Below are positions 1 to 64,000 of a stretch of DNA of 64,000 bases, one piece after another. Position 1 is the stretch's first letter, and each line of letters starts with the position of its first letter. The DNA comes from an uncultured Candidatus Saccharibacteria bacterium (GTDB taxonomy: Bacteria > Patescibacteriota > Saccharimonadia > Saccharimonadales > CAIOMD01), in the NCBI GenBank assembly GCA_964566135.1, contig CAZMHM010000001.1:5829-69828 (forward strand), given 5' to 3'. Both the position numbers and the translations under genes were made by a program. The notes below the pieces were generated by a model, which was not told the origin of the DNA, ran no database searches, and was given only the letters and a program-made list of their open reading frames with translations.

Positions 1-180
1 AGCCACTCTGTCATGGACGGTAGTCGGTGAATCAAGCTCTATCGCTGTAGCGGCCGTAAGTCCTACCGCGTACGCAGGCATTGCAGCGCTTGCAATGGTA
101 ATATCGAGGCTTCGCTTTGTTTTGGAATACAGGTATGGGTTGGAGGTGTGTACCATCAGGTAAGAGGATAATACAGCCAT
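1..180 (-). CDS. Partial CDS (N-terminus only, runs off the window): bacterial sugar-transferase-like protein
   Basis: Minus-strand ATG at 180-178. Translation MAVLSSYLMVHTSNPYLYSKTKRSLDITIASAAMPAYAVGL... shows the KRxxDI motif plus a hydrophobic helix typical of polyprenyl-phosphate glycosyl-1-P transferase N-termini. Too short to appear in the ORF track. Confidence 0.35.
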   Translation of the reverse strand, partial: MAVLSSYLMVHTSNPYLYSKTKRSLDITIASAAMPAYAVGLTAATAIELDSPTTVHDRVA

Positions 181-252
181 TGTTTTAGCGTTGCAATATA
201 CTTTTGTAATTAGGTAATAGCGACTACACAAAATCGGCGTATACTATATGCA

Positions 253-1407
253 ATGTCGGAGCAAAACAAACAAAGTTACGCTTTTGATTTTCCACCTATG
301 CCTGCGCTATCGGCTACTGAGAGTGCCGAAGTAAAAAAAGAGCGCAAATGGCCACGCCGGCTTGCGAAATCTATCTGTGCAGTTGCAATCGGGCTTGCAG
401 TCATAGCCCCACAAGTGCACAAAGTCGACACAATTGTTTCAGCGGAGCGGTACCAGCAAGACGAAGTTGAAATATTACTTGCTGCCGGAGCCGAAACGCT
501 TCCAAAGGGTGGCACAGAGTGGCTGGTGTTTGGAGGTTACGGCCAAAAGTACAGCACAAACGCCGCCCAAGAACTTTTTAATGCCTTAGGTAGCAAAGAA
601 GTAGTAGCCTCTGTTAAATACCCGAACCAAGGGTTTACGATCGACGAGCTAGCAACCTATGTACATGCATACATGAAACAGAGGGGTATGAGTAAGCTTA
701 ATGTTGCTGGGGTAAGTTTGGGTACGCCGACAGCGCTGATGACGCTTGGATATATCCAGGAGCATGCCAATAATCCATTAGCTCAGTATCAAGACATTGC
801 GTTTAGTCCACGTGGCCTTGCGCTCCGTAAACTACCAGAAATCGGCTATTTTATAGCGTATTCATCACCGGCAGATGTACAAGACGCATCACAAGGATAT
901 ATCGCCCAAACAATCGTCTCCAGAATCAAAGGCACAGGTTATGCGCCTGGTATGATTGATAAGTTAATTGTCTCTGGCTTTGATGGTGAGGGGGATGGTT
1001 TGAAATCGATAAATATACTAAACCCCGCCGAATGGCTGAAGCAACAACACAATAATTTAGAAGAAACGTTTAATGACACGCCAACGTTAATGGTTTTGTC
1101 ACAAATGGAAATTGCTGCCGAATTTAATGTGGATGAGCAATGGGAAAAATGGCGGTTAGTGCTTTCGCCTGATTCTTACTTTGGCTATTTTTATCCGTCA
1201 AAGGCCGACCCAACGGTTAATGATGCCGGTGCATACCGTAAATACGAAGTAGCACTCAAGCATTTAGATGTGCCAACAGCCTATGTGCCAACAGGCGAAC
1301 CGGGCCATGCCAATACTGTCGCAACCGCATCGGCGGCTAGTAAGTGGATTGCAATCGATACGGCAGCACTGCCAAGCATTGTGCTCAAACCACATGTCTC
1401 GAATTAA
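253..1407 (+). CDS. Hypothetical membrane-anchored protein, possible alpha/beta-hydrolase fold
   Basis: 384-aa ORF with an N-terminal TM helix (ICAVAIGLAVIAP) and a GVSLG nucleophile-elbow-like motif. No clearer family signature seen. Confidence 0.4.
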   Translation: MSEQNKQSYAFDFPPMPALSATESAEVKKERKWPRRLAKSICAVAIGLAVIAPQVHKVDTIVSAERYQQDEVEILLAAGAETLPKGGTEWLVFGGYGQKYSTNAAQELFNALGSKEVVASVKYPNQGFTIDELATYVHAYMKQRGMSKLNVAGVSLGTPTALMTLGYIQEHANNPLAQYQDIAFSPRGLALRKLPEIGYFIAYSSPADVQDASQGYIAQTIVSRIKGTGYAPGMIDKLIVSGFDGEGDGLKSINILNPAEWLKQQHNNLEETFNDTPTLMVLSQMEIAAEFNVDEQWEKWRLVLSPDSYFGYFYPSKADPTVNDAGAYRKYEVALKHLDVPTAYVPTGEPGHANTVATASAASKWIAIDTAALPSIVLKPHVSN

Positions 1408-1448
1408 AGCGCTATAATGTAAGTAACAAGGTGGTTAAGGAGGGTACT

Positions 1449-2363
1449 ATGGGGCGAAATATCATATTCGGGTATGGTAACGTAGGTCGGCTAATTGCAT
1501 CCGAGTTAGAAGCACGAGGCGAGGAAGTCGTACTAGCCCACCATAAGCAAATCCAAGTGCTGGGCACTGCTGTGGTGGTGGTTGACAGCCTAGACGCCGA
1601 ACAGGTGCGCCAGGCTGCGGTTGGGGCTGATAGACTTTTTATGACGATTGGCCTTGCATATAAGCTCAGTGTCTGGAAGCGAGATTGGCCAATTATCATC
1701 GATAACCTTATTGCTGCGGCGAAAGATAGTGGCGCTAAGATTGTATTCTTTGACAATATTTATTTGTATGGCCCATCGCCATTACAAAATCCTATTACCG
1801 AGCAACACCCTCGACAGACACCTTCCCAGAAAGGCGCCGTTCGCTTAGCACTCATACAAAAACTCGAAGCTGCTATGCAAGCGGGAGTGCAGGTACTAAT
1901 TGTGCGGGCGGCTGATTTTTACGGTCCAAATGTTAGTACGAGCGCCGTGACGATGGCAATTGCTGATATGGCGAATGGTAAAAAAGCCTATTATCTCGGC
2001 GATCCAACAAAGTTGCATAGTTTTACGTATGTTCCAGACGCGGCAAAGGGCGTTGTTGAACTAGCGCTTGCCGATGACACGTATGGCCAAAGTTGGCACC
2101 TACCAACTGTTTCGCCTATGACGGGCCAGGAATTCCTGCAACTCATTACCACAAAGCTCGGCAAAGGGAAGTGGACGGCGCTCAGTAAGGGTGGCGTTAA
2201 ATTTATGGGACTATTTGTGCCGATTTTGCGTGAACTACACGAAATGATGTATCAGTTTGAAAATGATTATGTCTTAGATGATTCGAAGTTTATGAACCGG
2301 TTTCCACATTTCGTTCGTACGGGCTACGAGCAAGGTATAGACGAAACAATTACGTCGCTTTAA
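1449..2363 (+). CDS. NAD(P)-dependent epimerase/dehydratase-family (extended SDR) protein
   Basis: ATG at 1449 is preceded by AAGGAGG. The N-terminus has a Rossmann glycine motif (IIFGYGNVGRLIA). The ORF-track start at 1344 would overlap the previous gene. Confidence 0.65.
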   Translation: MGRNIIFGYGNVGRLIASELEARGEEVVLAHHKQIQVLGTAVVVVDSLDAEQVRQAAVGADRLFMTIGLAYKLSVWKRDWPIIIDNLIAAAKDSGAKIVFFDNIYLYGPSPLQNPITEQHPRQTPSQKGAVRLALIQKLEAAMQAGVQVLIVRAADFYGPNVSTSAVTMAIADMANGKKAYYLGDPTKLHSFTYVPDAAKGVVELALADDTYGQSWHLPTVSPMTGQEFLQLITTKLGKGKWTALSKGGVKFMGLFVPILRELHEMMYQFENDYVLDDSKFMNRFPHFVRTGYEQGIDETITSL

Positions 2364-3046
2364 TTACTCTTTTTGTAGTGACGGTTGCCATATAAGTAGT
2401 ACTGCAAGCCTTGTTGAGTATTGGGCACGTTGTTGGTATCCGAAGTATCGGGCTCAGTAGTGCTTGTTGAAGAAGGCGCTTCGGTAGAGTTTACGGCGTT
2501 TGAAGGAGTATTAGGATCCGAATCGGCTGCCTGGTTACCCATTGATGGCGAGGTTTCAGTACTTGTTGCTGGGGCGGTTGATGTCTCAGAAGGTATTGCT
2601 TGCTTTTCTGCCATAAGTGCATCGGCTTTTGCCTGAATCGATTTATATGCAGAGGGGCCGAAGGTAACAACAAAAATTGCCAGGGGCACTGCCAGGATAT
2701 ACCAAAGTAAAAAGCTCCAACTCGCTTCTTCGGGCACAGGTTTTGCTTTTGGCGTGTGGGTTGTTTTGGGCCACGGCGAAGTCGCGTGTGTTTGGTACGT
2801 ATGAGCAGTTCGTATTGGCGCAGTTTTTGGCTGTGGGGGTGCCGGCGGAGTGTAGTCCATTCGCTTTAATGGATCCGAAAGAACAGTGTAGGCTTCGTTA
2901 ATTAATGCCATGCGCGTGCCATCGCCACCGTTTGCATCGGGGTGATGAACTTTACTCAGGGCTCGATAGTGCTGCTTAATTTCGCTAGAAGTAGCTCCTG
3001 GCGTAACCCCAAGTACCTTGTAGTAGTTAACCTCTGATTTTCGCAT
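2360..3046 (-). CDS. J-domain (DnaJ-like) membrane protein with a Ser/Thr/Pro-rich tail
   Basis: The N-terminus YYKVLGVTPGATSSEIKQHYRALSKVHHPD...INEAYTVLSDPLKR is a canonical J domain with HPD. It is followed by one TM helix and a low-complexity tail. Confidence 0.75.
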   Translation of the reverse strand: MRKSEVNYYKVLGVTPGATSSEIKQHYRALSKVHHPDANGGDGTRMALINEAYTVLSDPLKRMDYTPPAPPQPKTAPIRTAHTYQTHATSPWPKTTHTPKAKPVPEEASWSFLLWYILAVPLAIFVVTFGPSAYKSIQAKADALMAEKQAIPSETSTAPATSTETSPSMGNQAADSDPNTPSNAVNSTEAPSSTSTTEPDTSDTNNVPNTQQGLQYYLYGNRHYKKSN

Positions 3047-3185
3047 CAGCTTATAGTATACCGCGAAAATATGAGTAAGCTGTGAGCGACAGGGGTGACA
3101 ATCTGCTTGACAAGTGGGTAGCTGGTAACTGTTTAAGGGCGCAGTAGCGCCAAATAATATGTACCGGCTTTTCCGATGTCAAAAA

Positions 3186-3917
3186 TTATATGCCGCTTAC
3201 GTTGAATAATTGGCCAATACCGTATGTTACTGCCATTGCAATCGCACCACCCAAAACAACTCTGATTGTTGCTTTTTTGGCTGACGAACCGCCCACTTTA
3301 GCGCTAACCATGCCTGTAAGGGCAAGCGCGAGTAGTACAGAAACAAACGTAACTGGTACTCGTAGATTTTCGGGAGGTAGCAAGATTGCCGCCATAGGGA
3401 TAATTGCACCAGCAGTAAATGCTGCCGCTGACGCAAACGCGGCATGCCATGGGTTTGTGAGGTCGTCTGGATCGATACCAAGTTCTGCATCGACATGCGC
3501 TGCAAACGCGTCATGCGCCGTTAGTTCTTTTGCAACTTGCTCTGCCGTAGCGCGTTTGAGCCCTTTGCCCTGATAAATTGCAGTTAGCTCAGCCAACTCT
3601 TCTTTGGGCATGTTTTCTAGCTCCCATTTTTCTTTTGCGAGTAGTGCCTTTTCAGTATCGCGCTGGGTACTAACAGATACATACTCACCGGCAGCCATAG
3701 AAAGCGCGCCAGCCAACACGCCTGCCAAGCCCGCCACTAAAATTGCGTTTTTTGATGTCGTTGCACCGGCCACGCCAACTACCAAACCAGAAATTGAGAC
3801 GATGCCGTCGTTGGCGCCTAAAACCGATGCGCGTAGCCAGTTAAGTTTTGAACCCGAAGCGCTATCGTGCGGTTCGCCACCGCTGTGATGTGCTGTACTG
3901 TGTGAAACTCGTGCCAT
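3186..3917 (-). CDS. VIT1/CCC1-family iron/manganese transporter
   Basis: Motifs GANDGIVS and AGEYVSVSTQRD, plus a C-terminal block of TM helices, are typical of the VIT family. Confidence 0.8.
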   Translation of the reverse strand: MARVSHSTAHHSGGEPHDSASGSKLNWLRASVLGANDGIVSISGLVVGVAGATTSKNAILVAGLAGVLAGALSMAAGEYVSVSTQRDTEKALLAKEKWELENMPKEELAELTAIYQGKGLKRATAEQVAKELTAHDAFAAHVDAELGIDPDDLTNPWHAAFASAAAFTAGAIIPMAAILLPPENLRVPVTFVSVLLALALTGMVSAKVGGSSAKKATIRVVLGGAIAMAVTYGIGQLFNVSGI

Positions 3918-3973
3918 ATTTACTCCTCAATATAATTGTACGCTTATAGCGCAAACCTATATATAATGCAGTC

Positions 3974-4366
3974 ATGGATTATCAAACATGGTATCGGATG
4001 TTAGCGAAACCAGTCTGGGCACCCGCCGAATGGGTCTTTGGCGCAGTATGGTCGGTGCTATATCCGCTTATCATTGGCATTAATATCTACATCATTGTTT
4101 TGCTTGTAAAAGGCAAGATAGGTTGGCTCATTGCATTACCGTTTTGGCTCAATTTAGTATTTAATGCTATCTTTACGCCGATTCAATTTGGGCTACGCAA
4201 TAACGCTTTGGCATTGGTAGACATTGTTCTAGTTTTAGCAACAATCATTTGGGCGATGATTGCGATTTGGCCATATGCTCGCATCGCATTCTATGCTTTT
4301 ATCCCCTATGCAATTTGGGTCAGCATCGCTACGGCGCTACAAATCTATATAACTACTCATAACTAA
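3974..4366 (+). CDS. TspO/MBR-family (tryptophan-rich sensory protein-like) membrane protein
   Basis: 130-aa Trp-rich multi-TM protein. The N-terminus WYRMLAKPVWAPAEWVFGAVWSVLYP resembles the TspO signature. Confidence 0.6.
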   Translation: MDYQTWYRMLAKPVWAPAEWVFGAVWSVLYPLIIGINIYIIVLLVKGKIGWLIALPFWLNLVFNAIFTPIQFGLRNNALALVDIVLVLATIIWAMIAIWPYARIAFYAFIPYAIWVSIATALQIYITTHN

Positions 4367-4372
4367 ACCTAG

Positions 4373-5020
4373 TTATGGCCCGGTAGTAGTACAACGGTCA
4401 AGCGAAGAGTTATTACGCAATCCTGCGTGCATAACCACGACATAGATATTCGTTTGGTCTAATAACTTTTTTGCTTTTGCGACACTAATACCAATATCAC
4501 AATATTTGGCGTTTAGGATAACGGCTTTATGCTCGGGGCTATTCATCCATGCTTCGACAACATCATGCTCGTTATTGTAGTTGCCTCTTGCGAGGTTCTC
4601 GCCGGCAGTTTGGTAGTTGTAGTGTGCGCTTGTAATAAAATTCCAAGGCGTCAGTCCGCTCGGGGAGTTGTGTGCAAAATAATCAACAGTAATCATATCG
4701 TTAAGCTTTGCTTGCGAGCTTTCAGTTAGTTCGGTGCTGTGCCGCAGTTGGCTTAAACCTAATTTTGCGCGCTCATCATTCACGTATTGCTCAATAAAGT
4801 AGGGGTTAAGTTTTTCGTTTGGCAAAACACGTTCTTGAATTTCTTCTTGTAACTGTTTGACCATATCAATCGGGGTTGCCTCGAACCCAGTCGCGGTTTT
4901 AGGGTTCAAATTAAAAAGCTCATATTTAAAACGTGCAAGATACATTGCCATAAATGAGAGTGCTAAGATTACGATTACTGCAAGTGCCATCTGCAGTATT
5001 TTTACGTATGATTTACGCAT
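4373..5020 (-). CDS. CAP/SCP (PR-1-like) domain protein, membrane-anchored
   Basis: HNSPSG...GENLARG...AWMNSPEHKAVILNAKYCDIGISV matches the CAP-domain core. An N-terminal TM helix is present. Confidence 0.7.
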   Translation of the reverse strand: MRKSYVKILQMALAVIVILALSFMAMYLARFKYELFNLNPKTATGFEATPIDMVKQLQEEIQERVLPNEKLNPYFIEQYVNDERAKLGLSQLRHSTELTESSQAKLNDMITVDYFAHNSPSGLTPWNFITSAHYNYQTAGENLARGNYNNEHDVVEAWMNSPEHKAVILNAKYCDIGISVAKAKKLLDQTNIYVVVMHAGLRNNSSLDRCTTTGP

Positions 5021-5065
5021 AAAACTGACTCAAATATAGCACGGAATAAGGATAAGCTACATGTA

Positions 5066-5094
5066 TTGACAACTAATTTTGGCAAGCATATAGT
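5066..5094 (+). promoter_or_regulatory. Sigma70-like promoter, TTGACA-17 nt-TATAGT
   Basis: TTGACA at 5066-5071 and TATAGT at 5089-5094 with a 17-nt spacer, read directly from the sequence. Confidence 0.45.
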
Positions 5095-5099
5095 AAATA

Positions 5100-5190
5100 G
5101 TAGCCACTGTGAGGTGGCTCGTAACCAAACCCTGAGCAATCAGAAGAGGTTACCCCAAAAAGAGAGCCGATTGCCGGCTCTCTTTTTATT
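5100..5190 (+). ncRNA. Short promoter-to-terminator transcript, or terminator-type 5' leader of the 5231 CDS
   Basis: Three hairpins: GCCAC/GTGGC (~5103-5119), GTAACC/GGTTAC (~5121-5153) and an intrinsic terminator AGAGAGCCG-attgc-CGGCTCTCT (5161-5183) followed by a T-run. No ORF. Confidence 0.4.
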
Positions 5191-5230
5191 TTAGTGATAC
5201 CATGACTGTATAAGGAAAGAGGAGAACTAT

Positions 5231-5845
5231 ATGAGCCAAGAAGTAATTAATATGAAACCAAACTCAAAAAAATCCCATACCTTGTTATTTGTTTCAGTAT
5301 TGCTTGTCGTGATTGCTACTGCGCTAGGTGCGTATATGTGGCGAACCAACCAGGCAAATAAGCAACGCGAGCAAGATCAGAAGACAATCAGTCAGTTGCA
5401 GACGCAGCTCGACGCCATCAAGCAACAATCTAATACCCAAGCGGCAACTACTACCACTACTGCAAAAGCTTCATCTGTGCAGCCATCACTAGCGGTGCTT
5501 GATAACATCAAAGCTGCGTTGAGCTCTAAGAATACTGCTGCGCTAGAGGGGTATATGGCGCCGAAAGTAATGGTTGTATATGCAGCATCTGAGGCAGCGG
5601 GTGAAAAATCGCCAGCCGAGGCTGTCACCGCCCTTAATTATGTGAATTCGGGTGCTGTTGGCCCGTGGGACTTCAATCTTAGCAGTACTGTTATAGGTAA
5701 ATATAGTTCAGGTGATTATAAAACCTACTTTTCGCCAACAACGTTAGTAGGTCGAGCCAGCAATGGCTTTGTAGTGGCCGTTAACTTTAACGGTGACGGC
5801 AAGATTAACGGCATCTTTGTGTCTGCAAGCGATACGCTTTTATAG
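5231..5845 (+). CDS. Hypothetical membrane-anchored or secreted protein
   Basis: 204-aa ORF with a GAGGAG ribosome-binding site, an N-terminal TM helix and a Gln-rich coiled segment. No recognisable family. Confidence 0.5.
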   Translation: MSQEVINMKPNSKKSHTLLFVSVLLVVIATALGAYMWRTNQANKQREQDQKTISQLQTQLDAIKQQSNTQAATTTTTAKASSVQPSLAVLDNIKAALSSKNTAALEGYMAPKVMVVYAASEAAGEKSPAEAVTALNYVNSGAVGPWDFNLSSTVIGKYSSGDYKTYFSPTTLVGRASNGFVVAVNFNGDGKINGIFVSASDTLL

Positions 5846-7288
5846 CTACCAACTAGCGGGCACTGGTAGGCCTTCGCTATAACCAGAAGCTGTCTGTATG
5901 CCTACTACGGCTTTATCTTGGAACTCGGCTATCGTACGTGCGCCAGAATAGGTCATACTGCTACGCAAGCCTGCCACGATATGGTCAATGATATCCTCCA
6001 CACCCGGCATCTGAGGGTTAAGGTAAAGGCGTGATGCGCTAATACCTTCCTCGAATAATTCTTTCTTTGCTCTTTCATACGCGGTACCCTGTTCGTTCCG
6101 GCCACGCACCGCACGTCGGCTTGCCATGCCGTAGTTTTCTTTATATAACCGCCCATCAGCATCTTGCAAGATGTCAGCAGCGCTTTCGTATGTGCCTGCA
6201 AACCAGCTACCAAACATAACATTGCTTGCGCCGGCAGCGAGTGCTAACGCAACATCACGGGGGTGTCTGATACCGCCATCTGCCCATACTTGGGCGCCGA
6301 ATTTTTTGGCTTCGGCGGCGCACTCAAGCACAGCACTAAATTGTGGTCTGCCAACACCTGTCATCATACGTGTGGTGCACATGGCACCAGGGCCAATGCC
6401 TACCTTAACAATATTTGCACCCGCTGCAATTAAATCCTTAGTAGCGCTTGCGGTTGCAACGTTACCTGCAACAATAATTACTTCCTTACCAACTGCAGTT
6501 CGAACTTTTTTAATAGCATCTATCATTTTTTGCTGGTGACCATGGGCAGTGTCTATAACTAAGATATCTGCACCTATTTCGAGCAGCGTTTTTGCGCGTT
6601 CTGCCGGGTCACCGTTTATACCAATTGCAGCGGCTACTAATAGCCTGCCTTGCGAATCAGTTGCGGGCTTATACAGGTCACTTCTGAGTGTGCCTTTTTG
6701 AGTTAGTACGCCAACCAGAGCTCCGTTTTTATCAACAACTGGTGCCATAAATAAACGTGCTTCCTCAAGCTTTGCAAATGCCTCGGCAGTGCTAATAGAG
6801 GCTGGCAGGGTGTATACGTTTTGAGACATTACTTTATTGAGCCGCGTAAACCTATCAAGTCCGTCTGCGTCTTTCTCTGTAAAGATTCCAATTGGTTTGT
6901 TGGCTTCGTCAGTAATAATAACCGCCTTATGCGAGCGCTTATGAATTAAATCAATTGCTTTAGCGATGTTGTCATCTGGCGAAAGTGTCACCGGTGTTTC
7001 ATAAACAGTGTGAGCAGATTTAATATATTCGATATTCTTGATAACTTCGTCGGTTGGGTCATCTTGCGGTAGCACGACAATGCCGCCTCGACGCGCCACT
7101 GTTTCTGACATTCGCCTGCCAGCGACAGCGTTCATATTCGCTACCACAATAGGAATATGTGTACCAATAGAGTCTGGCGTCGTTAAATCAACGTCAAATC
7201 GCGAAGTAATGTCACTAAATTGGGGCACCATAAAAACGTCGTTATACGTTAAGTTGTATCCAGGTACCACGTGTTCTAAGAATTTCAT
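5846..7288 (-). CDS. guaB1: GuaB1-family IMP dehydrogenase-related protein (probable GMP reductase type)
   Basis: The N-terminus MKFLEHVVPGYNLTYNDVFMVPQFSDITSRFDVDLTT...VVANMNAVAGRRMSETVARRGGIVVLPQD closely parallels mycobacterial GuaB1. CBS region and catalytic GIGPGAMCTTR loop are present. Start moved to the ATG at 7288. Confidence 0.75.
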   Translation of the reverse strand: MKFLEHVVPGYNLTYNDVFMVPQFSDITSRFDVDLTTPDSIGTHIPIVVANMNAVAGRRMSETVARRGGIVVLPQDDPTDEVIKNIEYIKSAHTVYETPVTLSPDDNIAKAIDLIHKRSHKAVIITDEANKPIGIFTEKDADGLDRFTRLNKVMSQNVYTLPASISTAEAFAKLEEARLFMAPVVDKNGALVGVLTQKGTLRSDLYKPATDSQGRLLVAAAIGINGDPAERAKTLLEIGADILVIDTAHGHQQKMIDAIKKVRTAVGKEVIIVAGNVATASATKDLIAAGANIVKVGIGPGAMCTTRMMTGVGRPQFSAVLECAAEAKKFGAQVWADGGIRHPRDVALALAAGASNVMFGSWFAGTYESAADILQDADGRLYKENYGMASRRAVRGRNEQGTAYERAKKELFEEGISASRLYLNPQMPGVEDIIDHIVAGLRSSMTYSGARTIAEFQDKAVVGIQTASGYSEGLPVPASW

Positions 7289-7323
7289 ACGCTGTAAAGT
7301 ATACGCCATAAATAATTGTACGC

Positions 7324-7470
7324 AATAAAATAGAGCCGAGAGGGCTCCCGGCTCTATACGCAATCTCAGCATGATGGTTTACGGCTTGTAGGTTTCGGTG
7401 CACCTGTTGGTGTACACCGCATGTAGTTTCATTTACACCCCCTTTGCGCTTAGCCACATGTGCGGTCTGT
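7324..7470 (-). promoter_or_regulatory. Structured leader with an intrinsic terminator upstream of guaB1 (candidate riboswitch/attenuator or small RNA)
   Basis: On the minus strand there are hairpins including CGGTG(TA)CACC-aaca-GGTGCACCG (plus coordinates 7397-7420). The terminator TAGAGCCG...CGGCTCTA (7331-7356) is followed by TTTTATT, and the element ends about 35 nt before the guaB1 ATG. Confidence 0.4.
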
Positions 7471-7543
7471 GGTTACTATTTGAAACGAGTCTACTAACCA
7501 AACGTTACAAACTTCGCGTACAATAGATGTATAGGAGATTTTT

Positions 7544-7774
7544 ATGGAAGATGAACAAGCAGTTAACTTTACTGTTGATCCAAACAAGACACCGGTATAT
7601 TCGGTAGATACATATTTAATTGGTTCAAACGAGCACACCGTTACCTTTAATTTTGCGCAAACGATTGTAGGTAGCGGTCAGCAAAACATTGTGGCGCGAG
7701 TCTCACTTACCAATAAGCAGGCCAAAGACTTTTTAAAGAATTTGAACGATCATATCGAAAAATTCGAAGTCTAA
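7544..7774 (+). CDS. DUF3467-like small protein
   Basis: VYSVDTYLIGSNEHTVTFNFAQ...ARVSLTNKQAKDFLKNLNDHIEKFE fits the DUF3467 pattern. A GGAG ribosome-binding site lies upstream. Confidence 0.5.
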   Translation: MEDEQAVNFTVDPNKTPVYSVDTYLIGSNEHTVTFNFAQTIVGSGQQNIVARVSLTNKQAKDFLKNLNDHIEKFEV

Positions 7775-7815
7775 CACTTTTTGCGTGTACAATTATTGAT
7801 AGTAAATAAGGAGAA

Positions 7816-8232
7816 GTGATGAGAGGACCAATCGATTATATTATTGTAGGCTCTGATGGCCTTAAATTTGATGGCAGCATTTTACGCGCCCTAGAAGCGC
7901 CAATTAATAGTGGGGTAATTGCACTTGTCGCGTTATCTGCAATTAACAAAGATGCCGACGGTAATGTTACGACGCTTGATATTGCAGGCTCCGGCGACGA
8001 ATATCTAATTGAATTTACACAGAAATACGTGCTCGATTCTGATGCAGTTACGCAAGAAGATATTGACGAAGTTTCGGAATTGCTAGAACCAAATACAGCA
8101 GCAGGATTCTTAGTAATCGAGCAGCTGTGGGCAAAGCCACTTAAGAAAGCATTACTTGATGTTAACGCATTTATTATTGCCGAGGGTCGTATCCACCCAG
8201 ACGCAGTAGCAGAACTTAGCGAGGAGGTCTAA
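7816..8232 (+). CDS. DUF1269/DUF6325-like protein
   Basis: GPIDYIIVGSDGLKFDGSILRALEAPINSGVIALVALSAINKDADGNV resembles the family that is usually paired with a SHOCT protein. Confidence 0.45.
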   Translation: MMRGPIDYIIVGSDGLKFDGSILRALEAPINSGVIALVALSAINKDADGNVTTLDIAGSGDEYLIEFTQKYVLDSDAVTQEDIDEVSELLEPNTAAGFLVIEQLWAKPLKKALLDVNAFIIAEGRIHPDAVAELSEEV

Positions 8233-8233
8233 C

Positions 8234-8497
8234 ATGCCAGGATTATTACGCGGAATGGCACGCACAGCAGTTATAGCTGGTACCGCGACTGCAGTATCAA
8301 ACAATGTCAGTCGTCGACAGGCGCAACGCTGGAATGCGCAGGCAGAAGAGCAAGCACCTGTACAACAAGCTGCACCTGTTGCAGATGACACGAATACGCA
8401 AATTGCTGAACTACAGCAACTTGCGCAACTAAAAGATCAGGGCATTCTTACACAAGAAGAGTTCGATGCCAAAAAGAAGCAAATCCTAGGGCTATAG
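8234..8497 (+). CDS. SHOCT-domain protein
   Basis: The C-terminus LQQLAQLKDQGILTQEEFDAKKKQILG is a SHOCT motif. The start lies 2 nt after the preceding stop. Confidence 0.7.
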   Translation: MPGLLRGMARTAVIAGTATAVSNNVSRRQAQRWNAQAEEQAPVQQAAPVADDTNTQIAELQQLAQLKDQGILTQEEFDAKKKQILGL

Positions 8498-10237
8498 TTA
8501 CGCTTTTTTTGCACCTTTGAGTGCTGGGTCCACGACCGTGGACTCGGCACTCTTTTTTTCTGCTTCAAAAGCATCAAGGGCATCGCCGAGAGAGGGGTAG
8601 TGTGGCGACTGCTGAAGCGCACGATTAAGCCTATGGGTATGGTGAACGACACTACGGATAGGACCTTTAAGCCGGGCGACAGCAAAGGTAATATTGCGAC
8701 GCTTGAGTTCTTTGATGAGTCCAAGCAGCATCAAGCCAGCGGTCGAATCAATTGTCGTGATAGTTTCTGCATCCCATAAGAACCAAGTGACAGGTGTCGG
8801 AGATTCGTCGATTAAGCGCAAAACTCTCTCCTTAAAATAATTCGCGTTGGCAAAATATAGTGGTGCATCAAAACGGTAGATGAGTATGCCGGGGATGGGA
8901 TGTGTTTTAGGTGGCCTGCCGCTATCACGTAGCGAGCCATCTTGCGCTTTACCAAGAACAGCGTCATTAGGGAATGCGCTTTTGCGAATAAGGTTTGCCA
9001 TTGCGAGCATGACGGCAAGCAATAAGCCCTGAAGCACGCCAAGTAGTGTTACGCCGATGACGGTTACAATCGCCAAGATAGCTTCGCTACGCCATGCGTG
9101 CCAGATAGACTTAAGTTCTTTAAAGTCAAACAGCTTAGAAACAGCGATGATGATAATGACAGCCAATGCGCATTGTGGTAGGTAGCGCAGTAAGGGTGCT
9201 AAAAATATCAGCACGAGGCCAATAATAAGGCCACCAAATAACTGTGAAACTTGAGTTTTTGCGTGGTTTTCGTAGTTAACGGCCGTACGCGAACCGCTAC
9301 CGCCTACCGGTATGCCACCAAAAATACCCGAAGCAATATTAGAGACACCTAAGCCAAAAAATTCCTGAGATGTGTCAATTGTTTCATTCTGTTTAGCTGC
9401 AAAAGAGCGTGCCGTTGCAATCGTGTTTGCGTAGCTAACCAGCATGATTGCCAGTGCCGGTACAATTAAGTTCTGAATTTCACCTAAATTAACTGCGGGG
9501 ATATCAGGGAGCGGTAGACCGGTTGGAATGCTACCAATGGTGGCAATGCCGTAGCTTTCAAGATTAAAGACAGCAGAAACAAGAATTGAACCGACTAAAA
9601 TGACGAGGCTCGCGGGGATACGCTTTACGGTCATTTGCAAAATAAGGCTTAGCGATAGCAGTACAACGCTAAAGGTAATCGTTAGCATGTTTGCATAGAC
9701 GAGATTGTGAAATACGTATAATATCGTTCCAAAGAAATTGACATGCACGGTAGGCAGTGGCAAGCCAAAAATTTTTGGCAGTTGCGAGGCAATCACTGCA
9801 AGTGCCAAGCCTGCCATGTACCCGAGCAGTATTGGCCGCGATAAGAACTCTGCAACAAAACCAATCCGTAAAAATACCCCAAGTAAGCAGGCAATACCGA
9901 TAAGCACGGCTAATATTGCAATTAAACCGGTCGCTACCTCCATATTACCTGCAGATAAAGGAATAACAATTGCGCCCACAAGTGCTGCCATGGTGGCATC
10001 TGGCCCGACATTAACAAGTCGCGATGTACTAAATAATGCAAATACCAACATTGCTACGAGTGCGGCGTACAGGCCAGCAATAAGAGGTGCACCCGCAAGC
10101 TGGGCATAGGCCATTGCCTGTGGGATTGCCACGGCAGCAACGGTAATACCAGCAATAATATCTCGGCGGAGCCAAGTTTTTTGGTAGCCTTTTATTGTTT
10201 TTGCTATCGGTAGGGTTATTTTTATTGGCCCAAACAT
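8498..10237 (-). CDS. SulP-family anion transporter with a C-terminal STAS domain
   Basis: Multi-TM core (RRDIIAGITVAAVAIPQAMAYAQLAG) and a STAS-like C-terminus (ILIYRFDAPLYFANANYF...). The start is uncertain, with ATG candidates at 10237, 10261 and 10303. Confidence 0.8.
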   Translation of the reverse strand: MFGPIKITLPIAKTIKGYQKTWLRRDIIAGITVAAVAIPQAMAYAQLAGAPLIAGLYAALVAMLVFALFSTSRLVNVGPDATMAALVGAIVIPLSAGNMEVATGLIAILAVLIGIACLLGVFLRIGFVAEFLSRPILLGYMAGLALAVIASQLPKIFGLPLPTVHVNFFGTILYVFHNLVYANMLTITFSVVLLSLSLILQMTVKRIPASLVILVGSILVSAVFNLESYGIATIGSIPTGLPLPDIPAVNLGEIQNLIVPALAIMLVSYANTIATARSFAAKQNETIDTSQEFFGLGVSNIASGIFGGIPVGGSGSRTAVNYENHAKTQVSQLFGGLIIGLVLIFLAPLLRYLPQCALAVIIIIAVSKLFDFKELKSIWHAWRSEAILAIVTVIGVTLLGVLQGLLLAVMLAMANLIRKSAFPNDAVLGKAQDGSLRDSGRPPKTHPIPGILIYRFDAPLYFANANYFKERVLRLIDESPTPVTWFLWDAETITTIDSTAGLMLLGLIKELKRRNITFAVARLKGPIRSVVHHTHRLNRALQQSPHYPSLGDALDAFEAEKKSAESTVVDPALKGAKKA

Positions 10238-10314
10238 TAGTTCTATTGTAGCGCAAACCATATGCGTTTTGACAACGAGAGTATAATTATATGTAGGTAA
10301 CAAAAATAAAAACT

Positions 10315-10521
10315 ATGGAAACAAGACCACTTTTAGATATTAGCGATGAGAACCAACGCCGAGTTGCAGCTAAAATAGCGCGATTAGATTTAATTCGGCC
10401 GTTAACACTCGAAGACCACAACGAGTATGTACGGCTCGATTTTATTGCAACGAGCATTGAATCGGTACGTAAAGGTCTCGATCATGATTACTCGCATAGT
10501 TCTCGCCGTAAAGTTGCATAG
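10315..10521 (+). CDS. Hypothetical small protein
   Basis: 68-aa ORF in an otherwise empty gap. No family recognised. Confidence 0.3.
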   Translation: METRPLLDISDENQRRVAAKIARLDLIRPLTLEDHNEYVRLDFIATSIESVRKGLDHDYSHSSRRKVA

Positions 10522-10570
10522 CTAGCATCGGTAACTAAGCGTACAATAGAAACAGATAACGGAGGTTTCT

Positions 10571-11704
10571 ATGAACGTCATGCGTATACCGCTCGCAATA
10601 GTGCTCGTACTGTTTGCGAGTGTTTTTTTATTTGTCGGCTTTGCTCGTGCACAAGAAGTTAGATCGTCAACAGCGGTGACAGTGCCCAAGGATACGATAT
10701 TAGATAAAACTGCCCTATTCGCAGGCCAAGATATAGTGGTCGATGGTACGATAAATGGCGATTTGTTCTGTGCAGGCCAAAATGTAACGGTAAATGGCAC
10801 AATTAACGGAGACGTTTTCTGTGCAGGCCAAAATTTTACACTTAATGGCCTCGTCAACGGCAGTGCCCGCCTTGCAGGCCAAAATCTTACTATAAACGGT
10901 AAGGTTACTGGCAATATATCTATGGCCGGGTCAACACTAAGTATTAGTGAAAAGGGTGTAGCCGGCCAAGACGTACAAGCTACAGGTGCATCCTTAATAG
11001 TCAGGGGTGTTATCACTCGTGATTTGGCAACCTCTTCTCAGGATGTAGTAATTTCTGGAGTTGTTGGGCGAGATGCGCGTATTAAAGATGAATCTATAGA
11101 AATTACTGACACGGCAAAAATTGGCGGGAATTTATACTACCAATCAACTGCCCAGGCTCAGATTGCGCCAGGTGTTGTAGCAGGTACGACCACACAAACG
11201 CAACCTCCTGCCCAAAAGCCAGTTAATACTGCTAAGGCGTTCGTCTTAGGGTATGGGTATTGGTTTGCGGCTATGCTACTTATCGCCTTTGTTGTGCTAC
11301 TACTATTCCCAAGAGTGCTTGATAATAGTGTAAAAGAGGCAAACGCTCGCCCAGGTCGCACGATATTCAATGGTTTCTTTGCGGTGTTTTTGCCTCCGGT
11401 CCTTATCGTCATGCTTTGCCTTACATTAATTGGAATCCCGCTAGCGGTGCTCTTGTCGCTTATTTATATGATTGCGTTATTCATGTGCGGGCCGTTTTTT
11501 GCATTTTTTGTCGGTTCAAAAATACTTCCCGAGCAGCGTGCTTGGGTGCGTATGTTACTTGGCAGCTCGATTATTTTAATTGCCTATGCATTGCCGCTTG
11601 TCGGCTTTCTTGTTGGTTTTGCTGCGGTCGTATTTGGCATCGGTATGTTTACGGAAATTGTCATGCAACGCTTGCCTAAAGAGCTAAAAACAACCAAAAG
11701 CTAG
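10571..11704 (+). CDS. Bactofilin-like (polymer-forming cytoskeletal) beta-helix repeat protein fused to a multi-TM C-terminal domain
   Basis: Signal/TM N-terminus, then reiterated units INGDLFCAGQNVTVNGTINGDVFCAGQNFTLNGLVNGSARLAGQNLTINGKVTGN, followed by about 4 TM helices. Confidence 0.6.
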   Translation: MNVMRIPLAIVLVLFASVFLFVGFARAQEVRSSTAVTVPKDTILDKTALFAGQDIVVDGTINGDLFCAGQNVTVNGTINGDVFCAGQNFTLNGLVNGSARLAGQNLTINGKVTGNISMAGSTLSISEKGVAGQDVQATGASLIVRGVITRDLATSSQDVVISGVVGRDARIKDESIEITDTAKIGGNLYYQSTAQAQIAPGVVAGTTTQTQPPAQKPVNTAKAFVLGYGYWFAAMLLIAFVVLLLFPRVLDNSVKEANARPGRTIFNGFFAVFLPPVLIVMLCLTLIGIPLAVLLSLIYMIALFMCGPFFAFFVGSKILPEQRAWVRMLLGSSIILIAYALPLVGFLVGFAAVVFGIGMFTEIVMQRLPKELKTTKS

Positions 11705-11739
11705 ACGACGCATTAAATTCCGTGTAGCATAAGCGGTAT

Positions 11740-12024
11740 ATGGCAACAAAATCTAAAAAAGCTGTTAAACGCGCAGCAAAAGAAGCGCCCGAAAAAGACA
11801 GCGTTTATTTCTTAAAATTAGTAGTGTTCTTTATCCTTGGCTGTCTTTGGATACGCTTGGGTAGCGGCGAAGGCGTACCTATTCCTGTTGGTCTTATCTT
11901 TGGTGTCTTATTGGCTAGTCACGAGCATTTTCAGGTTGACCGAAAAATCGAATACCTGGTGCTTTTAGTGGCGACTATTCTGAGCTTTATCGCCCCAATT
12001 GGCTTCGTACTTAGCATCGGCTAA
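11740..12024 (+). CDS. Small membrane protein, hypothetical
   Basis: 94 aa with a basic N-terminus and 3 hydrophobic helices. Confidence 0.4.
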   Translation: MATKSKKAVKRAAKEAPEKDSVYFLKLVVFFILGCLWIRLGSGEGVPIPVGLIFGVLLASHEHFQVDRKIEYLVLLVATILSFIAPIGFVLSIG

Positions 12025-12122
12025 AAAATACTTGCAATCCAAAAAAATACCCTCATACTAAAAGAAAACACGCTCAAATATTTGAGTGTTCAAAAATAGA
12101 GAGTTTAACAGAGGGAAAAGCA

Positions 12123-13709
12123 ATGGCAACAAAGTACATATTTGTTACTGGTGGGGTATTAAGTGGAGTTGGTAAGGGTATTACGGCGGCTAGCATTGGT
12201 GCACTTTTAAAAGCACGCGGGTACACTGTCAATATCCAAAAGTGCGATCCGTATTTTAACGTTGATGCGGGCACGCTAAATCCGGCCGAACATGGCGAAG
12301 TATTTGTCACGAAAGATGGTGCTGAAACCGACCTAGATTTAGGCCATTACGAGAGATACCTAGATATCGAACTTACCCAAGCAAGCTCGACCATGAGTGG
12401 TCGCATTTTCCGGCAAGTTATAGAAGATGAACGCGAAGGTAAATACCTCGGCAAAACCGTTCAAATTATTCCGCACGTCACCAACGCTATGCAGGCCGCA
12501 ATATTAGCTGCCGCCGAAGGTTTTGATGTCCATATCGTAGAGGTGGGTGGTACGGTTGGAGATTACGAAAGTACCGCGTTTGTAGAGGCAATTAGGCAAC
12601 TGAAACATAAGGTAGGCGCAGACAATACACTATTTGTGCATGTAGTGTATTTACCGTTCCTAGAAGCCAGCCAAGAGGTTAAATCGAAGCCTGCCCAAAA
12701 TGCTGTGCGGGATTTGCGTGAGGCGGGTATTCAACCAGATATATTAGTGGCTCGTACAGATCACAAAGTACCCGAAAATATCATTTCAAAACTGAGCTTA
12801 TTTACTGATGTCGAGCCAGAGGCAGTCGTACCAATGCCAACTGTCGAAACAGTGTACGCGGTGCCACTTATCCTCGAAAAACTAGGGATTGGCGATCTAA
12901 CGACAAAAAAGCTTGGCCTACCGAGCAAAAAGGCGAATTTAAAGGATTGGCAAAAGCTAGTTGGTTCCGTGCTAGACGATACCGCGAAGCCAGTTAAACT
13001 GGCAATTGTAGCTAAGTATCTCGACAACAAAGACACCTATGCCAGTGTTATAGAGGCACTAAAAGCCGCATGTTGGGCCGAAGGACGTACGCTTGATTTA
13101 GATTGGATAGATGCCGAAAAACTCTCTGATAATAATGCGGCAAAAATGCTCAAGCCATATGCAGGCATCGTTGTGCCGGGCGGTTTTGGTGTGCGTGGCG
13201 TAGAGGGCAAAATCGCGGCTGCTACCTATGCGCTGCAACATGATGTGCCGTATCTAGGACTATGCCTAGGGATGCAAGTAGCCTGCATAGCCGCAGTGCG
13301 CCTAGGCGGCAAAAAAGATGCCCAAAGCACCGAATTTGACCCTGATACGCCACATCCGGTTATTGACCTTATGGAATCACAAAAAGCGGTTACTAATCTT
13401 GGGGGTACGATGCGGTTGGGTGATTATGATTGTGAGCTTACCAAAGGCAGCAAGGCTGCCAAGCTGTATGGCCAAACGACAATTGTCGAGCGCCATCGTC
13501 ACCGCTTTGAATTTAATGCTGCGTACGAGGCAGATTTGCTACTGCAAGATATTGCTGTTGTAGGTAAAAACCCTCAGACAGGGCTTGCTGAAGTTGTTGA
13601 ATCTACCAAAAATAAGTACTTTGTGGCCAGTCAGTACCATCCTGAATTTACTAGTAGGCCAATGCGCCCGAACCCGCTATTTGTTGGGCTAATTAAAACG
13701 GCTAAATAA
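12123..13709 (+). CDS. pyrG: CTP synthase
   Basis: The N-terminus KYIFVTGGVLSGVGKGI, the glutamine amidotransferase motif GLCLGMQ and the C-terminal QYHPEF are all present over the full length. Confidence 0.95.
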   Translation: MATKYIFVTGGVLSGVGKGITAASIGALLKARGYTVNIQKCDPYFNVDAGTLNPAEHGEVFVTKDGAETDLDLGHYERYLDIELTQASSTMSGRIFRQVIEDEREGKYLGKTVQIIPHVTNAMQAAILAAAEGFDVHIVEVGGTVGDYESTAFVEAIRQLKHKVGADNTLFVHVVYLPFLEASQEVKSKPAQNAVRDLREAGIQPDILVARTDHKVPENIISKLSLFTDVEPEAVVPMPTVETVYAVPLILEKLGIGDLTTKKLGLPSKKANLKDWQKLVGSVLDDTAKPVKLAIVAKYLDNKDTYASVIEALKAACWAEGRTLDLDWIDAEKLSDNNAAKMLKPYAGIVVPGGFGVRGVEGKIAAATYALQHDVPYLGLCLGMQVACIAAVRLGGKKDAQSTEFDPDTPHPVIDLMESQKAVTNLGGTMRLGDYDCELTKGSKAAKLYGQTTIVERHRHRFEFNAAYEADLLLQDIAVVGKNPQTGLAEVVESTKNKYFVASQYHPEFTSRPMRPNPLFVGLIKTAK

Positions 13710-13787
13710 CGGCTATTGCGTATAGTGGTGCAGAATGGTTCAATATAACCATAAGTAGTAATATTGACAATATACTTGGGTAGGTAT

Positions 13788-16139
13788 ATGGCAAAAAGCG
13801 AAAAGGGGAGACATATTGTGGAACCACAAATTCAAGAACCGAACCAGCAAGCGGTTCCGGTTGTGCGCGAACTAGATTCTCAACAAGTGTTGCAACAGAC
13901 AGCAGTCGAGCAAAAACAGACTTTATGGGGGAAGCTTACCAATCATAGACATTTTTCATTAGTAGTATTAGCCTTTGGGTTCGCGCTCATTGGTGGCATT
14001 TTTGTATTTGGCAGCAAGGCAAGTTCGATTAATGGTCTAACTGCAACATACTTCAAAAATACTACCCTTAGCGGCACAGGTACTACACAAATCGACCCAA
14101 CAATTAATTTTAACTGGGCAGCCAAGGCGCCCCTTGCGGGCTTCCCCGTAGATGGCTTCAGCGTGCGCTGGACAGGGCAAGTTAAGACGGCAACAGCCGG
14201 CCAATATAAGTTCATGACTAGTTCTGATGACGGTATCCGCCTATGGGTTAATAATCAATTACTCGTTGACAACTGGACGCAACACGCCCCAACCACAAAT
14301 GTTGGCAGTATAGCGTTACCAGCAAATTCATATTTCGATATTAAGGTTGAGTATTTCGAAAATACGGGGGGTGCCGTTGCTAAGTTGAGCTGGACGCGCC
14401 CTGATGGTGTGACAGAAGTGATACCAGTGACGTCTTTGTACAACGCTGCTCAGCAGCCAAGTGGCCCGCAGAGTGTTACGGCAACTCCGGGCGATAAAAC
14501 TGCGACCATGAACTGGCAGCCATCCGCAAATCAGGGTAGCAGTGCAATTACAGGCTATCGCGTAACGCGCGTTACCGGTGATAGCGCTGCCCCACAGCCA
14601 TGGACAACCGTTGTGCCCGCAACGACACGTTCGCAGCAATTTACCTACCTGCAAAACGGTGTTACCTATACGTTTAGTGTTGCCGCAATTAATAGCGCGG
14701 GCGAAGGCCCTGCGACAACCGTAACGGCGACTCCGGTAGCTGGTGCGGTAGCAGCCCCAGCAACCGGCACGAGTATTGTGTCGGTTTCATCGCCATTTAC
14801 TGTCACAAACAATCCCTACAATCAGGATACTGAATACCGCGTAACATCATCACTCAGACAAGCGAATGCGGCTAATCCACTGCCGTTTGACATGCCTGCA
14901 CGTGCAACCTTGGCAGCCTCTGCTAAAAAAGCAGTAGCCCACTACTTCCCGCAGTTCCCAATAAGTGTTGATAACGCCGATCCATCAACCGATTACTATG
15001 CACGCAACTGGCTTGCCGCTGGTGGCGAGGGCGGAAAGCATGTGGCATACGGTGGTTACCTACGTGACAGGCCGTTAGGTCGCGCACCGCTTAGCGGTGA
15101 CTGGCAGTTAGCTGATGTAACAACCGAGTCTAAATGGGCACGTGATGCTGGCCTTGACGCATTCTTGGTTGATACGTTAGGCTGGAGCACCACAAGTGCT
15201 AATTATCAGCGTGGACGCAAGATATTTGATGGCGCGAAAAACCTCGGCGATAGCACATTTAAGGTTGCTTACATGGTGGATACAGACATAGTATCGGGCA
15301 CCGATTATGCAACCGCTGCCGCTCGTATCGCAGATGCCTATAACTCCGGTTCGTATATGACGGTTAACGGTAAGCTCGTCGTATCTGCTTATCGCCCAGA
15401 GGGAAATTCAGCGCCAAGCTTCTGGCAAAATATTGATACTACGCTCAAAAATACCTACAAGCTACCCGGCATGGTGTTTGTGCCTTGCTATTCAAGTAAC
15501 TGGAACGCGCATACTACCTTTGATGCGATTACCTATGCAATGGGTGTTTGGACTATCGGTAATACTCCCGGCGTTAACTCTGCAACCTGGAACAACACTG
15601 CAACATCGGCCGGAAAGTTGTTTATGCAGCCAATTGCCTTTGGTGATAGTCGGCCCCGTAGTGGTGTGTTTGACGAGCAACAGGGCTTACTAACACTTCG
15701 CGACCAGTGGCTAACTGCCATCAATAACGATGTCGATTGGGTGCAGTACCGAACCTGGAGTGACTTTAGCGAAGGTGCTCAAATGATTCCTTCTCGCAAC
15801 CACGGCTACTCGTATCTCGATGTGAGTGCGTACTACTTGGCACGCTGGAAAACTGGCACGTACCCAACCATCAAGCGCGATGCATTATATCTTAGCCATC
15901 GTATATCCAACTGGGATAATCACAACACGCAAGTTTCGCAAACCACATGGCAAAATCCTCGTAGCGCAAGCACACACCCTGGCCAAAATATTGTCGATGT
16001 TATGTCGTTCTTAACAGCCCCAGGCAAAGTAACAGTAAAGGTTGGCGTCAACACGTATACCTACGATGCTCCGCAGGGTGTATTTAACAAGCAGTTCCCG
16101 CTTGCTAACGGCCAAGTTTCAGCCAGCTTAAGTAGATAA
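13788..16139 (+). CDS. Secreted PA14 + fibronectin-III + GH71-like (endo-alpha-1,3-glucanase family) glycosyl hydrolase
   Basis: TM anchor, then a PA14-like segment (GLTATYFKNTTLSG...FSVRWTGQV...DDGIRLWVNNQLLVDNW), an FN3 segment (PQSVTATPGDKTATMNWQPS) and a C-terminal domain (VAHYFPQFPIS...DAFLVDTLGW) resembling GH71. The start is taken at the ATG at 13788. Confidence 0.55.
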   Translation: MAKSEKGRHIVEPQIQEPNQQAVPVVRELDSQQVLQQTAVEQKQTLWGKLTNHRHFSLVVLAFGFALIGGIFVFGSKASSINGLTATYFKNTTLSGTGTTQIDPTINFNWAAKAPLAGFPVDGFSVRWTGQVKTATAGQYKFMTSSDDGIRLWVNNQLLVDNWTQHAPTTNVGSIALPANSYFDIKVEYFENTGGAVAKLSWTRPDGVTEVIPVTSLYNAAQQPSGPQSVTATPGDKTATMNWQPSANQGSSAITGYRVTRVTGDSAAPQPWTTVVPATTRSQQFTYLQNGVTYTFSVAAINSAGEGPATTVTATPVAGAVAAPATGTSIVSVSSPFTVTNNPYNQDTEYRVTSSLRQANAANPLPFDMPARATLAASAKKAVAHYFPQFPISVDNADPSTDYYARNWLAAGGEGGKHVAYGGYLRDRPLGRAPLSGDWQLADVTTESKWARDAGLDAFLVDTLGWSTTSANYQRGRKIFDGAKNLGDSTFKVAYMVDTDIVSGTDYATAAARIADAYNSGSYMTVNGKLVVSAYRPEGNSAPSFWQNIDTTLKNTYKLPGMVFVPCYSSNWNAHTTFDAITYAMGVWTIGNTPGVNSATWNNTATSAGKLFMQPIAFGDSRPRSGVFDEQQGLLTLRDQWLTAINNDVDWVQYRTWSDFSEGAQMIPSRNHGYSYLDVSAYYLARWKTGTYPTIKRDALYLSHRISNWDNHNTQVSQTTWQNPRSASTHPGQNIVDVMSFLTAPGKVTVKVGVNTYTYDAPQGVFNKQFPLANGQVSASLSR

Positions 16140-16141
16140 AT

Positions 16142-16570
16142 ATGCGCCCAGAGTCTATAACAGATAAACTAGCTGTTTATGCAGCGCTTGGATTAACGCT
16201 GTTTATGATAGTGTTCCAGTTTCTATTGGCTATTGGCTTACCGCTGGGTCATGCCGCATGGGGTGGTAAATATGAAGTTTTACCGACTAATTTTAGGGTA
16301 GGTAGCGCGGTTAACGTCATTATATATTTTTGGATTGGTGCTTGTGTGCTCAGGGCTTCTGGGCTTGCGCTTAAATCTATTAACTTTAAAATTGCGCGTG
16401 TTACGTTGTATATTTTTGGTTCGTTTTTAGTGCTAGGAGTACTTATGAACTTGGCGTCGCCGAGTCACTGGGAACGCTATCTAATGGCGCCAACAGCCCT
16501 AGCGTTTTGCTTAAGCACCCTGCATATTGCGTACCATTCCGGCAAGCTTACTAAGGCCAAAAAAGCATAA
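16142..16570 (+). CDS. Hypothetical 4-TM membrane protein
   Basis: 142 aa and strongly hydrophobic. It starts 2 nt after the hydrolase stop. Confidence 0.5.
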   Translation: MRPESITDKLAVYAALGLTLFMIVFQFLLAIGLPLGHAAWGGKYEVLPTNFRVGSAVNVIIYFWIGACVLRASGLALKSINFKIARVTLYIFGSFLVLGVLMNLASPSHWERYLMAPTALAFCLSTLHIAYHSGKLTKAKKA

Positions 16571-16599
16571 CCATATCTGTTAATTCTTATTAATATTTC

Positions 16600-16628
16600 T
16601 TGCACATCATAGGCGATATAGCTATTAT
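16600..16628 (+). promoter_or_regulatory. Sigma70-like promoter, TTGCAC-17 nt-TATTAT, for the GC-rich RNA/RT unit
   Basis: TTGCAC at 16600-16605 and TATTAT at 16623-16628 with a 17-nt spacer. The predicted start near 16635 lies 3 nt before the 5' arm of the long-range helix. Confidence 0.5.
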
Positions 16629-16634
16629 TGACTC

Positions 16635-17125
16635 AGCCACGGTACACCGTGGGCCTTGGGGCTAGATTTTGTACGGCGCGGGCAACCGTGCTCGAGTTGC
16701 TAGTTACGACTAGTACTCAAAAATGTCGTCGCTATGGTGGCTCGGCTTGGTCGTTTGCACTCGCTTGCGAGGGCTACGTCCTGCCTCTGCGGGTGGTCCT
16801 GTTTTCTGGGGCGCTCGCTCTTCACCTCTCTGTGGCTCGCACCGTCATCGTCGCGCGCAAGCGCGGTGGTGGGCGAGCTCGGAGCCGTCTTGATGCGCGC
16901 GTACGTCTGAGTGACCAGGCGCACGTGTCTCGATGGCGTGTGGACGCGTTCTGTTGCGCACACACGGCGACGGCACGTCGGCACTTGCGACCGCGACTCT
17001 CATGCTGAGTCTGTGGCTCGCTCCGACGACGATGGTGGTTACCAAACGGTGTGGCAAAGTATGACCCAAGGCCCATCGGTAACCGTCGTGTTTACGAGTG
17101 GGGTAGGGCGCTTCTGCGCCCGCCC
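16635..17125 (+). ncRNA. GC-rich structured non-coding RNA upstream of the RT (candidate retron msr-msd-like RNA)
   Basis: The ends pair (16638-16660 with 17065-17090, about 20 bp) and G16661 is left unpaired. A nested helix joins 16840-16853 to 17024-17037, and several small hairpins include a GCAA tetraloop at 16852-16865. Every frame gives only junk ORFs, and the composition jump is abrupt. Confidence 0.6.
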
Positions 17126-17141
17126 TGCTCACTCAACCTGT

Positions 17142-18119
17142 ATGACTAATCCTGATAGATTTTATGACCGGTATCGGCAACGCAACGCGAGCCTATTTTT
17201 AGAAGCAGCAAGTACGCTTGGCGAGTTTGCTGATGGCGAACAACCGGTCTTTACCCCGTATATCCCCAAAAGGCAGACACCAGAAAAAACAATTTGGATG
17301 CCAAACCAAGCCATGATTGAAGTGCATGGGCGCCTTAAGAGCGCGCTCGAAATAGAGCGCCCGCTATTTTTAGGCCCATCATATGGTGGTATTACTGGTG
17401 GCTCGCCTGCTCGTAACATTGCACCTCATACGCCAAACAGATATTTTTATCAGCTTGATTTTGCCAATGCGTACAGCCAAGTAGACGCTGCAAAACTCGC
17501 GCGGCTCATTATTGACGGCCGTGGCACGTATAAAGAAATTGAGGCTGTGCAGGCGGTGCTCGAAACCTATTGTCTTACGCCAACAGGTACCGGTTTAGCA
17601 CGTGGCGGGCCATTATCACCATACTTGTTTAATTTGTACTGCGAAGAGCTCGATTGGGAGCTACAAGGCTATACCGATAGGCGCGGCATCACGTACACCC
17701 GGTATCTCGATGATTTAACGTTCTCGCGGCCAGATAATGGATTCCCCATCCGCGATACTATTACCGCCCCCGAGCGGAGTGATATTCGCGCAATTATCGA
17801 TAACAACGGGCTTACCCTAAACCCTGCAAAAACTCGGGTTAGCGATGTGCATGATGCACCAGTAATAATTACCGGTCTGCAGCTTGATAAAAACGGCCAA
17901 TGGCACATTAAAGATAAAGCCGCTCGCGAAGCCCGAGCTAAACTGCTAGCTCAGCACGGCATGTTTGCTGGCACCTTACTACAAAAACAGGTGCGCGATT
18001 TAGCAGCCGGCTATAAAGGCATGCTAGATGCTGCCGAACATGGCAAAAAGCGCTCAAAAAGTGAGCGCCAATTAGGCGAGCTTGCCGAAAGATTATTAGT
18101 AGAAATTCCAGCACTCTAA
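17142..18119 (+). CDS. Reverse transcriptase, retron-type (325 aa)
   Basis: RT motifs seen: YIPKRQTPEKTIWMP, YFYQLDFANAYSQV, GGPLSPYLFNLYCEELD, YTRYLDDLTFS, LTLNPAKTRV and VIITGLQL (a VTG-like motif). The ATG at 17142 is the first start after the structured RNA; the ORF-track start at 16911 lies inside the ncRNA. Confidence 0.85.
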   Translation: MTNPDRFYDRYRQRNASLFLEAASTLGEFADGEQPVFTPYIPKRQTPEKTIWMPNQAMIEVHGRLKSALEIERPLFLGPSYGGITGGSPARNIAPHTPNRYFYQLDFANAYSQVDAAKLARLIIDGRGTYKEIEAVQAVLETYCLTPTGTGLARGGPLSPYLFNLYCEELDWELQGYTDRRGITYTRYLDDLTFSRPDNGFPIRDTITAPERSDIRAIIDNNGLTLNPAKTRVSDVHDAPVIITGLQLDKNGQWHIKDKAAREARAKLLAQHGMFAGTLLQKQVRDLAAGYKGMLDAAEHGKKRSKSERQLGELAERLLVEIPAL

Positions 18120-18199
18120 CTGCATTGCTTTTCGCTGTTTTCAGCTCATCAGCATGAACATACATTCATGTAAGCAATTTCGGCAAGATAGCTGTGACG

Positions 18200-18227
18200 G
18201 GCGGGGGCAAGCGAACTTGCCCCCGCC
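18200..18227 (-). terminator. GC-rich hairpin without a U-tract, downstream of the 141-aa gene
   Basis: GGCGGGGGCAAG-cgaa-CTTGCCCCCGCC, a perfect 12-bp stem lying 6 nt after the minus-strand stop. No T- or A-run on either side. Confidence 0.5.
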
Positions 18228-18233
18228 GAAGCG

Positions 18234-18659
18234 TCAGATGCTGACGGTCGAGTCAGCCGAGTAGAACGGCTGAAAGTTGCCATAGCGCGTTCTCACCATG
18301 CGGTCGGTGCCAGCGAAGTGCATCCTGAGGATGAGCTCCTTCGAGTTACTGAACTTCCTCAGCCCCTTGGCGTCATAGACGGTTCCGTCGATGTAGTGCT
18401 TGCCGGGGATGGGGGTTCTGGTACCGATGACGAAATCGCGGGAGTGCGGGCCTCGCGGTTCGAGCTGGATGACTCGTTCTTCCACGGTGGCCTGCTCGAA
18501 CCCGAAGCATTCCGCGTTGTCAGGCCGAAGCCCAACCGCGAGCTGTGCATCGAGTCCGTTGACGGTGATGGGCGCTCCTGGAGTCTCACTACCAACGACC
18601 CAAAACCGCACCACGTAGCTGTACGAAGTCTGGGCGTCGATGACCTTGACGGTGTTCAT
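18234..18659 (-). CDS. Hypothetical 141-aa protein in a GC-rich island (orphan)
   Basis: ATG at 18659 with an AAAGG ribosome-binding site and a TATAAT box upstream (plus coordinates ~18720). The product MNTVKVIDAQTSYSYVVRFWVV... has protein-like composition. Four overlapping ORFs in other frames reflect the high GC content. Confidence 0.6.
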   Translation of the reverse strand: MNTVKVIDAQTSYSYVVRFWVVGSETPGAPITVNGLDAQLAVGLRPDNAECFGFEQATVEERVIQLEPRGPHSRDFVIGTRTPIPGKHYIDGTVYDAKGLRKFSNSKELILRMHFAGTDRMVRTRYGNFQPFYSADSTVSI

Positions 18660-18832
18660 GCGATCACGACCTTTGCTATCTTGTCGAAGGTACCTGGGGC
18701 TATGTAGCCTCAAGCTAAGTATATTATAGCATAAGAACAATGAAAAAGCAATATTTGGTATCTGTTACGCACTAGTTCTACGGCATAATATTGCCAAAAT
18801 AGCAATTATTCTAAAATAACACCTAAAAAGTG

Positions 18833-18861
18833 TTGACCTAACAGGGATAATTTGCTACTAT
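18833..18861 (+). promoter_or_regulatory. Sigma70-like promoter, TTGACC-17 nt-TACTAT, for the r-protein operon
   Basis: TTGACC at 18833-18838 and TACTAT at 18856-18861 with a 17-nt spacer. Confidence 0.5.
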
Positions 18862-18886
18862 CTATTGGTATATCAAGAATTTGTTC

Positions 18887-18975
18887 CTTGGTGTGTCGGG
18901 TAAGTCACTGCAATTAACAGCGTGATACTACCGATCACCAAGCATTTTTATGCTCTAGAGGCAGTCGAAGGCCTC
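18887..18975 (+). promoter_or_regulatory. Structured 5' leader of the rplC operon (possible r-protein autoregulatory element)
   Basis: Nested hairpin with outer stem CTTGGTG (18887-18893) / CACCAAG (18936-18942) and inner pairs TCGG/CCGA, GTA/TAC, CAC/GTG. A second hairpin, GAGGC...GCCTC, lies at ~18957-18975. Confidence 0.3.
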
Positions 18976-19007
18976 GGGTACGGGAACGCTAAAAAGAACG
19001 GAGTACT

Positions 19008-19619
19008 ATGAAAGCACTCATTACGAGGAAGGTTGGCATGACCAGCATCATTACTGATGACGGTTCGTTAGTGCCAGTTACCTTGCTTTCCGCTAGTCCC
19101 TGTGTGGTGACACAGGTCAAAACAGCCGAAACCGATGGTTATACGGCTGTTCAGCTTGGTTTCGAAGAAGCCAAGAAGGTCGGCAAAGCCCAAGCCGGTC
19201 ATTTTAAAAAATCGGGCATCACCCCTAAAGTCGTTCGCGAATTCCGCGTCGACGAAATCGAAGAAGGCATCGCAACTGGCGTAAAGCTAGCAGCTGATGT
19301 TTTTGAACTTGGCGATACCGTCCACGTGACTGGTACTAGCAAGGGTAAAGGTTTCGCTGGCACGATTAAGCGACACAACTTTAAGCGTGGTCGTAAGACT
19401 CACGGTGGTCAAAGTTACCGCCGCCCGGGTTCTATCGGCTCAATGTATCCACAAAAAATCTTTAAGGGAAAGCGCATGGCTGGCCAGATGGGTCACGAAC
19501 AAGTTACTGTTCAGAACCTTAAGGTCGCTCTTATCGACACCGAAAACCAAGTTATTGGTCTTATCGGCGCCGTGCCTGGCCCACGCAAAGGCATCATTGT
19601 CGTGAAAGGAGCAAAATAA
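19008..19619 (+). CDS. rplC: 50S ribosomal protein L3
   Basis: KVGMTSI...GKGFAGTIKRHNF signature, plus operon order. Confidence 0.95.
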   Translation: MKALITRKVGMTSIITDDGSLVPVTLLSASPCVVTQVKTAETDGYTAVQLGFEEAKKVGKAQAGHFKKSGITPKVVREFRVDEIEEGIATGVKLAADVFELGDTVHVTGTSKGKGFAGTIKRHNFKRGRKTHGGQSYRRPGSIGSMYPQKIFKGKRMAGQMGHEQVTVQNLKVALIDTENQVIGLIGAVPGPRKGIIVVKGAK

Positions 19620-20254
19620 TGGCTACCTCTACATTTACTGCTAGCGGCACTAAAGCCACAACTGCTGCTTCACTACCAAAGAGCGTGTTTGCAGTCGAAG
19701 TACAAAATCACGACCTATTAAAGGATGCATACCTTGCATACCTAGCTAATGGTCGCGAAAACCTTGCCAAGACGCTAAAGCGTGGCGAGATTAGCGGTGG
19801 TGGTAAAAAACCATGGGCACAAAAAGGCACTGGCCGCGCACGATTCGGTTCTTCACGTAACCCAATCTGGCGTAAAGGTGGTGTTGTATTTGGCCCAAGC
19901 GGTAACGAAAACTACAGCCGTAAACTGAACATTAAAGCAAAGCGCGTCGCATTAAAGCAGGCTTTAACACTTGCCTCTACTAATAAGAGCGTTGTTGTGA
20001 TTGAAGAGTTCAAGACAACCGGTAAAGTTAAAGATACCGTCGCATTATTAAAAAAGATTGGTGCAACCCGTAACACACTACTAGTTGTTAGCGACCTTAG
20101 CGACCAAGTTCGTCAAGCTACTAACAACATTCCAGAAGTTAAAGCAGTATTTGCCCGTAATCTTAATGTCTATGAAATCATGAACGCCGACACGATTGTT
20201 CTTACTAAGAAGTCTGTCGAAATTATTGATGCATGGCTTGGGGAGGCAAAATAA
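19619..20254 (+). CDS. rplD: 50S ribosomal protein L4
   Basis: GGGKKPWAQKGTGRARFGS signature. ATG overlaps the rplC stop. Confidence 0.95.
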   Translation: MATSTFTASGTKATTAASLPKSVFAVEVQNHDLLKDAYLAYLANGRENLAKTLKRGEISGGGKKPWAQKGTGRARFGSSRNPIWRKGGVVFGPSGNENYSRKLNIKAKRVALKQALTLASTNKSVVVIEEFKTTGKVKDTVALLKKIGATRNTLLVVSDLSDQVRQATNNIPEVKAVFARNLNVYEIMNADTIVLTKKSVEIIDAWLGEAK

Positions 20255-20568
20255 TGAGCTTTGTACTATACCCACGTGTTAGCGAAAAGGCATATGCCCA
20301 CGCAACTAACCTTAATACCTATGTATTTAATGTGCCATTATCGGCAAATAAGATTGAAGTAAAAAAGCTGGTTGAAAGCCAATACAACGTTACGGTCGAG
20401 ACCGTAAACATGGTTCGTATGGCTGGTAAAGCGGTAAACCGCGCAGTTAACAACCGTGGTACTCGTACCCGTGGCAAGCGTAATGACTTTAAAAAAGCCT
20501 ACGTTACTGTTACTCAGGGTCAAACCATTCCAGTATTTGCAGCTTCAGAAGAAGAAGGTGAAAACTAA
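20254..20568 (+). CDS. rplW: 50S ribosomal protein L23
   Basis: MSFVLYPRVSEKAY... The start is in a TAATG overlap with the rplD stop; the ORF-track start at 20233 is an upstream extension. Confidence 0.9.
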   Translation: MSFVLYPRVSEKAYAHATNLNTYVFNVPLSANKIEVKKLVESQYNVTVETVNMVRMAGKAVNRAVNNRGTRTRGKRNDFKKAYVTVTQGQTIPVFAASEEEGEN

Positions 20569-21410
20569 TGGCTATTAAGACCCTCAACCCAACCACACCT
20601 GGCCGACGTGGCATGACCACCCAGGACTTTGGAGACATCACTTCAAAGAACAAGCCCGTAAAGAGTCTTATTAAGATTAAGAAGGGTTCTGTCGGACGAA
20701 ACAACCAAGGTCGCATTACTACCCGTCATCGTGGTGGTGGTGTTCGCCGCTACTACCGCTTGGTTAACTTCAAGCTCGCAGCTGGCACGACCGCAACTAT
20801 CGAAGCAATCGAATACGATCCTAACCGTTCGGCTCGCATTGCTCGTATTAAAGACCAAGACAATCAGTACCACTACATCATTGCTGCACAAGGTATGGCT
20901 GTTGGCCAAACCATTACAAGTGGCGAAGAAGCACCTGTAGAAAACGGTAACCGTCTCCCATTAAAGAACATTCCAACTGGTAGCACGATTTATGCTATCG
21001 AACTTCAGCCAGGCCGTGGCGCCCAAATGGTTCGCAGTGCTGGTAACGGCGCGCAACTTCTTGCAAAAGAAGGCGAATACGCACAGGTTAAATTGCCTAG
21101 CGGTGAAGTTCGTTTAGTACATGTTGAATGTACTGCACAAATCGGAACTGTCGGTAACGCACAGCACCAAAACGTAAAGATTGGTAAAGCCGGACGCAAT
21201 CGCAAACTCGGTAAGCGCCCATCTGTTCGTGGTGTTGTTATGAATGCAGTTGATCACCCACACGGTGGTGGTGACGGTGGTCGTCACCGAATGGCTAAGG
21301 CCCCTCGTACGCCTTGGGGTCAGAAGACTCTTGGCTACAAGACTCGCCGCCGTAAAGTTACTAATTCGTTTATCGTTAAGAGCCGTCATCAGGCTAAGAG
21401 GAGAGGTTAA
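20568..21410 (+). CDS. rplB: 50S ribosomal protein L2
   Basis: [16 protein letters not shown] and [11 protein letters not shown] signatures. Confidence 0.97.
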
Positions 21411-21412
21411 TT

Positions 21413-21682
21413 ATGAGTCGTTCACTTAAGAAAGGCCCATTCATTGATCCTAAGCTTGCCAAGAAAGTGGCGGCTTTGGGTAATGAAGACCGTACCATCA
21501 TCAAAACATGGGCACGTGCTTCTACGATTTCACCAGATTTTGTCGGTAAGACAATCGCTGTACACAACGGTCGAGTACACGTTCCGGTGTTCGTAACAGA
21601 AAACATGGTTGGACATAAACTCGGTGAGTTTAGCCCAACTCGTAAGTTCCGCACACATGGCGGAAAATTGGCTAAGAAATAG
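21413..21682 (+). CDS. rpsS: 30S ribosomal protein S19
   Basis: [11 protein letters not shown]...[23 protein letters not shown]. Confidence 0.97.
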
Positions 21683-21693
21683 GAGCGAATGAT

Positions 21694-22107
21694 ATGCCTG
21701 TACAAGCTATAGCAAAAGGTGTTCGCATGAGTCCACGTAAAGTGGGCGTCGTTGCCGCTCTTGTTCGTGGTCGCACCGTAGCAGATGCTCTAGTAATCCT
21801 AGAACACACGCCACGCCGTAGCGCCGAGCCAGTTGCTAAGGTTATTGCAAGTGCACGTGCTAACGCCGAGCACAACCATGGCCTTAAGCCAGACACCCTA
21901 AAGATTGTTGAAATAAGTGTTTCACCTGGCCAACGCCTAAAGCGTTATCGCCCAGCGGCACGTGGTCGCGCTAATCCGTTCCAACGACGTACTAGCCACA
22001 TCCGTGTTGTAGTAGATGGTGAAGCTCGCGTTGCTAAAAAAGTTGCCGAAAAGAAAGCCGACGCTAAGTCAGCTGACAAGCCAGCAGCTAAGAAGGAGGC
22101 CAAGTAA
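21694..22107 (+). CDS. rplV: 50S ribosomal protein L22 with a Lys/Ala-rich C-terminal tail
   Basis: RMSPRKVGVVAALVRG core, followed by the tail AKKVAEKKADAKSADKPAAKKEAK. Confidence 0.95.
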   Translation: MPVQAIAKGVRMSPRKVGVVAALVRGRTVADALVILEHTPRRSAEPVAKVIASARANAEHNHGLKPDTLKIVEISVSPGQRLKRYRPAARGRANPFQRRTSHIRVVVDGEARVAKKVAEKKADAKSADKPAAKKEAK

Positions 22108-22736
22108 TGGGTCAAAAAGTAAATCCTATTAGCATGCGCCTCCAAGTCAATAAGGATTGGCGCAGCAAATGGTTTGCACCTAAAAAGGATTATGCAAACT
22201 ATCTTACTCAAGATTTGTCGGTTCGCCGCATGATTGATAAGAAAATCGGTTCACGTGGTGCTATCAACAAAGTTGATATCGAACGTTCACCAAACATGGT
22301 TACCGTAACTATTCACACCGCTAAGGCTGGTGTTGTAATCGGTCGCGGTGGCTCTGGCGCACAAGAACTTAAAGCTGCAATCGAAAAGATCTACGGCACA
22401 CAAGTTCGCGTCAACATCGAAGAAGTTAAAAAGCCAGAACTCCAAGCGAAATTGGTTGCCGAAAACATCGCTAACCAACTAGAGCGCCGTATTGCGTTCC
22501 GCCGAGCTATCAAAAGCTCAGCTGGTGCAACAATGCGTGCCGGAGCTAAGGGTATTCGTATCGAAGTAGCTGGTCGTTTAAACGGTGCTGAAATGTCACG
22601 CCGCGAAAAGACTATCGAAGGCTCAGTGCCTTTGCACACACTTCGTGCAGATATTGATTACGGATATGTCCGTGCCAAGACTATTACCGGTATTATCGGC
22701 GTTAAGGTATGGATATACAAAGGGGAGGTAGCGTAA
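22107..22736 (+). CDS. rpsC: 30S ribosomal protein S3
   Basis: [12 protein letters not shown]... with a KH domain (GVVIGRGG). Confidence 0.97.
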
Positions 22737-22737
22737 G

Positions 22738-23154
22738 ATGTTGCTCCCTAACAAAATGAAGCACCGAAAGGTGTTCAAGGGCAAAGTTCGTGGTGTTGCA
22801 ACCCGTGGCGATTACATCGCTCACGGTACATTCGCTTTACAATCACTCGGTAACGAGCGCATTACAAGCCGCCAAATCGAATCTGCTCGTCAGGCGATGA
22901 CCCGCTATATCAAGCGTGGTGGTCAAATTTGGATTCGCGTATTTCCACACACCCCAGTTACCCGCAAGCCACAAGATGTGAAAATGGGTAGCGGTAAGGG
23001 TAGCCCAGAGTTTTTTGTAGCCAAGGTTAAGGCCGGCACTATCTTGTTTGAGATGGCTGACGTAACCGAAGAGCAAGCTCGCGAAGCTATGCGTCTTGCG
23101 GCTCACAAATTACCAGTACGTACTAAGTTTATTACTCGTGAGGAGACAAACTAA
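22738..23154 (+). CDS. rplP: 50S ribosomal protein L16
   Basis: [15 protein letters not shown]...RMGSGKG-like signature. Confidence 0.97.
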
Positions 23155-23393
23155 TGGCAACTGCAAAGAAACCCGCTAGCAAAGCTCCTGCGAAAGCTGT
23201 TGATATCAAGACGTTAACCAGTGCCGAGCTTGCTGCTAAAGCAACCGAAATCCGCCTAGAGGCAGTCGCCTTAAAGCGTGGCACGCGTGAAGGCAATGTA
23301 CAAAACGTACGTGCGTACAGCGCAAAGCGTCGTGAATTAGCACGTGTGTTAACAGCCCAGAATGCTCAAAAAGCAGAAGGGAAGGAGAAGTAA
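23154..23393 (+). CDS. rpmC: 50S ribosomal protein L29 with a Lys/Ala-rich N-terminal extension
   Basis: LTSAELAAKATEIRLEAVALK...NVRAYSAKRRELARV. Operon position supports the call. Confidence 0.85.
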   Translation: MATAKKPASKAPAKAVDIKTLTSAELAAKATEIRLEAVALKRGTREGNVQNVRAYSAKRRELARVLTAQNAQKAEGKEK

Positions 23394-23394
23394 G

Positions 23395-23670
23395 ATGGCT
23401 CGTACACTTACCGGAGAGGTGTCTAGCGACAAGGGCGATAAGACTATTGTTGTTAAAATCCAGACTCGCAAGACCCATCCTATATATAAGAAGCAGTATT
23501 CTGTAACTAAGAAGTTCATGGCGCATGACGAAAAGAACGAAGCTCACGTAGGTGACAAAGTTCAGATTTCTGAAAGCCGCCCATTAAGCGCTCGCAAGCG
23601 ATGGACTCTTGTTTCAGTACTAGAAACTGCCCACGTTAAGCATGTCGAAGCAGAAGGAGAGGAAGCGTAA
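23395..23670 (+). CDS. rpsQ: 30S ribosomal protein S17
   Basis: [33 protein letters not shown]. The ATG at 23395 follows GGAGAAG; the ORF-track start at 23362 overlaps rpmC. Confidence 0.93.
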
Positions 23671-24038
23671 TGATTCAGCAAGAATCACGCCTCGGTGTCT
23701 GTGACAACAGCGGTGCAAAAGAAATTTTGTGTATCCGCGTGCTCGGTGGCACCCGCCGCCGTTATGCACACGTTGGTGACGTGATCGTGGCTACAGTTAA
23801 GCAGGCTAATCCTGCTGGTACCGTTAAAAAGAAGCAAGTTGTGAAAGCTGTCGTTGTACGCACCACCAATACGATTCGTCGTAAAGATGGTTCTACAATC
23901 AAGTTTGACGATAATGCGGCAGTAATTATCGGTGACGATAAATTACCTAAGGCTACCCGTATCTTCGGGCCAGTTCCTCGCGAACTGCGTGAACTTGGCT
24001 ACGCCAAAATTATTAGCCTTGCACCGGAGGTCCTATAA
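23670..24038 (+). CDS. rplN: 50S ribosomal protein L14
   Basis: [18 protein letters not shown]... Confidence 0.97.
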
Positions 24039-24373
24039 TGAGCGAAACTAAAATCTTTAAGATTCGCCTTAAAAAGGGTGACACTGTCGTGGTTCGCTCG
24101 GGCAAGTACAAGGGTAAGACTGGTGTTATCACCGCTGTCCACCCACAAGAAAACAAGGTTACCGTAGAAGGTATCAATGTTGTTAAGAAGCACCAAAAAC
24201 CAACCCAAACGCACCCACAGGGCGGTATTGTAGAAATTACCAAGCCAATCTGGGTTGCTAAGGTAGGTATTGTTGACCCAGCTACTAAAAAAGCTGCTCG
24301 TGTTGCATACAGCACCGACAAAGATGGTAAGAAAATACGCGTTATCGCTAAGACTAAGAAGGAGATTAAGTAA
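24038..24373 (+). CDS. rplX: 50S ribosomal protein L24
   Basis: KKGDTVVVRSGKYKGKTG, a KOW motif. Confidence 0.95.
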   Translation: MSETKIFKIRLKKGDTVVVRSGKYKGKTGVITAVHPQENKVTVEGINVVKKHQKPTQTHPQGGIVEITKPIWVAKVGIVDPATKKAARVAYSTDKDGKKIRVIAKTKKEIK

Positions 24374-24960
24374 TGGCTACCGCAAAAACCACTGCTACTG
24401 CTAGCACTACTCGCTTCAAAGACGCGTATAACAGCACGTATAAGCAAGAATTGCTAAAAGAGCTAAACCTCACCAACCCACATCAAGTTCCAAAACTTGA
24501 AAAGATTGTTATCAACGTTGGTCTTGGTAAAGCTAAAGACGATAAGAAAATGATGGAAGTTGCAACCAATACTCTTCGTAAGATTACTGGCCAACAACCT
24601 GTACAGACTACTGCACGCCTCAGCATCGCTGCATTTAAGCTTCGCGAAGGCAACAAGATTGGCCTTAAGGTCACCTTGCGCGGCAATAACATGTACGAAT
24701 TTGCCGATCGTCTTATTACTATCGTATTACCACGTCTTCGTGACTTCCATGGTGTACCAAAAGGTGCATTTGATAAGCAAGGCAACTATAGCCTTGGCAT
24801 CAAAGATCAGTCTGTTTTCCCAGAGCTTAGCTTCGAGGAAACAACTACCCTCCATGGTATGCAAGTTAATTTCGTAATAAGTAACGCCAAGGATGCCGAC
24901 CAAGCTCGAGCTTTGCTCACTAAGTTTGGCATGCCATTCGAGAAAGAAAGGAAGGCCTAA
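24373..24960 (+). CDS. rplE: 50S ribosomal protein L5
   Basis: [14 protein letters not shown]...RDFHG signatures. Confidence 0.96.
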
Positions 24961-24965
24961 GACTT

Positions 24966-25235
24966 ATGGCAAAGAAATCAAGTATTGTCCGTGACGAAAA
25001 GCGCCGACGTATGCACGCCCAGTACGCTGCAAAGCGTGCAGAGCTTAAGGCTCTTGGCGATGCAGAAGGACTAGCTAAGTTACCACGTAACTCTAGCCCA
25101 ACCCGTCTAAAGAACCGCTGTAGCGAGACCGGTCGTCCTCGCGCTTTCATGCGAACATTCGGCCTTAGCCGTCTAAGTTTCCGTGAACATGCAAGCAAGG
25201 GAGAAATCCCTGGTGTAACGAAGTCGAGCTGGTAA
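24966..25235 (+). CDS. rpsN: 30S ribosomal protein S14 (long form, only one Cys)
   Basis: [40 protein letters not shown]-terminus. Confidence 0.93.
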
Positions 25236-25245
25236 AGGAGCATAT

Positions 25246-25647
25246 ATGTCATTAGTATCTACAGACCCAATCGCAGATATGCTTACCCGAATCCGCAACG
25301 CCGTTGCCGTTCGTAAGAACGAAGTAAGCATGCCACATAGCAAAATCAAGCAAACTGTTGCAGAAGTTTTGGCTAAGAACAAGTTCGTACAAAAGGTAGA
25401 AGTTACCGGTGAAGGCGGTTTTAAGACACTTAAAATCGTTATCAACGAGGCCGACACCAATGCGCGAATCACCGAAATCAACCGTCTTAGCAAGCCTGGA
25501 CGCCGCTGGTACGTAAGTGCAAGCGAAATCCCAGCTGTTAAGCATGGTCGCGGTATCGTCGTTATCAGCACTAGCAAAGGTATCATGACTGGTGCCGAAG
25601 CTAAGCAAGCTGGTCTTGGCGGTGAATTAATTTGTAAAGTTTATTAA
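25246..25647 (+). CDS. rpsH: 30S ribosomal protein S8
   Basis: DPIADMLTRIRNA signature. Confidence 0.97.
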   Translation: MSLVSTDPIADMLTRIRNAVAVRKNEVSMPHSKIKQTVAEVLAKNKFVQKVEVTGEGGFKTLKIVINEADTNARITEINRLSKPGRRWYVSASEIPAVKHGRGIVVISTSKGIMTGAEAKQAGLGGELICKVY

Positions 25648-25664
25648 AGCAAGAGGATAACTAA

Positions 25665-26204
25665 ATGAGTCGAGTAGGAAAACTACCAATCGCAGTACCG
25701 AGCGGTGTGACAATCACTGTCGACGATGATTTTGTGACTGTAACAGGTCCCAAAGGCACGTTGAAGCAGTTCACAGTCCCTGGTATTAGCTACAAGCTAG
25801 AAGACGGCGAATTTGTACTTACGCGTGAAAGCGATGTGCAATTACACCGTGCAAACCACGGCCTTATGCGTGCACTAGTCAACAACATGGTTGTTGGAGT
25901 CACCACAGGGTTTACTAAGAAGCTAGAAATCAACGGTGTTGGTTATCGTGCAGCCATGGAAGGTAACAAAGTTAAATTCCAACTTGGCTATAGCCATGAT
26001 ATTTTGTTCCCAATTCCCGAAGGTATCAAGATTGAAATCGAACAGAACGTCGTTAACGTTTCTGGTATTTCAAAGCAACAAGTTGGCCAAGTAGCTGCCG
26101 AAATTCGTGCACTACGCAAGCCAGAACCTTACAAGGGTAAAGGTATTAAGTATTCAGATGAACGCATCATTCGTAAGAGTGGTAAATCAGGAAAGGACAA
26201 GTAG
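25665..26204 (+). CDS. rplF: 50S ribosomal protein L6
   Basis: SRVGKLPIAVPSGV...YKGKGIKY signatures. Confidence 0.97.
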   Translation: MSRVGKLPIAVPSGVTITVDDDFVTVTGPKGTLKQFTVPGISYKLEDGEFVLTRESDVQLHRANHGLMRALVNNMVVGVTTGFTKKLEINGVGYRAAMEGNKVKFQLGYSHDILFPIPEGIKIEIEQNVVNVSGISKQQVGQVAAEIRALRKPEPYKGKGIKYSDERIIRKSGKSGKDK

Positions 26205-26213
26205 GAGTAAGGT

Positions 26214-26567
26214 ATGAACCGAAATCTTAAGAAAGTACAGAACCTGAAGCTCCGAAAGAATCGCGTACGTAGCACCGTTAGTGGTACTGCCGAGCGTCCT
26301 CGCTTGAGCGTCAGCGTAAGCAACCTGCACGTTAGTGCACAAATTATTGACGATGAAAAAGGTGTAACACTAGCTTCTGCCACAACTGTTGGCCAAAAGC
26401 TTACTGGTACCCTCACCGATAAAGCTACTATTATCGGTACCGAAATCGCTAAGAATGCTAAAAAGGCTAAGGTAAGCAAGGTCGTTTTTGATCGCAATGG
26501 TCGTTTGTACCATGGTCGTGTTAAAGCACTTGCCGATGCTGCCCGTGCCGAAGGTCTGGAGTTTTAA
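26214..26567 (+). CDS. rplR: 50S ribosomal protein L18
   Basis: [20 protein letters not shown]...[20 protein letters not shown]. Confidence 0.95.
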
Positions 26568-26569
26568 TT

Positions 26570-27211
26570 ATGCAGCCACGTAAAGACAATCGCCGCGATA
26601 ATCGCCGTGACAAACCAGAAGAAGAAAAGCAATTTGACGAGCGAGTAATCAACGTCGACCGCGTTGCCCGTGTGGTAAAAGGTGGCCGTCGCTTCCGTTT
26701 CCGCGCTCTCGTTGTTGTTGGTGACCGTAAAGGTCGTTTAGGTATCGGTATTGCAAAGGGTGCAGACGTTACAACCGCAGTTAGCAAGGCTGTTGATGTT
26801 GCTAAAAAGCACATGTTCGAAATTGTTAACTACAAGGGATCTATCCCTCACGAAGTACAAGCCAAGGTTGGTGGAAGTAACATTCTTATCAAGCCTGCTA
26901 GCGCTGGTACTGGTCTTATCGCCGGTGGTGTTGTACGCACTATCCTCGAAGTAGGTGGTATCAGCAACGCACTTAGCAAGTCACTTGGTTCAACTAACAA
27001 GGTTAATACTGCCTATGCAACACTAGAGGCTCTACAGCAACTAGTTCCTGCAAAGGATTGGGTTGTTAAGCCTGCTAAATCAGCTAAGCCAGCAACAAAG
27101 ACTGTTTCAGAAGCTAAGCTCGAAAAAGCAGCTCCAGCTGCTAAGCCTGCAGCAAAAGCAGCGCCTAAGGCAAAACCTGCTGCTAAAAAGGCAGTAAAGG
27201 CGGAGAAGTAA
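26570..27211 (+). CDS. rpsE: 30S ribosomal protein S5 with a Lys/Ala/Pro-rich C-terminal tail
   Basis: VDRVARVVKGGRRFRFRALVVVGD core, followed by the tail KPAKSAKPATK...AAKPAAKAAPKAKPAAKKAVKAEK. Confidence 0.95.
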   Translation: MQPRKDNRRDNRRDKPEEEKQFDERVINVDRVARVVKGGRRFRFRALVVVGDRKGRLGIGIAKGADVTTAVSKAVDVAKKHMFEIVNYKGSIPHEVQAKVGGSNILIKPASAGTGLIAGGVVRTILEVGGISNALSKSLGSTNKVNTAYATLEALQQLVPAKDWVVKPAKSAKPATKTVSEAKLEKAAPAAKPAAKAAPKAKPAAKKAVKAEK

Positions 27212-27213
27212 TC

Positions 27214-27696
27214 ATGAAATATCACGAACTCGACGTAACTAAGCAAAAGCTACCAAAGCGAGTTGGTCGTGGTATCGCAGCCGGTCAGGGTAAAACCGCT
27301 GGTCGTGGTACTAAGGGTCAAAACTCACGTACTGGTCACAGTCACCGTGCAGGTTTCGAAGGTGGTCAGACGCCAATTATGCAGCGCATGCCAAAGCTTC
27401 GCGGCTTTCGTAGCATTCACGCTAAGGCAGAAAACGTATACACTGGCCAACTTAACGATTTTGCCGGTAAAACTGCCGACAACTTCACACTTTTCGAAGC
27501 TGGTTTAATTAGTAGCCCATACACCATCACTAAGATTGTTGTTAAGGGTGAACTAACCGCTAAGGTAAGTGTAGCCGTACAGGGCGCAAGCGAAGGTGCA
27601 AAAGCAGCTATTCAAAAAGCTGGTGGCACATTTACGCAAACACCCCAGGTTGCACGTGAAGCAAAAGAAGTCAAAGAACCTAAAGCAACTAAATAA
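27214..27696 (+). CDS. rplO: 50S ribosomal protein L15
   Basis: VGRGIAAGQGKTAGRGTKGQ signature. It starts 2 nt after rpsE, which leaves no room for an L30 gene. Confidence 0.95.
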   Translation: MKYHELDVTKQKLPKRVGRGIAAGQGKTAGRGTKGQNSRTGHSHRAGFEGGQTPIMQRMPKLRGFRSIHAKAENVYTGQLNDFAGKTADNFTLFEAGLISSPYTITKIVVKGELTAKVSVAVQGASEGAKAAIQKAGGTFTQTPQVAREAKEVKEPKATK

Positions 27697-27713
27697 TTTA
27701 TAGCTTTAGTCGT

Positions 27714-27743
27714 AAAAAGAGGTCACGCAAGTGGCCTCTTTTT
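27714..27743 (+). terminator. Intrinsic terminator after rplO
   Basis: AGAGGTCAC-gcaa-GTGGCCTCT stem (27718-27739) flanked by an A-run and a T-run. Confidence 0.7.
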
Positions 27744-27757
27744 GGTATGATACCACT

Positions 27758-28354
27758 ATGCAAACAGAGATTGAGGCGAAGTTTATCAATGTTGACGTGG
27801 ACGCTATCCGTCAAAAACTAAAAGATGCTGGTGCAAAACTTATAGAACCCGAGCGTTTAATGAAACGCCATGTGTTTGATTTCCCAGATCACCGGCTCGA
27901 GGCCATAGGTGGCTGGGTACGTGTTCGCGACGAAGGTAACAAAATTACCATGAGCTACAAGCAGCTTAATGATCGCACCTTACATGGCACCAAAGAGGTT
28001 ACGCTAAAAATTGACGATTACGAGCAAGCAAAACTATTTTTAGATTCGTTGGGTCTGGTTATTGATTCGTATCAAGAAACCAAACGCGAAAGCTGGAAAT
28101 TAGGTGATGTTGATGTCGAAATCGACACGTGGCCGTGGATTCCGAGCTTCGTTGAGCTAGAAGCACCAGACGAGGCGACTATCAAAGCTGCAGCCGAAAC
28201 GCTTGGTTTTGATTGGAACAATGCTATGCACGGTAGCGTCGAAACAGCCTACCAAGATGTCTACGATGTAACCGAAGAAGAAATAGATAATTGGGAACTC
28301 ATTACCTTTACACCTGTTCCAGACTGGTTAGAACCAAAGCGCAAAACCAAGTAA
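27758..28354 (+). CDS. CYTH-domain protein (CyaB/ThTPase-like triphosphate tunnel metalloenzyme)
   Basis: MQTEIEAKF N-terminal ExExK signature, plus VRVRDEG and later acidic motifs. The ORF-track start at 27731 lies inside the terminator hairpin, so the ATG at 27758 is preferred. Confidence 0.7.
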   Translation: MQTEIEAKFINVDVDAIRQKLKDAGAKLIEPERLMKRHVFDFPDHRLEAIGGWVRVRDEGNKITMSYKQLNDRTLHGTKEVTLKIDDYEQAKLFLDSLGLVIDSYQETKRESWKLGDVDVEIDTWPWIPSFVELEAPDEATIKAAAETLGFDWNNAMHGSVETAYQDVYDVTEEEIDNWELITFTPVPDWLEPKRKTK

Positions 28355-28448
28355 TATTTACCATGATTTGACACGTTTTCAAGGGTCATTATGGTACAAT
28401 ATCCGTAAGTTTACATTTCAGAAAGACTAAGAGGGGTTATAAAAATTC

Positions 28449-29930
28449 ATGAACTGGCGGATTATCCTACGCTCACTAAAAAGTGCTGATATGCGTAAGC
28501 GCATTTTTGCGGTTATTGGCATGCTTATCGTATTTCGATTCTTGGCACATATTCCTATTCCATTAGCAGAACCAAGCACGTTGCGACAGGTGTTAGACAA
28601 CATCTTTAACCAAGCTGGTTCATCACAACTTCTGGGCTTTCTAAACGTCCTTAGCGGTGGTGCATTAGCTAACTTCAGTATCATGTTGGTTGGTCTTGGG
28701 CCATACATTAACGCCAGCATCATCATGCAACTTCTTACCAAAGCTATTCCTAAGTTAGAAGCGTTAAACAAAGAGGGCGAATACGGCCGCAAAAAGATTC
28801 AACAGTGGACACGTATGATTACGTTCCCGCTGGCAATCGTACAGTCTATCGGTACTATCTTCTTGGTACGCCAATCAGCCGCTAGCTTTGGTGGTTTGGG
28901 TGACCTTGTTACAAATGCAAACCTCAGCCAGTGGACGCTCATGGTTGCCGCCCTAACTGGTGGTGCAATGCTCCTTATGTGGCTTGGTGAGCTTATTACC
29001 GAACAAGGTATTGGTAACGGTATCTCGTTAGTTATTACTGTTGGTATCGTGGCTTCACTACCTAGCATTATTGGTAACCTTATTTCATCTGTTATTGCAA
29101 AGGGTTCATCATTTAAGATTTTTGGTCATTTTGATTTCCCAATCAACTCGCAGGCACTTTGGCTCACTCTGGGAATATTAGCGGCAACATTAACAGTTAC
29201 CGTGTTCGTGGTGTACCTCAACGAGGCCCAGAGACGCATTACCATTAGCTACGCCAAGCGTTTGCAGGGTAATCGTGTCTATGGCGGTGTAACCACAACA
29301 TTGCCCGTACGGCTCATTACAGCAGGTGTAGTGCCTATTATCTTTGCATTGGCGTTCTTGTCGCTGCCAGCCTTTATTGGTCAGCTATTAAGCCAAAGCG
29401 CGTCAGGTAGCTGGCAGACGTTCGGGCAGAACTTAGTAACTTGGTTCCAAAACCCAACTCCTCAAACCTTAGCAGCAGGTGGATGGCAAGCTTGGTTGTA
29501 TCCGACACTCTACTTCTTGCTCGTGTTTATGTTTACGTTCTTCTATACCAGCGTGGTATTTAACTCTAAAGAAATCGCCGAAAACTTGCAAAAGCAAGGT
29601 GGATTCATTGACGGTGTGCGCCCAGGTTTGCAAACCGAAAAGTACTTAACGAAGGTTGTTAACCGCCTTACGCTATTTGGTGCTTTAGCACTTGGTTTAC
29701 TTGCCGTTCTGCCTATCATTGCCCAGGCCTTACTAAAGACTAACCAAATTGCTATTGGTGGTACCAGCGTGCTTATCTTGGTATCTGTTGCGCTAGAGAC
29801 ATTGCGCCAGCTAGAATCACGCGCACTAATGATTACCTACGACGATTACACTATCAATATCGATAGCGACAAAAAGAAGAAAACCAAGCGCCGCTTTAGC
29901 TTGCGCAAGCCTAAATCTGCGACCGCTTAA
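28449..29930 (+). CDS. secY: Preprotein translocase subunit SecY
   Basis: 10-TM protein with GALANFSIMLVGLGPYINASIIMQLL and GGFIDGVRPG signatures. Confidence 0.96.
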   Translation: MNWRIILRSLKSADMRKRIFAVIGMLIVFRFLAHIPIPLAEPSTLRQVLDNIFNQAGSSQLLGFLNVLSGGALANFSIMLVGLGPYINASIIMQLLTKAIPKLEALNKEGEYGRKKIQQWTRMITFPLAIVQSIGTIFLVRQSAASFGGLGDLVTNANLSQWTLMVAALTGGAMLLMWLGELITEQGIGNGISLVITVGIVASLPSIIGNLISSVIAKGSSFKIFGHFDFPINSQALWLTLGILAATLTVTVFVVYLNEAQRRITISYAKRLQGNRVYGGVTTTLPVRLITAGVVPIIFALAFLSLPAFIGQLLSQSASGSWQTFGQNLVTWFQNPTPQTLAAGGWQAWLYPTLYFLLVFMFTFFYTSVVFNSKEIAENLQKQGGFIDGVRPGLQTEKYLTKVVNRLTLFGALALGLLAVLPIIAQALLKTNQIAIGGTSVLILVSVALETLRQLESRALMITYDDYTINIDSDKKKKTKRRFSLRKPKSATA

Positions 29931-30007
29931 GTTGAATATAATAAACAGAGATAAAATACTTTACAAACACCGGTAGAGTGTAGTATTATAGACTACTGTT
30001 GTAACTT

Positions 30008-30229
30008 ATGGCTAAAAACAAGGAAGTAATCGAGCTTAACGGCACAATTCTGGAAACCCTCCCGGGTACGCAGTTTGTAGTTGAACTCGAAAATGGCCAC
30101 AAGATTATAGCTCATGTTGCCGGCAAAATGCGCAAGCACTATATACGCATAGTCCCCGGTGATAGCGTGACGGTTGAATTGACACCTTACGATCTTACGA
30201 AGGGTCGCATAACCTACCGCAAAAGCTAG
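30008..30229 (+). CDS. infA: Translation initiation factor IF-1
   Basis: [46 protein letters not shown]. Confidence 0.96.
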
Positions 30230-30343
30230 TTTTCTAGCAAAAGGGTACAAGTTCTTTTGTATAAGAGAGCCGCTACCTATTTATTAGGGAACGAATATTA
30301 ATTAAGCAGTGTGTCACCACAGCATTAAGGAGTGATGATCCGC

Positions 30344-30460
30344 ATGAAAGTGCGTGCTAGCGTTAAAAAAATCAGTCCTGATGACATCTTGGTTCGCCGT
30401 AAGGGCCGCCTGTATGTCATCAACAAGCTCAAGCCAAAGCACAAGCAGAGGCAGGGTTAA
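30344..30460 (+). CDS. rpmJ: 50S ribosomal protein L36 (Cys-free form)
   Basis: 38 aa, [38 protein letters not shown], with a TAAGGAG ribosome-binding site upstream. It falls below the ORF-track length cutoff. Confidence 0.9.
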
Positions 30461-30463
30461 GTT

Positions 30464-30850
30464 ATGGCACGAATCAGTGGTGTAACCATCCCAAGTGAGA
30501 AACAAGTCTGGATAGCCCTGACTTATGTTCACGGTATCGGCGTAAAATCTGCGTACGATATTTTGGCTGTTGCCAAAGTCGAACCAACGACCCGTGTAAA
30601 GAATCTTACCGACGCTGAAGTTGGTCGTATCCAAGATACAATCAACGCCAGCTACGAGGTCGAAGGTGAGCTTCAGCGAAAAGTAGTCGCTAATATTAAG
30701 CGTCTTAAAGAGATTAAGGCCTATCGCGGTATCCGCCACAGCCAAAATCTTCCAAGTCGTGGCCAACGTACTAAAACCAATGCTCGAACCCGTCGTGGTA
30801 AGAAGACAACGGTTGGCGGTACAGCCAAAAAAGTAGCGGCAAAGACGTAA
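30464..30850 (+). CDS. rpsM: 30S ribosomal protein S13
   Basis: MARISGVTIP...YRGIRHSQNLPSRGQRTKTNART. Confidence 0.97.
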   Translation: MARISGVTIPSEKQVWIALTYVHGIGVKSAYDILAVAKVEPTTRVKNLTDAEVGRIQDTINASYEVEGELQRKVVANIKRLKEIKAYRGIRHSQNLPSRGQRTKTNARTRRGKKTTVGGTAKKVAAKT

Positions 30851-30866
30851 GGTTTAAGGATTATAT

Positions 30867-31262
30867 ATGGCTGAATCAACTACTGCTGTCAAGAAAAAGA
30901 AGAGTAAGCGAAATGTACCCGTTGGTCAGGTGCACATCTTGGCAACATTTAACAACACCATCATTTCGGTGACTGACCAACAAGGCGGACTTTTGACTGC
31001 TGCAAGTGCAGGCGGTTGTGGTTTTCGTGGTAGCAAAAAGGGTACTGCATACGCAGCCCAAATCGCTGCCGAAAAAGCTATTAACGCTGCTAAGCAACTA
31101 CATGGTATCGCTAAAGCTGACGTTTACGTTAAAGGTATCGGCCTTGGCCGTGAAGCTGCGGTTCGCGCCGTATCTGCCGCTGACGTAGCTGTCGAATCTA
31201 TCAAAGACGTGACGGGTGTGCCACATGGTGGCTGCCGTCCTAAGAAAGCACGACGGGTATAA
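30867..31262 (+). CDS. rpsK: 30S ribosomal protein S11
   Basis: GQVHILATFNNTIISVTD...GCRPKKARR. Confidence 0.97.
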   Translation: MAESTTAVKKKKSKRNVPVGQVHILATFNNTIISVTDQQGGLLTAASAGGCGFRGSKKGTAYAAQIAAEKAINAAKQLHGIAKADVYVKGIGLGREAAVRAVSAADVAVESIKDVTGVPHGGCRPKKARRV

Positions 31263-31264
31263 TC

Positions 31265-31885
31265 ATGGCACGTGATACACAATCAATCACCAAGATGAGT
31301 CGTCGTGAAGGCTATGCACTTCACCCTAAAGCAGCTAAATACATGGTTAAGCGTGGCGCAACGCTCCCCGGCCAACAAGGTCGCCCAGGGCGCCGTGGCA
31401 CAACCAGCCAGTATTCATTGCAACTTCGCGAGAAGCAAAAGGTAAAGCGCTTGTACGGCCTACTAGAGCGACAATTCTCTAACCTCATGACCGAGGCAAA
31501 CCGTAAGCAAGGTCAATCGGGAGCTGTATTACTACAACTTCTCGAAAAGCGAGCTGATAACGTAGTATACCGCGCTGGTTTTGCAACGAGCCGCCGTGCT
31601 GCACGTCAGTTAGTCACACATGGTCACTTTTTACTAAATGGCCGCCGTGTCGACATTCCTTCTATCCGTCTAAGTGCTGGTGACGTACTAACCGTACGCC
31701 CACGCTCTACAGAAACTGAATATTTCAAGAAACTTGATGATATTACCGGTAACATCGACGTAACGGTTAGCTGGCTCAAGGCAAACCGGAAGAAGTTTGA
31801 GATTACCGTAACTGGCGAACCTTCACGTGATGAAGCAGAACCAGAAATTAATGAGCAACTAATCGTTGAGTATTACTCACGCTAA
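31265..31885 (+). CDS. rpsD: 30S ribosomal protein S4
   Basis: YSLQLREKQKVKRLYG...RADNVVYRAGFATSRRAARQLVTHGHF. Confidence 0.96.
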   Translation: MARDTQSITKMSRREGYALHPKAAKYMVKRGATLPGQQGRPGRRGTTSQYSLQLREKQKVKRLYGLLERQFSNLMTEANRKQGQSGAVLLQLLEKRADNVVYRAGFATSRRAARQLVTHGHFLLNGRRVDIPSIRLSAGDVLTVRPRSTETEYFKKLDDITGNIDVTVSWLKANRKKFEITVTGEPSRDEAEPEINEQLIVEYYSR

Positions 31886-31903
31886 GAGGAGAAGGCACAA
31901 GAT

Positions 31904-32845
31904 ATGTCAAAAGTAATTCACACCCCATCACTAGCAAATATTGATGAGCACCACGATACAAGTGCAACCTTTGTTATCGAACCTCTCCACACTGGCTATG
32001 GTATGACTCTAGGCAACAGCCTACGCCGCGTATTGCTATCAAGCATCGCCGGTGCAGCTATTACCGCTTTCAAGATTGAAGGTGTTAGCCACGAGTTCAC
32101 TACCGTACCTGGCGTGAAAGAAGATGTCGTTGATATCATGCTCAACCTAAAGCGTCTCCGTTTCCGCGTATTCAGCGACGAGCCACAAAACATTCGCCTC
32201 GAATTCAAGGGCAAGGGTATTGTGACCGGCAAAGATATCAAGGTTAACGCAGATGTAGAAGTTGTAAATGGTGACCAAGTTATCGCAACTGTAGACGATG
32301 CAAAAGCAAGCCTCATTATCGACCTTATCGTCGAAACTGGCCGTGGCTACCGCACTGTCGAAGAAGGCGCAGCTAAAAAACCAAGTGACATGATTGCATT
32401 AGATGCAATCTTCAGCCCAGTACTTCGTGTACGTTACAAGGTTGAAAACACTCGTGTTGGTCAAATCACTGATTTAGACAAGCTCAACATCACCATTGAT
32501 ACCGATGGTACTATCACACCTAAAGAAGCGTTCGAAGAAGCAGCTGCTATCTTGGTTAACCAATACACAGCTCTTGCTGGCGCTACTCGTGTAGAAGCAG
32601 CACCTGCAAGCAAAACCGTTGCTCCTAGCTTTTCTAGCGACGACAACGAAGATCCTGCAGAACTACTAGTATCTATCGAAGATTTGAACCTAAGTGCTCG
32701 TACTACCAACGCGCTTATCAACAATGACATTCATACGTTGAAAGATTTGTTTAGCCTAAGCGACGCTGAACTTCGTGATCTTAAAGGTTTCGGCCAAAAA
32801 GCTCTCGACGAAGTAAAAGACAAGCTCGCGGAGTTGGAGTTATAA
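31904..32845 (+). CDS. rpoA: DNA-directed RNA polymerase alpha subunit
   Basis: FVIEPLHTGYGMTLGNSLRRVLLSS N-terminal domain, and a C-terminal domain with LNLSARTTNALINNDIHTLKDL. Confidence 0.96.
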   Translation: MSKVIHTPSLANIDEHHDTSATFVIEPLHTGYGMTLGNSLRRVLLSSIAGAAITAFKIEGVSHEFTTVPGVKEDVVDIMLNLKRLRFRVFSDEPQNIRLEFKGKGIVTGKDIKVNADVEVVNGDQVIATVDDAKASLIIDLIVETGRGYRTVEEGAAKKPSDMIALDAIFSPVLRVRYKVENTRVGQITDLDKLNITIDTDGTITPKEAFEEAAAILVNQYTALAGATRVEAAPASKTVAPSFSSDDNEDPAELLVSIEDLNLSARTTNALINNDIHTLKDLFSLSDAELRDLKGFGQKALDEVKDKLAELEL

Positions 32846-32846
32846 G

Positions 32847-33344
32847 ATGCACCGTCACGGATATAAAGGACGTAAGTTTAGTCGTGAGCGCGACCAACGT
32901 CGAGCCCTTATAAAGGGTTTGGCAAGCAACTTGGCTGTGTACGAGTCTATCGAGACAACCGTACCAAAGGCTAAGGAGCTCGTTCCTTACTTTGAAAAGC
33001 TCATCACCAAGGCAAAGAAGGGTGATTTGCACAATCGCCGCCAAGTTATCTCTAAGATGGCTAACGTCGAAAGTGCACACAAATTAGTAGATGAAATCGC
33101 ACCACAATTAACTGGTCGTGATAGTGGCCACTTGCGCATCGAGCGAACCAAAACTCGCCGCGGTGACAACGTGCAACTAGCTCGTGTTAGTTTTGTGGAC
33201 GATCTCAAAGCAGCTCCAGCTGTTAAGCCGGTTGTAAAAGCCGCAGAAGCTAAGCCAGTAAAAGCAGTAGCACCTAAAAAGGCAGCCGCTCCAGCTAAAA
33301 AAGCACCTGCAAAGAAGCCTGCAACCAAAAAGGAGGCTAAATAA
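32847..33344 (+). CDS. rplQ: 50S ribosomal protein L17 with a Lys/Ala/Pro-rich C-terminal tail
   Basis: HRHGYKGRKFSRERDQRRAL core, followed by the tail KAAPAVKPVVKAAEAKPVKAVAPKKAAAPAKKAPAKKPATKKEAK. Confidence 0.95.
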   Translation: MHRHGYKGRKFSRERDQRRALIKGLASNLAVYESIETTVPKAKELVPYFEKLITKAKKGDLHNRRQVISKMANVESAHKLVDEIAPQLTGRDSGHLRIERTKTRRGDNVQLARVSFVDDLKAAPAVKPVVKAAEAKPVKAVAPKKAAAPAKKAPAKKPATKKEAK

Positions 33345-33775
33345 TGAAAACCTATAGCGCAAAGCCATCAGAAGTGACTCGTGCTTGGTACGTTATTGAC
33401 GCCGCTGAAGCACCACTAGGGCGTGTTAGCACCAAAATTGCTACACTTCTAACCGGTAAGGGCAAGCCTATGTTTACCCAACACATCGATTGTGGTGACT
33501 TTGTAGTCGTAATCAACTCAGATAGCCTTGTAGCTACTGGTAACAAGCTAAACGATAAAATGTATTATCGCCACAGCCAATACCCTGGTAGCCTTAAAGA
33601 AACTAACTTGGGTGATATGATTGCAAAAGATTCAACCGAAGTTATCCGCCTAGCTGTTAAGGGTATGTTACCTAAAAACAAGCTTATGGACGAACGCCTA
33701 AAGCGATTGAAGATTTACAAGGGTACCGAGCACAAGAATGAAGCTCAGAAACCTCAGAAAGTGAGTGTTAAGTAA
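33344..33775 (+). CDS. rplM: 50S ribosomal protein L13
   Basis: WYVIDAAEAPLGRVSTKIATLLTGKGKPMFT. Confidence 0.96.
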   Translation: MKTYSAKPSEVTRAWYVIDAAEAPLGRVSTKIATLLTGKGKPMFTQHIDCGDFVVVINSDSLVATGNKLNDKMYYRHSQYPGSLKETNLGDMIAKDSTEVIRLAVKGMLPKNKLMDERLKRLKIYKGTEHKNEAQKPQKVSVK

Positions 33776-34176
33776 TGGCAACCAAGACTGAATACACCTA
33801 CGCACTAGGTCGCCGTAAAAGCGCAACTGCTCGTGTACGTTTGTACAAGGGCAAGGGCAACATTACCGTAAATGGTAAGACCGCTAGCGAATATTTTGAC
33901 GGCAGTCCACAGTTGCTTCGTGAAATCAACAAGCCATTTGTTTTGCTCGAAAAAGAAGGTCAGTACGACATCACTGTTGTTGTCGAAGGCGGCGGCACAC
34001 GCGGCCAAGCTGATGCTATCCGTTTGGGTATCTCAAAGACCTTAGTTGTATTAAACGAAGATTACAAGTCTACACTTAAGCGTGCAGACCTCTTAAGCCG
34101 CGATCCACGCGAACGCGAGCGCAAGAAGTTTGGTCTTAAGGGTGCTCGTAAGCAACGCCAGTTTACCAAGCGTTAG
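33775..34176 (+). CDS. rpsI: 30S ribosomal protein S9
   Basis: GRRKSATARVRL...GGGTRGQADAIRLGISK...C-terminal KQRQFTKR. Confidence 0.96.
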   Translation: MATKTEYTYALGRRKSATARVRLYKGKGNITVNGKTASEYFDGSPQLLREINKPFVLLEKEGQYDITVVVEGGGTRGQADAIRLGISKTLVVLNEDYKSTLKRADLLSRDPRERERKKFGLKGARKQRQFTKR

Positions 34177-34194
34177 TATTTATACTACGACTTC

Positions 34195-34228
34195 AAAAAA
34201 AGTCCCGGCTTATTGCTGGGACTTTTTA
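34195..34228 (+). terminator. Intrinsic terminator after rpsI
   Basis: AGTCCCGGC-ttatt-GCTGGGACT (34201-34223) with an A-run before it and a T-run after. Confidence 0.75.
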
Positions 34229-34309
34229 TAATTTATTTTTACAAAGAAATAAACCAAGTAGCCATGATATTTAACATTGAATTGAGCTTTTCCATATATA
34301 ATTAACTAA

Positions 34310-35686
34310 ATGCTAAAGAAGATGACAATTCAGCAATTCAGGGGTTTTTACTCAAAGCAAACATTTAATTTTGCAATTCCTGATGGCAATAAAGGCAGTG
34401 GCTTGACAGTAGTTGTTGGGCCAAATAATTCAGGAAAAACGACTTTTATTGAAGCGCTGACTTTCCACCATAATAGCGGAAACTCAAAACGCTTTAATGA
34501 CTCAGAGCGCCATGGGAAACGGGATCCAATAATAACATACACAACTGACAGTGGTACTGAAAGGATAACGAATGTTAACAAAGGCTCTCAAATAACTGAC
34601 AATGGTTTTCGGTTAAATGAGTTAAAAATTGAAATTGCTCCGTCAAGAAGATGGTGGCAGGCGCAATACAGCGGAACAATGGATGACGTAACATACGCAA
34701 ATCAATCAGCAATATCAAGTATTCGGAACTCTGGCGACCTAGGTACGGCAAAAAAAATCGCTAACATGTATGTTGATCAGTTACATAGAGACAAGCTTTC
34801 TGCATTTATTAAAAGTTTGGTTCAACATTTTTATTTTTGGACCGTCGGAACAAGAGAGCCCGCTGGTGACTATCTGAAATATGTCACTGGAAACAATGTT
34901 GAGCACGCTGTCGATATGCTTGGGGACGGAATCATTTCTTTATTTCGAATCGCAGCCCAGCTAACAAGCAAATCCACCCAAGATTATATTCTCGTTATTG
35001 ATGAGCCTGAACTTTCCTTACACCCCACAGCTCAAAAAGCGCTTTATGATGTTCTCGCTGACGAAGCCCGCCAAAAGCAAATAGTAATTGTGACTCATTC
35101 TCCATATTTCATTAGCTGGGAGAGTATATCTAACGGAGCAAAAATAATTCGGTTAAATAAACATGACGATAAACAATGTGTTGTAAGCGAAATAAAACCT
35201 GGTGTTAATTACAGTAGTTTATTGGATGGGATAATCAAAGATTGGCAACGCCCGGAGTTTCTCGATACAGTCTCTAAAGAAATCATGTTTGCGAATAATA
35301 TTTTGTTCGTCGAAGGTAAAGAAGATGTAGGTCTTATAAGGAAGTGGCTCAAAGATAACGAAATTAACACAAAATATGAAATATTTGGCTATGGTATTGG
35401 CGGCGAAACAAATATGCCATTCTTTCTCAATTTTGCAAAAGATTTGGGCATCAGAAAAGTCGCTTCTCTTTTCGACAAGAATGCGACTAAATATCAGCAA
35501 TGCCTTAAAGACTACCCACAATATTTAGTTACGCAATTGCCCACTGACGATATACGAGATAAATATAAATCTGACGGTACAATAAAGCATATTGGAGTAT
35601 TCGATAGTTCGGGCGAGCTAAAAGACGAATACAGCGATACTTTCACGGAAATAATGGATAATATCGGTAAATACTTCGAAATCTAA
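34310..35686 (+). CDS. OLD-family-like ATPase with a C-terminal TOPRIM-like domain (single-gene, class-1-like architecture)
   Basis: Walker A GPNNSGKTT, Walker B ILVIDEPELSLHP and VTHSPYFIS. The C-terminus has ILFVEGKEDVGLI, GYGIGG and LPTDDIRD (Glu plus DxD as in TOPRIM). The gene is AT-rich (34321-34380: 20 G+C of 60 by hand count). Confidence 0.6.
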   Translation: MLKKMTIQQFRGFYSKQTFNFAIPDGNKGSGLTVVVGPNNSGKTTFIEALTFHHNSGNSKRFNDSERHGKRDPIITYTTDSGTERITNVNKGSQITDNGFRLNELKIEIAPSRRWWQAQYSGTMDDVTYANQSAISSIRNSGDLGTAKKIANMYVDQLHRDKLSAFIKSLVQHFYFWTVGTREPAGDYLKYVTGNNVEHAVDMLGDGIISLFRIAAQLTSKSTQDYILVIDEPELSLHPTAQKALYDVLADEARQKQIVIVTHSPYFISWESISNGAKIIRLNKHDDKQCVVSEIKPGVNYSSLLDGIIKDWQRPEFLDTVSKEIMFANNILFVEGKEDVGLIRKWLKDNEINTKYEIFGYGIGGETNMPFFLNFAKDLGIRKVASLFDKNATKYQQCLKDYPQYLVTQLPTDDIRDKYKSDGTIKHIGVFDSSGELKDEYSDTFTEIMDNIGKYFEI

Positions 35687-35697
35687 ATAATCCGGGT

Positions 35698-36660
35698 ATG
35701 GATACACGCTTACAACCACTATTAGAACGAACAGCTGAGGCATGGCAGGTAACTGCTGATGAAGCCTTAGGCTTGTTAAGTTTGCGGCACCCAAAAGCGG
35801 TGCGTATAAACACACTTAAGGCGAAAAAAACCACGCTAAAAGATATTAAAGCGCTGGGCGTAGAGCTTTCGCCTATTAGTTGGTGCAAAGATGCCTATAT
35901 CGTTACCAAAGGGTATTCAGAGCTCAGCAAAAGCAATTTATTTACCAGTGGCGCATTTATACTGCAAGATCCCGCCAGTTTTGTGCCAGTACTAGCATTA
36001 GACCCAAAAAGTGGCGAATACGTACTAGATATTTGTGCTGCGCCGGGCGGCAAAACTACCCATATTGCAGCACTTAGCAAAAACAAAGCACATATTGTGG
36101 CTAACGATACATCGCGCATCCGCTTTTTTAAGATGCGCAATATATTTGAAACCTATGGTGTGCAAGCCGATACAACCCTGTACGACGGGCGCTTTTTGCG
36201 CAAACACCTGAGGACACAGCAATACGATAAAATCCTGCTAGACGCGCCCTGTAGCGGCGAGACGGCCATAAACCCAGCCAATCCCAAGAGCTACGAGCAG
36301 TGGAGCCCGGCTAAAATCAAGCGCCTTAGCCGCCTGCAAGAACAACTTATTATGATTGCCTACGATTTACTTAAGCCTGGCGGCACATTGGTGTATAGCA
36401 CCTGTACCATCGCGCCCGAGGAAAACGAGCTGGTAATTGATTACCTACTAAAGCGCCGCAGTGCCCAAGTGCAACAAATAGACATCCCCGTAGAGGGCGC
36501 AAAACCTGGCTTAACCAGCTGGCACGGCAAAGTCCTAAACCCCCAAATTGCAAAAACCTACCGAATTTTGCCAACAGATACGCACGAGGCGTTTTTTACC
36601 GCTAAAATCACCAAACCCCTTACCGAGGTCGCCAACGACGAAGACGTCTATTACGCCTAG
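35698..36660 (+). CDS. RsmB/RsmF-family (NOL1/NOP2/Sun) rRNA cytosine-C5 methyltransferase
   Basis: DICAAPGGKT, ILLDAPCSGE and VYSTCTIAPEENE motifs. Confidence 0.8.
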   Translation: MDTRLQPLLERTAEAWQVTADEALGLLSLRHPKAVRINTLKAKKTTLKDIKALGVELSPISWCKDAYIVTKGYSELSKSNLFTSGAFILQDPASFVPVLALDPKSGEYVLDICAAPGGKTTHIAALSKNKAHIVANDTSRIRFFKMRNIFETYGVQADTTLYDGRFLRKHLRTQQYDKILLDAPCSGETAINPANPKSYEQWSPAKIKRLSRLQEQLIMIAYDLLKPGGTLVYSTCTIAPEENELVIDYLLKRRSAQVQQIDIPVEGAKPGLTSWHGKVLNPQIAKTYRILPTDTHEAFFTAKITKPLTEVANDEDVYYA

Positions 36661-36683
36661 TATTATTTATATTCCGCACATGC

Positions 36684-36711
36684 TTGCATTATTTCTTGTA
36701 CAAGATAGAAT
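36684..36711 (+). promoter_or_regulatory. Sigma70-like promoter, TTGCAT-16 nt-TAGAAT
   Basis: TTGCAT at 36684-36689 and TAGAAT at 36706-36711, directly upstream of the GC-rich unit. Confidence 0.4.
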
Positions 36712-36717
36712 TGACTC

Positions 36718-37214
36718 TATCTCGGGTGAACTCATCGAACGTAGATGGGCATCTAGCGAAGCTGGCATGTACTCTGGCTTAGCAGCAACCAAACAGTAGT
36801 CCGCGAGGTTGCGAGACAATGATAAATCTCTGTGTGGCATTTGCCGGAAAGTCCGATTGAACAGACCGGAACTCCGCTTATAAGCGCACAGACGGGTGCT
36901 CCCCCGGTCGGAAAGTACTATCGCTAGAGGTACCGACATAGGAGCAGCCATCGATGCAGCCGCATCGGCCTGAGGCCTCATTCCCCCGGAGGTCGTAAGG
37001 CACCAGATGGCGCACGGTGTGTTTTGCAAACTGCTGGGCATAACCCCCCACGGTCCGCCCGCAGCGAAAACACACTACCAGGCACTCGCGTGTCGTACGT
37101 CCGGCTTGGAAACAGCCCGGCGGATGTCTGTGAGAATTAGCAGACCGACCTTGTGCCAGATACGCCGGTGGGCAGACGGATTCGCTCCGTCTGCCCACCG
37201 GTAGTCCCACCTTT
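36718..37214 (+). ncRNA. Large GC-rich structured RNA candidate, family unresolved (divergent RNase P RNA is one possibility)
   Basis: No credible ORF. Dense hairpins include GCAACC/GGTTGC (36785-36812), CGATGC/GCATCG (~36952-36967), GGCC/GGCC, a long hairpin GTGTGTTTT...AAAACACAC (37016-37075) and a 13-bp stem at 37165-37200 followed by CCCACC and a T-run. GGAAAGTCCG (36845-36854) followed 5 nt later by ACAGA matches the RNase P CR-I string, and CGGCTT at 37102-37107 could form a P4-like helix. Other conserved RNase P blocks were not recognised. Confidence 0.5.
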
Positions 37215-37264
37215 TTGACACTTATGCTTGCAAAATCACCCTGTTATTTGGTAGGGTAATACCC

Positions 37265-38092
37265 ATGCACAAAAGGGAACTATCGCCCCAAGACAAGGGC
37301 GAATTTGTTTTTTTAGATGCCAATTTTGGCACCGAACTCAAAAAAGCAGAAACAGGCGAATTTCGTAAAAACGATCTAGAGTTTATTTGTGATGGCTTAA
37401 ATATCACGCACGAGCTTGCAGTAGCAAACCGTGTATTAATGTTTGCCGCCGGTATTTGCTATACCAAACACCCTAACGGCGAAGTATCAGAAGAACCAGA
37501 CGAAGCAATAGGCGAATTTAGGGGCTTCGAAACTATCCAAATAGATAACGAAACCTACCTAACTGCACTTATTGGCGACGATTTAGTAACCGACGAACCC
37601 CTAAAGCGCTTTATAATTTCCGAACGTGAACGTTACGAATGGATGCTACTACCTGATTATCCACATTACTTTAACCCCGAATTTACCGACCAATGGACAC
37701 GTGTTGCCCAACAGAGCTTTGATTTGCAAGATTTATTGGCCGAGGCAGCATCACGCCTAACATACCAGCCATTTGGCCCAACGCTAGACGACCAATTAAA
37801 CGCGTTAGAGCTTGTTGCAGCGCGCGAATACCAGCTATACCCAGGCGACAAGCTGTATTTAGCTGGTAGCCAAGCGCTACTTGCCGAACCCAGCGCTGCT
37901 ATACCGATTACCCGGCAGCTACCGCTAAACGAATCATCGTTTACCGGGACGTTCGAGGGTTTAACGGTAGAAGAACGCGTAGTAAAGGGCACTAAGGTGT
38001 CACGCCTTTGTCTTGCTGTTACGCTCGATGATGGTTCGTTTGTACTCCAGCCCTGCATTAGCACACACACTGCTGAAATTGTTGCAGCGTAG
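37265..38092 (+). CDS. Hypothetical protein (275 aa, acidic)
   Basis: Long ORF with normal composition. No family recognised. Confidence 0.5.
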   Translation: MHKRELSPQDKGEFVFLDANFGTELKKAETGEFRKNDLEFICDGLNITHELAVANRVLMFAAGICYTKHPNGEVSEEPDEAIGEFRGFETIQIDNETYLTALIGDDLVTDEPLKRFIISERERYEWMLLPDYPHYFNPEFTDQWTRVAQQSFDLQDLLAEAASRLTYQPFGPTLDDQLNALELVAAREYQLYPGDKLYLAGSQALLAEPSAAIPITRQLPLNESSFTGTFEGLTVEERVVKGTKVSRLCLAVTLDDGSFVLQPCISTHTAEIVAA

Positions 38093-38107
38093 GCGTATGC
38101 TTAAAGT

Positions 38108-38704
38108 ATGAGCAATTCAACTTCTCTTAAGGGTGTAAAAAATATCAAAGGATTATGGTGGACAGTCGTTGCAAGCGGCATACTTGGCATGCTGGCGTCG
38201 TTTATTCAGACCATAGAACGTATAGACTACGCAAAAAACCCGACATTGCCGTTAACGTGCGATGTTAATTCGGTGTTTAGTTGCAGCAGCGTGTTCGACG
38301 CCTGGCAATCATCGGTATTTGGGTTTTCTAACTCGTTAATGTGCATTGTGTTCTTTGTATTGCTGATTGGTATTGGCTTAGCAGGCGCTACAGGTAGCGT
38401 AATACATAAAAATGTACGCCTATTTGTACACTTTTTGACGGTCTTCTTTTTGGGCTTTGGTGCTTGGTATTTGTACGAAAGCGCCTGGGTTATTGGCTCG
38501 TTGTGTATCTTTTGTATCTTTTGCTACAGCGCCGTTATTGCTGCCAACTGGGCATGGCTACGTATTAACATTGCCGACTTACCGCTAGCAAGTAGCCACA
38601 AAGCTGGTGTTAACAGGGTGATTAGCAGTGGCGCAGACACATTTGTATGGCTTTTGTGGGCAATACTAATTGCGGGTATGTTGGCGCTCGGAATTCAGCA
38701 CTAA
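38108..38704 (+). CDS. Vitamin K epoxide reductase (VKOR)-family membrane protein
   Basis: TM protein with the loop cysteine pair CDVNSVFSC and an in-membrane CIFC (CxxC) motif. Confidence 0.75.
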   Translation: MSNSTSLKGVKNIKGLWWTVVASGILGMLASFIQTIERIDYAKNPTLPLTCDVNSVFSCSSVFDAWQSSVFGFSNSLMCIVFFVLLIGIGLAGATGSVIHKNVRLFVHFLTVFFLGFGAWYLYESAWVIGSLCIFCIFCYSAVIAANWAWLRINIADLPLASSHKAGVNRVISSGADTFVWLLWAILIAGMLALGIQH

Positions 38705-38737
38705 AACAGATACAGCGCATGCTATACTAGCTACAAG

Positions 38738-39769
38738 ATGAGTAAAGAAGTAATTTTAACTGGTATCCGCAGCAATGACGAGCCGCATATCGGTAATTAT
38801 TTAGGTGCGATATTGCCGATGGTGCAATTGCAGGAAAAAGCTGGTGAGTATCAACTTAATATGTTCGTACCAGATTTGCACAGTTTTACTACTCCAATTG
38901 ATCACACAACGCTATATACAAATACATTTAGGAATTTAAAGTATTTTGTAGCTGCCGGGTTAGATTTAAGCAATGCAGATACGTATATTTACCGCCAAAG
39001 CTATATACCCGCACACAGCGAACTAGCCTGGATACTAGACTGTTTTACTGGTTTTGGTGAAGCGAGCAGAATGGTTGAATTCAAAGATAAAGCAGAACGG
39101 CTCGGTAAGGATCAAGTTACCGTTGGTCTGTTTAATTACCCGGTTTTGCAAGCAGCAGATATTTTATTGTACAGCGCAAAGTGGGTACCAGTAGGCGAAG
39201 ACCAACGCCAACATATTGAACTTGCGCGTACGCTTGCCCAACGGCTTAATAATAGGTTTGATTCGGATTTGTTTATTGTGCCAGAAGATACCGCCAAGCA
39301 AGCAGCTTTTGCGGGTAATTCTAATTCTTTGCGAATACGTTCATTTAGAAACCCAGATAAAAAAATGAGCAAAAGCGTTAATGACCCTGCTGGCACTATA
39401 CTTTTGAGTGATAATCCGGCCGATGCTGCCAAAAAAGTTATGAGCGCCACCACTGATAGTTATGGCGAAATCCAGTTTGATTTTAAAGAACGCCCCGGTA
39501 TCAGCAATCTACTGCAAATACTTGCGCTACTAACCGATACGCCTCAGGCAGATGTTATTGCCCAGTGGCAAGGCAAAACCAGCTATGGTGACCTTAAAAA
39601 GGCTGTAGCAGATGCTGTACAACAGTTCTTAACTGATTTTCAGGCTGCATTTAACAATGTTGACGACGCTGGTATTCAGCACAAGCTAGAGCAAAGCGAA
39701 CAAGCAATGCGCCAGGTGGCTGACGCACGATTATTTACTGTTCAACAAGCAGTAGGCTTACGGCCATAG
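38738..39769 (+). CDS. trpS: Tryptophan--tRNA ligase
   Basis: HIGNYLGA (HIGH-type) and KMSKS motifs; size fits class Ic. Confidence 0.93.
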   Translation: MSKEVILTGIRSNDEPHIGNYLGAILPMVQLQEKAGEYQLNMFVPDLHSFTTPIDHTTLYTNTFRNLKYFVAAGLDLSNADTYIYRQSYIPAHSELAWILDCFTGFGEASRMVEFKDKAERLGKDQVTVGLFNYPVLQAADILLYSAKWVPVGEDQRQHIELARTLAQRLNNRFDSDLFIVPEDTAKQAAFAGNSNSLRIRSFRNPDKKMSKSVNDPAGTILLSDNPADAAKKVMSATTDSYGEIQFDFKERPGISNLLQILALLTDTPQADVIAQWQGKTSYGDLKKAVADAVQQFLTDFQAAFNNVDDAGIQHKLEQSEQAMRQVADARLFTVQQAVGLRP

Positions 39770-39771
39770 CA

Positions 39772-40119
39772 ATGCAAAAAAATACTGTCACAAATGATTC
39801 GCTAAATTTGGGGTCTTTTGGTATTGCTGGCGAGCCAGAGGCAGTAGCCATTAAGCACGAGCACACATCTTATGATGGCGAAGAAGTGTATTTTACAATT
39901 GGTGCCGACTGTTACGTTGCATTTTGCGATGACTACCTTGGTTTATCAGATATCACTAGCGCCATTACCTCCATGAAGGATAATGATAAGAACATTACCG
40001 AAGTTATCTTGCTAAAACCCAAAGAGCAAAATGTGACCACACCTGATGATAATCATAAATCGCATACCAAAGACGGCAGTATGCTTTATGTAGCAAGGAT
40101 AGTATATGCAAATAACTAA
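39772..40119 (+). CDS. Hypothetical protein (115 aa)
   Basis: ORF in operon-like spacing after trpS. No family recognised. Confidence 0.4.
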   Translation: MQKNTVTNDSLNLGSFGIAGEPEAVAIKHEHTSYDGEEVYFTIGADCYVAFCDDYLGLSDITSAITSMKDNDKNITEVILLKPKEQNVTTPDDNHKSHTKDGSMLYVARIVYANN

Positions 40120-40957
40120 CGATTCCGAAGTTGCAATGCGTGCAGACGTACTGCTTGCTAATACGTTCCCGCAATATTCACGTGCGGCGCTTGCCAAGTT
40201 GTTCGAGCGTGGTGCAATTACGCAAGACGGCAAAGCTTTAAAGCCAGGCGAAAAGCTACAGCCAGGCGAAGTGTTTGAGGCCGTAATTGAAACCCTAGAA
40301 CAAGTAGCCGAAAGTATCGATTTGCCGGTAATTTACGAAGACGATAATGTAATTGTTATAGATAAGCCGATTGGTGTTATTAGCCATGCTCGTGGCCGCT
40401 ATTGGGACGAAGCATCGGTTGCTAGTTTTGTACGCGATAAAGTATCGGGTATGGATGGTGAACGTGCAGGTATTGTGCACCGATTAGACCGCGCTACCAG
40501 CGGTGTTATGATTTGCGCCAAGAACTCCGAAACACTCAGCATGCTACAAAAGCAATTTAGCCTCCGTAAGACTAAAAAGACCTATTACGCAGTAGTGCAG
40601 GGTACGCCAAGCCCGGCCGAGGCAATTATTGATGTGCCACTTGGCCGTAACCCTAATAAGCCGCAAACATTCAGGCCAGACCCACAAGGTAAGCCGTCGT
40701 CTAGCGAATATAAAGTTGTAGATAGCAATGACGAACATGCATTACTACTGTTAAGCCCTAAGACAGGCCGCACACATCAACTGCGTGTCCATTTGCAGTA
40801 TATTAAGCACCCAATTGTTGGTGACGAGCTGTACGGTGATAAAAAAGCCGACCGCTTATACCTGCACGCCTATAGCCTAGAAATCACCGTGCCAGGCGGC
40901 GAACGCAAAACCTTTATAAGCGAAGTACCAAAAGAATTTAAGGCGTTGGTGGCATGA
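40106..40957 (+). CDS. RluA-family pseudouridine synthase (RluD-like, with an S4-like N-terminus)
   Basis: HRLDRATSGVM catalytic motif and GRTHQLRVH motif. Confidence 0.85.
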   Translation: MQITNDSEVAMRADVLLANTFPQYSRAALAKLFERGAITQDGKALKPGEKLQPGEVFEAVIETLEQVAESIDLPVIYEDDNVIVIDKPIGVISHARGRYWDEASVASFVRDKVSGMDGERAGIVHRLDRATSGVMICAKNSETLSMLQKQFSLRKTKKTYYAVVQGTPSPAEAIIDVPLGRNPNKPQTFRPDPQGKPSSSEYKVVDSNDEHALLLLSPKTGRTHQLRVHLQYIKHPIVGDELYGDKKADRLYLHAYSLEITVPGGERKTFISEVPKEFKALVA

Positions 40958-40958
40958 T

Positions 40959-41795
40959 ATGGAACTGCTACTGCACCCACAAACCAAGCAGCGTTACGCG
41001 CTAATTGTCAGTGATCCACCCCAGAGCATTTTAGTGGTGGCGCCTCAGGGCAGTGGCAAAGAAACCATATTACGAGCCTTAGCTGCCGAAATTCTTGGCG
41101 AGCACCCGGCCGGCAGGCTATTTGAGATTACTCCGCCCGAGGATAAAAACAGCATAGGTATAGAGGCAATCCGCGAACTTAAAACCAGCCTACGTTTAAA
41201 ATCAGATAAGCATCGTGTTGTTATAATTCCGCATGCCGAACTATTAACGCCCGAGGCTCAAAATAGTTTTTTAAAGATTTTAGAAGAACCACCAAAAAAC
41301 GTACACTTTTTTATGGCCGTTACCAAGCTGGGTGACATGTTAGATACTATTCAGTCACGCACCGTTGTATGGCGTTTAAACCTACCTACCAAAGAACAAC
41401 TAAATACATACTTTGCAGATAAACCAGATGCGCACCGCGCCAAAGCAATCGCTATTGGCGAATCACGCATTGGGCTGATAACGGCATTACTTGATGACGA
41501 TGAAAATCACGAGCTTTTGCATGCTATAGATACCGCCAAAGAAATACTGGGCGAAAACCATTTTGAGCGCATGATTCGGGTAGATGCTTTATCTAAGGAT
41601 GCAACGCAAACCGCGTTAGTGCTCGAGGCGCTAGAACTAGTGTGCAAAGCCGCGCTAGAAAACGCAGCCAGTAAGAACAACCACACAGTTAAACAATGGC
41701 ACAAACGCTTAGGCTATGTAACACAAGCCGAAGATTGGCTGCAAACAAAAGTGCAGGCTAAATTGGTGCTGAGCCACCTCTTTATGCGTATCTAG
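40959..41795 (+). CDS. holB: DNA polymerase III delta-prime-like clamp-loader subunit
   Basis: APQGSGKET (P-loop-like) and AQNSFLKILEEPP motifs. Confidence 0.65.
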   Translation: MELLLHPQTKQRYALIVSDPPQSILVVAPQGSGKETILRALAAEILGEHPAGRLFEITPPEDKNSIGIEAIRELKTSLRLKSDKHRVVIIPHAELLTPEAQNSFLKILEEPPKNVHFFMAVTKLGDMLDTIQSRTVVWRLNLPTKEQLNTYFADKPDAHRAKAIAIGESRIGLITALLDDDENHELLHAIDTAKEILGENHFERMIRVDALSKDATQTALVLEALELVCKAALENAASKNNHTVKQWHKRLGYVTQAEDWLQTKVQAKLVLSHLFMRI

Positions 41796-41823
41796 TGCAA
41801 AATGATATAATAGAACGAACGCA

Positions 41824-42489
41824 ATGTTAGAATTAGTTGTTTTACTTATTTTCGCTTTTTTCGCTTTTCGAGCTACTTATAAAGTAGACGAAGGTATTAA
41901 TGAAATCCCCGACAAAGTTGGGCTTCGCTTGGGTCGTTTATGGGATATCGCGCATCAGGGTATGCGTGAAAACAAGCTGTTACGCGCCGAAAAGGCACTG
42001 TTAACGATTCTTAAGATTGACGAAAAGAACGCCGCCGCCTATAACCGTTTAGGCATTTTGTATGCTAAGCAAAAAGAGTTTAAAGACGCGATAGATTGTT
42101 TTGAAATCGCATCGAGTATAGAAAAAAGTGCATCGAGCCTACATAACCTTGGCCTAATTTATTACGAAACAGGCGATTACGGCCGTGCTTCGGTAGCATT
42201 TGAAGAAGCCCTACAGTTAGACGAAGGCATGGCAGCACGCCATATTGCCTACGCAAAGGTAGAAGAAAAGCTTGGTAATGATAAAAAGATGATTAGCGAG
42301 CTAGAGCGTGCAGCCGAACTAGAGCCAAACAAAGAAACTTACACCCTGTTACACCGTGCATACGAGATTAAAGGCATGGAAGAAGAAGCAAAACAGCTCC
42401 AAAAGAAGTTAAATCGTATTAGCGGTGGCACTGCCGCTGCGAGCAGCAAGCCAAAGCGCATCCAACGCCCACCGCGCGTCGTCGTTTAA
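41824..42489 (+). CDS. TPR-repeat protein with an N-terminal TM helix
   Basis: Repeated A..YN.LG..Y....F..A...FE.A units. Confidence 0.7.
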   Translation: MLELVVLLIFAFFAFRATYKVDEGINEIPDKVGLRLGRLWDIAHQGMRENKLLRAEKALLTILKIDEKNAAAYNRLGILYAKQKEFKDAIDCFEIASSIEKSASSLHNLGLIYYETGDYGRASVAFEEALQLDEGMAARHIAYAKVEEKLGNDKKMISELERAAELEPNKETYTLLHRAYEIKGMEEEAKQLQKKLNRISGGTAAASSKPKRIQRPPRVVV

Positions 42490-42557
42490 ATTTACTCTTA
42501 TATTTGCATTGCCAAGCTTAAAATCTGCTGTATAGTTGCTGTATATAAGGAGCAACC

Positions 42558-43100
42558 GTGGAAGAAAATACAAAACCTCAGGAATCAGCTGAACTAAATC
42601 TGTTCGTAATGTCAAAAACTAAGCTAGCAATCATGTGTGTTGCAACTTTTGGCATATATGACATTTATTGGTTTTACAAAAACTGGAAGGCCGTTCAGGC
42701 TATTGATCCTAAGGTAAAGCATCCATTTTGGCGTGCATTTTTTGCAATATTTTATTGCTACTCGTTCTTTAAGCTAGTGCAAAACAGGGCTGCCGATGCA
42801 AAGTACCCTAAAAATGTATATGCAGATTTACTTGCACCAATCTATATTGTGTTACTACTTGTTGGCAATTTTTGGGGAAGGGCAACCATAACAAATCAGT
42901 GGCTAGATTTATCCTTGTTTGTAATCACAACGCTAGGTTTTGTACCGCTGCTATTTGTCCAAGACGCCATTAACTTTTTAGATACAAAAGATGCGACAGC
43001 AAAGGTTAAAACAACTTTTTCTACGTTTGCACTGATTGTAGCCATACTAGGTTCGCTAACTATGTTGCTTGCATTTGTGGGTACGTTATTCCCCGAATGA
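42558..43100 (+). CDS. DUF4234-like membrane protein
   Basis: TFGIYDIYWFYKNWKAV motif and 4 TM helices. Confidence 0.5.
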   Translation: MEENTKPQESAELNLFVMSKTKLAIMCVATFGIYDIYWFYKNWKAVQAIDPKVKHPFWRAFFAIFYCYSFFKLVQNRAADAKYPKNVYADLLAPIYIVLLLVGNFWGRATITNQWLDLSLFVITTLGFVPLLFVQDAINFLDTKDATAKVKTTFSTFALIVAILGSLTMLLAFVGTLFPE

Positions 43101-43211
43101 GCCCTATACGGTAAGCTTAAGCACAGTTTACCCACAGGGTAGGTTGAAACAATCTGATATCTTTGGTAGTATAGCGGTTGGCTCTTAAACGAGTAGTACC
43201 TTCCAAATTTT

Positions 43212-43288
43212 GCCGACATAGCTCAGTTGGCCAGAGCGGCTGTTTTGTAAACAGCGGGTCGTGGGTTCGAATCCCTCTGTCGGCTCCA
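43212..43288 (+). tRNA. tRNA-Thr (anticodon UGU), CCA encoded
   Basis: Hand-folded cloverleaf: acceptor GCCGACA/TGTCGGC, D-arm GCTC/GAGC, anticodon stem GCTGT/ACAGC with loop TTTGTAA, T-loop TTCGAAT. One T-T mismatch in the T-stem. Confidence 0.85.
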
Positions 43289-43431
43289 AAATGCTATCAA
43301 CCAATAATGGTTGCGCTAGTTTTAGATACCATGCGAGAGTATCTAAATCCCAGAACCTTACGTGAGGTGAGGTTCGGGGGAGGTGTTACAACCAGGGTAG
43401 GCGTCTGCGTAGACTCAGACGTCTACATTTT

Positions 43432-43517
43432 GCAGGGTTAGTGAAGCGGTCAAACACAACAGACTGTAAATCTGTCCTCTTTCGAGTTCGGAGGTTCGAA
43501 TCCTCCACCCTGCACCA
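43432..43517 (+). tRNA. tRNA-Tyr (anticodon GUA) with a long variable arm, CCA encoded
   Basis: Acceptor GCAGGGT/ACCCTGC, anticodon stem ACAGA/TCTGT with loop CTGTAAA, T-arm GGAGG-TTCGAAT-CCTCC. Confidence 0.9.
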
Positions 43518-43525
43518 AACTAATA

Positions 43526-43555
43526 GGACCTACCCTGAATGGGTGGGTCTTTTTA
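43526..43555 (+). terminator. Intrinsic terminator after tRNA-Tyr
   Basis: GGACCTACCC-tgaat-GGGTGGGTCT followed by a T-run. Confidence 0.65.
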
Positions 43556-43561
43556 GTTTTA

Positions 43562-43686
43562 TGGAGGCGATGATGGATTCGAACGACAAAGCTCAGTGAG
43601 CTTTGGCCGCCTGAAACCCGTAGGGTTGCATTGGCAAATGTAATGTTCATTTGCCTGCAAGGTCGAATCCTCCACCCTGCACCAAA
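43562..43686 (+). repeat. Repeat unit 1: three-hairpin element ending in a 24-nt exact copy of the tRNA-Tyr 3' end
   Basis: 43663-43686 is identical to 43496-43519 (TCGAATCCTCCACCCTGCACCAAA). The 5' box ATTCGAACGACAA is at 43577-43589. Hairpins lie at 43588-43604, 43615-43627 and 43633-43655, and the unit has its own terminator at 43695-43718. Confidence 0.7.
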
Positions 43687-43724
43687 TAAAAGTGCCCCGG
43701 CTTGTCTGGGGTATTTTTATTTGG

Positions 43725-43842
43725 TTAAGTAGTCGGGCATTCGAACGACAACTGCTTGTAGCAGTTGACCGCCGTTTAGCCACGTAAGTGGTTTGTCAGG
43801 CAAAAGTAAGTTTCTTTTGCGACAAAGGTCGAATCCTCCACC
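43725..43842 (+). repeat. Repeat unit 2: same architecture as unit 1, more diverged
   Basis: ATTCGAACGACAA recurs at 43739-43751. Hairpins at 43750-43766, 43780-43791 and 43800-43820 occupy matching positions with different stem sequences. The unit ends AAGGTCGAATCCTCCACC (43825-43842), as does unit 1 at 43659-43676. Confidence 0.65.
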
Positions 43843-43895
43843 AATCCCTATTGACTAAACCGCAAATCAGAGGTAAAGTTTCTGAGGTTTGATTT

Positions 43896-44093
43896 ATGAG
43901 TGTTGATATCCAAAATTCGATTGTTCCAGAGCAAAGAGATGCCGAGATTCCAAGCATGACTCGGCCTAATCGGCGTAATGTTGACGATTTTGCTAAAACG
44001 TATCGCCAGCTAGCTGCTGTAGCAATTGATCCTGATACTCGGCAAGAATACTTAATGATGGCCGAAATGTTCGACCAAAAACCACGTACTTAG
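43896..44093 (+). CDS. Hypothetical small protein (65 aa)
   Basis: ORF between the repeat units and tRNA-Thr. No family recognised. Confidence 0.3.
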   Translation: MSVDIQNSIVPEQRDAEIPSMTRPNRRNVDDFAKTYRQLAAVAIDPDTRQEYLMMAEMFDQKPRT

Positions 44094-44137
44094 TGTTGCT
44101 GTAACACCTGTAAATTTGGTAAAATAAGTCACGTTGT

Positions 44138-44212
<75 letters not shown>

Positions 44213-44409
44213 AGAAGATAATTACAATTATAATAAAGTTATTACGACTTGTCATGGCTCCTGAATTAGAAGAAGCGTACAAGAAATATCATAATTAACT
44301 AAAACGCACAACATACAATGTGCGACATAGCCGACAGTGAAAAATCTGTCGGTTTTTTGATTGCGCACTATGTCTTTCGCTGGTAAACTTTAGTAAATAA
44401 AGGGTGGCG

Positions 44410-44922
44410 ATGAAAGGGATTTTTATGGCTACCGATAATAAAAACATTGCAATCATCAAACAATCTATAAAAGAACAGAAGCTTATGTTTGAGTATACTA
44501 ATAATATTTACGACCAGCTTCGTATCAAGGCTCTTGCACTAATCGCGGGAGAGGTAGCGATACTAACCTTCTTGTTTAATACTTGGAATTTCAGACTTAT
44601 TTTAAAAGATAGTGATAGGATTTTCTTCTTCTTTACTGGTGTCGTGTTCATGGGTCTCGCGTTTGCTTTTCTTTTATGGATTATATCGACTGTACCTTGG
44701 AAGTTTCCTCACGATTTGCAGAGCGCAGACGCGCACCTGAATAATAAGAATTACGATAGTGAAGAGAGTTTTCTGAAAATTTTACATGATGACTACATCG
44801 TAGTGAATAAGCACAACTCGGAAATTGTCACTAACAAGTATAAAAAGTTTAATTGGACTATATTTCTACTTGCGGCAGGTGTTATAATAGTAATGGTTAT
44901 TAAATTCGGAGGGCCACAATGA
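44410..44922 (+). CDS. Hypothetical 3-TM membrane protein
   Basis: ATG at 44410 is preceded by AAGGGTGG. The gene is AT-rich and is flanked by two near-identical terminator hairpins (44330-44357 and 44973-44999). Confidence 0.5.
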   Translation: MKGIFMATDNKNIAIIKQSIKEQKLMFEYTNNIYDQLRIKALALIAGEVAILTFLFNTWNFRLILKDSDRIFFFFTGVVFMGLAFAFLLWIISTVPWKFPHDLQSADAHLNNKNYDSEESFLKILHDDYIVVNKHNSEIVTNKYKKFNWTIFLLAAGVIIVMVIKFGGPQ

Positions 44923-45133
44923 CAAGTAACGAAGTAACAATAATCCAATAAGAGTTTGAACGAGTGGAATAGCCGACAGAAAAATCTGTCGGTTTTTTTA
45001 TTCGGGGCTTTATTCTGCACACAGTTAGCACACCACTAACAGGGGCGGGTGTTAAAAATACTATTGCCAAAACTTTATATAATTGCTAATATTAATTCGT
45101 GGCGTCGACCCGAGGGGTCCATGGCCACACCAA

Positions 45134-45832
45134 TTAAGTCTTAAAAACCCAAACATCAAGATTTGAAGTTTTGACATCACTAGCGAGAGATTTAACTCTC
45201 GCTTTTTTGATTACATTGCTCAAAACGGATTTTTTTGCATCACCTGGTCCGGGTATCAACCCAGCGTTTAATTTGAATTCGTAAGCCACAGCTCCCAGTA
45301 ATAGGTCGGCAAGCTGAATCATTTCAACACCTTTTGAATATGCACGAATGACACCAAGGGCAGGATTGTGTTCAAATTTTTGATTTCGATTGATTTTACG
45401 CTTTACTAATGCTTCAAACTGAGTACCTTTTGGGACACTCAAGTCATCCATGATGAGCATTGCTGATTCTTTGCGGCCTAAATTCGCGCAAACTTGCATA
45501 GCGGCAAAGGAAGTATAGGCTGAGTACAAGTTTCCATTGAAATGCTCTTTCAGGTCAAGGTCTGATTTCTTAAAAATATAACAGCTGAACTTTGCTTTAT
45601 CGTAGGTAAAGAATAAGTCAACAAATTTATTAATTACGGGTGCATTTTTATTGTAAATTTTACTCCACTTTATCTCATCATAGAAGGAAAGTTCGTCGCG
45701 TAGTTGTTTAATGGCCTCAAATAACTCCTCGGGCTTTTGTACTTTTATCATGGCTACACCAAAAAACTTATCTCTGGGAGAATTTAGTAGACCAGTTTCA
45801 TCAAAAAAACAGAACTGAACATTTTTATCCAT
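45134..45832 (-). CDS. DUF3800-family protein
   Basis: The N-terminus FCFFDETGLLNSPRDKFFGVAMI and the YDEIKWSKI motif fit the DUF3800 pattern. Confidence 0.6.
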   Translation of the reverse strand: MDKNVQFCFFDETGLLNSPRDKFFGVAMIKVQKPEELFEAIKQLRDELSFYDEIKWSKIYNKNAPVINKFVDLFFTYDKAKFSCYIFKKSDLDLKEHFNGNLYSAYTSFAAMQVCANLGRKESAMLIMDDLSVPKGTQFEALVKRKINRNQKFEHNPALGVIRAYSKGVEMIQLADLLLGAVAYEFKLNAGLIPGPGDAKKSVLSNVIKKARVKSLASDVKTSNLDVWVFKT

Positions 45833-46101
45833 TAAGCTGATTATATACTCGTTAAGCCTCCTCTACCAGGAATCAAACAATATAACTTGAATTTAACTTT
45901 TAATAAGTTCATATTATTAATAGATTCGTACCTTTGTGCGCTGGCGGATGAGAATCCTCTCGAAAAAACGTCGAGTTAGTGCGTCCCTACATCCTTAGCT
46001 GTCCTCCTCAAAATCTATCTTTTAGGTTTTGAGGTGGGGACATAGCTTAAGGATGTGCGGGTTACGCCCCTAATACAAACGCACGATGAGGAGATGTTGA
46101 T

Positions 46102-46272
46102 ATGGTCCATTTTAAGGTCTATCAAGATACTTTAGGCGGATGGCGATGGCGTTTAATAGCAGCCAACAACTATATTGTTGCTGTTAGTAGCGAATCATAT
46201 GATTCAAAGCAAGGCGCAGTTGATTCCGCTGACTGGGTAAGGAGAAACGGGCCTACAGCTCCAATCTTCTAG
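46102..46272 (+). CDS. DUF1508 (YegP-like) small protein, 56 aa
   Basis: MVHFKVYQDTLGGWRWRLIAANNYIVAVSSESYDSKQGAVDSADWV fits the YegP repeat consensus. A GAGGAG ribosome-binding site lies upstream. Below the ORF-track cutoff. Confidence 0.6.
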   Translation: MVHFKVYQDTLGGWRWRLIAANNYIVAVSSESYDSKQGAVDSADWVRRNGPTAPIF

Positions 46273-46416
46273 TCCAGCTTCCGCCAGCGCATTGAGATAC
46301 GAATTAAAAGTACTCCATTGACAAACATAAGCGTCAGTGATATTATGCAACTGTACTTTTACAAGTAACATAGTCACTGTCGCTAGATTGTTTAATGTTA
46401 CTTATCTTTGTAAGAA

Positions 46417-46475
46417 GCCGTAGCACTTCCATGGTAAGGAAGGGGTCCCGAGTTCAAATCTCGGTGACGGCTCCA
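46417..46475 (+). pseudogene. Truncated tRNA-Thr(GGU) copy lacking the D-arm (attR-like repeat)
   Basis: GCCGT is joined directly to AGCACTTCC...GGCTCCA. Relative to 44138-44212, the segment CATAGCTCAGTGGTAG is missing. Confidence 0.7.
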
Positions 46476-46477
46476 AA

Positions 46478-46515
46478 CGCCCATAATGTACATAAAAATA
46501 CATTGTGGGCGTTTT
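46478..46515 (+). terminator. Intrinsic terminator after the tRNA-Thr remnant
   Basis: 13-bp stem CGCCCATAATGTA...TACATTGTGGGCG followed by TTTT. Confidence 0.65.
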
Positions 46516-46583
46516 GACCCTTGTACAACAGCTAATTTTCTGCTAATATATACTTTGAATTTCAACTAGAGGCATTAATTTTT

Positions 46584-46787
46584 ATGGCAAAGAAAACCCT
46601 AAAACGTAAGACTATCGGACTGGTATGTGAAAACTGTGGCCAGCGCCATCACTATACTGTTAAAAATACCCAAAATACACCAGACAAGATTAGCTTGCGC
46701 AAATATTGCCCAACTACTCGTAGCTACACAACGCACACAGAGACGACCAAGAACCTTGGACGTAACGTCGTAAAAGCTAAAAAGTAG
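46584..46787 (+). CDS. rpmG: 50S ribosomal protein L33 with a C-terminal extension
   Basis: CENCGQRHHYTVKNTQNTPDKISLRKYCPTTRSYTTHTE parallels the L33 core (xTxKNxxxxPxKLxLxKYxPxxRxxTxHxE). Confidence 0.8.
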   Translation: MAKKTLKRKTIGLVCENCGQRHHYTVKNTQNTPDKISLRKYCPTTRSYTTHTETTKNLGRNVVKAKK

Positions 46788-46805
46788 TATTTATTTAGAC
46801 TTACT

Positions 46806-46834
46806 AAAAAGACCGGCATACTCCGGTCTTTTTT
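46806..46834. terminator. Bidirectional intrinsic terminator between rpmG and the GH15 gene
   Basis: An A-run, GACCGG-catact-CCGGTC, then a T-run. Confidence 0.7.
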
Positions 46835-46851
46835 AATGTCAAAAGTATAGT

Positions 46852-48789
46852 CTAGCTTTCGCCGGCAATATCTAAGACGGTATTAATAAATTCGGCATGG
46901 CTCCATACTAATGGCGCTACACCAACAGGGCCACCATACGTTGGGTCAATCTGCTCGCTTAAGGTACCACTTGGCATAGCATTGTTCTTTGTCCAGTCTA
47001 CTAACGCACGAGCTTTATCTACTTGCTTTGTTTGCACGTAATATTGGGCGAGCCACAGCGTACATACATACCAAGGGTTTGGTGACCTATCTTCGCCGCG
47101 GCGCATATACCAGTCGTTTTCGTACCTAAATATGCCACCTGCGTTTTCTGGGTTGGTTAAGAACTGCTCTACGGCGGCTGCAGTCTGGGCTAGGCTTGCG
47201 TTATCGGCCTTGGTGCCACCAAACATCAAGAACCCATACAGGCTCGAAATATCTATAGTGTTATCAAACTTAAGCGAACCGTCTGGCTGCATATAATAGC
47301 CTTTACGGAATGCTTGGCGGTCTGGATCAAACAGTAGCTTAGAAGCATCGTGGATTTGCGCAGCGGCTTTTTGCCAATTAACGGCATCGTCTGGGTACTC
47401 AAACATATCCGCAAACTCAGCGGCACGGGTAAGGGCATGTTCTACAACTACACACGTATAGCTGTTGGTCAAGAACTTTTCTTCCCATAGGTCGTAACTT
47501 GCGTGCGGTAGGCCGGTGGCTTCATCTATAAAGCTCGCCATAAAGTTAGCAGCTGGCTGAATAAGCGTTGAATATAACGAACGCACAAACTCTTTATCTT
47601 TAGAATAATCATATAGTTCGCCAAGCATCACAATTACAATAGCGGTTTCGTCTTCTTGGATGGCGAGTTCTTTGCGATTTTCGTGCACGAGAGGGTGCCA
47701 GGTGCTACCAATGGCGCGATCTGGCTGGTATTTGTGCATCAGGTAGCCACCGCGGTCTAGCGTGTCGCGACAGAATTCAAAGAATCGTTTTGGTTCTTCG
47801 GTATAGCCAAGACGGATAAGCGGCCACATAGCGTATGCGCCATCACGAGGCCAGCAGTAACAGTAATAGTCGCGGCCATAGTTAAAGATGCTACTATCGC
47901 CACTTGCAAGCACACCACCGCGCTTGTCACTGTGAGCTTTAATAATCATCAATGATTTTTTAGCTAGTTCTAGGTATGGTTTATCGATGCTATGCAGGGC
48001 ATTTGCGCCAGTGCTAAGCCATTCATGCCAATAGGCTCGCTGCGCGTACTCACGCTTTTCCATGCCTTGCTTGATAAACTCAACGTTAATAGCTTCGCAT
48101 TCGTACTGAGATGCCGCAGCAATAATCCAGTAATCTAATTTACGTGTTTCATGTGGTTCTAAAGGTAATCGAAAGCGTACTACCGAATCAACACCGCCGT
48201 GCTCAACGGCATTACCCGAGAGCTCGCCATCCTCGGCATCTCTAAATGTGCCTTCTTTGCCTTCGATACCGTAGTTGCCAACCGAATATTGATCAAACGG
48301 TTGGCTATTATCTGTTAAGCCGTTAATAAGTAAGGCGCAGCGTCCTTTGTAATCCAAAATGTAGTTTTCGTCTGGAACAAATAAGGCAGTATCTGCACGG
48401 CCAGAACGAGAGATTTGAAACACCTGATGCATAAAAACCCGCACATCGCGGGCTCTATCAGATGTATTACAGACATTTATACGCCGCACGAACGCATTGT
48501 GTGCTTGGTCGACAAAGTCGTTAATATCTAAACGAACCTCTAATTTAGGGTTATCCATGCTGATGATGCTCATAAGCGCATCGCTATCGATATTGATAGA
48601 AATGTTCCAATCGCCACCATCAACCCACGAAAACACACCATCAACCCAAATACCGATTTTATGATGCACACTCCGTGCATTGGTAAGGTTTTCTAAGCCA
48701 ACATACGGGTAGTAAAAGTCATGCACAAGGCCATGTTCGTTGAGACCAACCATCATCTGCCCATTACTTAACATAACTGGTCGGGCCAT
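46852..48789 (-). CDS. Glycoside hydrolase family 15 protein (glucoamylase/glucodextranase-like)
   Basis: 645 aa with an N-terminal beta-sandwich and an (alpha/alpha)6 C-terminal region. Motifs YCYCWPRDGAYA and WEE...SYT are typical of bacterial GH15. Confidence 0.75.
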   Translation of the reverse strand: MARPVMLSNGQMMVGLNEHGLVHDFYYPYVGLENLTNARSVHHKIGIWVDGVFSWVDGGDWNISINIDSDALMSIISMDNPKLEVRLDINDFVDQAHNAFVRRINVCNTSDRARDVRVFMHQVFQISRSGRADTALFVPDENYILDYKGRCALLINGLTDNSQPFDQYSVGNYGIEGKEGTFRDAEDGELSGNAVEHGGVDSVVRFRLPLEPHETRKLDYWIIAAASQYECEAINVEFIKQGMEKREYAQRAYWHEWLSTGANALHSIDKPYLELAKKSLMIIKAHSDKRGGVLASGDSSIFNYGRDYYCYCWPRDGAYAMWPLIRLGYTEEPKRFFEFCRDTLDRGGYLMHKYQPDRAIGSTWHPLVHENRKELAIQEDETAIVIVMLGELYDYSKDKEFVRSLYSTLIQPAANFMASFIDEATGLPHASYDLWEEKFLTNSYTCVVVEHALTRAAEFADMFEYPDDAVNWQKAAAQIHDASKLLFDPDRQAFRKGYYMQPDGSLKFDNTIDISSLYGFLMFGGTKADNASLAQTAAAVEQFLTNPENAGGIFRYENDWYMRRGEDRSPNPWYVCTLWLAQYYVQTKQVDKARALVDWTKNNAMPSGTLSEQIDPTYGGPVGVAPLVWSHAEFINTVLDIAGES

Positions 48790-48792
48790 AGT

Positions 48793-50010
48793 TTAAACCG
48801 TAAAACCTTTCTCGGTCAGTCTAAACTTTACGTCGTGCCAGGCATTCATAAAGTTCGTAAACGCCTCGTACGGGGTCTTATACGGACTAAAGTATGCATG
48901 CACGTCTCCATCGTTGAACCATTTGGTACACATGTAATAAAAATGGTCACTGGTCTGCAAGCGGCGCCAATCTTCGATTAATTGCCAATCGCCACTTTGC
49001 ATGACAACATCTTGCAGGCTATACAGCGAGGTAATTGCCTCGTGCTGCATGCTATTGCCGAGCCAAGCTGTTAGGTCACGCTCGTTATCTGCCCAGGTGA
49101 TTGTATTTGGCACATCTACGGTATCGACTGCATCAAAGTAATCAATAGCTTCTGAGATTGTCATAAATGTGCGGTCTTCGCGGCTATTCTTCCAGAACTC
49201 AGGGAAACTACGCAAGAAATCGAAGATACCAGTCTCTGCCCATTGGTGCTCGCCAAAGGTCTCGTAGTCCATAAACAAGTTAAATACCTGTGCATTGTCG
49301 CCAGCCGCACCAAGCCAGTGTGCGTATTTATCGGCAGTAAGCGGCCATTCGCTCCAGTTTTTATCACCAAACCTAAAGGCAATATCATCGCTTAAGTGAT
49401 AATTCTTCATCATTAGGCGAATATTATTTGTATACGTAGGTCGATATACAAAGTTAGGGCTACGCCAACCCAAGATTGGATCCCAACCCTCGGTAATAAT
49501 ACCTTTGTATCCTGCTTTATCGGCCCAGTATGCTAAATCATTGTTGTAGCTTAGCTCGGTATTACGGAACACGGTTGGTGTTACGCCAAAGAGCTTTTGT
49601 ACTTTTTCGCGGTGCATAGCAACTTGTGCTTCGAACTCTGCCTTTGAATAGAAGAACGCAAGGCTGTGGTGATAGGTCTCGGCAACAATCTCGACACGTC
49701 CGGTTGCTACTAGCTCTTGAAAACTTGCTAGCACTTGTGGGGCATATTGTTCGAACTGATCTAGAATTGTGCCCGTGATAGACATACTTACCTTAAAATC
49801 TGGGTAGGTATCTAACAGTTCTTTTAATACTTTATTGGTTGGCAGGTACGATTTTTCGGCAACTTTATCGATGATAAAGTGATTATTTGTATCTACGTAT
49901 GGGGTTTCGTCGTTAAAGTAATTATGATCCGCGCCGGCGTCAAAAATAGTGTAGTGCTTTATACGGTAGGGTTGGTGTACGTGCAAATACAGGCAGATAG
50001 CTTGTTTCAT
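48793..50010 (-). CDS. Glycoside hydrolase family 57 protein
   Basis: The N-terminus ICLYLHVHQPYR and later DYETFGEH motifs are typical of GH57. The ATG at 50010 forms an ATGA overlap with the upstream gene's stop. Confidence 0.75.
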   Translation of the reverse strand: MKQAICLYLHVHQPYRIKHYTIFDAGADHNYFNDETPYVDTNNHFIIDKVAEKSYLPTNKVLKELLDTYPDFKVSMSITGTILDQFEQYAPQVLASFQELVATGRVEIVAETYHHSLAFFYSKAEFEAQVAMHREKVQKLFGVTPTVFRNTELSYNNDLAYWADKAGYKGIITEGWDPILGWRSPNFVYRPTYTNNIRLMMKNYHLSDDIAFRFGDKNWSEWPLTADKYAHWLGAAGDNAQVFNLFMDYETFGEHQWAETGIFDFLRSFPEFWKNSREDRTFMTISEAIDYFDAVDTVDVPNTITWADNERDLTAWLGNSMQHEAITSLYSLQDVVMQSGDWQLIEDWRRLQTSDHFYYMCTKWFNDGDVHAYFSPYKTPYEAFTNFMNAWHDVKFRLTEKGFTV

Positions 50011-51221
50011 GTTCGGCTCCCAACTAGTTGTGCGTGGTGCTCGTATGCGCCAACCATCTTTGATGCTGCTGCATCCCAAGACATCTTCATGAACTCAGCA
50101 TAACTTTGGATATGCAATTCATCACGCAAGCCATCGTGTTGCACAACAGATGTAATCATGTTGGCCATTTCGTTAACATCCCAAAAATCTACCTTTAAGC
50201 AGTTTGTTAAGACTTCTGAAACACCAGATTGTTTGCTAACGAGTACAGGTGTACCGTAAATGATTGCCTCGAGCGGTGTTAAGCCAAATGGTTCTGACGC
50301 ACTAGGCATGACAAACAAATCGGCAATAGCAAAGGCGTCTCTCAAGCGTTTACCGCGCTGAAAATCAGTAAAGATAACATTTTTTCCTATGCCCAAATCG
50401 GCTGATAACTGCAGTAGTTCTTGGTATTGCTCGCCACTACCAACAATCAAAAAGATTGTTTTTGGCGCACGTGCAACAACTTCTTTGGCGGCAAGTAGCA
50501 AATTATACAGACCTTTCTGTACTGTTAATCGTCCGATATTTGAAACGACGCGGTAGCCATTTTGTTTCATTTTTTCTAGGTAATGATAGGCGTTATTGGG
50601 GTCGAGGCTTTCATATGCATCAATATCAATACTGTTATGTACAACTTCAATCTTATCTGCAGGAATGTCGTATTCTTGCACGATTATATCTTTTGTTAGC
50701 TGGCTTACTGCCATCACGCGGTCGGCGATTAGCAGACCCATATACTCGATTTCGTGCACCATTGGGTTGCCACTTTTACCGCCAGCACGATCAAATTCGG
50801 TTGCGTGCACATGGGCAATCAGCGGTTTGCCACTGATTTCTTTAGCACGTAGCGCAGCCCTAAAAGTGAGCCAATCGTGAGCGTGGATAATATCGAATTC
50901 TCCAAGCTCAGCTATTTGCTCAACTGCGGCAGTGTAATTATCGGTATGGGTAAACAAATCGACATATTTTTGGGAGCCGTCACTGTAGGTATATTTAAAA
51001 CTATCGTATGCAATACCGCTTTTTTGGATATCTGTTGCACTATGAGGTGTCGCGGCCGTAACTTTCATAAAATCAATTTCGTCATGCGATGCGGTGTAGG
51101 GGACAATAAACTCAATATCGACGCCTTGCTTTGCAAGCGCCTTACACATTTGGTAGCATGCTACGCCAAGTCCACCACTGTTATGTGGGGGTAGTTCCCA
51201 CCCAAGCATTAGTACCCTCAT
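50007..51221 (-). CDS. Glycosyltransferase, glycogen/starch-synthase-like (GT4/GT5 fold)
   Basis: MRVLMLGWELPPHNSGGLGVACYQMCKAL N-terminus and EPFGLTPLEA C-terminal motif. Confidence 0.65.
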   Translation of the reverse strand: MRVLMLGWELPPHNSGGLGVACYQMCKALAKQGVDIEFIVPYTASHDEIDFMKVTAATPHSATDIQKSGIAYDSFKYTYSDGSQKYVDLFTHTDNYTAAVEQIAELGEFDIIHAHDWLTFRAALRAKEISGKPLIAHVHATEFDRAGGKSGNPMVHEIEYMGLLIADRVMAVSQLTKDIIVQEYDIPADKIEVVHNSIDIDAYESLDPNNAYHYLEKMKQNGYRVVSNIGRLTVQKGLYNLLLAAKEVVARAPKTIFLIVGSGEQYQELLQLSADLGIGKNVIFTDFQRGKRLRDAFAIADLFVMPSASEPFGLTPLEAIIYGTPVLVSKQSGVSEVLTNCLKVDFWDVNEMANMITSVVQHDGLRDELHIQSYAEFMKMSWDAAASKMVGAYEHHAQLVGSRT

Positions 51222-51371
51222 AGTATTTGTTCCGTTTTAATTTGCTTTTGATTAAAGTATAGATGACAACACCTTAAAGCACAACCAGTATTACGGATGA
51301 AAATAATCTGTTTTTATGCTAAAATAACTTGAAGAGGTTAACTAACCCGTAGATTGAGGCGGGAATTTTTT

Positions 51372-53195
51372 ATGTCTGACACAAATCACATCCGAAACAT
51401 TGCAATTATTGCGCACGTCGACCATGGTAAAACGACCATTGTCGACGCTATGCTAAAACAATCAAACACATTCCGCGACAACCAAGCGGAGATGCAAGCC
51501 CACCTAATTATGGACAGTGGCGATCAAGAGCGCGAACGAGGCATTACTATTAGTGCTAAGCAAACCGCAATTAACTACCTAGAGTACCGTATTAATATTA
51601 TTGATACGCCAGGACACGCCGATTTTAGTGGAGAGGTAGAACGCACTATGAACATGGCCGACGGTTGTCTGCTTATTGTTGATGCACAAGAAGGCCCAAT
51701 GCCGCAGACGAAGTTCGTACTTAAAAAAGCGCTAGAGGCAGGCTTAAAGCCAATTGTCGTTATTAACAAAATAGACAAGCGCGATTCACGTATCTTTGAA
51801 GTAGAAGATGAGATTGCAGACCTCTTTTTAGAGCTTGCTGTTGATGAAAGCCAGTTACATTACCCTACCTTTTACGCGATTGGTCGCGAAGGCAAGGCAT
51901 GGGACAGTCGCCCAGACGATATTAACGAAGATGCAGATTTGCGCGTTTTGTTAGACGCAATCTTAACCGAAATTCCAGCACCGCAAGGTGATGCAGATGC
52001 GCCGTTCCAAATGCTTATTACGGCATTATCGTGGGACAACTTTTTAGGAAAGTACGCAATTGGTCGTATTGCTCGTGGCAACGTTAGCGCTGGCCAGCAA
52101 ATTGCACTCATTAAAAAAGACGGTTCAAAAGTTACTGTTAAAGCAGATAAGCTATTTGTTAGCCAAGGTCTTGCACGTTTAGAACTCCAAACTGCAAGTA
52201 CTGGCGATATCGTATCTATTACTGGTGTTGGCAGTGCACAAATTGGCGAAACGCTTGCCGATTATAATCACCCAGAAGCATTACCAGTGCTTAAGGTTGA
52301 GGAACCAACGCTTAAGATTTCGATTAATCCTAATAGCTCACCATTTAAGGGCCAAGAGGGAGAATTTACAACATCACGTCAAATTGGCGATAGGTTACAA
52401 AAAGAACTCGAAACCAACATTGGGTTACGTGTCGAAGAAGAAGGCATTGGCTTTTTGGTTGCTGGCCGTGGCGAACTGCACCTTTCGGTACTTATCGAAA
52501 CGATGCGTCGCGAAGGGTTTGAGCTTGAAGTAGGCCGCCCACAAGTGGTTACGAAAGAAATCGATGGCGTCACTAACGAACCGGTAGAAGAATTGACCGT
52601 AGAAGTACCAGACGAACACGTTGGCCCCGTACAGCAAGAACTCGGTGCTCGCCGGGCAGAGCTTATCAAACAAGATTTAACAGGCCGTGGTGTAACACGC
52701 TTAATATACAAGCTTCCAACCCGAGCATTGCTTGGTTTGCGTAATATATTGCTAACTAATACGCGCGGTACCGTTGTAATGCATAGCCTTACGCTTGGCT
52801 ACGAGCCATTAGGCGCGCCACTGCAGCGATTGCGTAACGGAGTGCTCATTGCGTTTGAAACTGGTACTACAACGCCATATTCACTGCAAAATGCCGAGCA
52901 ACGTGGTACGTGTTTTGTTGGCCCTGGCACAAAAGTTTTTGCTGGCCAGGTAATTGGGCTTAACTCTCGTTCTGAAGATATGGAAATCAATGTTGTTAAA
53001 GAAAAGCAACTTACTAACATGCGAAGCAAGAGTAGCGATGGTACCGTACAGCTTACGCCACCAGTGATTATGAGCCTCGAGGAGTGCTTAGACTTTATCG
53101 AAAATGATGAATTGCTAGAAGTAACACCAAAATCACTCCGTTTGCGTAAGAAATTACTCGACCCAACACAGCGCAAACGAGCCACAAAACTGTAA
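51372..53195 (+). CDS. typA: Translational GTPase TypA/BipA
   Basis: [24 protein letters not shown] and NKID motifs, with the TypA-type C-terminus. The ATG at 51372 is preferred over the TTG at 51354. Confidence 0.92.
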
Positions 53196-53219
53196 GTTTC
53201 GTATATACTTATTGCAAGC

Positions 53220-53951
53220 ATGGATCAATCAAAACAAGTAGGCGATGTGCGTGCTCAGCGTCAGGCGACAAATTACTTCGCTAATCGCTCTGAAGCAGGC
53301 AAAATTCTCGCTCAAAAGCTACAAAAGTACCGCTACGAAGACACAATTGTACTCGCGTTAAGCGAAGGTGCAGTACTTGTTGGTGCCGAAATTGCTCGCG
53401 AGCTGCATTCGCTGATTACTATGCTGCTTACGAAAGACGTGTATCTACCAGACGGCAGGACGCTTGTTGGCGTTATTGATGAGGTTGGTGGTTTTGTATA
53501 TAACAATGCATTTTCAACCGGTGAGATAGAAGAGCTCGAAAGCGAATATCGCAGTAATATAGAATTTGCCAAGATGCAGGCGATGCATGAGTTGCACGTA
53601 GCACTTGGGCAAGGTGGTCTCATTTCTACCGATTATTTTAGGAACAGGGTAGTAATTGTTGTTGCTGATGGGACGTTAAATGGTATGGCATTCGAAATGG
53701 CATACGATTACCTCAAGGGAATCCATACCGGTAAAATCATTATGGCAACACCAATTGCCGGTGTGCCAGCTGTTGATAGAATGCACATCTTGGCTGATGA
53801 ACTTATATGCTTAACTGCAACAGATAGTGTTTTTGATGTTGATCATTACTACGATGATAATAAAAAGCTAAGTCATCAGGACACTGTTAAAATTCTTAAT
53901 AACGTAATTTTGGATTGGCAAAAAACAGCCACTCCGAGCACTAACGCGTAA
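53220..53951 (+). CDS. Phosphoribosyltransferase-family protein
   Basis: RSEAGKILAQKL...VLALSEGAVLVGAEIA and VVIVVADGTLNG (PRPP-loop-like). Confidence 0.55.
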   Translation: MDQSKQVGDVRAQRQATNYFANRSEAGKILAQKLQKYRYEDTIVLALSEGAVLVGAEIARELHSLITMLLTKDVYLPDGRTLVGVIDEVGGFVYNNAFSTGEIEELESEYRSNIEFAKMQAMHELHVALGQGGLISTDYFRNRVVIVVADGTLNGMAFEMAYDYLKGIHTGKIIMATPIAGVPAVDRMHILADELICLTATDSVFDVDHYYDDNKKLSHQDTVKILNNVILDWQKTATPSTNA

Positions 53952-53954
53952 ACA

Positions 53955-54695
53955 ATGCACAAAGCTAAACTATTAGTTTTGGTTGCTTTAACCGTTGTAC
54001 TTGGTCTGATTATCGCTGGTTACCTTCGTATGGATGCAAAACAAAACAAAGTAAGCTCTGTACCAGCTGTAAGTAAACAAACCGAACAAGATAATACACA
54101 GGTACCACAAAACCCGAACTCTAAATTCATTAGTCTTTCAGAGGCCGCAAGCGAAACCGTAGTGGTCAATAAAAAACATCCGCTCCCCCCCGCGTATACC
54201 CCTGCCTCCCTAACTAATTTTGGCAGCGGGCAACTTCGTGCGCATGCAGCGACGGCTTTATCGCGCTTATTTATCGATGCCAACAATAATGGCATGAGCT
54301 TAAAATTGATTAATGGCTATCGATCATATGAAACTTGGCAAGTATTGTTTGATAGTTATGTAAATCGATTTGGTAAAGCTAGTGCAAGCCAGATGTTCCC
54401 ACGCCCTGGGTTTAGTGAACATCAAACCGGGCTCGCCGCTGATGTAGGCCTTGCAAGTGGAATATGTGATTTAGAACTTTGTTTTGCAGACACTACAACG
54501 TATGAATGGCTTGTAGAAAACGCACAAAATTACGGGTTCATTATTCGCTACCCTAAAGATATGACAGATGTAACGGGGTATCAGTTCGAACCATGGCACT
54601 TACGCTATGTTGGCGTAGATACAGCAAAGGCAATTAAAGCGTCAGGCAAAACGCTCGACGAGTATTTTAATATTCCAGCAGGTGACTATGAATAA
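53955..54695 (+). CDS. M15-family D-alanyl-D-alanine carboxypeptidase (VanY-like), membrane-anchored
   Basis: SEHQTGLAADV and EPWHLRYVG zinc-peptidase motifs. Confidence 0.8.
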   Translation: MHKAKLLVLVALTVVLGLIIAGYLRMDAKQNKVSSVPAVSKQTEQDNTQVPQNPNSKFISLSEAASETVVVNKKHPLPPAYTPASLTNFGSGQLRAHAATALSRLFIDANNNGMSLKLINGYRSYETWQVLFDSYVNRFGKASASQMFPRPGFSEHQTGLAADVGLASGICDLELCFADTTTYEWLVENAQNYGFIIRYPKDMTDVTGYQFEPWHLRYVGVDTAKAIKASGKTLDEYFNIPAGDYE

Positions 54696-55464
54696 AAAGT
54701 GGCTAGTAATTAGTATTTGTCTTGTCGTGGTATTAGGGCTGGGTGTATTTGGTGTTACGCGCTACAACTCGAGCCACACCAACAAGACCGCTAATGTCGT
54801 GTCAACAGCAAAGGTTCCAGAAGAAAAGCAGGGGGCTGTTGCTACTCCCGTTACGTCACCTAAGACCGCCCCTGAACCGCAGTATTCAACGACCGACCCA
54901 ACAAGCATTTGGATTATTGCGAATAAAAAGCACCCGCTGCCTACTGGATATTTGCCAACAGACTTATCGCGCCCTGATGTAGCGGTAAATGCGCAAAAGA
55001 GCGACGAAGAAAACACTATCAGGCAAATAATACAACCAAGCCTTAAGGCTATGTTTGCTGCCGCAAAAGCCGATGGCTTAAATCTATTTATGGCTAGTGG
55101 CTATCGTTCACCCTCATTGCAGGCTACATACTACAACAGCTATGTTGCACGTGATGGCGTAGAGGCTGCTAATCGGTATTCGGCAAAGCCTGGTACGAGC
55201 GAACATCAAACGGGGCTGGCACTTGATGTAGCAGCGGCTAGCCGTAACTGCTACTTAGATCAATGCTTTGCAACTACACCCGAAGGCAAATGGCTAGCAG
55301 CGAATGCGTATAAGTATGGATTTGTTTTGCGCTACCCTGACGGTAAAGAGTCAGAAACTGGCTATACGTTTGAGCCTTGGCATTTTAGGTATGTAGGCAA
55401 TGAGCTAGCAAAGACGGTAACCGAAAAACAACAAACACTCGAATCGTACTTTGGCTTACTTTAG
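54682..55464 (+). CDS. M15-family D-alanyl-D-alanine carboxypeptidase (VanY-like), tandem paralog
   Basis: SEHQTGLALDV and EPWHFRYVG motifs. Overlaps the upstream paralog by 14 nt. Confidence 0.8.
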   Translation: MTMNKKWLVISICLVVVLGLGVFGVTRYNSSHTNKTANVVSTAKVPEEKQGAVATPVTSPKTAPEPQYSTTDPTSIWIIANKKHPLPTGYLPTDLSRPDVAVNAQKSDEENTIRQIIQPSLKAMFAAAKADGLNLFMASGYRSPSLQATYYNSYVARDGVEAANRYSAKPGTSEHQTGLALDVAAASRNCYLDQCFATTPEGKWLAANAYKYGFVLRYPDGKESETGYTFEPWHFRYVGNELAKTVTEKQQTLESYFGLL

Positions 55465-56699
55465 TAAGTTTTAGACGTATACATTGTTATGGGTATGTAA
55501 GTATTGAGCAGCTTTGCAACTCTGTCTTGCTGAGCTTGAACGCTTGTATTATTTTGCGAACGCGACATTGGTTCTGCGGCAACATCGAGTGGATATATTT
55601 TTAAGTTCTTGCGGGTCAGTAAATCTTGCGCAGCCTTTTGCGCTGGTGTCCATTCGTAGTGCATATAGGTGGGCATAAAGCCAACCTTTGTAAGTGTTGC
55701 TTTACCATTATCAACTGTAAAGTCCATAACAGCTATGCCACCGATGAGACTTTCAATATCAAGCTGTGTATTTAAAAAGTTACCAAGGCTATACCATACT
55801 AATGTTTCGCCACCACCAGCTTTGGCAAGCTTAGTAACAGGTTGTAAAACGTGGGGGCCTGTACCAATAACAACATCAGCGCCATTGTCGGCTAATAGTT
55901 TGGCCGCATTTTTTTGCATGCTATTTTCACTTGGGCTGTATTCGGTACCCCAGTGCATACTAACAAGTACAACATCGGCATTTTTACGAGCTTCGGCAAC
56001 TTGTGCAGCAGCAAATGACGGTGAATAGATATTTACAGCGTAGCTTGAGTTTGTTCTGATGTTTGAATATTCTGCATAGGCTAAAAATGCAAATTTAACA
56101 CCGTTGACGGTAAAGTAATGAATGGTGTCTTGCTCTGCTTGATTGCGGTTTGAACCAGCGATTGCTTTTTTGTTGAGTTTATCCCAGACGTCGAGTGTGG
56201 CGTTTATGCCTGCCTGGCCTTTATCGAATGCGTGATTGTTGGCGCGATTGATTACATCGCAACCCAACGTATTAATGTCTTTAGCAAATTGTGTGGGGGC
56301 GTTAAAAACAGGGTAGCCTGATATCCCAAACGATTCCCCGGCACTTGTTACTTCTTGATTGCAGAAGTGAATATTGGCAGAGTCAAAGTATTTTTTAACT
56401 TCGCTAAAGAAAGGCATGTAGTCGTAGCTTCCGTCTGCTTTTTTGGCTTGCTGATTAACGCTATCGTGGGGTAATTGATCACCAACAGCAATTAACCGTA
56501 TTGTCGTTGGCGCGGGTTTAGCTTGGGTAGTTTGTGATTTTGTATCTGCGCTAGTGCTTGGTGCCGCTTTTTGTGTAGTTGTAATACTTGCTCCTTGGTT
56601 ATTCTTTGCTGGCTTACGCTGCAACAACATGAATCCACCGACTGCAACTATAGCCACAACTACTGCAATTACTATGATGTGTGTTTTTCTGAGTCTCAT
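55461..56699 (-). CDS. CapA-family (metallophosphatase-fold) protein, membrane-anchored
   Basis: GDQLPHD...NNHAFD...SMHWGTEY motifs. Confidence 0.75.
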   Translation of the reverse strand: MRLRKTHIIVIAVVVAIVAVGGFMLLQRKPAKNNQGASITTTQKAAPSTSADTKSQTTQAKPAPTTIRLIAVGDQLPHDSVNQQAKKADGSYDYMPFFSEVKKYFDSANIHFCNQEVTSAGESFGISGYPVFNAPTQFAKDINTLGCDVINRANNHAFDKGQAGINATLDVWDKLNKKAIAGSNRNQAEQDTIHYFTVNGVKFAFLAYAEYSNIRTNSSYAVNIYSPSFAAAQVAEARKNADVVLVSMHWGTEYSPSENSMQKNAAKLLADNGADVVIGTGPHVLQPVTKLAKAGGGETLVWYSLGNFLNTQLDIESLIGGIAVMDFTVDNGKATLTKVGFMPTYMHYEWTPAQKAAQDLLTRKNLKIYPLDVAAEPMSRSQNNTSVQAQQDRVAKLLNTYIPITMYTSKTY

Positions 56700-56775
56700 A
56701 CTGTTCCTTAGTAATTAGCATAGCACTTTTAGTTTTTGGTTATGCTACATACCTCCGTACTTGTACAATAGATTC

Positions 56776-58308
56776 ATGACACAACAAGAGGCAATGGCCA
56801 TATTAAATGATGGTCAGTCAGTTTTGTTGACTGGGGCAGCGGGTACGGGTAAAACGTATGTGCTAAATCAGTTTGTTCGGCATGCTCGCGCTAATGGCAT
56901 GACTGTCGCAATGACAGCAACAACTGGGTTAGCAGCAACACACCTAAACGGCACGACAATTCATGCTTGGTCTGGGATTGGCGTACATGATGAGCTCCCA
57001 CGTGATCATGTTCTTAAAATGGGCAAACAACGCAAAGATATTATTATTAAAACCGACATTTTAGTTATTGATGAAATCAGCATGTTGCATGATTTTAGAT
57101 TAGATTTGGTTGATGAAATTTGCCGTGCCGTCCGCGAAACAGACAAGCCATTTGGTGGCATACAAGTTATTTTAAGTGGTGATTTCTTTCAGTTACCACC
57201 TGTTAACCGGCAAGATAGTAAACAGGGCAGTTTTGTGACTTCATCGCAGGCCTGGCTCGAGGGTGACTTTACCGTTTGCTATTTGACAGAGCAACATCGA
57301 CAAAAGTCAGACCAGGCCTACACTGACATATTAAACGGTATTAGGGCCGGCGTATTAACACGCCGCCAACTAGCGACCCTACAAGCACGTAGCGGTGCCG
57401 TAACCGATCCATGGGCGGCAGTAACACGTCTACTGACGACAAACATTGATGTAGACACGATTAATATGGGTCACTTAGCTGAGTTAGAGGGCGATAGTTT
57501 TACGTATGATGTCGCAACGAGCGGTAGTAAAAAATATGTCGAACAATTACAGCGTTCATGCTTAGCACCAGAAGTACTTGAGCTCAAAAAAGGTGCGCAT
57601 GTTATGTGTATCAAAAACAGCCTAGAAAAAAAATATGTCAATGGAAGCCTTGGTATTGTAGAGGGTTTCGAAAAACACACTAATTTTCCGATTGTGCGCC
57701 TGACTAATGAAAAACTCATTACAATTAAACCCGACACATGGGAGCTTATTGATGGCGATAAACGGCGGGCCAGTATCTCGCAATTACCACTTCGCTTGGC
57801 GTGGGCTATTACCGTACACAAAAGCCAAGGAATGACACTCGATGCTGCCAGAATCGATTTAAGCAGAGCATTTGTAGAAGGTATGGGATATGTTGCCTTG
57901 TCGCGAGTGCGAAGCCTAGAGCATCTAGCGCTTGATGGTCTTAACGGTATGGCATTACGAGTAAGCCCTCTTGCAAAGCAAATAGATGCCGAGCTTCGTG
58001 AGCGCAGCGATAAAGCGGTTGTGACGTTTGCAAAACAAATAACAGATTGGGCAAATGCAAAAGCACGCGGCGAGCACGAGCTAAAGCCCGAAAAAAAAGC
58101 AGGCAAAGGTTGGGCCGATAAACTAGCAGCTATGCGGCATGACTATCCTAATGCCTACAAGCCTTGGTCGGATGAAGATGATAAGAAGCTTGTTAAAGCG
58201 TTTAGTGATGGAAAAACTATCTCTGAACTAAGTGAGCTACTTGGCAGACATAAAGGTAGTATTAAATTACGGCTCGAAAAGCACCTTGGCGAAGATATAT
58301 TTGCATAA
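56776..58308 (+). CDS. PIF1/RecD-family SF1B DNA helicase with a C-terminal helix-turn-helix-like tail
   Basis: LTGAAGTGKTY (Walker A), VIDEISM, ITVHKSQGMT and YVALSRV. The tail carries WSDEDDKKLVKAFSDGKTISELSELLGRHKGSI. Confidence 0.75.
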   Translation: MTQQEAMAILNDGQSVLLTGAAGTGKTYVLNQFVRHARANGMTVAMTATTGLAATHLNGTTIHAWSGIGVHDELPRDHVLKMGKQRKDIIIKTDILVIDEISMLHDFRLDLVDEICRAVRETDKPFGGIQVILSGDFFQLPPVNRQDSKQGSFVTSSQAWLEGDFTVCYLTEQHRQKSDQAYTDILNGIRAGVLTRRQLATLQARSGAVTDPWAAVTRLLTTNIDVDTINMGHLAELEGDSFTYDVATSGSKKYVEQLQRSCLAPEVLELKKGAHVMCIKNSLEKKYVNGSLGIVEGFEKHTNFPIVRLTNEKLITIKPDTWELIDGDKRRASISQLPLRLAWAITVHKSQGMTLDAARIDLSRAFVEGMGYVALSRVRSLEHLALDGLNGMALRVSPLAKQIDAELRERSDKAVVTFAKQITDWANAKARGEHELKPEKKAGKGWADKLAAMRHDYPNAYKPWSDEDDKKLVKAFSDGKTISELSELLGRHKGSIKLRLEKHLGEDIFA

Positions 58309-58358
58309 TAATTTGTACTAGCATTGAGTGAATCACAAGAAGATAATCATCAGAGAAA

Positions 58359-59087
58359 CTAACCGAGTTTGCGGCGCTGTACAGCAGATAGCTGGGATAC
58401 GGCAAACTCCCAATCATCTCGTGCGAGCAGTGTAACTATTGGGTTGATGACCGAACGATATCGGTCGCCTTCAAAACATTCTTGGTCTACGTAATCTTCA
58501 AGCACCGTGCGATGGAACAAAAACGAAGCAGGTAGGTATAACGGCTCACGGCTGTGATAGCCTCGTTTCGTTGAAAGCTTTCCAGATGGTAACGTGTATG
58601 TGTTCACATAGTCTGCCGCTTTACTTCCGGGTTGTTGTGCGGCCACCCATTTATATAAAAAGTCTGATACTAGCGCACCATTGCTTGTTGATAGTTCTAG
58701 TGACTGCGCACATTCAGCAAAATCTTCTGTAGTATAAAATTCGCCGGTTTCCCTAAAGGCTGCACGTAGTTCCCTGTGATAGGAGCTAAACACTCCCTCT
58801 GCTTGTTTAACGAGAAATACGTGATGCCGAAGCGGCCTTTCAAGCCATTTAAGTGGCTCGGATTCGGTGTCTATGATTCCATCCTCGACGAAAAATTGCG
58901 CATACGTAAGTATTGCTAGCTGATCTACCTCATCTAATTGTCGTGTAGCCTCAGCTGTTTTGTTGATTCTACTTGCACCGTTAACTTGTATCTCTTTAAC
59001 AACACGTAGTAGTGCGTGCGCAGCGGCTAACCCTGATTCATCAAGATTGCTAAGTAGCTCATGTGCTTCGGTTAACGCATTACTCAT
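58359..59087 (-). CDS. Hypothetical protein (242 aa)
   Basis: Long ORF with no recognisable family. Confidence 0.45.
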   Translation of the reverse strand: MSNALTEAHELLSNLDESGLAAAHALLRVVKEIQVNGASRINKTAEATRQLDEVDQLAILTYAQFFVEDGIIDTESEPLKWLERPLRHHVFLVKQAEGVFSSYHRELRAAFRETGEFYTTEDFAECAQSLELSTSNGALVSDFLYKWVAAQQPGSKAADYVNTYTLPSGKLSTKRGYHSREPLYLPASFLFHRTVLEDYVDQECFEGDRYRSVINPIVTLLARDDWEFAVSQLSAVQRRKLG

Positions 59088-59130
59088 TGCAGCCTAGTTT
59101 CTCATGTATACAAGCGTTAAGCACAAACAA

Positions 59131-59454
59131 TTATTGCTCGGATTTTTGCATGTATACCATGCGTCCGCGAGGGTGGTAGTGTGTTGTTCCGTCTTCGTAT
59201 GCAAGTGCGTATGGGCCAACTACGTGTGGTTCGTCACGATGTTTTGCTAGTTCGGTATCAACAAAGTTAGCGCTTTGGCCTGCTACAAATGTATCAGTAG
59301 CACTAAAAGCAGGTGTCGCACCTGCGACTGCTTTATACCCTTCGCTTTCGAGGGCCTCAAGAATAACTGCTAGTTGCGACTCAGAAAGTGTAACTGCACG
59401 TCTCGTATCAGCGTATTGGTCAAGTAGTTCTGGGAGAGTATTCATAATCATCAA
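59131..59454 (-). CDS. Hypothetical protein (107 aa)
   Basis: ORF co-directional with its neighbours. No family recognised. Confidence 0.4.
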   Translation of the reverse strand: MMIMNTLPELLDQYADTRRAVTLSESQLAVILEALESEGYKAVAGATPAFSATDTFVAGQSANFVDTELAKHRDEPHVVGPYALAYEDGTTHYHPRGRMVYMQKSEQ

Positions 59455-59520
59455 TTATCCTCTCGCAGGCGCAAACTGCAAGCATAAGCGTTCATGTAAT
59501 ATGCCTTGATGTGTTTTGAC

Positions 59521-60660
59521 TTAGTCTTTTACAAGGATTTGTTCCCAAAGCGCTGGAGGGGCGAGTGGCGTCGTTGCGGGTGGCCCTTGTATGTGAGATG
59601 CACCAACAACAGGCCAAGCTACTGGGTTAACACTCGCTTGTCTAACAACAATAGATTCAGGAGTAATATTAAATGATGTTAGGTCTTGGGCGATAGTTAC
59701 GGGGCCGTCATATTGCTCACGCATTTCTGCAAAAGCGGGGCCAATTGTGTCGTGGTCTACAGCAAAGTGCCACATTACTGACATCCGGGCTCCAGCACGC
59801 TCAAAAATTTTGCCTGCCATAGTTGGGCTTGTGTGCACGCCATTCACAATCTGTTCGGCAAAGGCAAGCGGCACGCTGGCCTTTTGTGCGTATGTACTCA
59901 CAGATGGGAACACCTCATGGATGAGTAAATCGGCACCAGTAGCAGCATCGATTACTGTTGTGCAGGGCCTTGTATCGCCCGAAAAAACTACGCTTTGGCC
60001 TGCATACTCTAGTTTGTAGCCAACCGCCCCAAAGTGGAGGTGAATAACAGGGAACGAAGTAATTTTTACTCCGTTTCTTTCATAAATAACTTTCGTTTCG
60101 TCATATGGTACTTCAGTGGTAACCATATGCGCACCGGTCTGCCCCGGATGCCCGCACATAGATTCAGTGTCCCATGCGAAAGACTGCTCAAGGTGCTTTG
60201 TAAAATGGGCTGTGCCGTACTGCTCGTCATTGCTAGCTGGCCCCCAAACTTCAACTGGGTCACGGCGGCCACTTTTTGCGGTGCTCCAAATTAGTGTGGG
60301 CATATCACCGACGTGATCTGCATGTAAATGTGTAATAAATACCTTTGTAGTCGAAGTTACCGGCAATTGCAGGCTATTAAAGTTCGCAATCGATCCCGAG
60401 CCAACATCAAAAAAGAACATATCCTTTTCATCATTGCCAACTTCAATAAGTATCGATGCAGAGGCCTGCCCAATTTTCACAAACGGGTCACCGCTACCTA
60501 ACACTGTTACCCGTATTTCGTCTGTGGCAAGCACTTCAGAATTATGATTAAGCGTTTCTGGGTATTCTTTCTTTGGTTCGCCAACCATCGTAGCAGAGGT
60601 AAGCGGCTGTAAACTCCCTTCGATGGCAAGCTTCGTCGTCTCGTTAATCGCTGTACTCAT
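59521..60660 (-). CDS. MBL-fold metallo-hydrolase (RNase Z/arylsulfatase-like branch)
   Basis: THLHADHVGD motif. The ATG at 60660 has a GGAGG ribosome-binding site 5 nt upstream. Confidence 0.7.
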   Translation of the reverse strand: MSTAINETTKLAIEGSLQPLTSATMVGEPKKEYPETLNHNSEVLATDEIRVTVLGSGDPFVKIGQASASILIEVGNDEKDMFFFDVGSGSIANFNSLQLPVTSTTKVFITHLHADHVGDMPTLIWSTAKSGRRDPVEVWGPASNDEQYGTAHFTKHLEQSFAWDTESMCGHPGQTGAHMVTTEVPYDETKVIYERNGVKITSFPVIHLHFGAVGYKLEYAGQSVVFSGDTRPCTTVIDAATGADLLIHEVFPSVSTYAQKASVPLAFAEQIVNGVHTSPTMAGKIFERAGARMSVMWHFAVDHDTIGPAFAEMREQYDGPVTIAQDLTSFNITPESIVVRQASVNPVAWPVVGASHIQGPPATTPLAPPALWEQILVKD

Positions 60661-60739
60661 ATAGACCTCCATTACTTATCTTCTTCATATTTAATTATAT
60701 TCCTCGATGTCAAAGTAATTGAGATATATCTATGATTTA

Positions 60740-61762
60740 TCAGCTGTCAGCGAGTTTGTCTTTACTTCTTATACTGAACTTAGCCAAGACATTTTTTCGT
60801 AGGCTCCAGAAGTAGTAGTATCCAGGTAAAATTGGCAGCCAATAACTAATTAACCTGTATAGCAAAGTTATGCTAATTGCGCTGGTATTTTCTACGCCAA
60901 CTATCGTTAGGCCTGCGTATATTCCTGCTTCTGCTGCCCCAAGACCTCCCGGCGTAGGTACCAAACCAGCCGCTATATTTCCGAGAGTATAGGCGATGAG
61001 TGCTTCTGGCATGGTTAAATCTACTCCAAGCGCGTGCGCACTCGCATATAACGCAAACAAACTTGTTGCAGAACCGATGCCGTTTAATAGTATGCCCATG
61101 ATTATCGCACGCGGGTTATGCCGGTAGGCGGTTAAATTATTTTTAATTTCACTAAAAGACTTTTTAATCTTCTGGTTAAATTTAGGCATTTTAAAAATGA
61201 TATACCCAGCAACAGTGAATCCAATGAGTATTAATAGCAGCAAGCCTATTGGCAAAGTGGTGCTTTTTAGGTCAATAGAACCAAAGCTAAAATTACCCGC
61301 TATTAGAGCAAAAATAAATAAAAATACATATGCAATGCCACTTGTCAGAGCGTTCATTGCCATAACTGTAGAGCCTTGTATAACGGTATGTTTTTGCTGT
61401 ACTAAGTAATATAAATTTAAGCTAAACGTGCCTAGACTGCTAGGCAGTAACTTGCTGACAAATAGCCCAGCCATTTCTACCCTAAATGTTAGCCAAAACC
61501 GTAACGGTTTTAGAGCAATTTCTAGGTATTGCCACGCTAAAATCGGTAGTCCTGAAAAGAATACTACTACACCGGCAATTACCCATACTGGGTCAGCACC
61601 CTGCAGTGATTTTATGCTTTCTTTTAAATTGTCAATTTGCGGAATAAATACCTTTAAAGCAAGTACAACAATTATTATTAAAACAATAATAGACTTTTGT
61701 TCTTTTATAAATTTCCAGATATTTTGCAGCAAGCCTGCCTTGTTTTCTGTATCAAGTTTCAT
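60740..61762 (-). CDS. Flippase-like (UPF0104 / LPG-synthase TM-domain family) membrane protein
   Basis: About 8 TM helices. The C-terminal motif PTPGGLGAAEAG is typical of the family. Confidence 0.55.
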   Translation of the reverse strand: MKLDTENKAGLLQNIWKFIKEQKSIIVLIIIVVLALKVFIPQIDNLKESIKSLQGADPVWVIAGVVVFFSGLPILAWQYLEIALKPLRFWLTFRVEMAGLFVSKLLPSSLGTFSLNLYYLVQQKHTVIQGSTVMAMNALTSGIAYVFLFIFALIAGNFSFGSIDLKSTTLPIGLLLLILIGFTVAGYIIFKMPKFNQKIKKSFSEIKNNLTAYRHNPRAIIMGILLNGIGSATSLFALYASAHALGVDLTMPEALIAYTLGNIAAGLVPTPGGLGAAEAGIYAGLTIVGVENTSAISITLLYRLISYWLPILPGYYYFWSLRKNVLAKFSIRSKDKLADS

Positions 61763-61766
61763 TGCT

Positions 61767-62831
61767 TTATTCGCTAACGGGTTTTGGTATTAGCTTATTG
61801 TGACGGCTCCATGTGTAGTATGCGATACCACCAACAGGCAGTGGTAATAGCCAGGTGTATATTCTGTAAACAAATAGCGCACTTGCAAAAGCCGCTTGTA
61901 CTTCTGGGCTTGGAAACGGTATAAAGGTCAACAAAATAGTTTCCGTAACACCAATACCGCCAGGCGTAATCGGAAAAGCATTAAGAAACAACATGCAGCC
62001 AGTAATAAACAGAATATACGCATTACTCATAGCACTAGAATCTATGCCACAAAATCTTGAGGCTAAAAGTAAGACCAAGTAGCTAGCTAAACCCCAGGCA
62101 ACATTCGATACAGCAATTGATTTAAAATGATCAACCGCAACAGTTCTAGTTTTTGCCCCAAAATCTACAATTTTTGCCTCGATACTATTATTTGGAGATT
62201 TTCGGATTATTTTTAAAAATGCATTAGAAATTTTCTGGATGATTAATCCAACTTTTTTGGCAGTTTTTGTACTTTCTAATATGAGCTTCATAACCCAAAC
62301 GGCAATCACAAATACAAGCATTCCAACTATAAACCAAGCCACGTACGTAGTTGTACCTTGGCCGCTAATAATCAGTGCCGCCAGGCCCATTATTGGTATT
62401 GCAACCACTGTAAAATATCTAGAAATACCGGCAACGCCAACAGCTACCGTAGACTTATCTACAGAAAACCCGTAACTTTTGTACATACTAAATCGAATGA
62501 TTAAATCAGCCGGTACGGGTAGCACTACAGAAGTTAGTTGGCCCGATGCAGCTGATTGGATTCCTTTTGGCAAGGACAATCCGGGTAGTACTGTTGCTGA
62601 TGTCCAACCATAAACTGCGATTACAAGTAAACCACACAATAGTAATAGTATATTTTGGGCAAGCGAGAGTGCAGATATGGTTGCCCAAATATCCGCATAG
62701 CTAACCTGCGAAGGAATGAATACCGCAAATATCCAATACATAAGTAGAATTGGAATCAAAAAGAATACAATTTTAAGTACTCTGTGTTTCAGTGTTGTTT
62801 TAGGCTTGAGCCGCTTTGATTTATTTACCAT
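61767..62831 (-). CDS. Flippase-like (UPF0104 family) membrane protein, tandem paralog
   Basis: About 8 TM helices with the ITPGGIGVTE motif. Lies 4 nt from the downstream paralog. Confidence 0.55.
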   Translation of the reverse strand: MVNKSKRLKPKTTLKHRVLKIVFFLIPILLMYWIFAVFIPSQVSYADIWATISALSLAQNILLLLCGLLVIAVYGWTSATVLPGLSLPKGIQSAASGQLTSVVLPVPADLIIRFSMYKSYGFSVDKSTVAVGVAGISRYFTVVAIPIMGLAALIISGQGTTTYVAWFIVGMLVFVIAVWVMKLILESTKTAKKVGLIIQKISNAFLKIIRKSPNNSIEAKIVDFGAKTRTVAVDHFKSIAVSNVAWGLASYLVLLLASRFCGIDSSAMSNAYILFITGCMLFLNAFPITPGGIGVTETILLTFIPFPSPEVQAAFASALFVYRIYTWLLPLPVGGIAYYTWSRHNKLIPKPVSE

Positions 62832-62887
62832 AAACTACTCACTCGTATATCTTTATATCGTAGCATTAAAACCTGGAATAATTTTTA

Positions 62888-62915
62888 AAAAGACTCAGGC
62901 ATGCTGAGTCGTTTT
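62888..62915 (-). terminator. Hairpin terminator downstream of tRNA-Trp
   Basis: GACTCAG-gcatg-CTGAGTC (62891-62909) with A/T runs on both sides. Confidence 0.55.
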
Positions 62916-62919
62916 AAAT

Positions 62920-62995
62920 TGGCAGGGGAGACAGGACTTGAACCTGCGACACCTGGTTTTGGAGACCAGTGCTCTACCAACTGAGCTACTCCCCT
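62920..62995 (-). tRNA. tRNA-Trp (anticodon CCA), CCA end encoded
   Basis: Reverse complement folds with acceptor AGGGGAG/CTCCCCT, anticodon stem CTGGT/ACCAG with loop CTCCAAA, T-arm GCAGG-TTCAAGT-CCTGT. Confidence 0.9.
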
Positions 62996-63047
62996 ATATG
63001 TAGCCAGCCTTTATCTTACGAAAAACTCGCTTAAATTACCATATCTG

Positions 63048-63899
63048 CTAGCCGAATAGTCGCAGTGTAACAATAACCACCATTACCAGCGGTACGAGCA
63101 GTATATACGCAAAAAATATCTTGCGGAGTACTTTTGGCCGTGTATCAAACAGCGCGTACATCGCGCCAGCTATACATACAGCTATATAGGCAAGCACGAC
63201 CGACTTTTGTATAGAGACTGTTTTACCGCCCCACAGTAGGAGCGCACTGACAGTAAACCCAATAATAGAGAATACCGTGGTTGCAATAGTGCCAAATTTT
63301 ACTGCGATTGTGCCATCTCCGGCTTGTTTATCAGCATCGAAATCTTGCAGAGCACCAAAGGCGTGTACGGCAGCCGAAAATAAAAAGATTGCGGCGAGTA
63401 TTGCTGTGTTAGGTATTACCAGTGATGCCGAACTCGCCCAATAGCCTGCTAAAAATATACTCACTACGCCGAGCCCATTAACAACTGAATCCGCAATTGG
63501 CACAACTTTAAGCCGAAATGGCGGCGCAGAATACATGTACCCTAGTGCAAACAGTAAGGCAGTCATTGCGAGCACGCCAACTGTGCACCAAATAAGCACC
63601 ACCAATAAGCTTATTGCCGTGATTATGACCATAGCAGTGACAAGTGGCCTTACTTCTTTTTTTGTTACTACAGCGCCATCAACAGAGCCCTTGCGTGCAT
63701 TTTTAGCATCCGATTCCATATCGGCAATGTCATTTATGCCAAATATAACCAGGCATATCGGGAATGTCATTATGAGCGCACTTATAGCCACCGGTACATT
63801 GAACGAATTACCGGCATATACAAATCCACCGACAAACACCGTTAGCGAAGGTAAATAGAATATCGGCCTACTGATTGTCAGAAGTCTTTTTATTGTCAT
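63048..63899 (-). CDS. UbiA-family prenyltransferase
   Basis: Multi-TM protein with NDIADMESD (NDxxDxxxD) and a second Asp-rich motif, DFDADKQAGD. The ATG at 63899 is preferred over 63938. Confidence 0.75.
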   Translation of the reverse strand: MTIKRLLTISRPIFYLPSLTVFVGGFVYAGNSFNVPVAISALIMTFPICLVIFGINDIADMESDAKNARKGSVDGAVVTKKEVRPLVTAMVIITAISLLVVLIWCTVGVLAMTALLFALGYMYSAPPFRLKVVPIADSVVNGLGVVSIFLAGYWASSASLVIPNTAILAAIFLFSAAVHAFGALQDFDADKQAGDGTIAVKFGTIATTVFSIIGFTVSALLLWGGKTVSIQKSVVLAYIAVCIAGAMYALFDTRPKVLRKIFFAYILLVPLVMVVIVTLRLFG

Positions 63900-64000
63900 T
63901 ACTGCATGTAAATATACGCTACATTTTGCGAGTGCCACAATATCATCATGCTCATGCTTGCATTATTTGTAACTTCAGTACAAAATTTGCAAAGAGAATT

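Follow-up and report, generated by a model that had tools for sequence, protein, structure and literature searches.

Genomic context of the tRNA-Tyr locus

The stretch of DNA analyzed here (64,000 nucleotides, hereafter the window) belongs to a Saccharibacterium (TM7), a bacterium with a reduced genome. On its + strand it carries a Thr-Tyr tRNA cluster composed of tRNA-Thr(UGU) as the first gene (43212..43288) and tRNA-Tyr(GUA), in which the CCA end is encoded (43432..43517). Directly 3' of tRNA-Tyr and on the same strand, positions 43520-43852 are occupied by two structured units (U1 and U2), and the neighbours of this unit locus are core genes. A sigma-70-like promoter (TTGAAA-17-TAGTAT with a TG; 43144..43172, + strand) was identified upstream of tRNA-Thr(UGU); no other promoter-like site precedes the units on the + strand, and none lies directly before the units themselves. 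Additionally, the truncated tail copy of unit 2 abuts the promoter of a small ORF (43896-44093).

Organization of the tandem periods

The last 22 nt of tRNA-Tyr plus the following 2 nt form the master copy of a repeat, TCGAATCCTCCACCCTGCACCAAA (43496-43519), which recurs exactly over 24 nt at 43663..43686 (+ strand), where it runs from the T-loop to the CCA plus AA and ends period 1. Its 14-nt core, TCGAATCCTCCACC, is found at 43496, 43663, and 43829 (three occurrences versus 0.03 expected; 0/100 shuffles reach three), the last of these being the truncated copy of the tRNA-Tyr 3' end in unit 2 (43829..43842, + strand). Likewise, the 13-nt unit start ATTCGAACGACAA occurs at 43577 and 43739 (two occurrences versus 0.04 expected). 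An earlier reading of this DNA made from the letters alone (the sequence-only reading) had reported both the recurrence of the tRNA-Tyr end and the shared unit starts, and these were confirmed at the exact positions and far above chance.

The same reading described tandem units, and the duplication it recognized is real; the element repeated, in turn, is not only the unit of ~110 nt but the entire period, composed of a terminator, a spacer, a body, and a tRNA-end copy. Period 1 (43520-43686, 167 nt) aligned end to end with period 2 (43687-43852, 166 nt), with 116 identities in 178 columns (65%), and the alignment z-scores were 5.0 for the bodies alone and 3.4 for the terminator plus spacer. 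The two periods are homologous, terminators included. The 167-nt period was not detected by Tandem Repeats Finder because the identity is below 70%, and direct alignment was therefore needed.

Regarding the terminators, period 1 begins with T1 (43518..43558, + strand), which consists of an A-tract, an 11-bp G+C-rich stem, and a U-tract (-24.4 kcal/mol, z -6.5), and period 2 begins with T2 (43685..43721, + strand; -19.3 kcal/mol, z -4.6). Terminators flanking unit 1 had been predicted before, and both proved to be strong hairpins. T2 is homologous to T1, to the terminator located directly 3' of tRNA-Tyr in a related metagenome contig (L023), and to a T2-like terminator in another relative (L028). 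A strong terminator precedes every Tyr-linked unit, and since no promoter was found before the units, RNA levels would depend on read-through.

Predicted structure and conservation of the stems

The three hairpins per unit listed in the sequence-only reading were recovered in the minimum free energy (MFE) folds of both units, all on the + strand. In unit 1, the anti-T-loop segment GGATTCGAAC (43575..43584) forms the 5' strand of a closing helix and pairs with 43663-43670, that is, the first 8 nt of the 24-nt copy, which provide the 3' strand. Between them lie hairpin 1 (CAAAGCTC AGT GAGCTTTG; 43587..43605), hairpin 2 (AACCC GTA GGGTT; 43615..43627), and hairpin 3 (GCA..GGCAAATG TAATGTT CATTTGCC TGC; 43628..43658). 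Unit 2 comprises the anti-T-loop segment GCATTCGAAC (43737..43746), hairpin 1 (CAACTGCT TGT AGCAGTTG; 43749..43767), hairpin 2 (GCCAC GTAA GTGGT, 5 bp of which one is G.U; 43779..43792), and hairpin 3 (TTGTC AG GCAAAAG TAAGTTT CTTTTGC GACAA; 43793..43825). The unit start GGATTCGA and the T-loop copy TCGAATCC are reverse complements of each other, and in the predicted fold they pair and close a four-way junction. This closing helix (GGAUUCGA/UCGAAUCC) has 8 bp in U1, 7/8 in U2, and 10 bp in the related locus L018 and in RtT of E. coli. Both U1 and U2 fold as closed multi-hairpin junctions, with z-scores of -3.2 and -2.8 on the + strand.

The metagenome contig L023 bears an ortholog of U2 with a full-length tail copy and its own terminator; it was the only real match in a metagenome pattern scan that returned five, the other four corresponding to chance. 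The compensatory-looking stem changes noted earlier were put to a statistical test on three sequences (U1, U2, and the L023 ortholog): 97% of the cells in the alignment pair, six pairs are changed on both sides, and 0/500 shuffles reach that level, while pairing collapses to 30-45% in slid controls. For instance, the flanks of the window U2 and L023 are near-identical, yet four base pairs of hairpin 1 differ, and all four of these double-substituted pairs stay paired, one of them as U.G (+ strand). Stem complementarity is kept via double substitutions both between U1 and U2 and between U2 and its L023 ortholog. When considering the strand, the wobble pairs in hairpins 1 and 2 of both U2 and L023 read as G.U in the + orientation, and a - strand RNA would have A.C mismatches at these sites. 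By MFE, U1 and U2 folded slightly better on the - strand than on the + strand (z -5.1 and -4.4), so the strand assignment rests on a few wobble pairs; among 14 units, the strand with the lower MFE varies and shows no consistent choice.

Several candidates for the nature of the units were rejected. Only short ORFs are present in the 143 nt between the direct repeats, and a coding reading of the ORFs over the units was discarded because they overlap the tRNA and the hairpins and because U2 and L023 differ by substitutions that compensate within stems and do not follow a codon pattern. A tmRNA-like or tRNA-like gene was not found by ARAGORN. No Rfam family matched the units at the gathering threshold or at E<=10, which excludes hammerhead, twister, T-box, tmRNA, YrlA, and other curated Rfam families.

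Distribution in related Saccharibacteria

The search of related genomes for the unit located it in many Saccharibacteria behind two different tRNA genes, namely tRNA-Tyr (L003, L007, L009, L018, L023, L038, L043, L049, and L050) and tRNA-Thr(UGU) (L013, L016, L018, and L043), and each of the Tyr- and Thr-linked units ends in the tail of its own tRNA. The Thr-linked sister units are situated in Thr-Tyr or Thr-Thr spacers and therefore within the operon transcript. In L016, a large serine recombinase is located next to tRNA-Tyr, but the unit of this locus is Thr-linked. Close relatives of the window bear zero, one, or two units behind tRNA-Tyr. No unit was found in L028 and L033, although in L028 a T2-type terminator adjoins tRNA-Tyr; L047 retains only a 45-nt remnant, and the third period of L018 is partial.

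The unit bodies are heterogeneous and show fast turnover. For example, L049 and L050 encode an identical neighbouring protein, yet the 3' halves of their units differ, and mosaic units were recognized both in this pair and in the comparison of L043 with L007. The body of the Tyr-linked L009 unit is homologous to that of the Thr-linked L016 unit (z 5.8, p<0.001). The tails follow the local T-stem variant (CCTCC vs CCTAC), and the start of the tail copy ranges from tRNA position 55 to 62. The CCA end is absent from several copies, including that of the window U2, and the full tail is therefore dispensable. In a group of relatives designated class B, the variable-arm/T-stem piece of the local tRNA-Tyr is present again as forward copies. 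Since several tail copies have a length of precisely 18 nt (A59-A76), which recalls the primer-binding site of retroviruses, a reverse-transcription origin with a stop at A58 was also considered; it was rejected as a general rule because of the spread of the copy starts.

Comparison with the tRNA-linked repeats of E. coli

The tRNA-linked repeats (TLRs) of E. coli have been known since 1978 and are reportedly associated with the names of Egan and Landy (1978) and Rudd (1999). Members of this group include RtT at the tyrT-tyrV operon (Rfam RF00391) and RrA/RrB/RrF, situated between the dual terminators of rrnA/B/D (Stenum et al. 2021, PMC8144298). Their hallmark is a segment of 18-19 bp that matches the 3' end of the preceding tRNA or 5S gene exactly, and they comprise 1-5 repeats per locus (PMC8144298). 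RrB, located between the dual terminators T1/T2, was experimentally shown to be produced by read-through and processed to an RNA of 173 nt, with ends 3 nt past the mature 5S end and 3 nt past the repeat (PMC8144298). No function is known for TLRs save the in-vitro binding of Hfq/CsrA by the three rrn-linked members (PMC8144298), and the early functional claim for RtT was retracted.

The units in the window match this architecture in several respects. In both cases, the module directly follows a stable-RNA gene in the same orientation and ends in a copy of that gene's 3' end, which measures 18-19 bp in the E. coli TLRs and 14-24 nt in the window (24/24 identical nt in unit 1, including the CCA plus 2, and 14 nt in unit 2, whose L023 ortholog bears the full length). 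The window contains two copies, compared with 1-5 tandem copies in E. coli, and its period of 166-167 nt compares with 171-178 nt. The order gene, T1, body, tail copy, and T2, which was verified in E. coli rrnB, is the layout of unit 1, and the TLR layout was also verified in tyrT. In the predicted fold of RtT, as in the window units, a 5' anti-T-arm segment pairs with the tail copy as the closing helix of a multi-hairpin junction, leaving the acceptor 3' strand plus CCA single-stranded. The anti-T-loop motif GGAUUYGAAC before a triloop hairpin is common to both groups, and in both of them related bodies bear the tails of different upstream genes. In contrast, the phyla differ (Saccharibacteria/CPR for the window, Enterobacterales for the TLRs), the anti-T-loop of the window units retains UUCGA without mutation, whereas UGAGA (tandem G.A) takes its place in RtT and in some Saccharibacteria relatives, and the tail copy starts at T55 in the window and at A58/59 in E. 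coli TLRs. Expression was shown for the E. coli members only, the window units being known from their sequence.

This likeness does not extend to the sequence of the bodies, whose similarity to E. coli TLRs was not significant, with only the GGATTYGAAC motif aligning. Compared with rrB, U1 and U2 scored z 0.44 and 0.07, respectively, while the control comparison of E. coli RtT with rrB yielded z 4.8-6.3; the class-B relatives compared with RtT bodies gave p-values of 0.2-0.8. True sequence homology to E. coli TLRs was accordingly rejected, as the motifs spotted by eye (GAGCG, GAAGGNCGAAG) were not significant against shuffles. The RF00391 RtT model had no match in the window (E<=10) and none in seven related loci (E<=1); it assigned 11.5 bits to a class-B unit, compared with a gathering threshold of 45 and with 114-137 bits for the E. 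coli tyrT control units, and it also misses E. coli rrB. In the literature searched, no earlier report of such a TLR layout at such a distance from E. coli was found.

Another point of comparison is 3'ETS-leuZ of E. coli (cited in PMC8144298), a small RNA derived from the trailer of a tRNA operon and released by the tRNA-processing machinery without a promoter of its own, which an RNA from the window units would resemble. Unlike the window units, 3'ETS-leuZ bears no tRNA 3'-end copy and is not tandemly repeated, and it has a sponge function, to which nothing in the window units points.

Proposed interpretation

Taken as a whole, the region probably represents, with modest confidence on our part, two diverged tandem periods of a TLR-like trailer RNA module behind tRNA-Tyr that may grow and shrink by recombination between its repeats. 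Each period consists, in this order, of an intrinsic-terminator hairpin, a short spacer, the anti-T-loop segment (GGAUUCGAAC), three hairpins, and the copy of the tRNA-Tyr 3' end from the T-loop to the CCA. By analogy with E. coli RrB and RtT, we propose that transcription from the promoter of the Thr-Tyr operon would partly read through the first terminator and that the resulting trailer would fold as a four-way junction closed by the anti-T-loop segment and the T-loop part of the copy. The copy would mimic a tRNA 3'-processing determinant, so that the enzymes that trim tRNAs could cleave the trailer into RNAs of one period each (~165 nt). In the DNA, the repeats of 22-24 nt, which are perfectly conserved, would allow the array to gain or lose periods by unequal recombination, which could account for the zero, one, or two units of close relatives. 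The sequence-only reading had left the choice between a small RNA bearing a tRNA 3' end and structured att arms; the former appears to be the better supported of the two, considering the double substitutions, the wobble pairs on the + strand, and the TLR layout.

Finding this architecture in a Saccharibacterium with a reduced genome adds a second, independent lineage in which TLRs can be compared, and both the nature of TLRs and the reason for their copying of 3' ends are now testable. It suggests that the layout is either functionally selected or the product of a general mechanism rather than an enterobacterial curiosity. A broader and more tentative idea, which we consider possible but rather doubtful, is that TLR-like modules span phyla, from Enterobacterales to CPR, and actively acquire the 3' end of the stable-RNA gene they follow (tRNA-Tyr/tRNA-Thr here; tRNAs/5S in E. 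coli). If so, this would imply an undescribed copying or retargeting mechanism, or else a conserved function coupled to the 3' processing of stable RNAs; candidates for the retargeting would be RNA-templated capture or recombination on a folded strand that resembles the tRNA gene through its inverted T-loop arms.

Alternative explanations

The units could instead be non-autonomous mobile cassettes that insert at the 3' ends of stable-RNA genes and there either duplicate the local tail or capture it. This could occur by RNA-templated copying, or a recombinase could act on a folded strand with a double-stranded T-loop site rebuilt from its inverted T-loop arms. The homologous bodies of the Tyr-linked L009 and Thr-linked L016 units, each with its own tail, the agreement of the tails with the local T-stem variant, the mosaic units, and the inverted pair GGATTCGAAC ... 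TCGAATCC that brackets the body are consistent with such an origin, as are the E. coli TLRs, which likewise bear tRNA or 5S tails (PMC8144298). However, no recombinase, integrase, transposase, or reverse transcriptase consistently adjoins the unit-bearing loci, the real insertion boundaries lack terminal inverted repeats, and the variable start of the copy indicates no fixed cut site. Tandem duplication plus gene conversion can moreover explain the window without mobility, and we consider this origin unlikely.

A similarly improbable explanation regards the units as what integrative elements left behind, either scars or remnants: elements with attP sites of the T-loop type would have inserted into tRNA-Tyr, and later deletions would have spared only ~140 nt on the attR-proximal side together with the native 3' end that the insertion had displaced. 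Like att duplications (attL/attR of tyrosine integrases, or integrase-less CIME-like remnants), the units involve same-strand direct repeats of a tRNA 3' segment that begin in the T-loop and end at or near the CCA, as integrase identity blocks do; their presence varies among close relatives, and homologous bodies adjoin different tRNAs. Such events do hit this locus: 300 nt downstream, tRNA-Thr(GGU) has an exact 55-nt repeat of its 3' part 2.2 kb further on, and the two repeats flank a low-GC islet of 2.2 kb with a DUF3800 gene. That duplication is genuinely of the integrase type and quite unlike the tRNA-Tyr units, in which the 143 nt between the repeats are non-coding and structured and hold no ORF of cargo or integrase. 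The terminator belongs to the tandemly duplicated period, a situation easier to reconcile with duplication than with two insertions, L028 has the T2-type terminator next to tRNA-Tyr without a unit, and the stems are preserved by compensatory change. Regarding an attP counterpart, the tRNA-Tyr tails (CCTCC and CCTAC types) and the unit pattern gave 0 exact matches in 2.9 M viral contigs (three scans), and BLAST of phage and plasmid collections returned no match to the unit; all of these collections contain few Saccharibacteria elements, so the negative is a weak one. Similarly, E. coli RtT had no phage copy in the phage set, its single match being a Salmonella chromosome record. The integrase-scar or att-arm option raised in the sequence-only reading is not supported for these units.

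Less probable still is that the units are decaying, functionless duplicates of the tRNA (pseudogenes) whose 3' end is kept identical by gene conversion with the live gene. The succession of three hairpins and a T-arm remnant does recall a class II tRNA with its D, anticodon, and variable arms, the class-B relatives hold forward variable-arm/T-stem copies of their tRNA-Tyr, and remnants occur in L047 and, as a third, partial period, in L018. Nevertheless, neither ARAGORN nor the Rfam tRNA covariance model recognized a tRNA in 43520-43852, even at E<=10, and the stems, at 7-8 bp, exceed tRNA arms in length and stay paired through double substitutions, unlike what neutral decay would produce. Finally, a functional product on the minus strand, i.e., an RNA that would begin with sequence antisense to the tRNA-Tyr 3' end, is very unlikely despite the lower MFE and stronger z-scores of that strand in U1 and U2, considering that this preference is inconsistent over the 14 units, that the hairpin 1 and 2 wobbles of U2 and L023 fit the + strand only, and that the T-runs of T1 and of the terminators after the L023 and L018 units fit + strand transcription.

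Tandem units downstream of tRNA-Tyr

By analogy with Escherichia coli, the two hairpin-rich modules downstream of tRNA-Tyr(GUA) on the plus strand (units 1 and 2, U1 and U2) most likely belong to the trailer of the Thr-Tyr tRNA operon as a pair of modules that resemble tRNA-linked repeats (TLRs). ARAGORN and Rfam identified four tRNA genes in the window, namely tRNA-Thr(UGU) (43212-43288), tRNA-Tyr(GUA) (43432-43517), tRNA-Thr(GGU) (44138-44212), and, farther off, tRNA-Trp. The repeats and hairpins that a sequence-only reading had described after tRNA-Tyr were confirmed. The 24-mer TCGAATCCTCCACCCTGCACCAAA was identical at 43496-43519 and 43663-43686, its initial 14 nt recurred as a third copy at 43829-43842, and both units started with the 13-mer ATTCGAACGACAA (43577 and 43739); the chance expectation per window was 0.03 matches for the 14-nt tail core and 0.04 for the 13-mer. 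The terminators reported to flank U1, T1 (43518-43558; fold -24.4 kcal/mol) and T2 (43685-43721; -19.3 kcal/mol), were both strong hairpins with A- and U-tracts. Likewise, the three hairpins described for each unit were recovered, as U1 and U2 were each predicted to fold as a three-hairpin junction. In these folds, the closing helix forms between the unit start GGAUUCGA and the T-loop portion, UCGAAUCC, of the tail copy (the duplicate of the tRNA-Tyr 3' end), so that the unit start reads as the T-loop in reverse complement. The segment 43520-43686 (167 nt) aligned end to end with 43687-43852 (166 nt), with identities in 116 of 178 columns (z = 5.0 for the bodies alone and 3.4 for terminator plus spacer), and terminator, spacer, body, and tail copy thus form one period that was duplicated in tandem and has diverged. 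This 167-nt period was missed by Tandem Repeats Finder because its identity lies under the range of the tool.

Related units in other genomes

Scanning species-representative genomes for the exact tRNA-Tyr tail gave 20 loci, 19 of them from Saccharibacteria/Patescibacteria MAGs, and the unit pattern, when searched for in metagenomes, had one genuine match (L023); further relatives came from contigs whose TPR protein is homologous to the one encoded nearby in the window. The conserved gene order was class I W/Y tRNA synthetase (PF00579), RluD, HolB, TPR, tRNA-Thr(UGU), a structured spacer, tRNA-Tyr, tRNA-Thr(GGU), and rpmG. This search of related genomes, which the sequence-only reading had proposed, found units after both tRNA-Tyr and tRNA-Thr(UGU). 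The number after tRNA-Tyr, two in the window, varied among close relatives. L028, with a TPR protein 90% identical, had none, its tRNA-Tyr and a T2-like terminator being followed at once by a promoter and a small ORF; L033 also had none, and L047 had a 45-nt remnant. L023 bore one unit, an ortholog of U2 with a full tail at its end and its own terminator, and L038, L043, L049, and L050 bore one apiece, with differing bodies. Tyr-linked units were also found in more distant genomes (L003, L007, L009, L018), and units behind tRNA-Thr(UGU), ending in the tRNA-Thr tail, in L013, L016, L018, and L043. In every unit, the tail was that of the local tRNA, and this extended to the two T-stem variants of tRNA-Tyr, CCTCC and CCTAC; the Tyr-linked unit of L009 and the Thr-linked unit of L016 had homologous bodies (z 5.8). 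Such bodies behind different tRNAs, each with a local tail, together with the mosaic units, suggest a mobile cassette, although one without an enzyme, a fixed cut site, or terminal repeats in its support.

Several loci had individual features. L049 and L050, which encode the same TPR protein (P0017), had the 5' half of the Tyr unit in common and differed in the 3' half and tail (the tail copy was the full 18 nt in L049 and degenerate in L050), a contrast suggesting that units recombined, or became mosaic, very recently. Within the ~400 nt downstream of tRNA-Tyr, L006 (CAYZZH010000006.1) carried two ~190-nt tandem repeats lacking an exact tRNA tail copy, each with a hairpin that pairs a T-loop sequence with its own reverse complement (AGATTCGAA-ATGA-TTCGAATCT); these are another variant of T-loop-palindrome trailers. 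In L016, a 601-aa large serine recombinase ORF (1306-3111, minus strand; Resolvase, Recombinase, and Zn-ribbon domains) abuts and overlaps the tRNA-Tyr gene region, and this locus may be a prophage or island site. Directly upstream of the tRNA-Thr(UGU) cluster, four Saccharimonadales genomes (L009, L011, L012, L020) had an ORF ending, as judged by eye, in an HNH-endonuclease-like motif (...IDHIDGN...NLQLICPNCH...).

Integrase-type islet at tRNA-Thr(GGU)

An exact second copy of the 3' 55 nt of tRNA-Thr(GGU) (44159-44213) lay at 46422-46476, immediately ahead of the native terminator and rpmG (46586-46787). The 2.2-kb segment in between had a G+C content of 37.7%, compared with 45.2% for the window, and contained a 172-aa membrane ORF (44404-44922), a DUF3800 gene (45134-45832, minus strand), a 56-aa ORF (46102-46272), and no integrase gene; L028 has the corresponding empty site. 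The region 44138-46476 is a classical integrase-type islet, a textbook case for comparison. Were the Tyr units also integrase scars, their duplicated tRNA tail would be accounted for, but this is the sole respect in which they resemble the islet: their repeat is only 24 nt and begins in the T-loop, the interval between repeats is 143 nt of non-coding, structured sequence, and the duplication takes in the terminator. Nor did the earlier suggestion of att arms find a match, the unit having no counterpart in viral, phage, or plasmid collections.

Conservation of the unit structure

Pairing was tested in an alignment of U1, U2, and L023, a small sample of three sequences, by scoring the closing helix, hairpin 1 (the first hairpin past the anti-T-loop segment, with an NGY triloop), and hairpin 3. 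The stem complementarity noted between the units held, with 97% of cells paired; 6 pairs had changed on both sides, a number matched by 0 of 500 shuffles, and sliding the partners lowered pairing to 30-45%. Hairpin 1 of U2 and its L023 ortholog provides the most telling comparison for kept structure: the flanks are near-identical, and 4 of the 8 pairs differ on both sides, all remaining paired, one of these four as U.G on the plus strand. Across six class-A units, 41 of 42 hairpin-1 cells were paired, which is weaker evidence because positional homology was assumed for the more distant units. In class-B relatives, covarying helices surround a conserved internal loop, CGCGCA ... YGAGCA. Pseudogene decay would account for the remnant forms, but not for stems whose pairing survives through double substitutions. 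Folding energy does not settle the strand, being slightly more favourable for the minus strand in U1 and U2. A minus-strand RNA product is disfavoured by the wobble pairs on the plus strand and the terminator orientation.

Comparison with E. coli tRNA-linked repeats

The layout in the window resembles that of the E. coli tyrT locus with its repeats of 178 bp, and the sequence of this locus was retrieved for comparison. The repeat of this locus, RtT, starts with GGGGAAGGAUGAGAAC, which matches the T arm and acceptor of tRNA-Tyr in reverse complement except that GA replaces UC, and ends with the tRNA's last 19 nt; pairing of the GGGGAAGGAUGAGAAC segment with the tail copy closes RtT both in the structure given by Rfam and in the MFE fold. 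A covarying tandem G.A has been described in RtT (Rivas 2020, PMC7657543). E. coli K-12 has 22 TLRs at ten loci, 1-5 per locus, in tRNA/rRNA operons, and their hallmark is that the last 18-19 bp repeat exactly the 3' end of the gene directly upstream; an early claim of a function for RtT has been retracted (Stenum et al. 2021, PMC8144298). The three members in rrnA, rrnB, and rrnD lie between dual terminators T1 and T2 and are made by T1 read-through as an RNA of 173 nt, running from 3 nt past the mature 5S end to 3 nt past the repeat, which Stenum et al. suggested to be the RNase E recognition element (PMC8144298). We confirmed the rrnB layout as the 5S end, T1, a body with GGAUUUGAAC and a triloop hairpin, an 18-nt copy, and T2, which is the part order of U1 at nearly equal length.

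The window units show the TLR hallmark in position, tail identity, copy number, and period. With the anti-T-loop motif excepted, similarity was no greater than in shuffles, both for the window unit bodies against the E. coli rrB body and for class-B relatives against RtT bodies. The RtT covariance model gave no match, or 11.5 bits at best, in the window and relatives; it also fails on E. coli rrB, so its failure here is compatible with relatedness. The window units are TLR-like by the published hallmark, not by sequence. Transcription would read through the terminator into the trailer, which would fold as a junction closed by the anti-T-loop/T-loop helix and would be released because the tail copy would supply the tRNA's signal for 3' processing a second time, and recombination between repeats would alter copy number. 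For the window units, we infer transcription, processing, and function from the E. coli analogues.

A two-base change in the anti-T-loop, GGAUUCGAAC to GGAUGAGAAC, was observed in E. coli RtT (L022, tyrT-tyrV) and in four of six class-B units (L003, L009, L013, L018); it faces G57-A58 of a forward T-loop piece, forming a tandem G.A, and may reflect either convergence or shared ancestry. In a mobilome-sequencing preprint (10.1101/2024.07.17.603846), exonuclease-resistant DNA coverage over tyrT-tyrV-rttR-tpr was raised under several stresses, which would be compatible with circles excised via recombination between repeats.

Elements adjacent to the units

The spacer between tRNA-Thr(UGU) and tRNA-Tyr (43289-43431) is likewise highly structured, with four hairpins (-57.4 kcal/mol, z -6.4). 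The element recurs in L007, L016, L023, L028, L033, L038, L043, L047, and L049, where its stems show compensatory changes and its loops the conserved motifs UGCGAGA, GUGAGGUG, and GAGGUGUUA; it had no match in Rfam and may represent a so far undescribed RNA within the operon. Directly past the shortened tail copy of U2, a promoter-like site (TTGACT-17-TAAAGT, 43851-43879) precedes a small ORF of 65 aa (43896-44093) that had no match in Pfam; its homologs follow tRNA-Tyr in L028 and L038.
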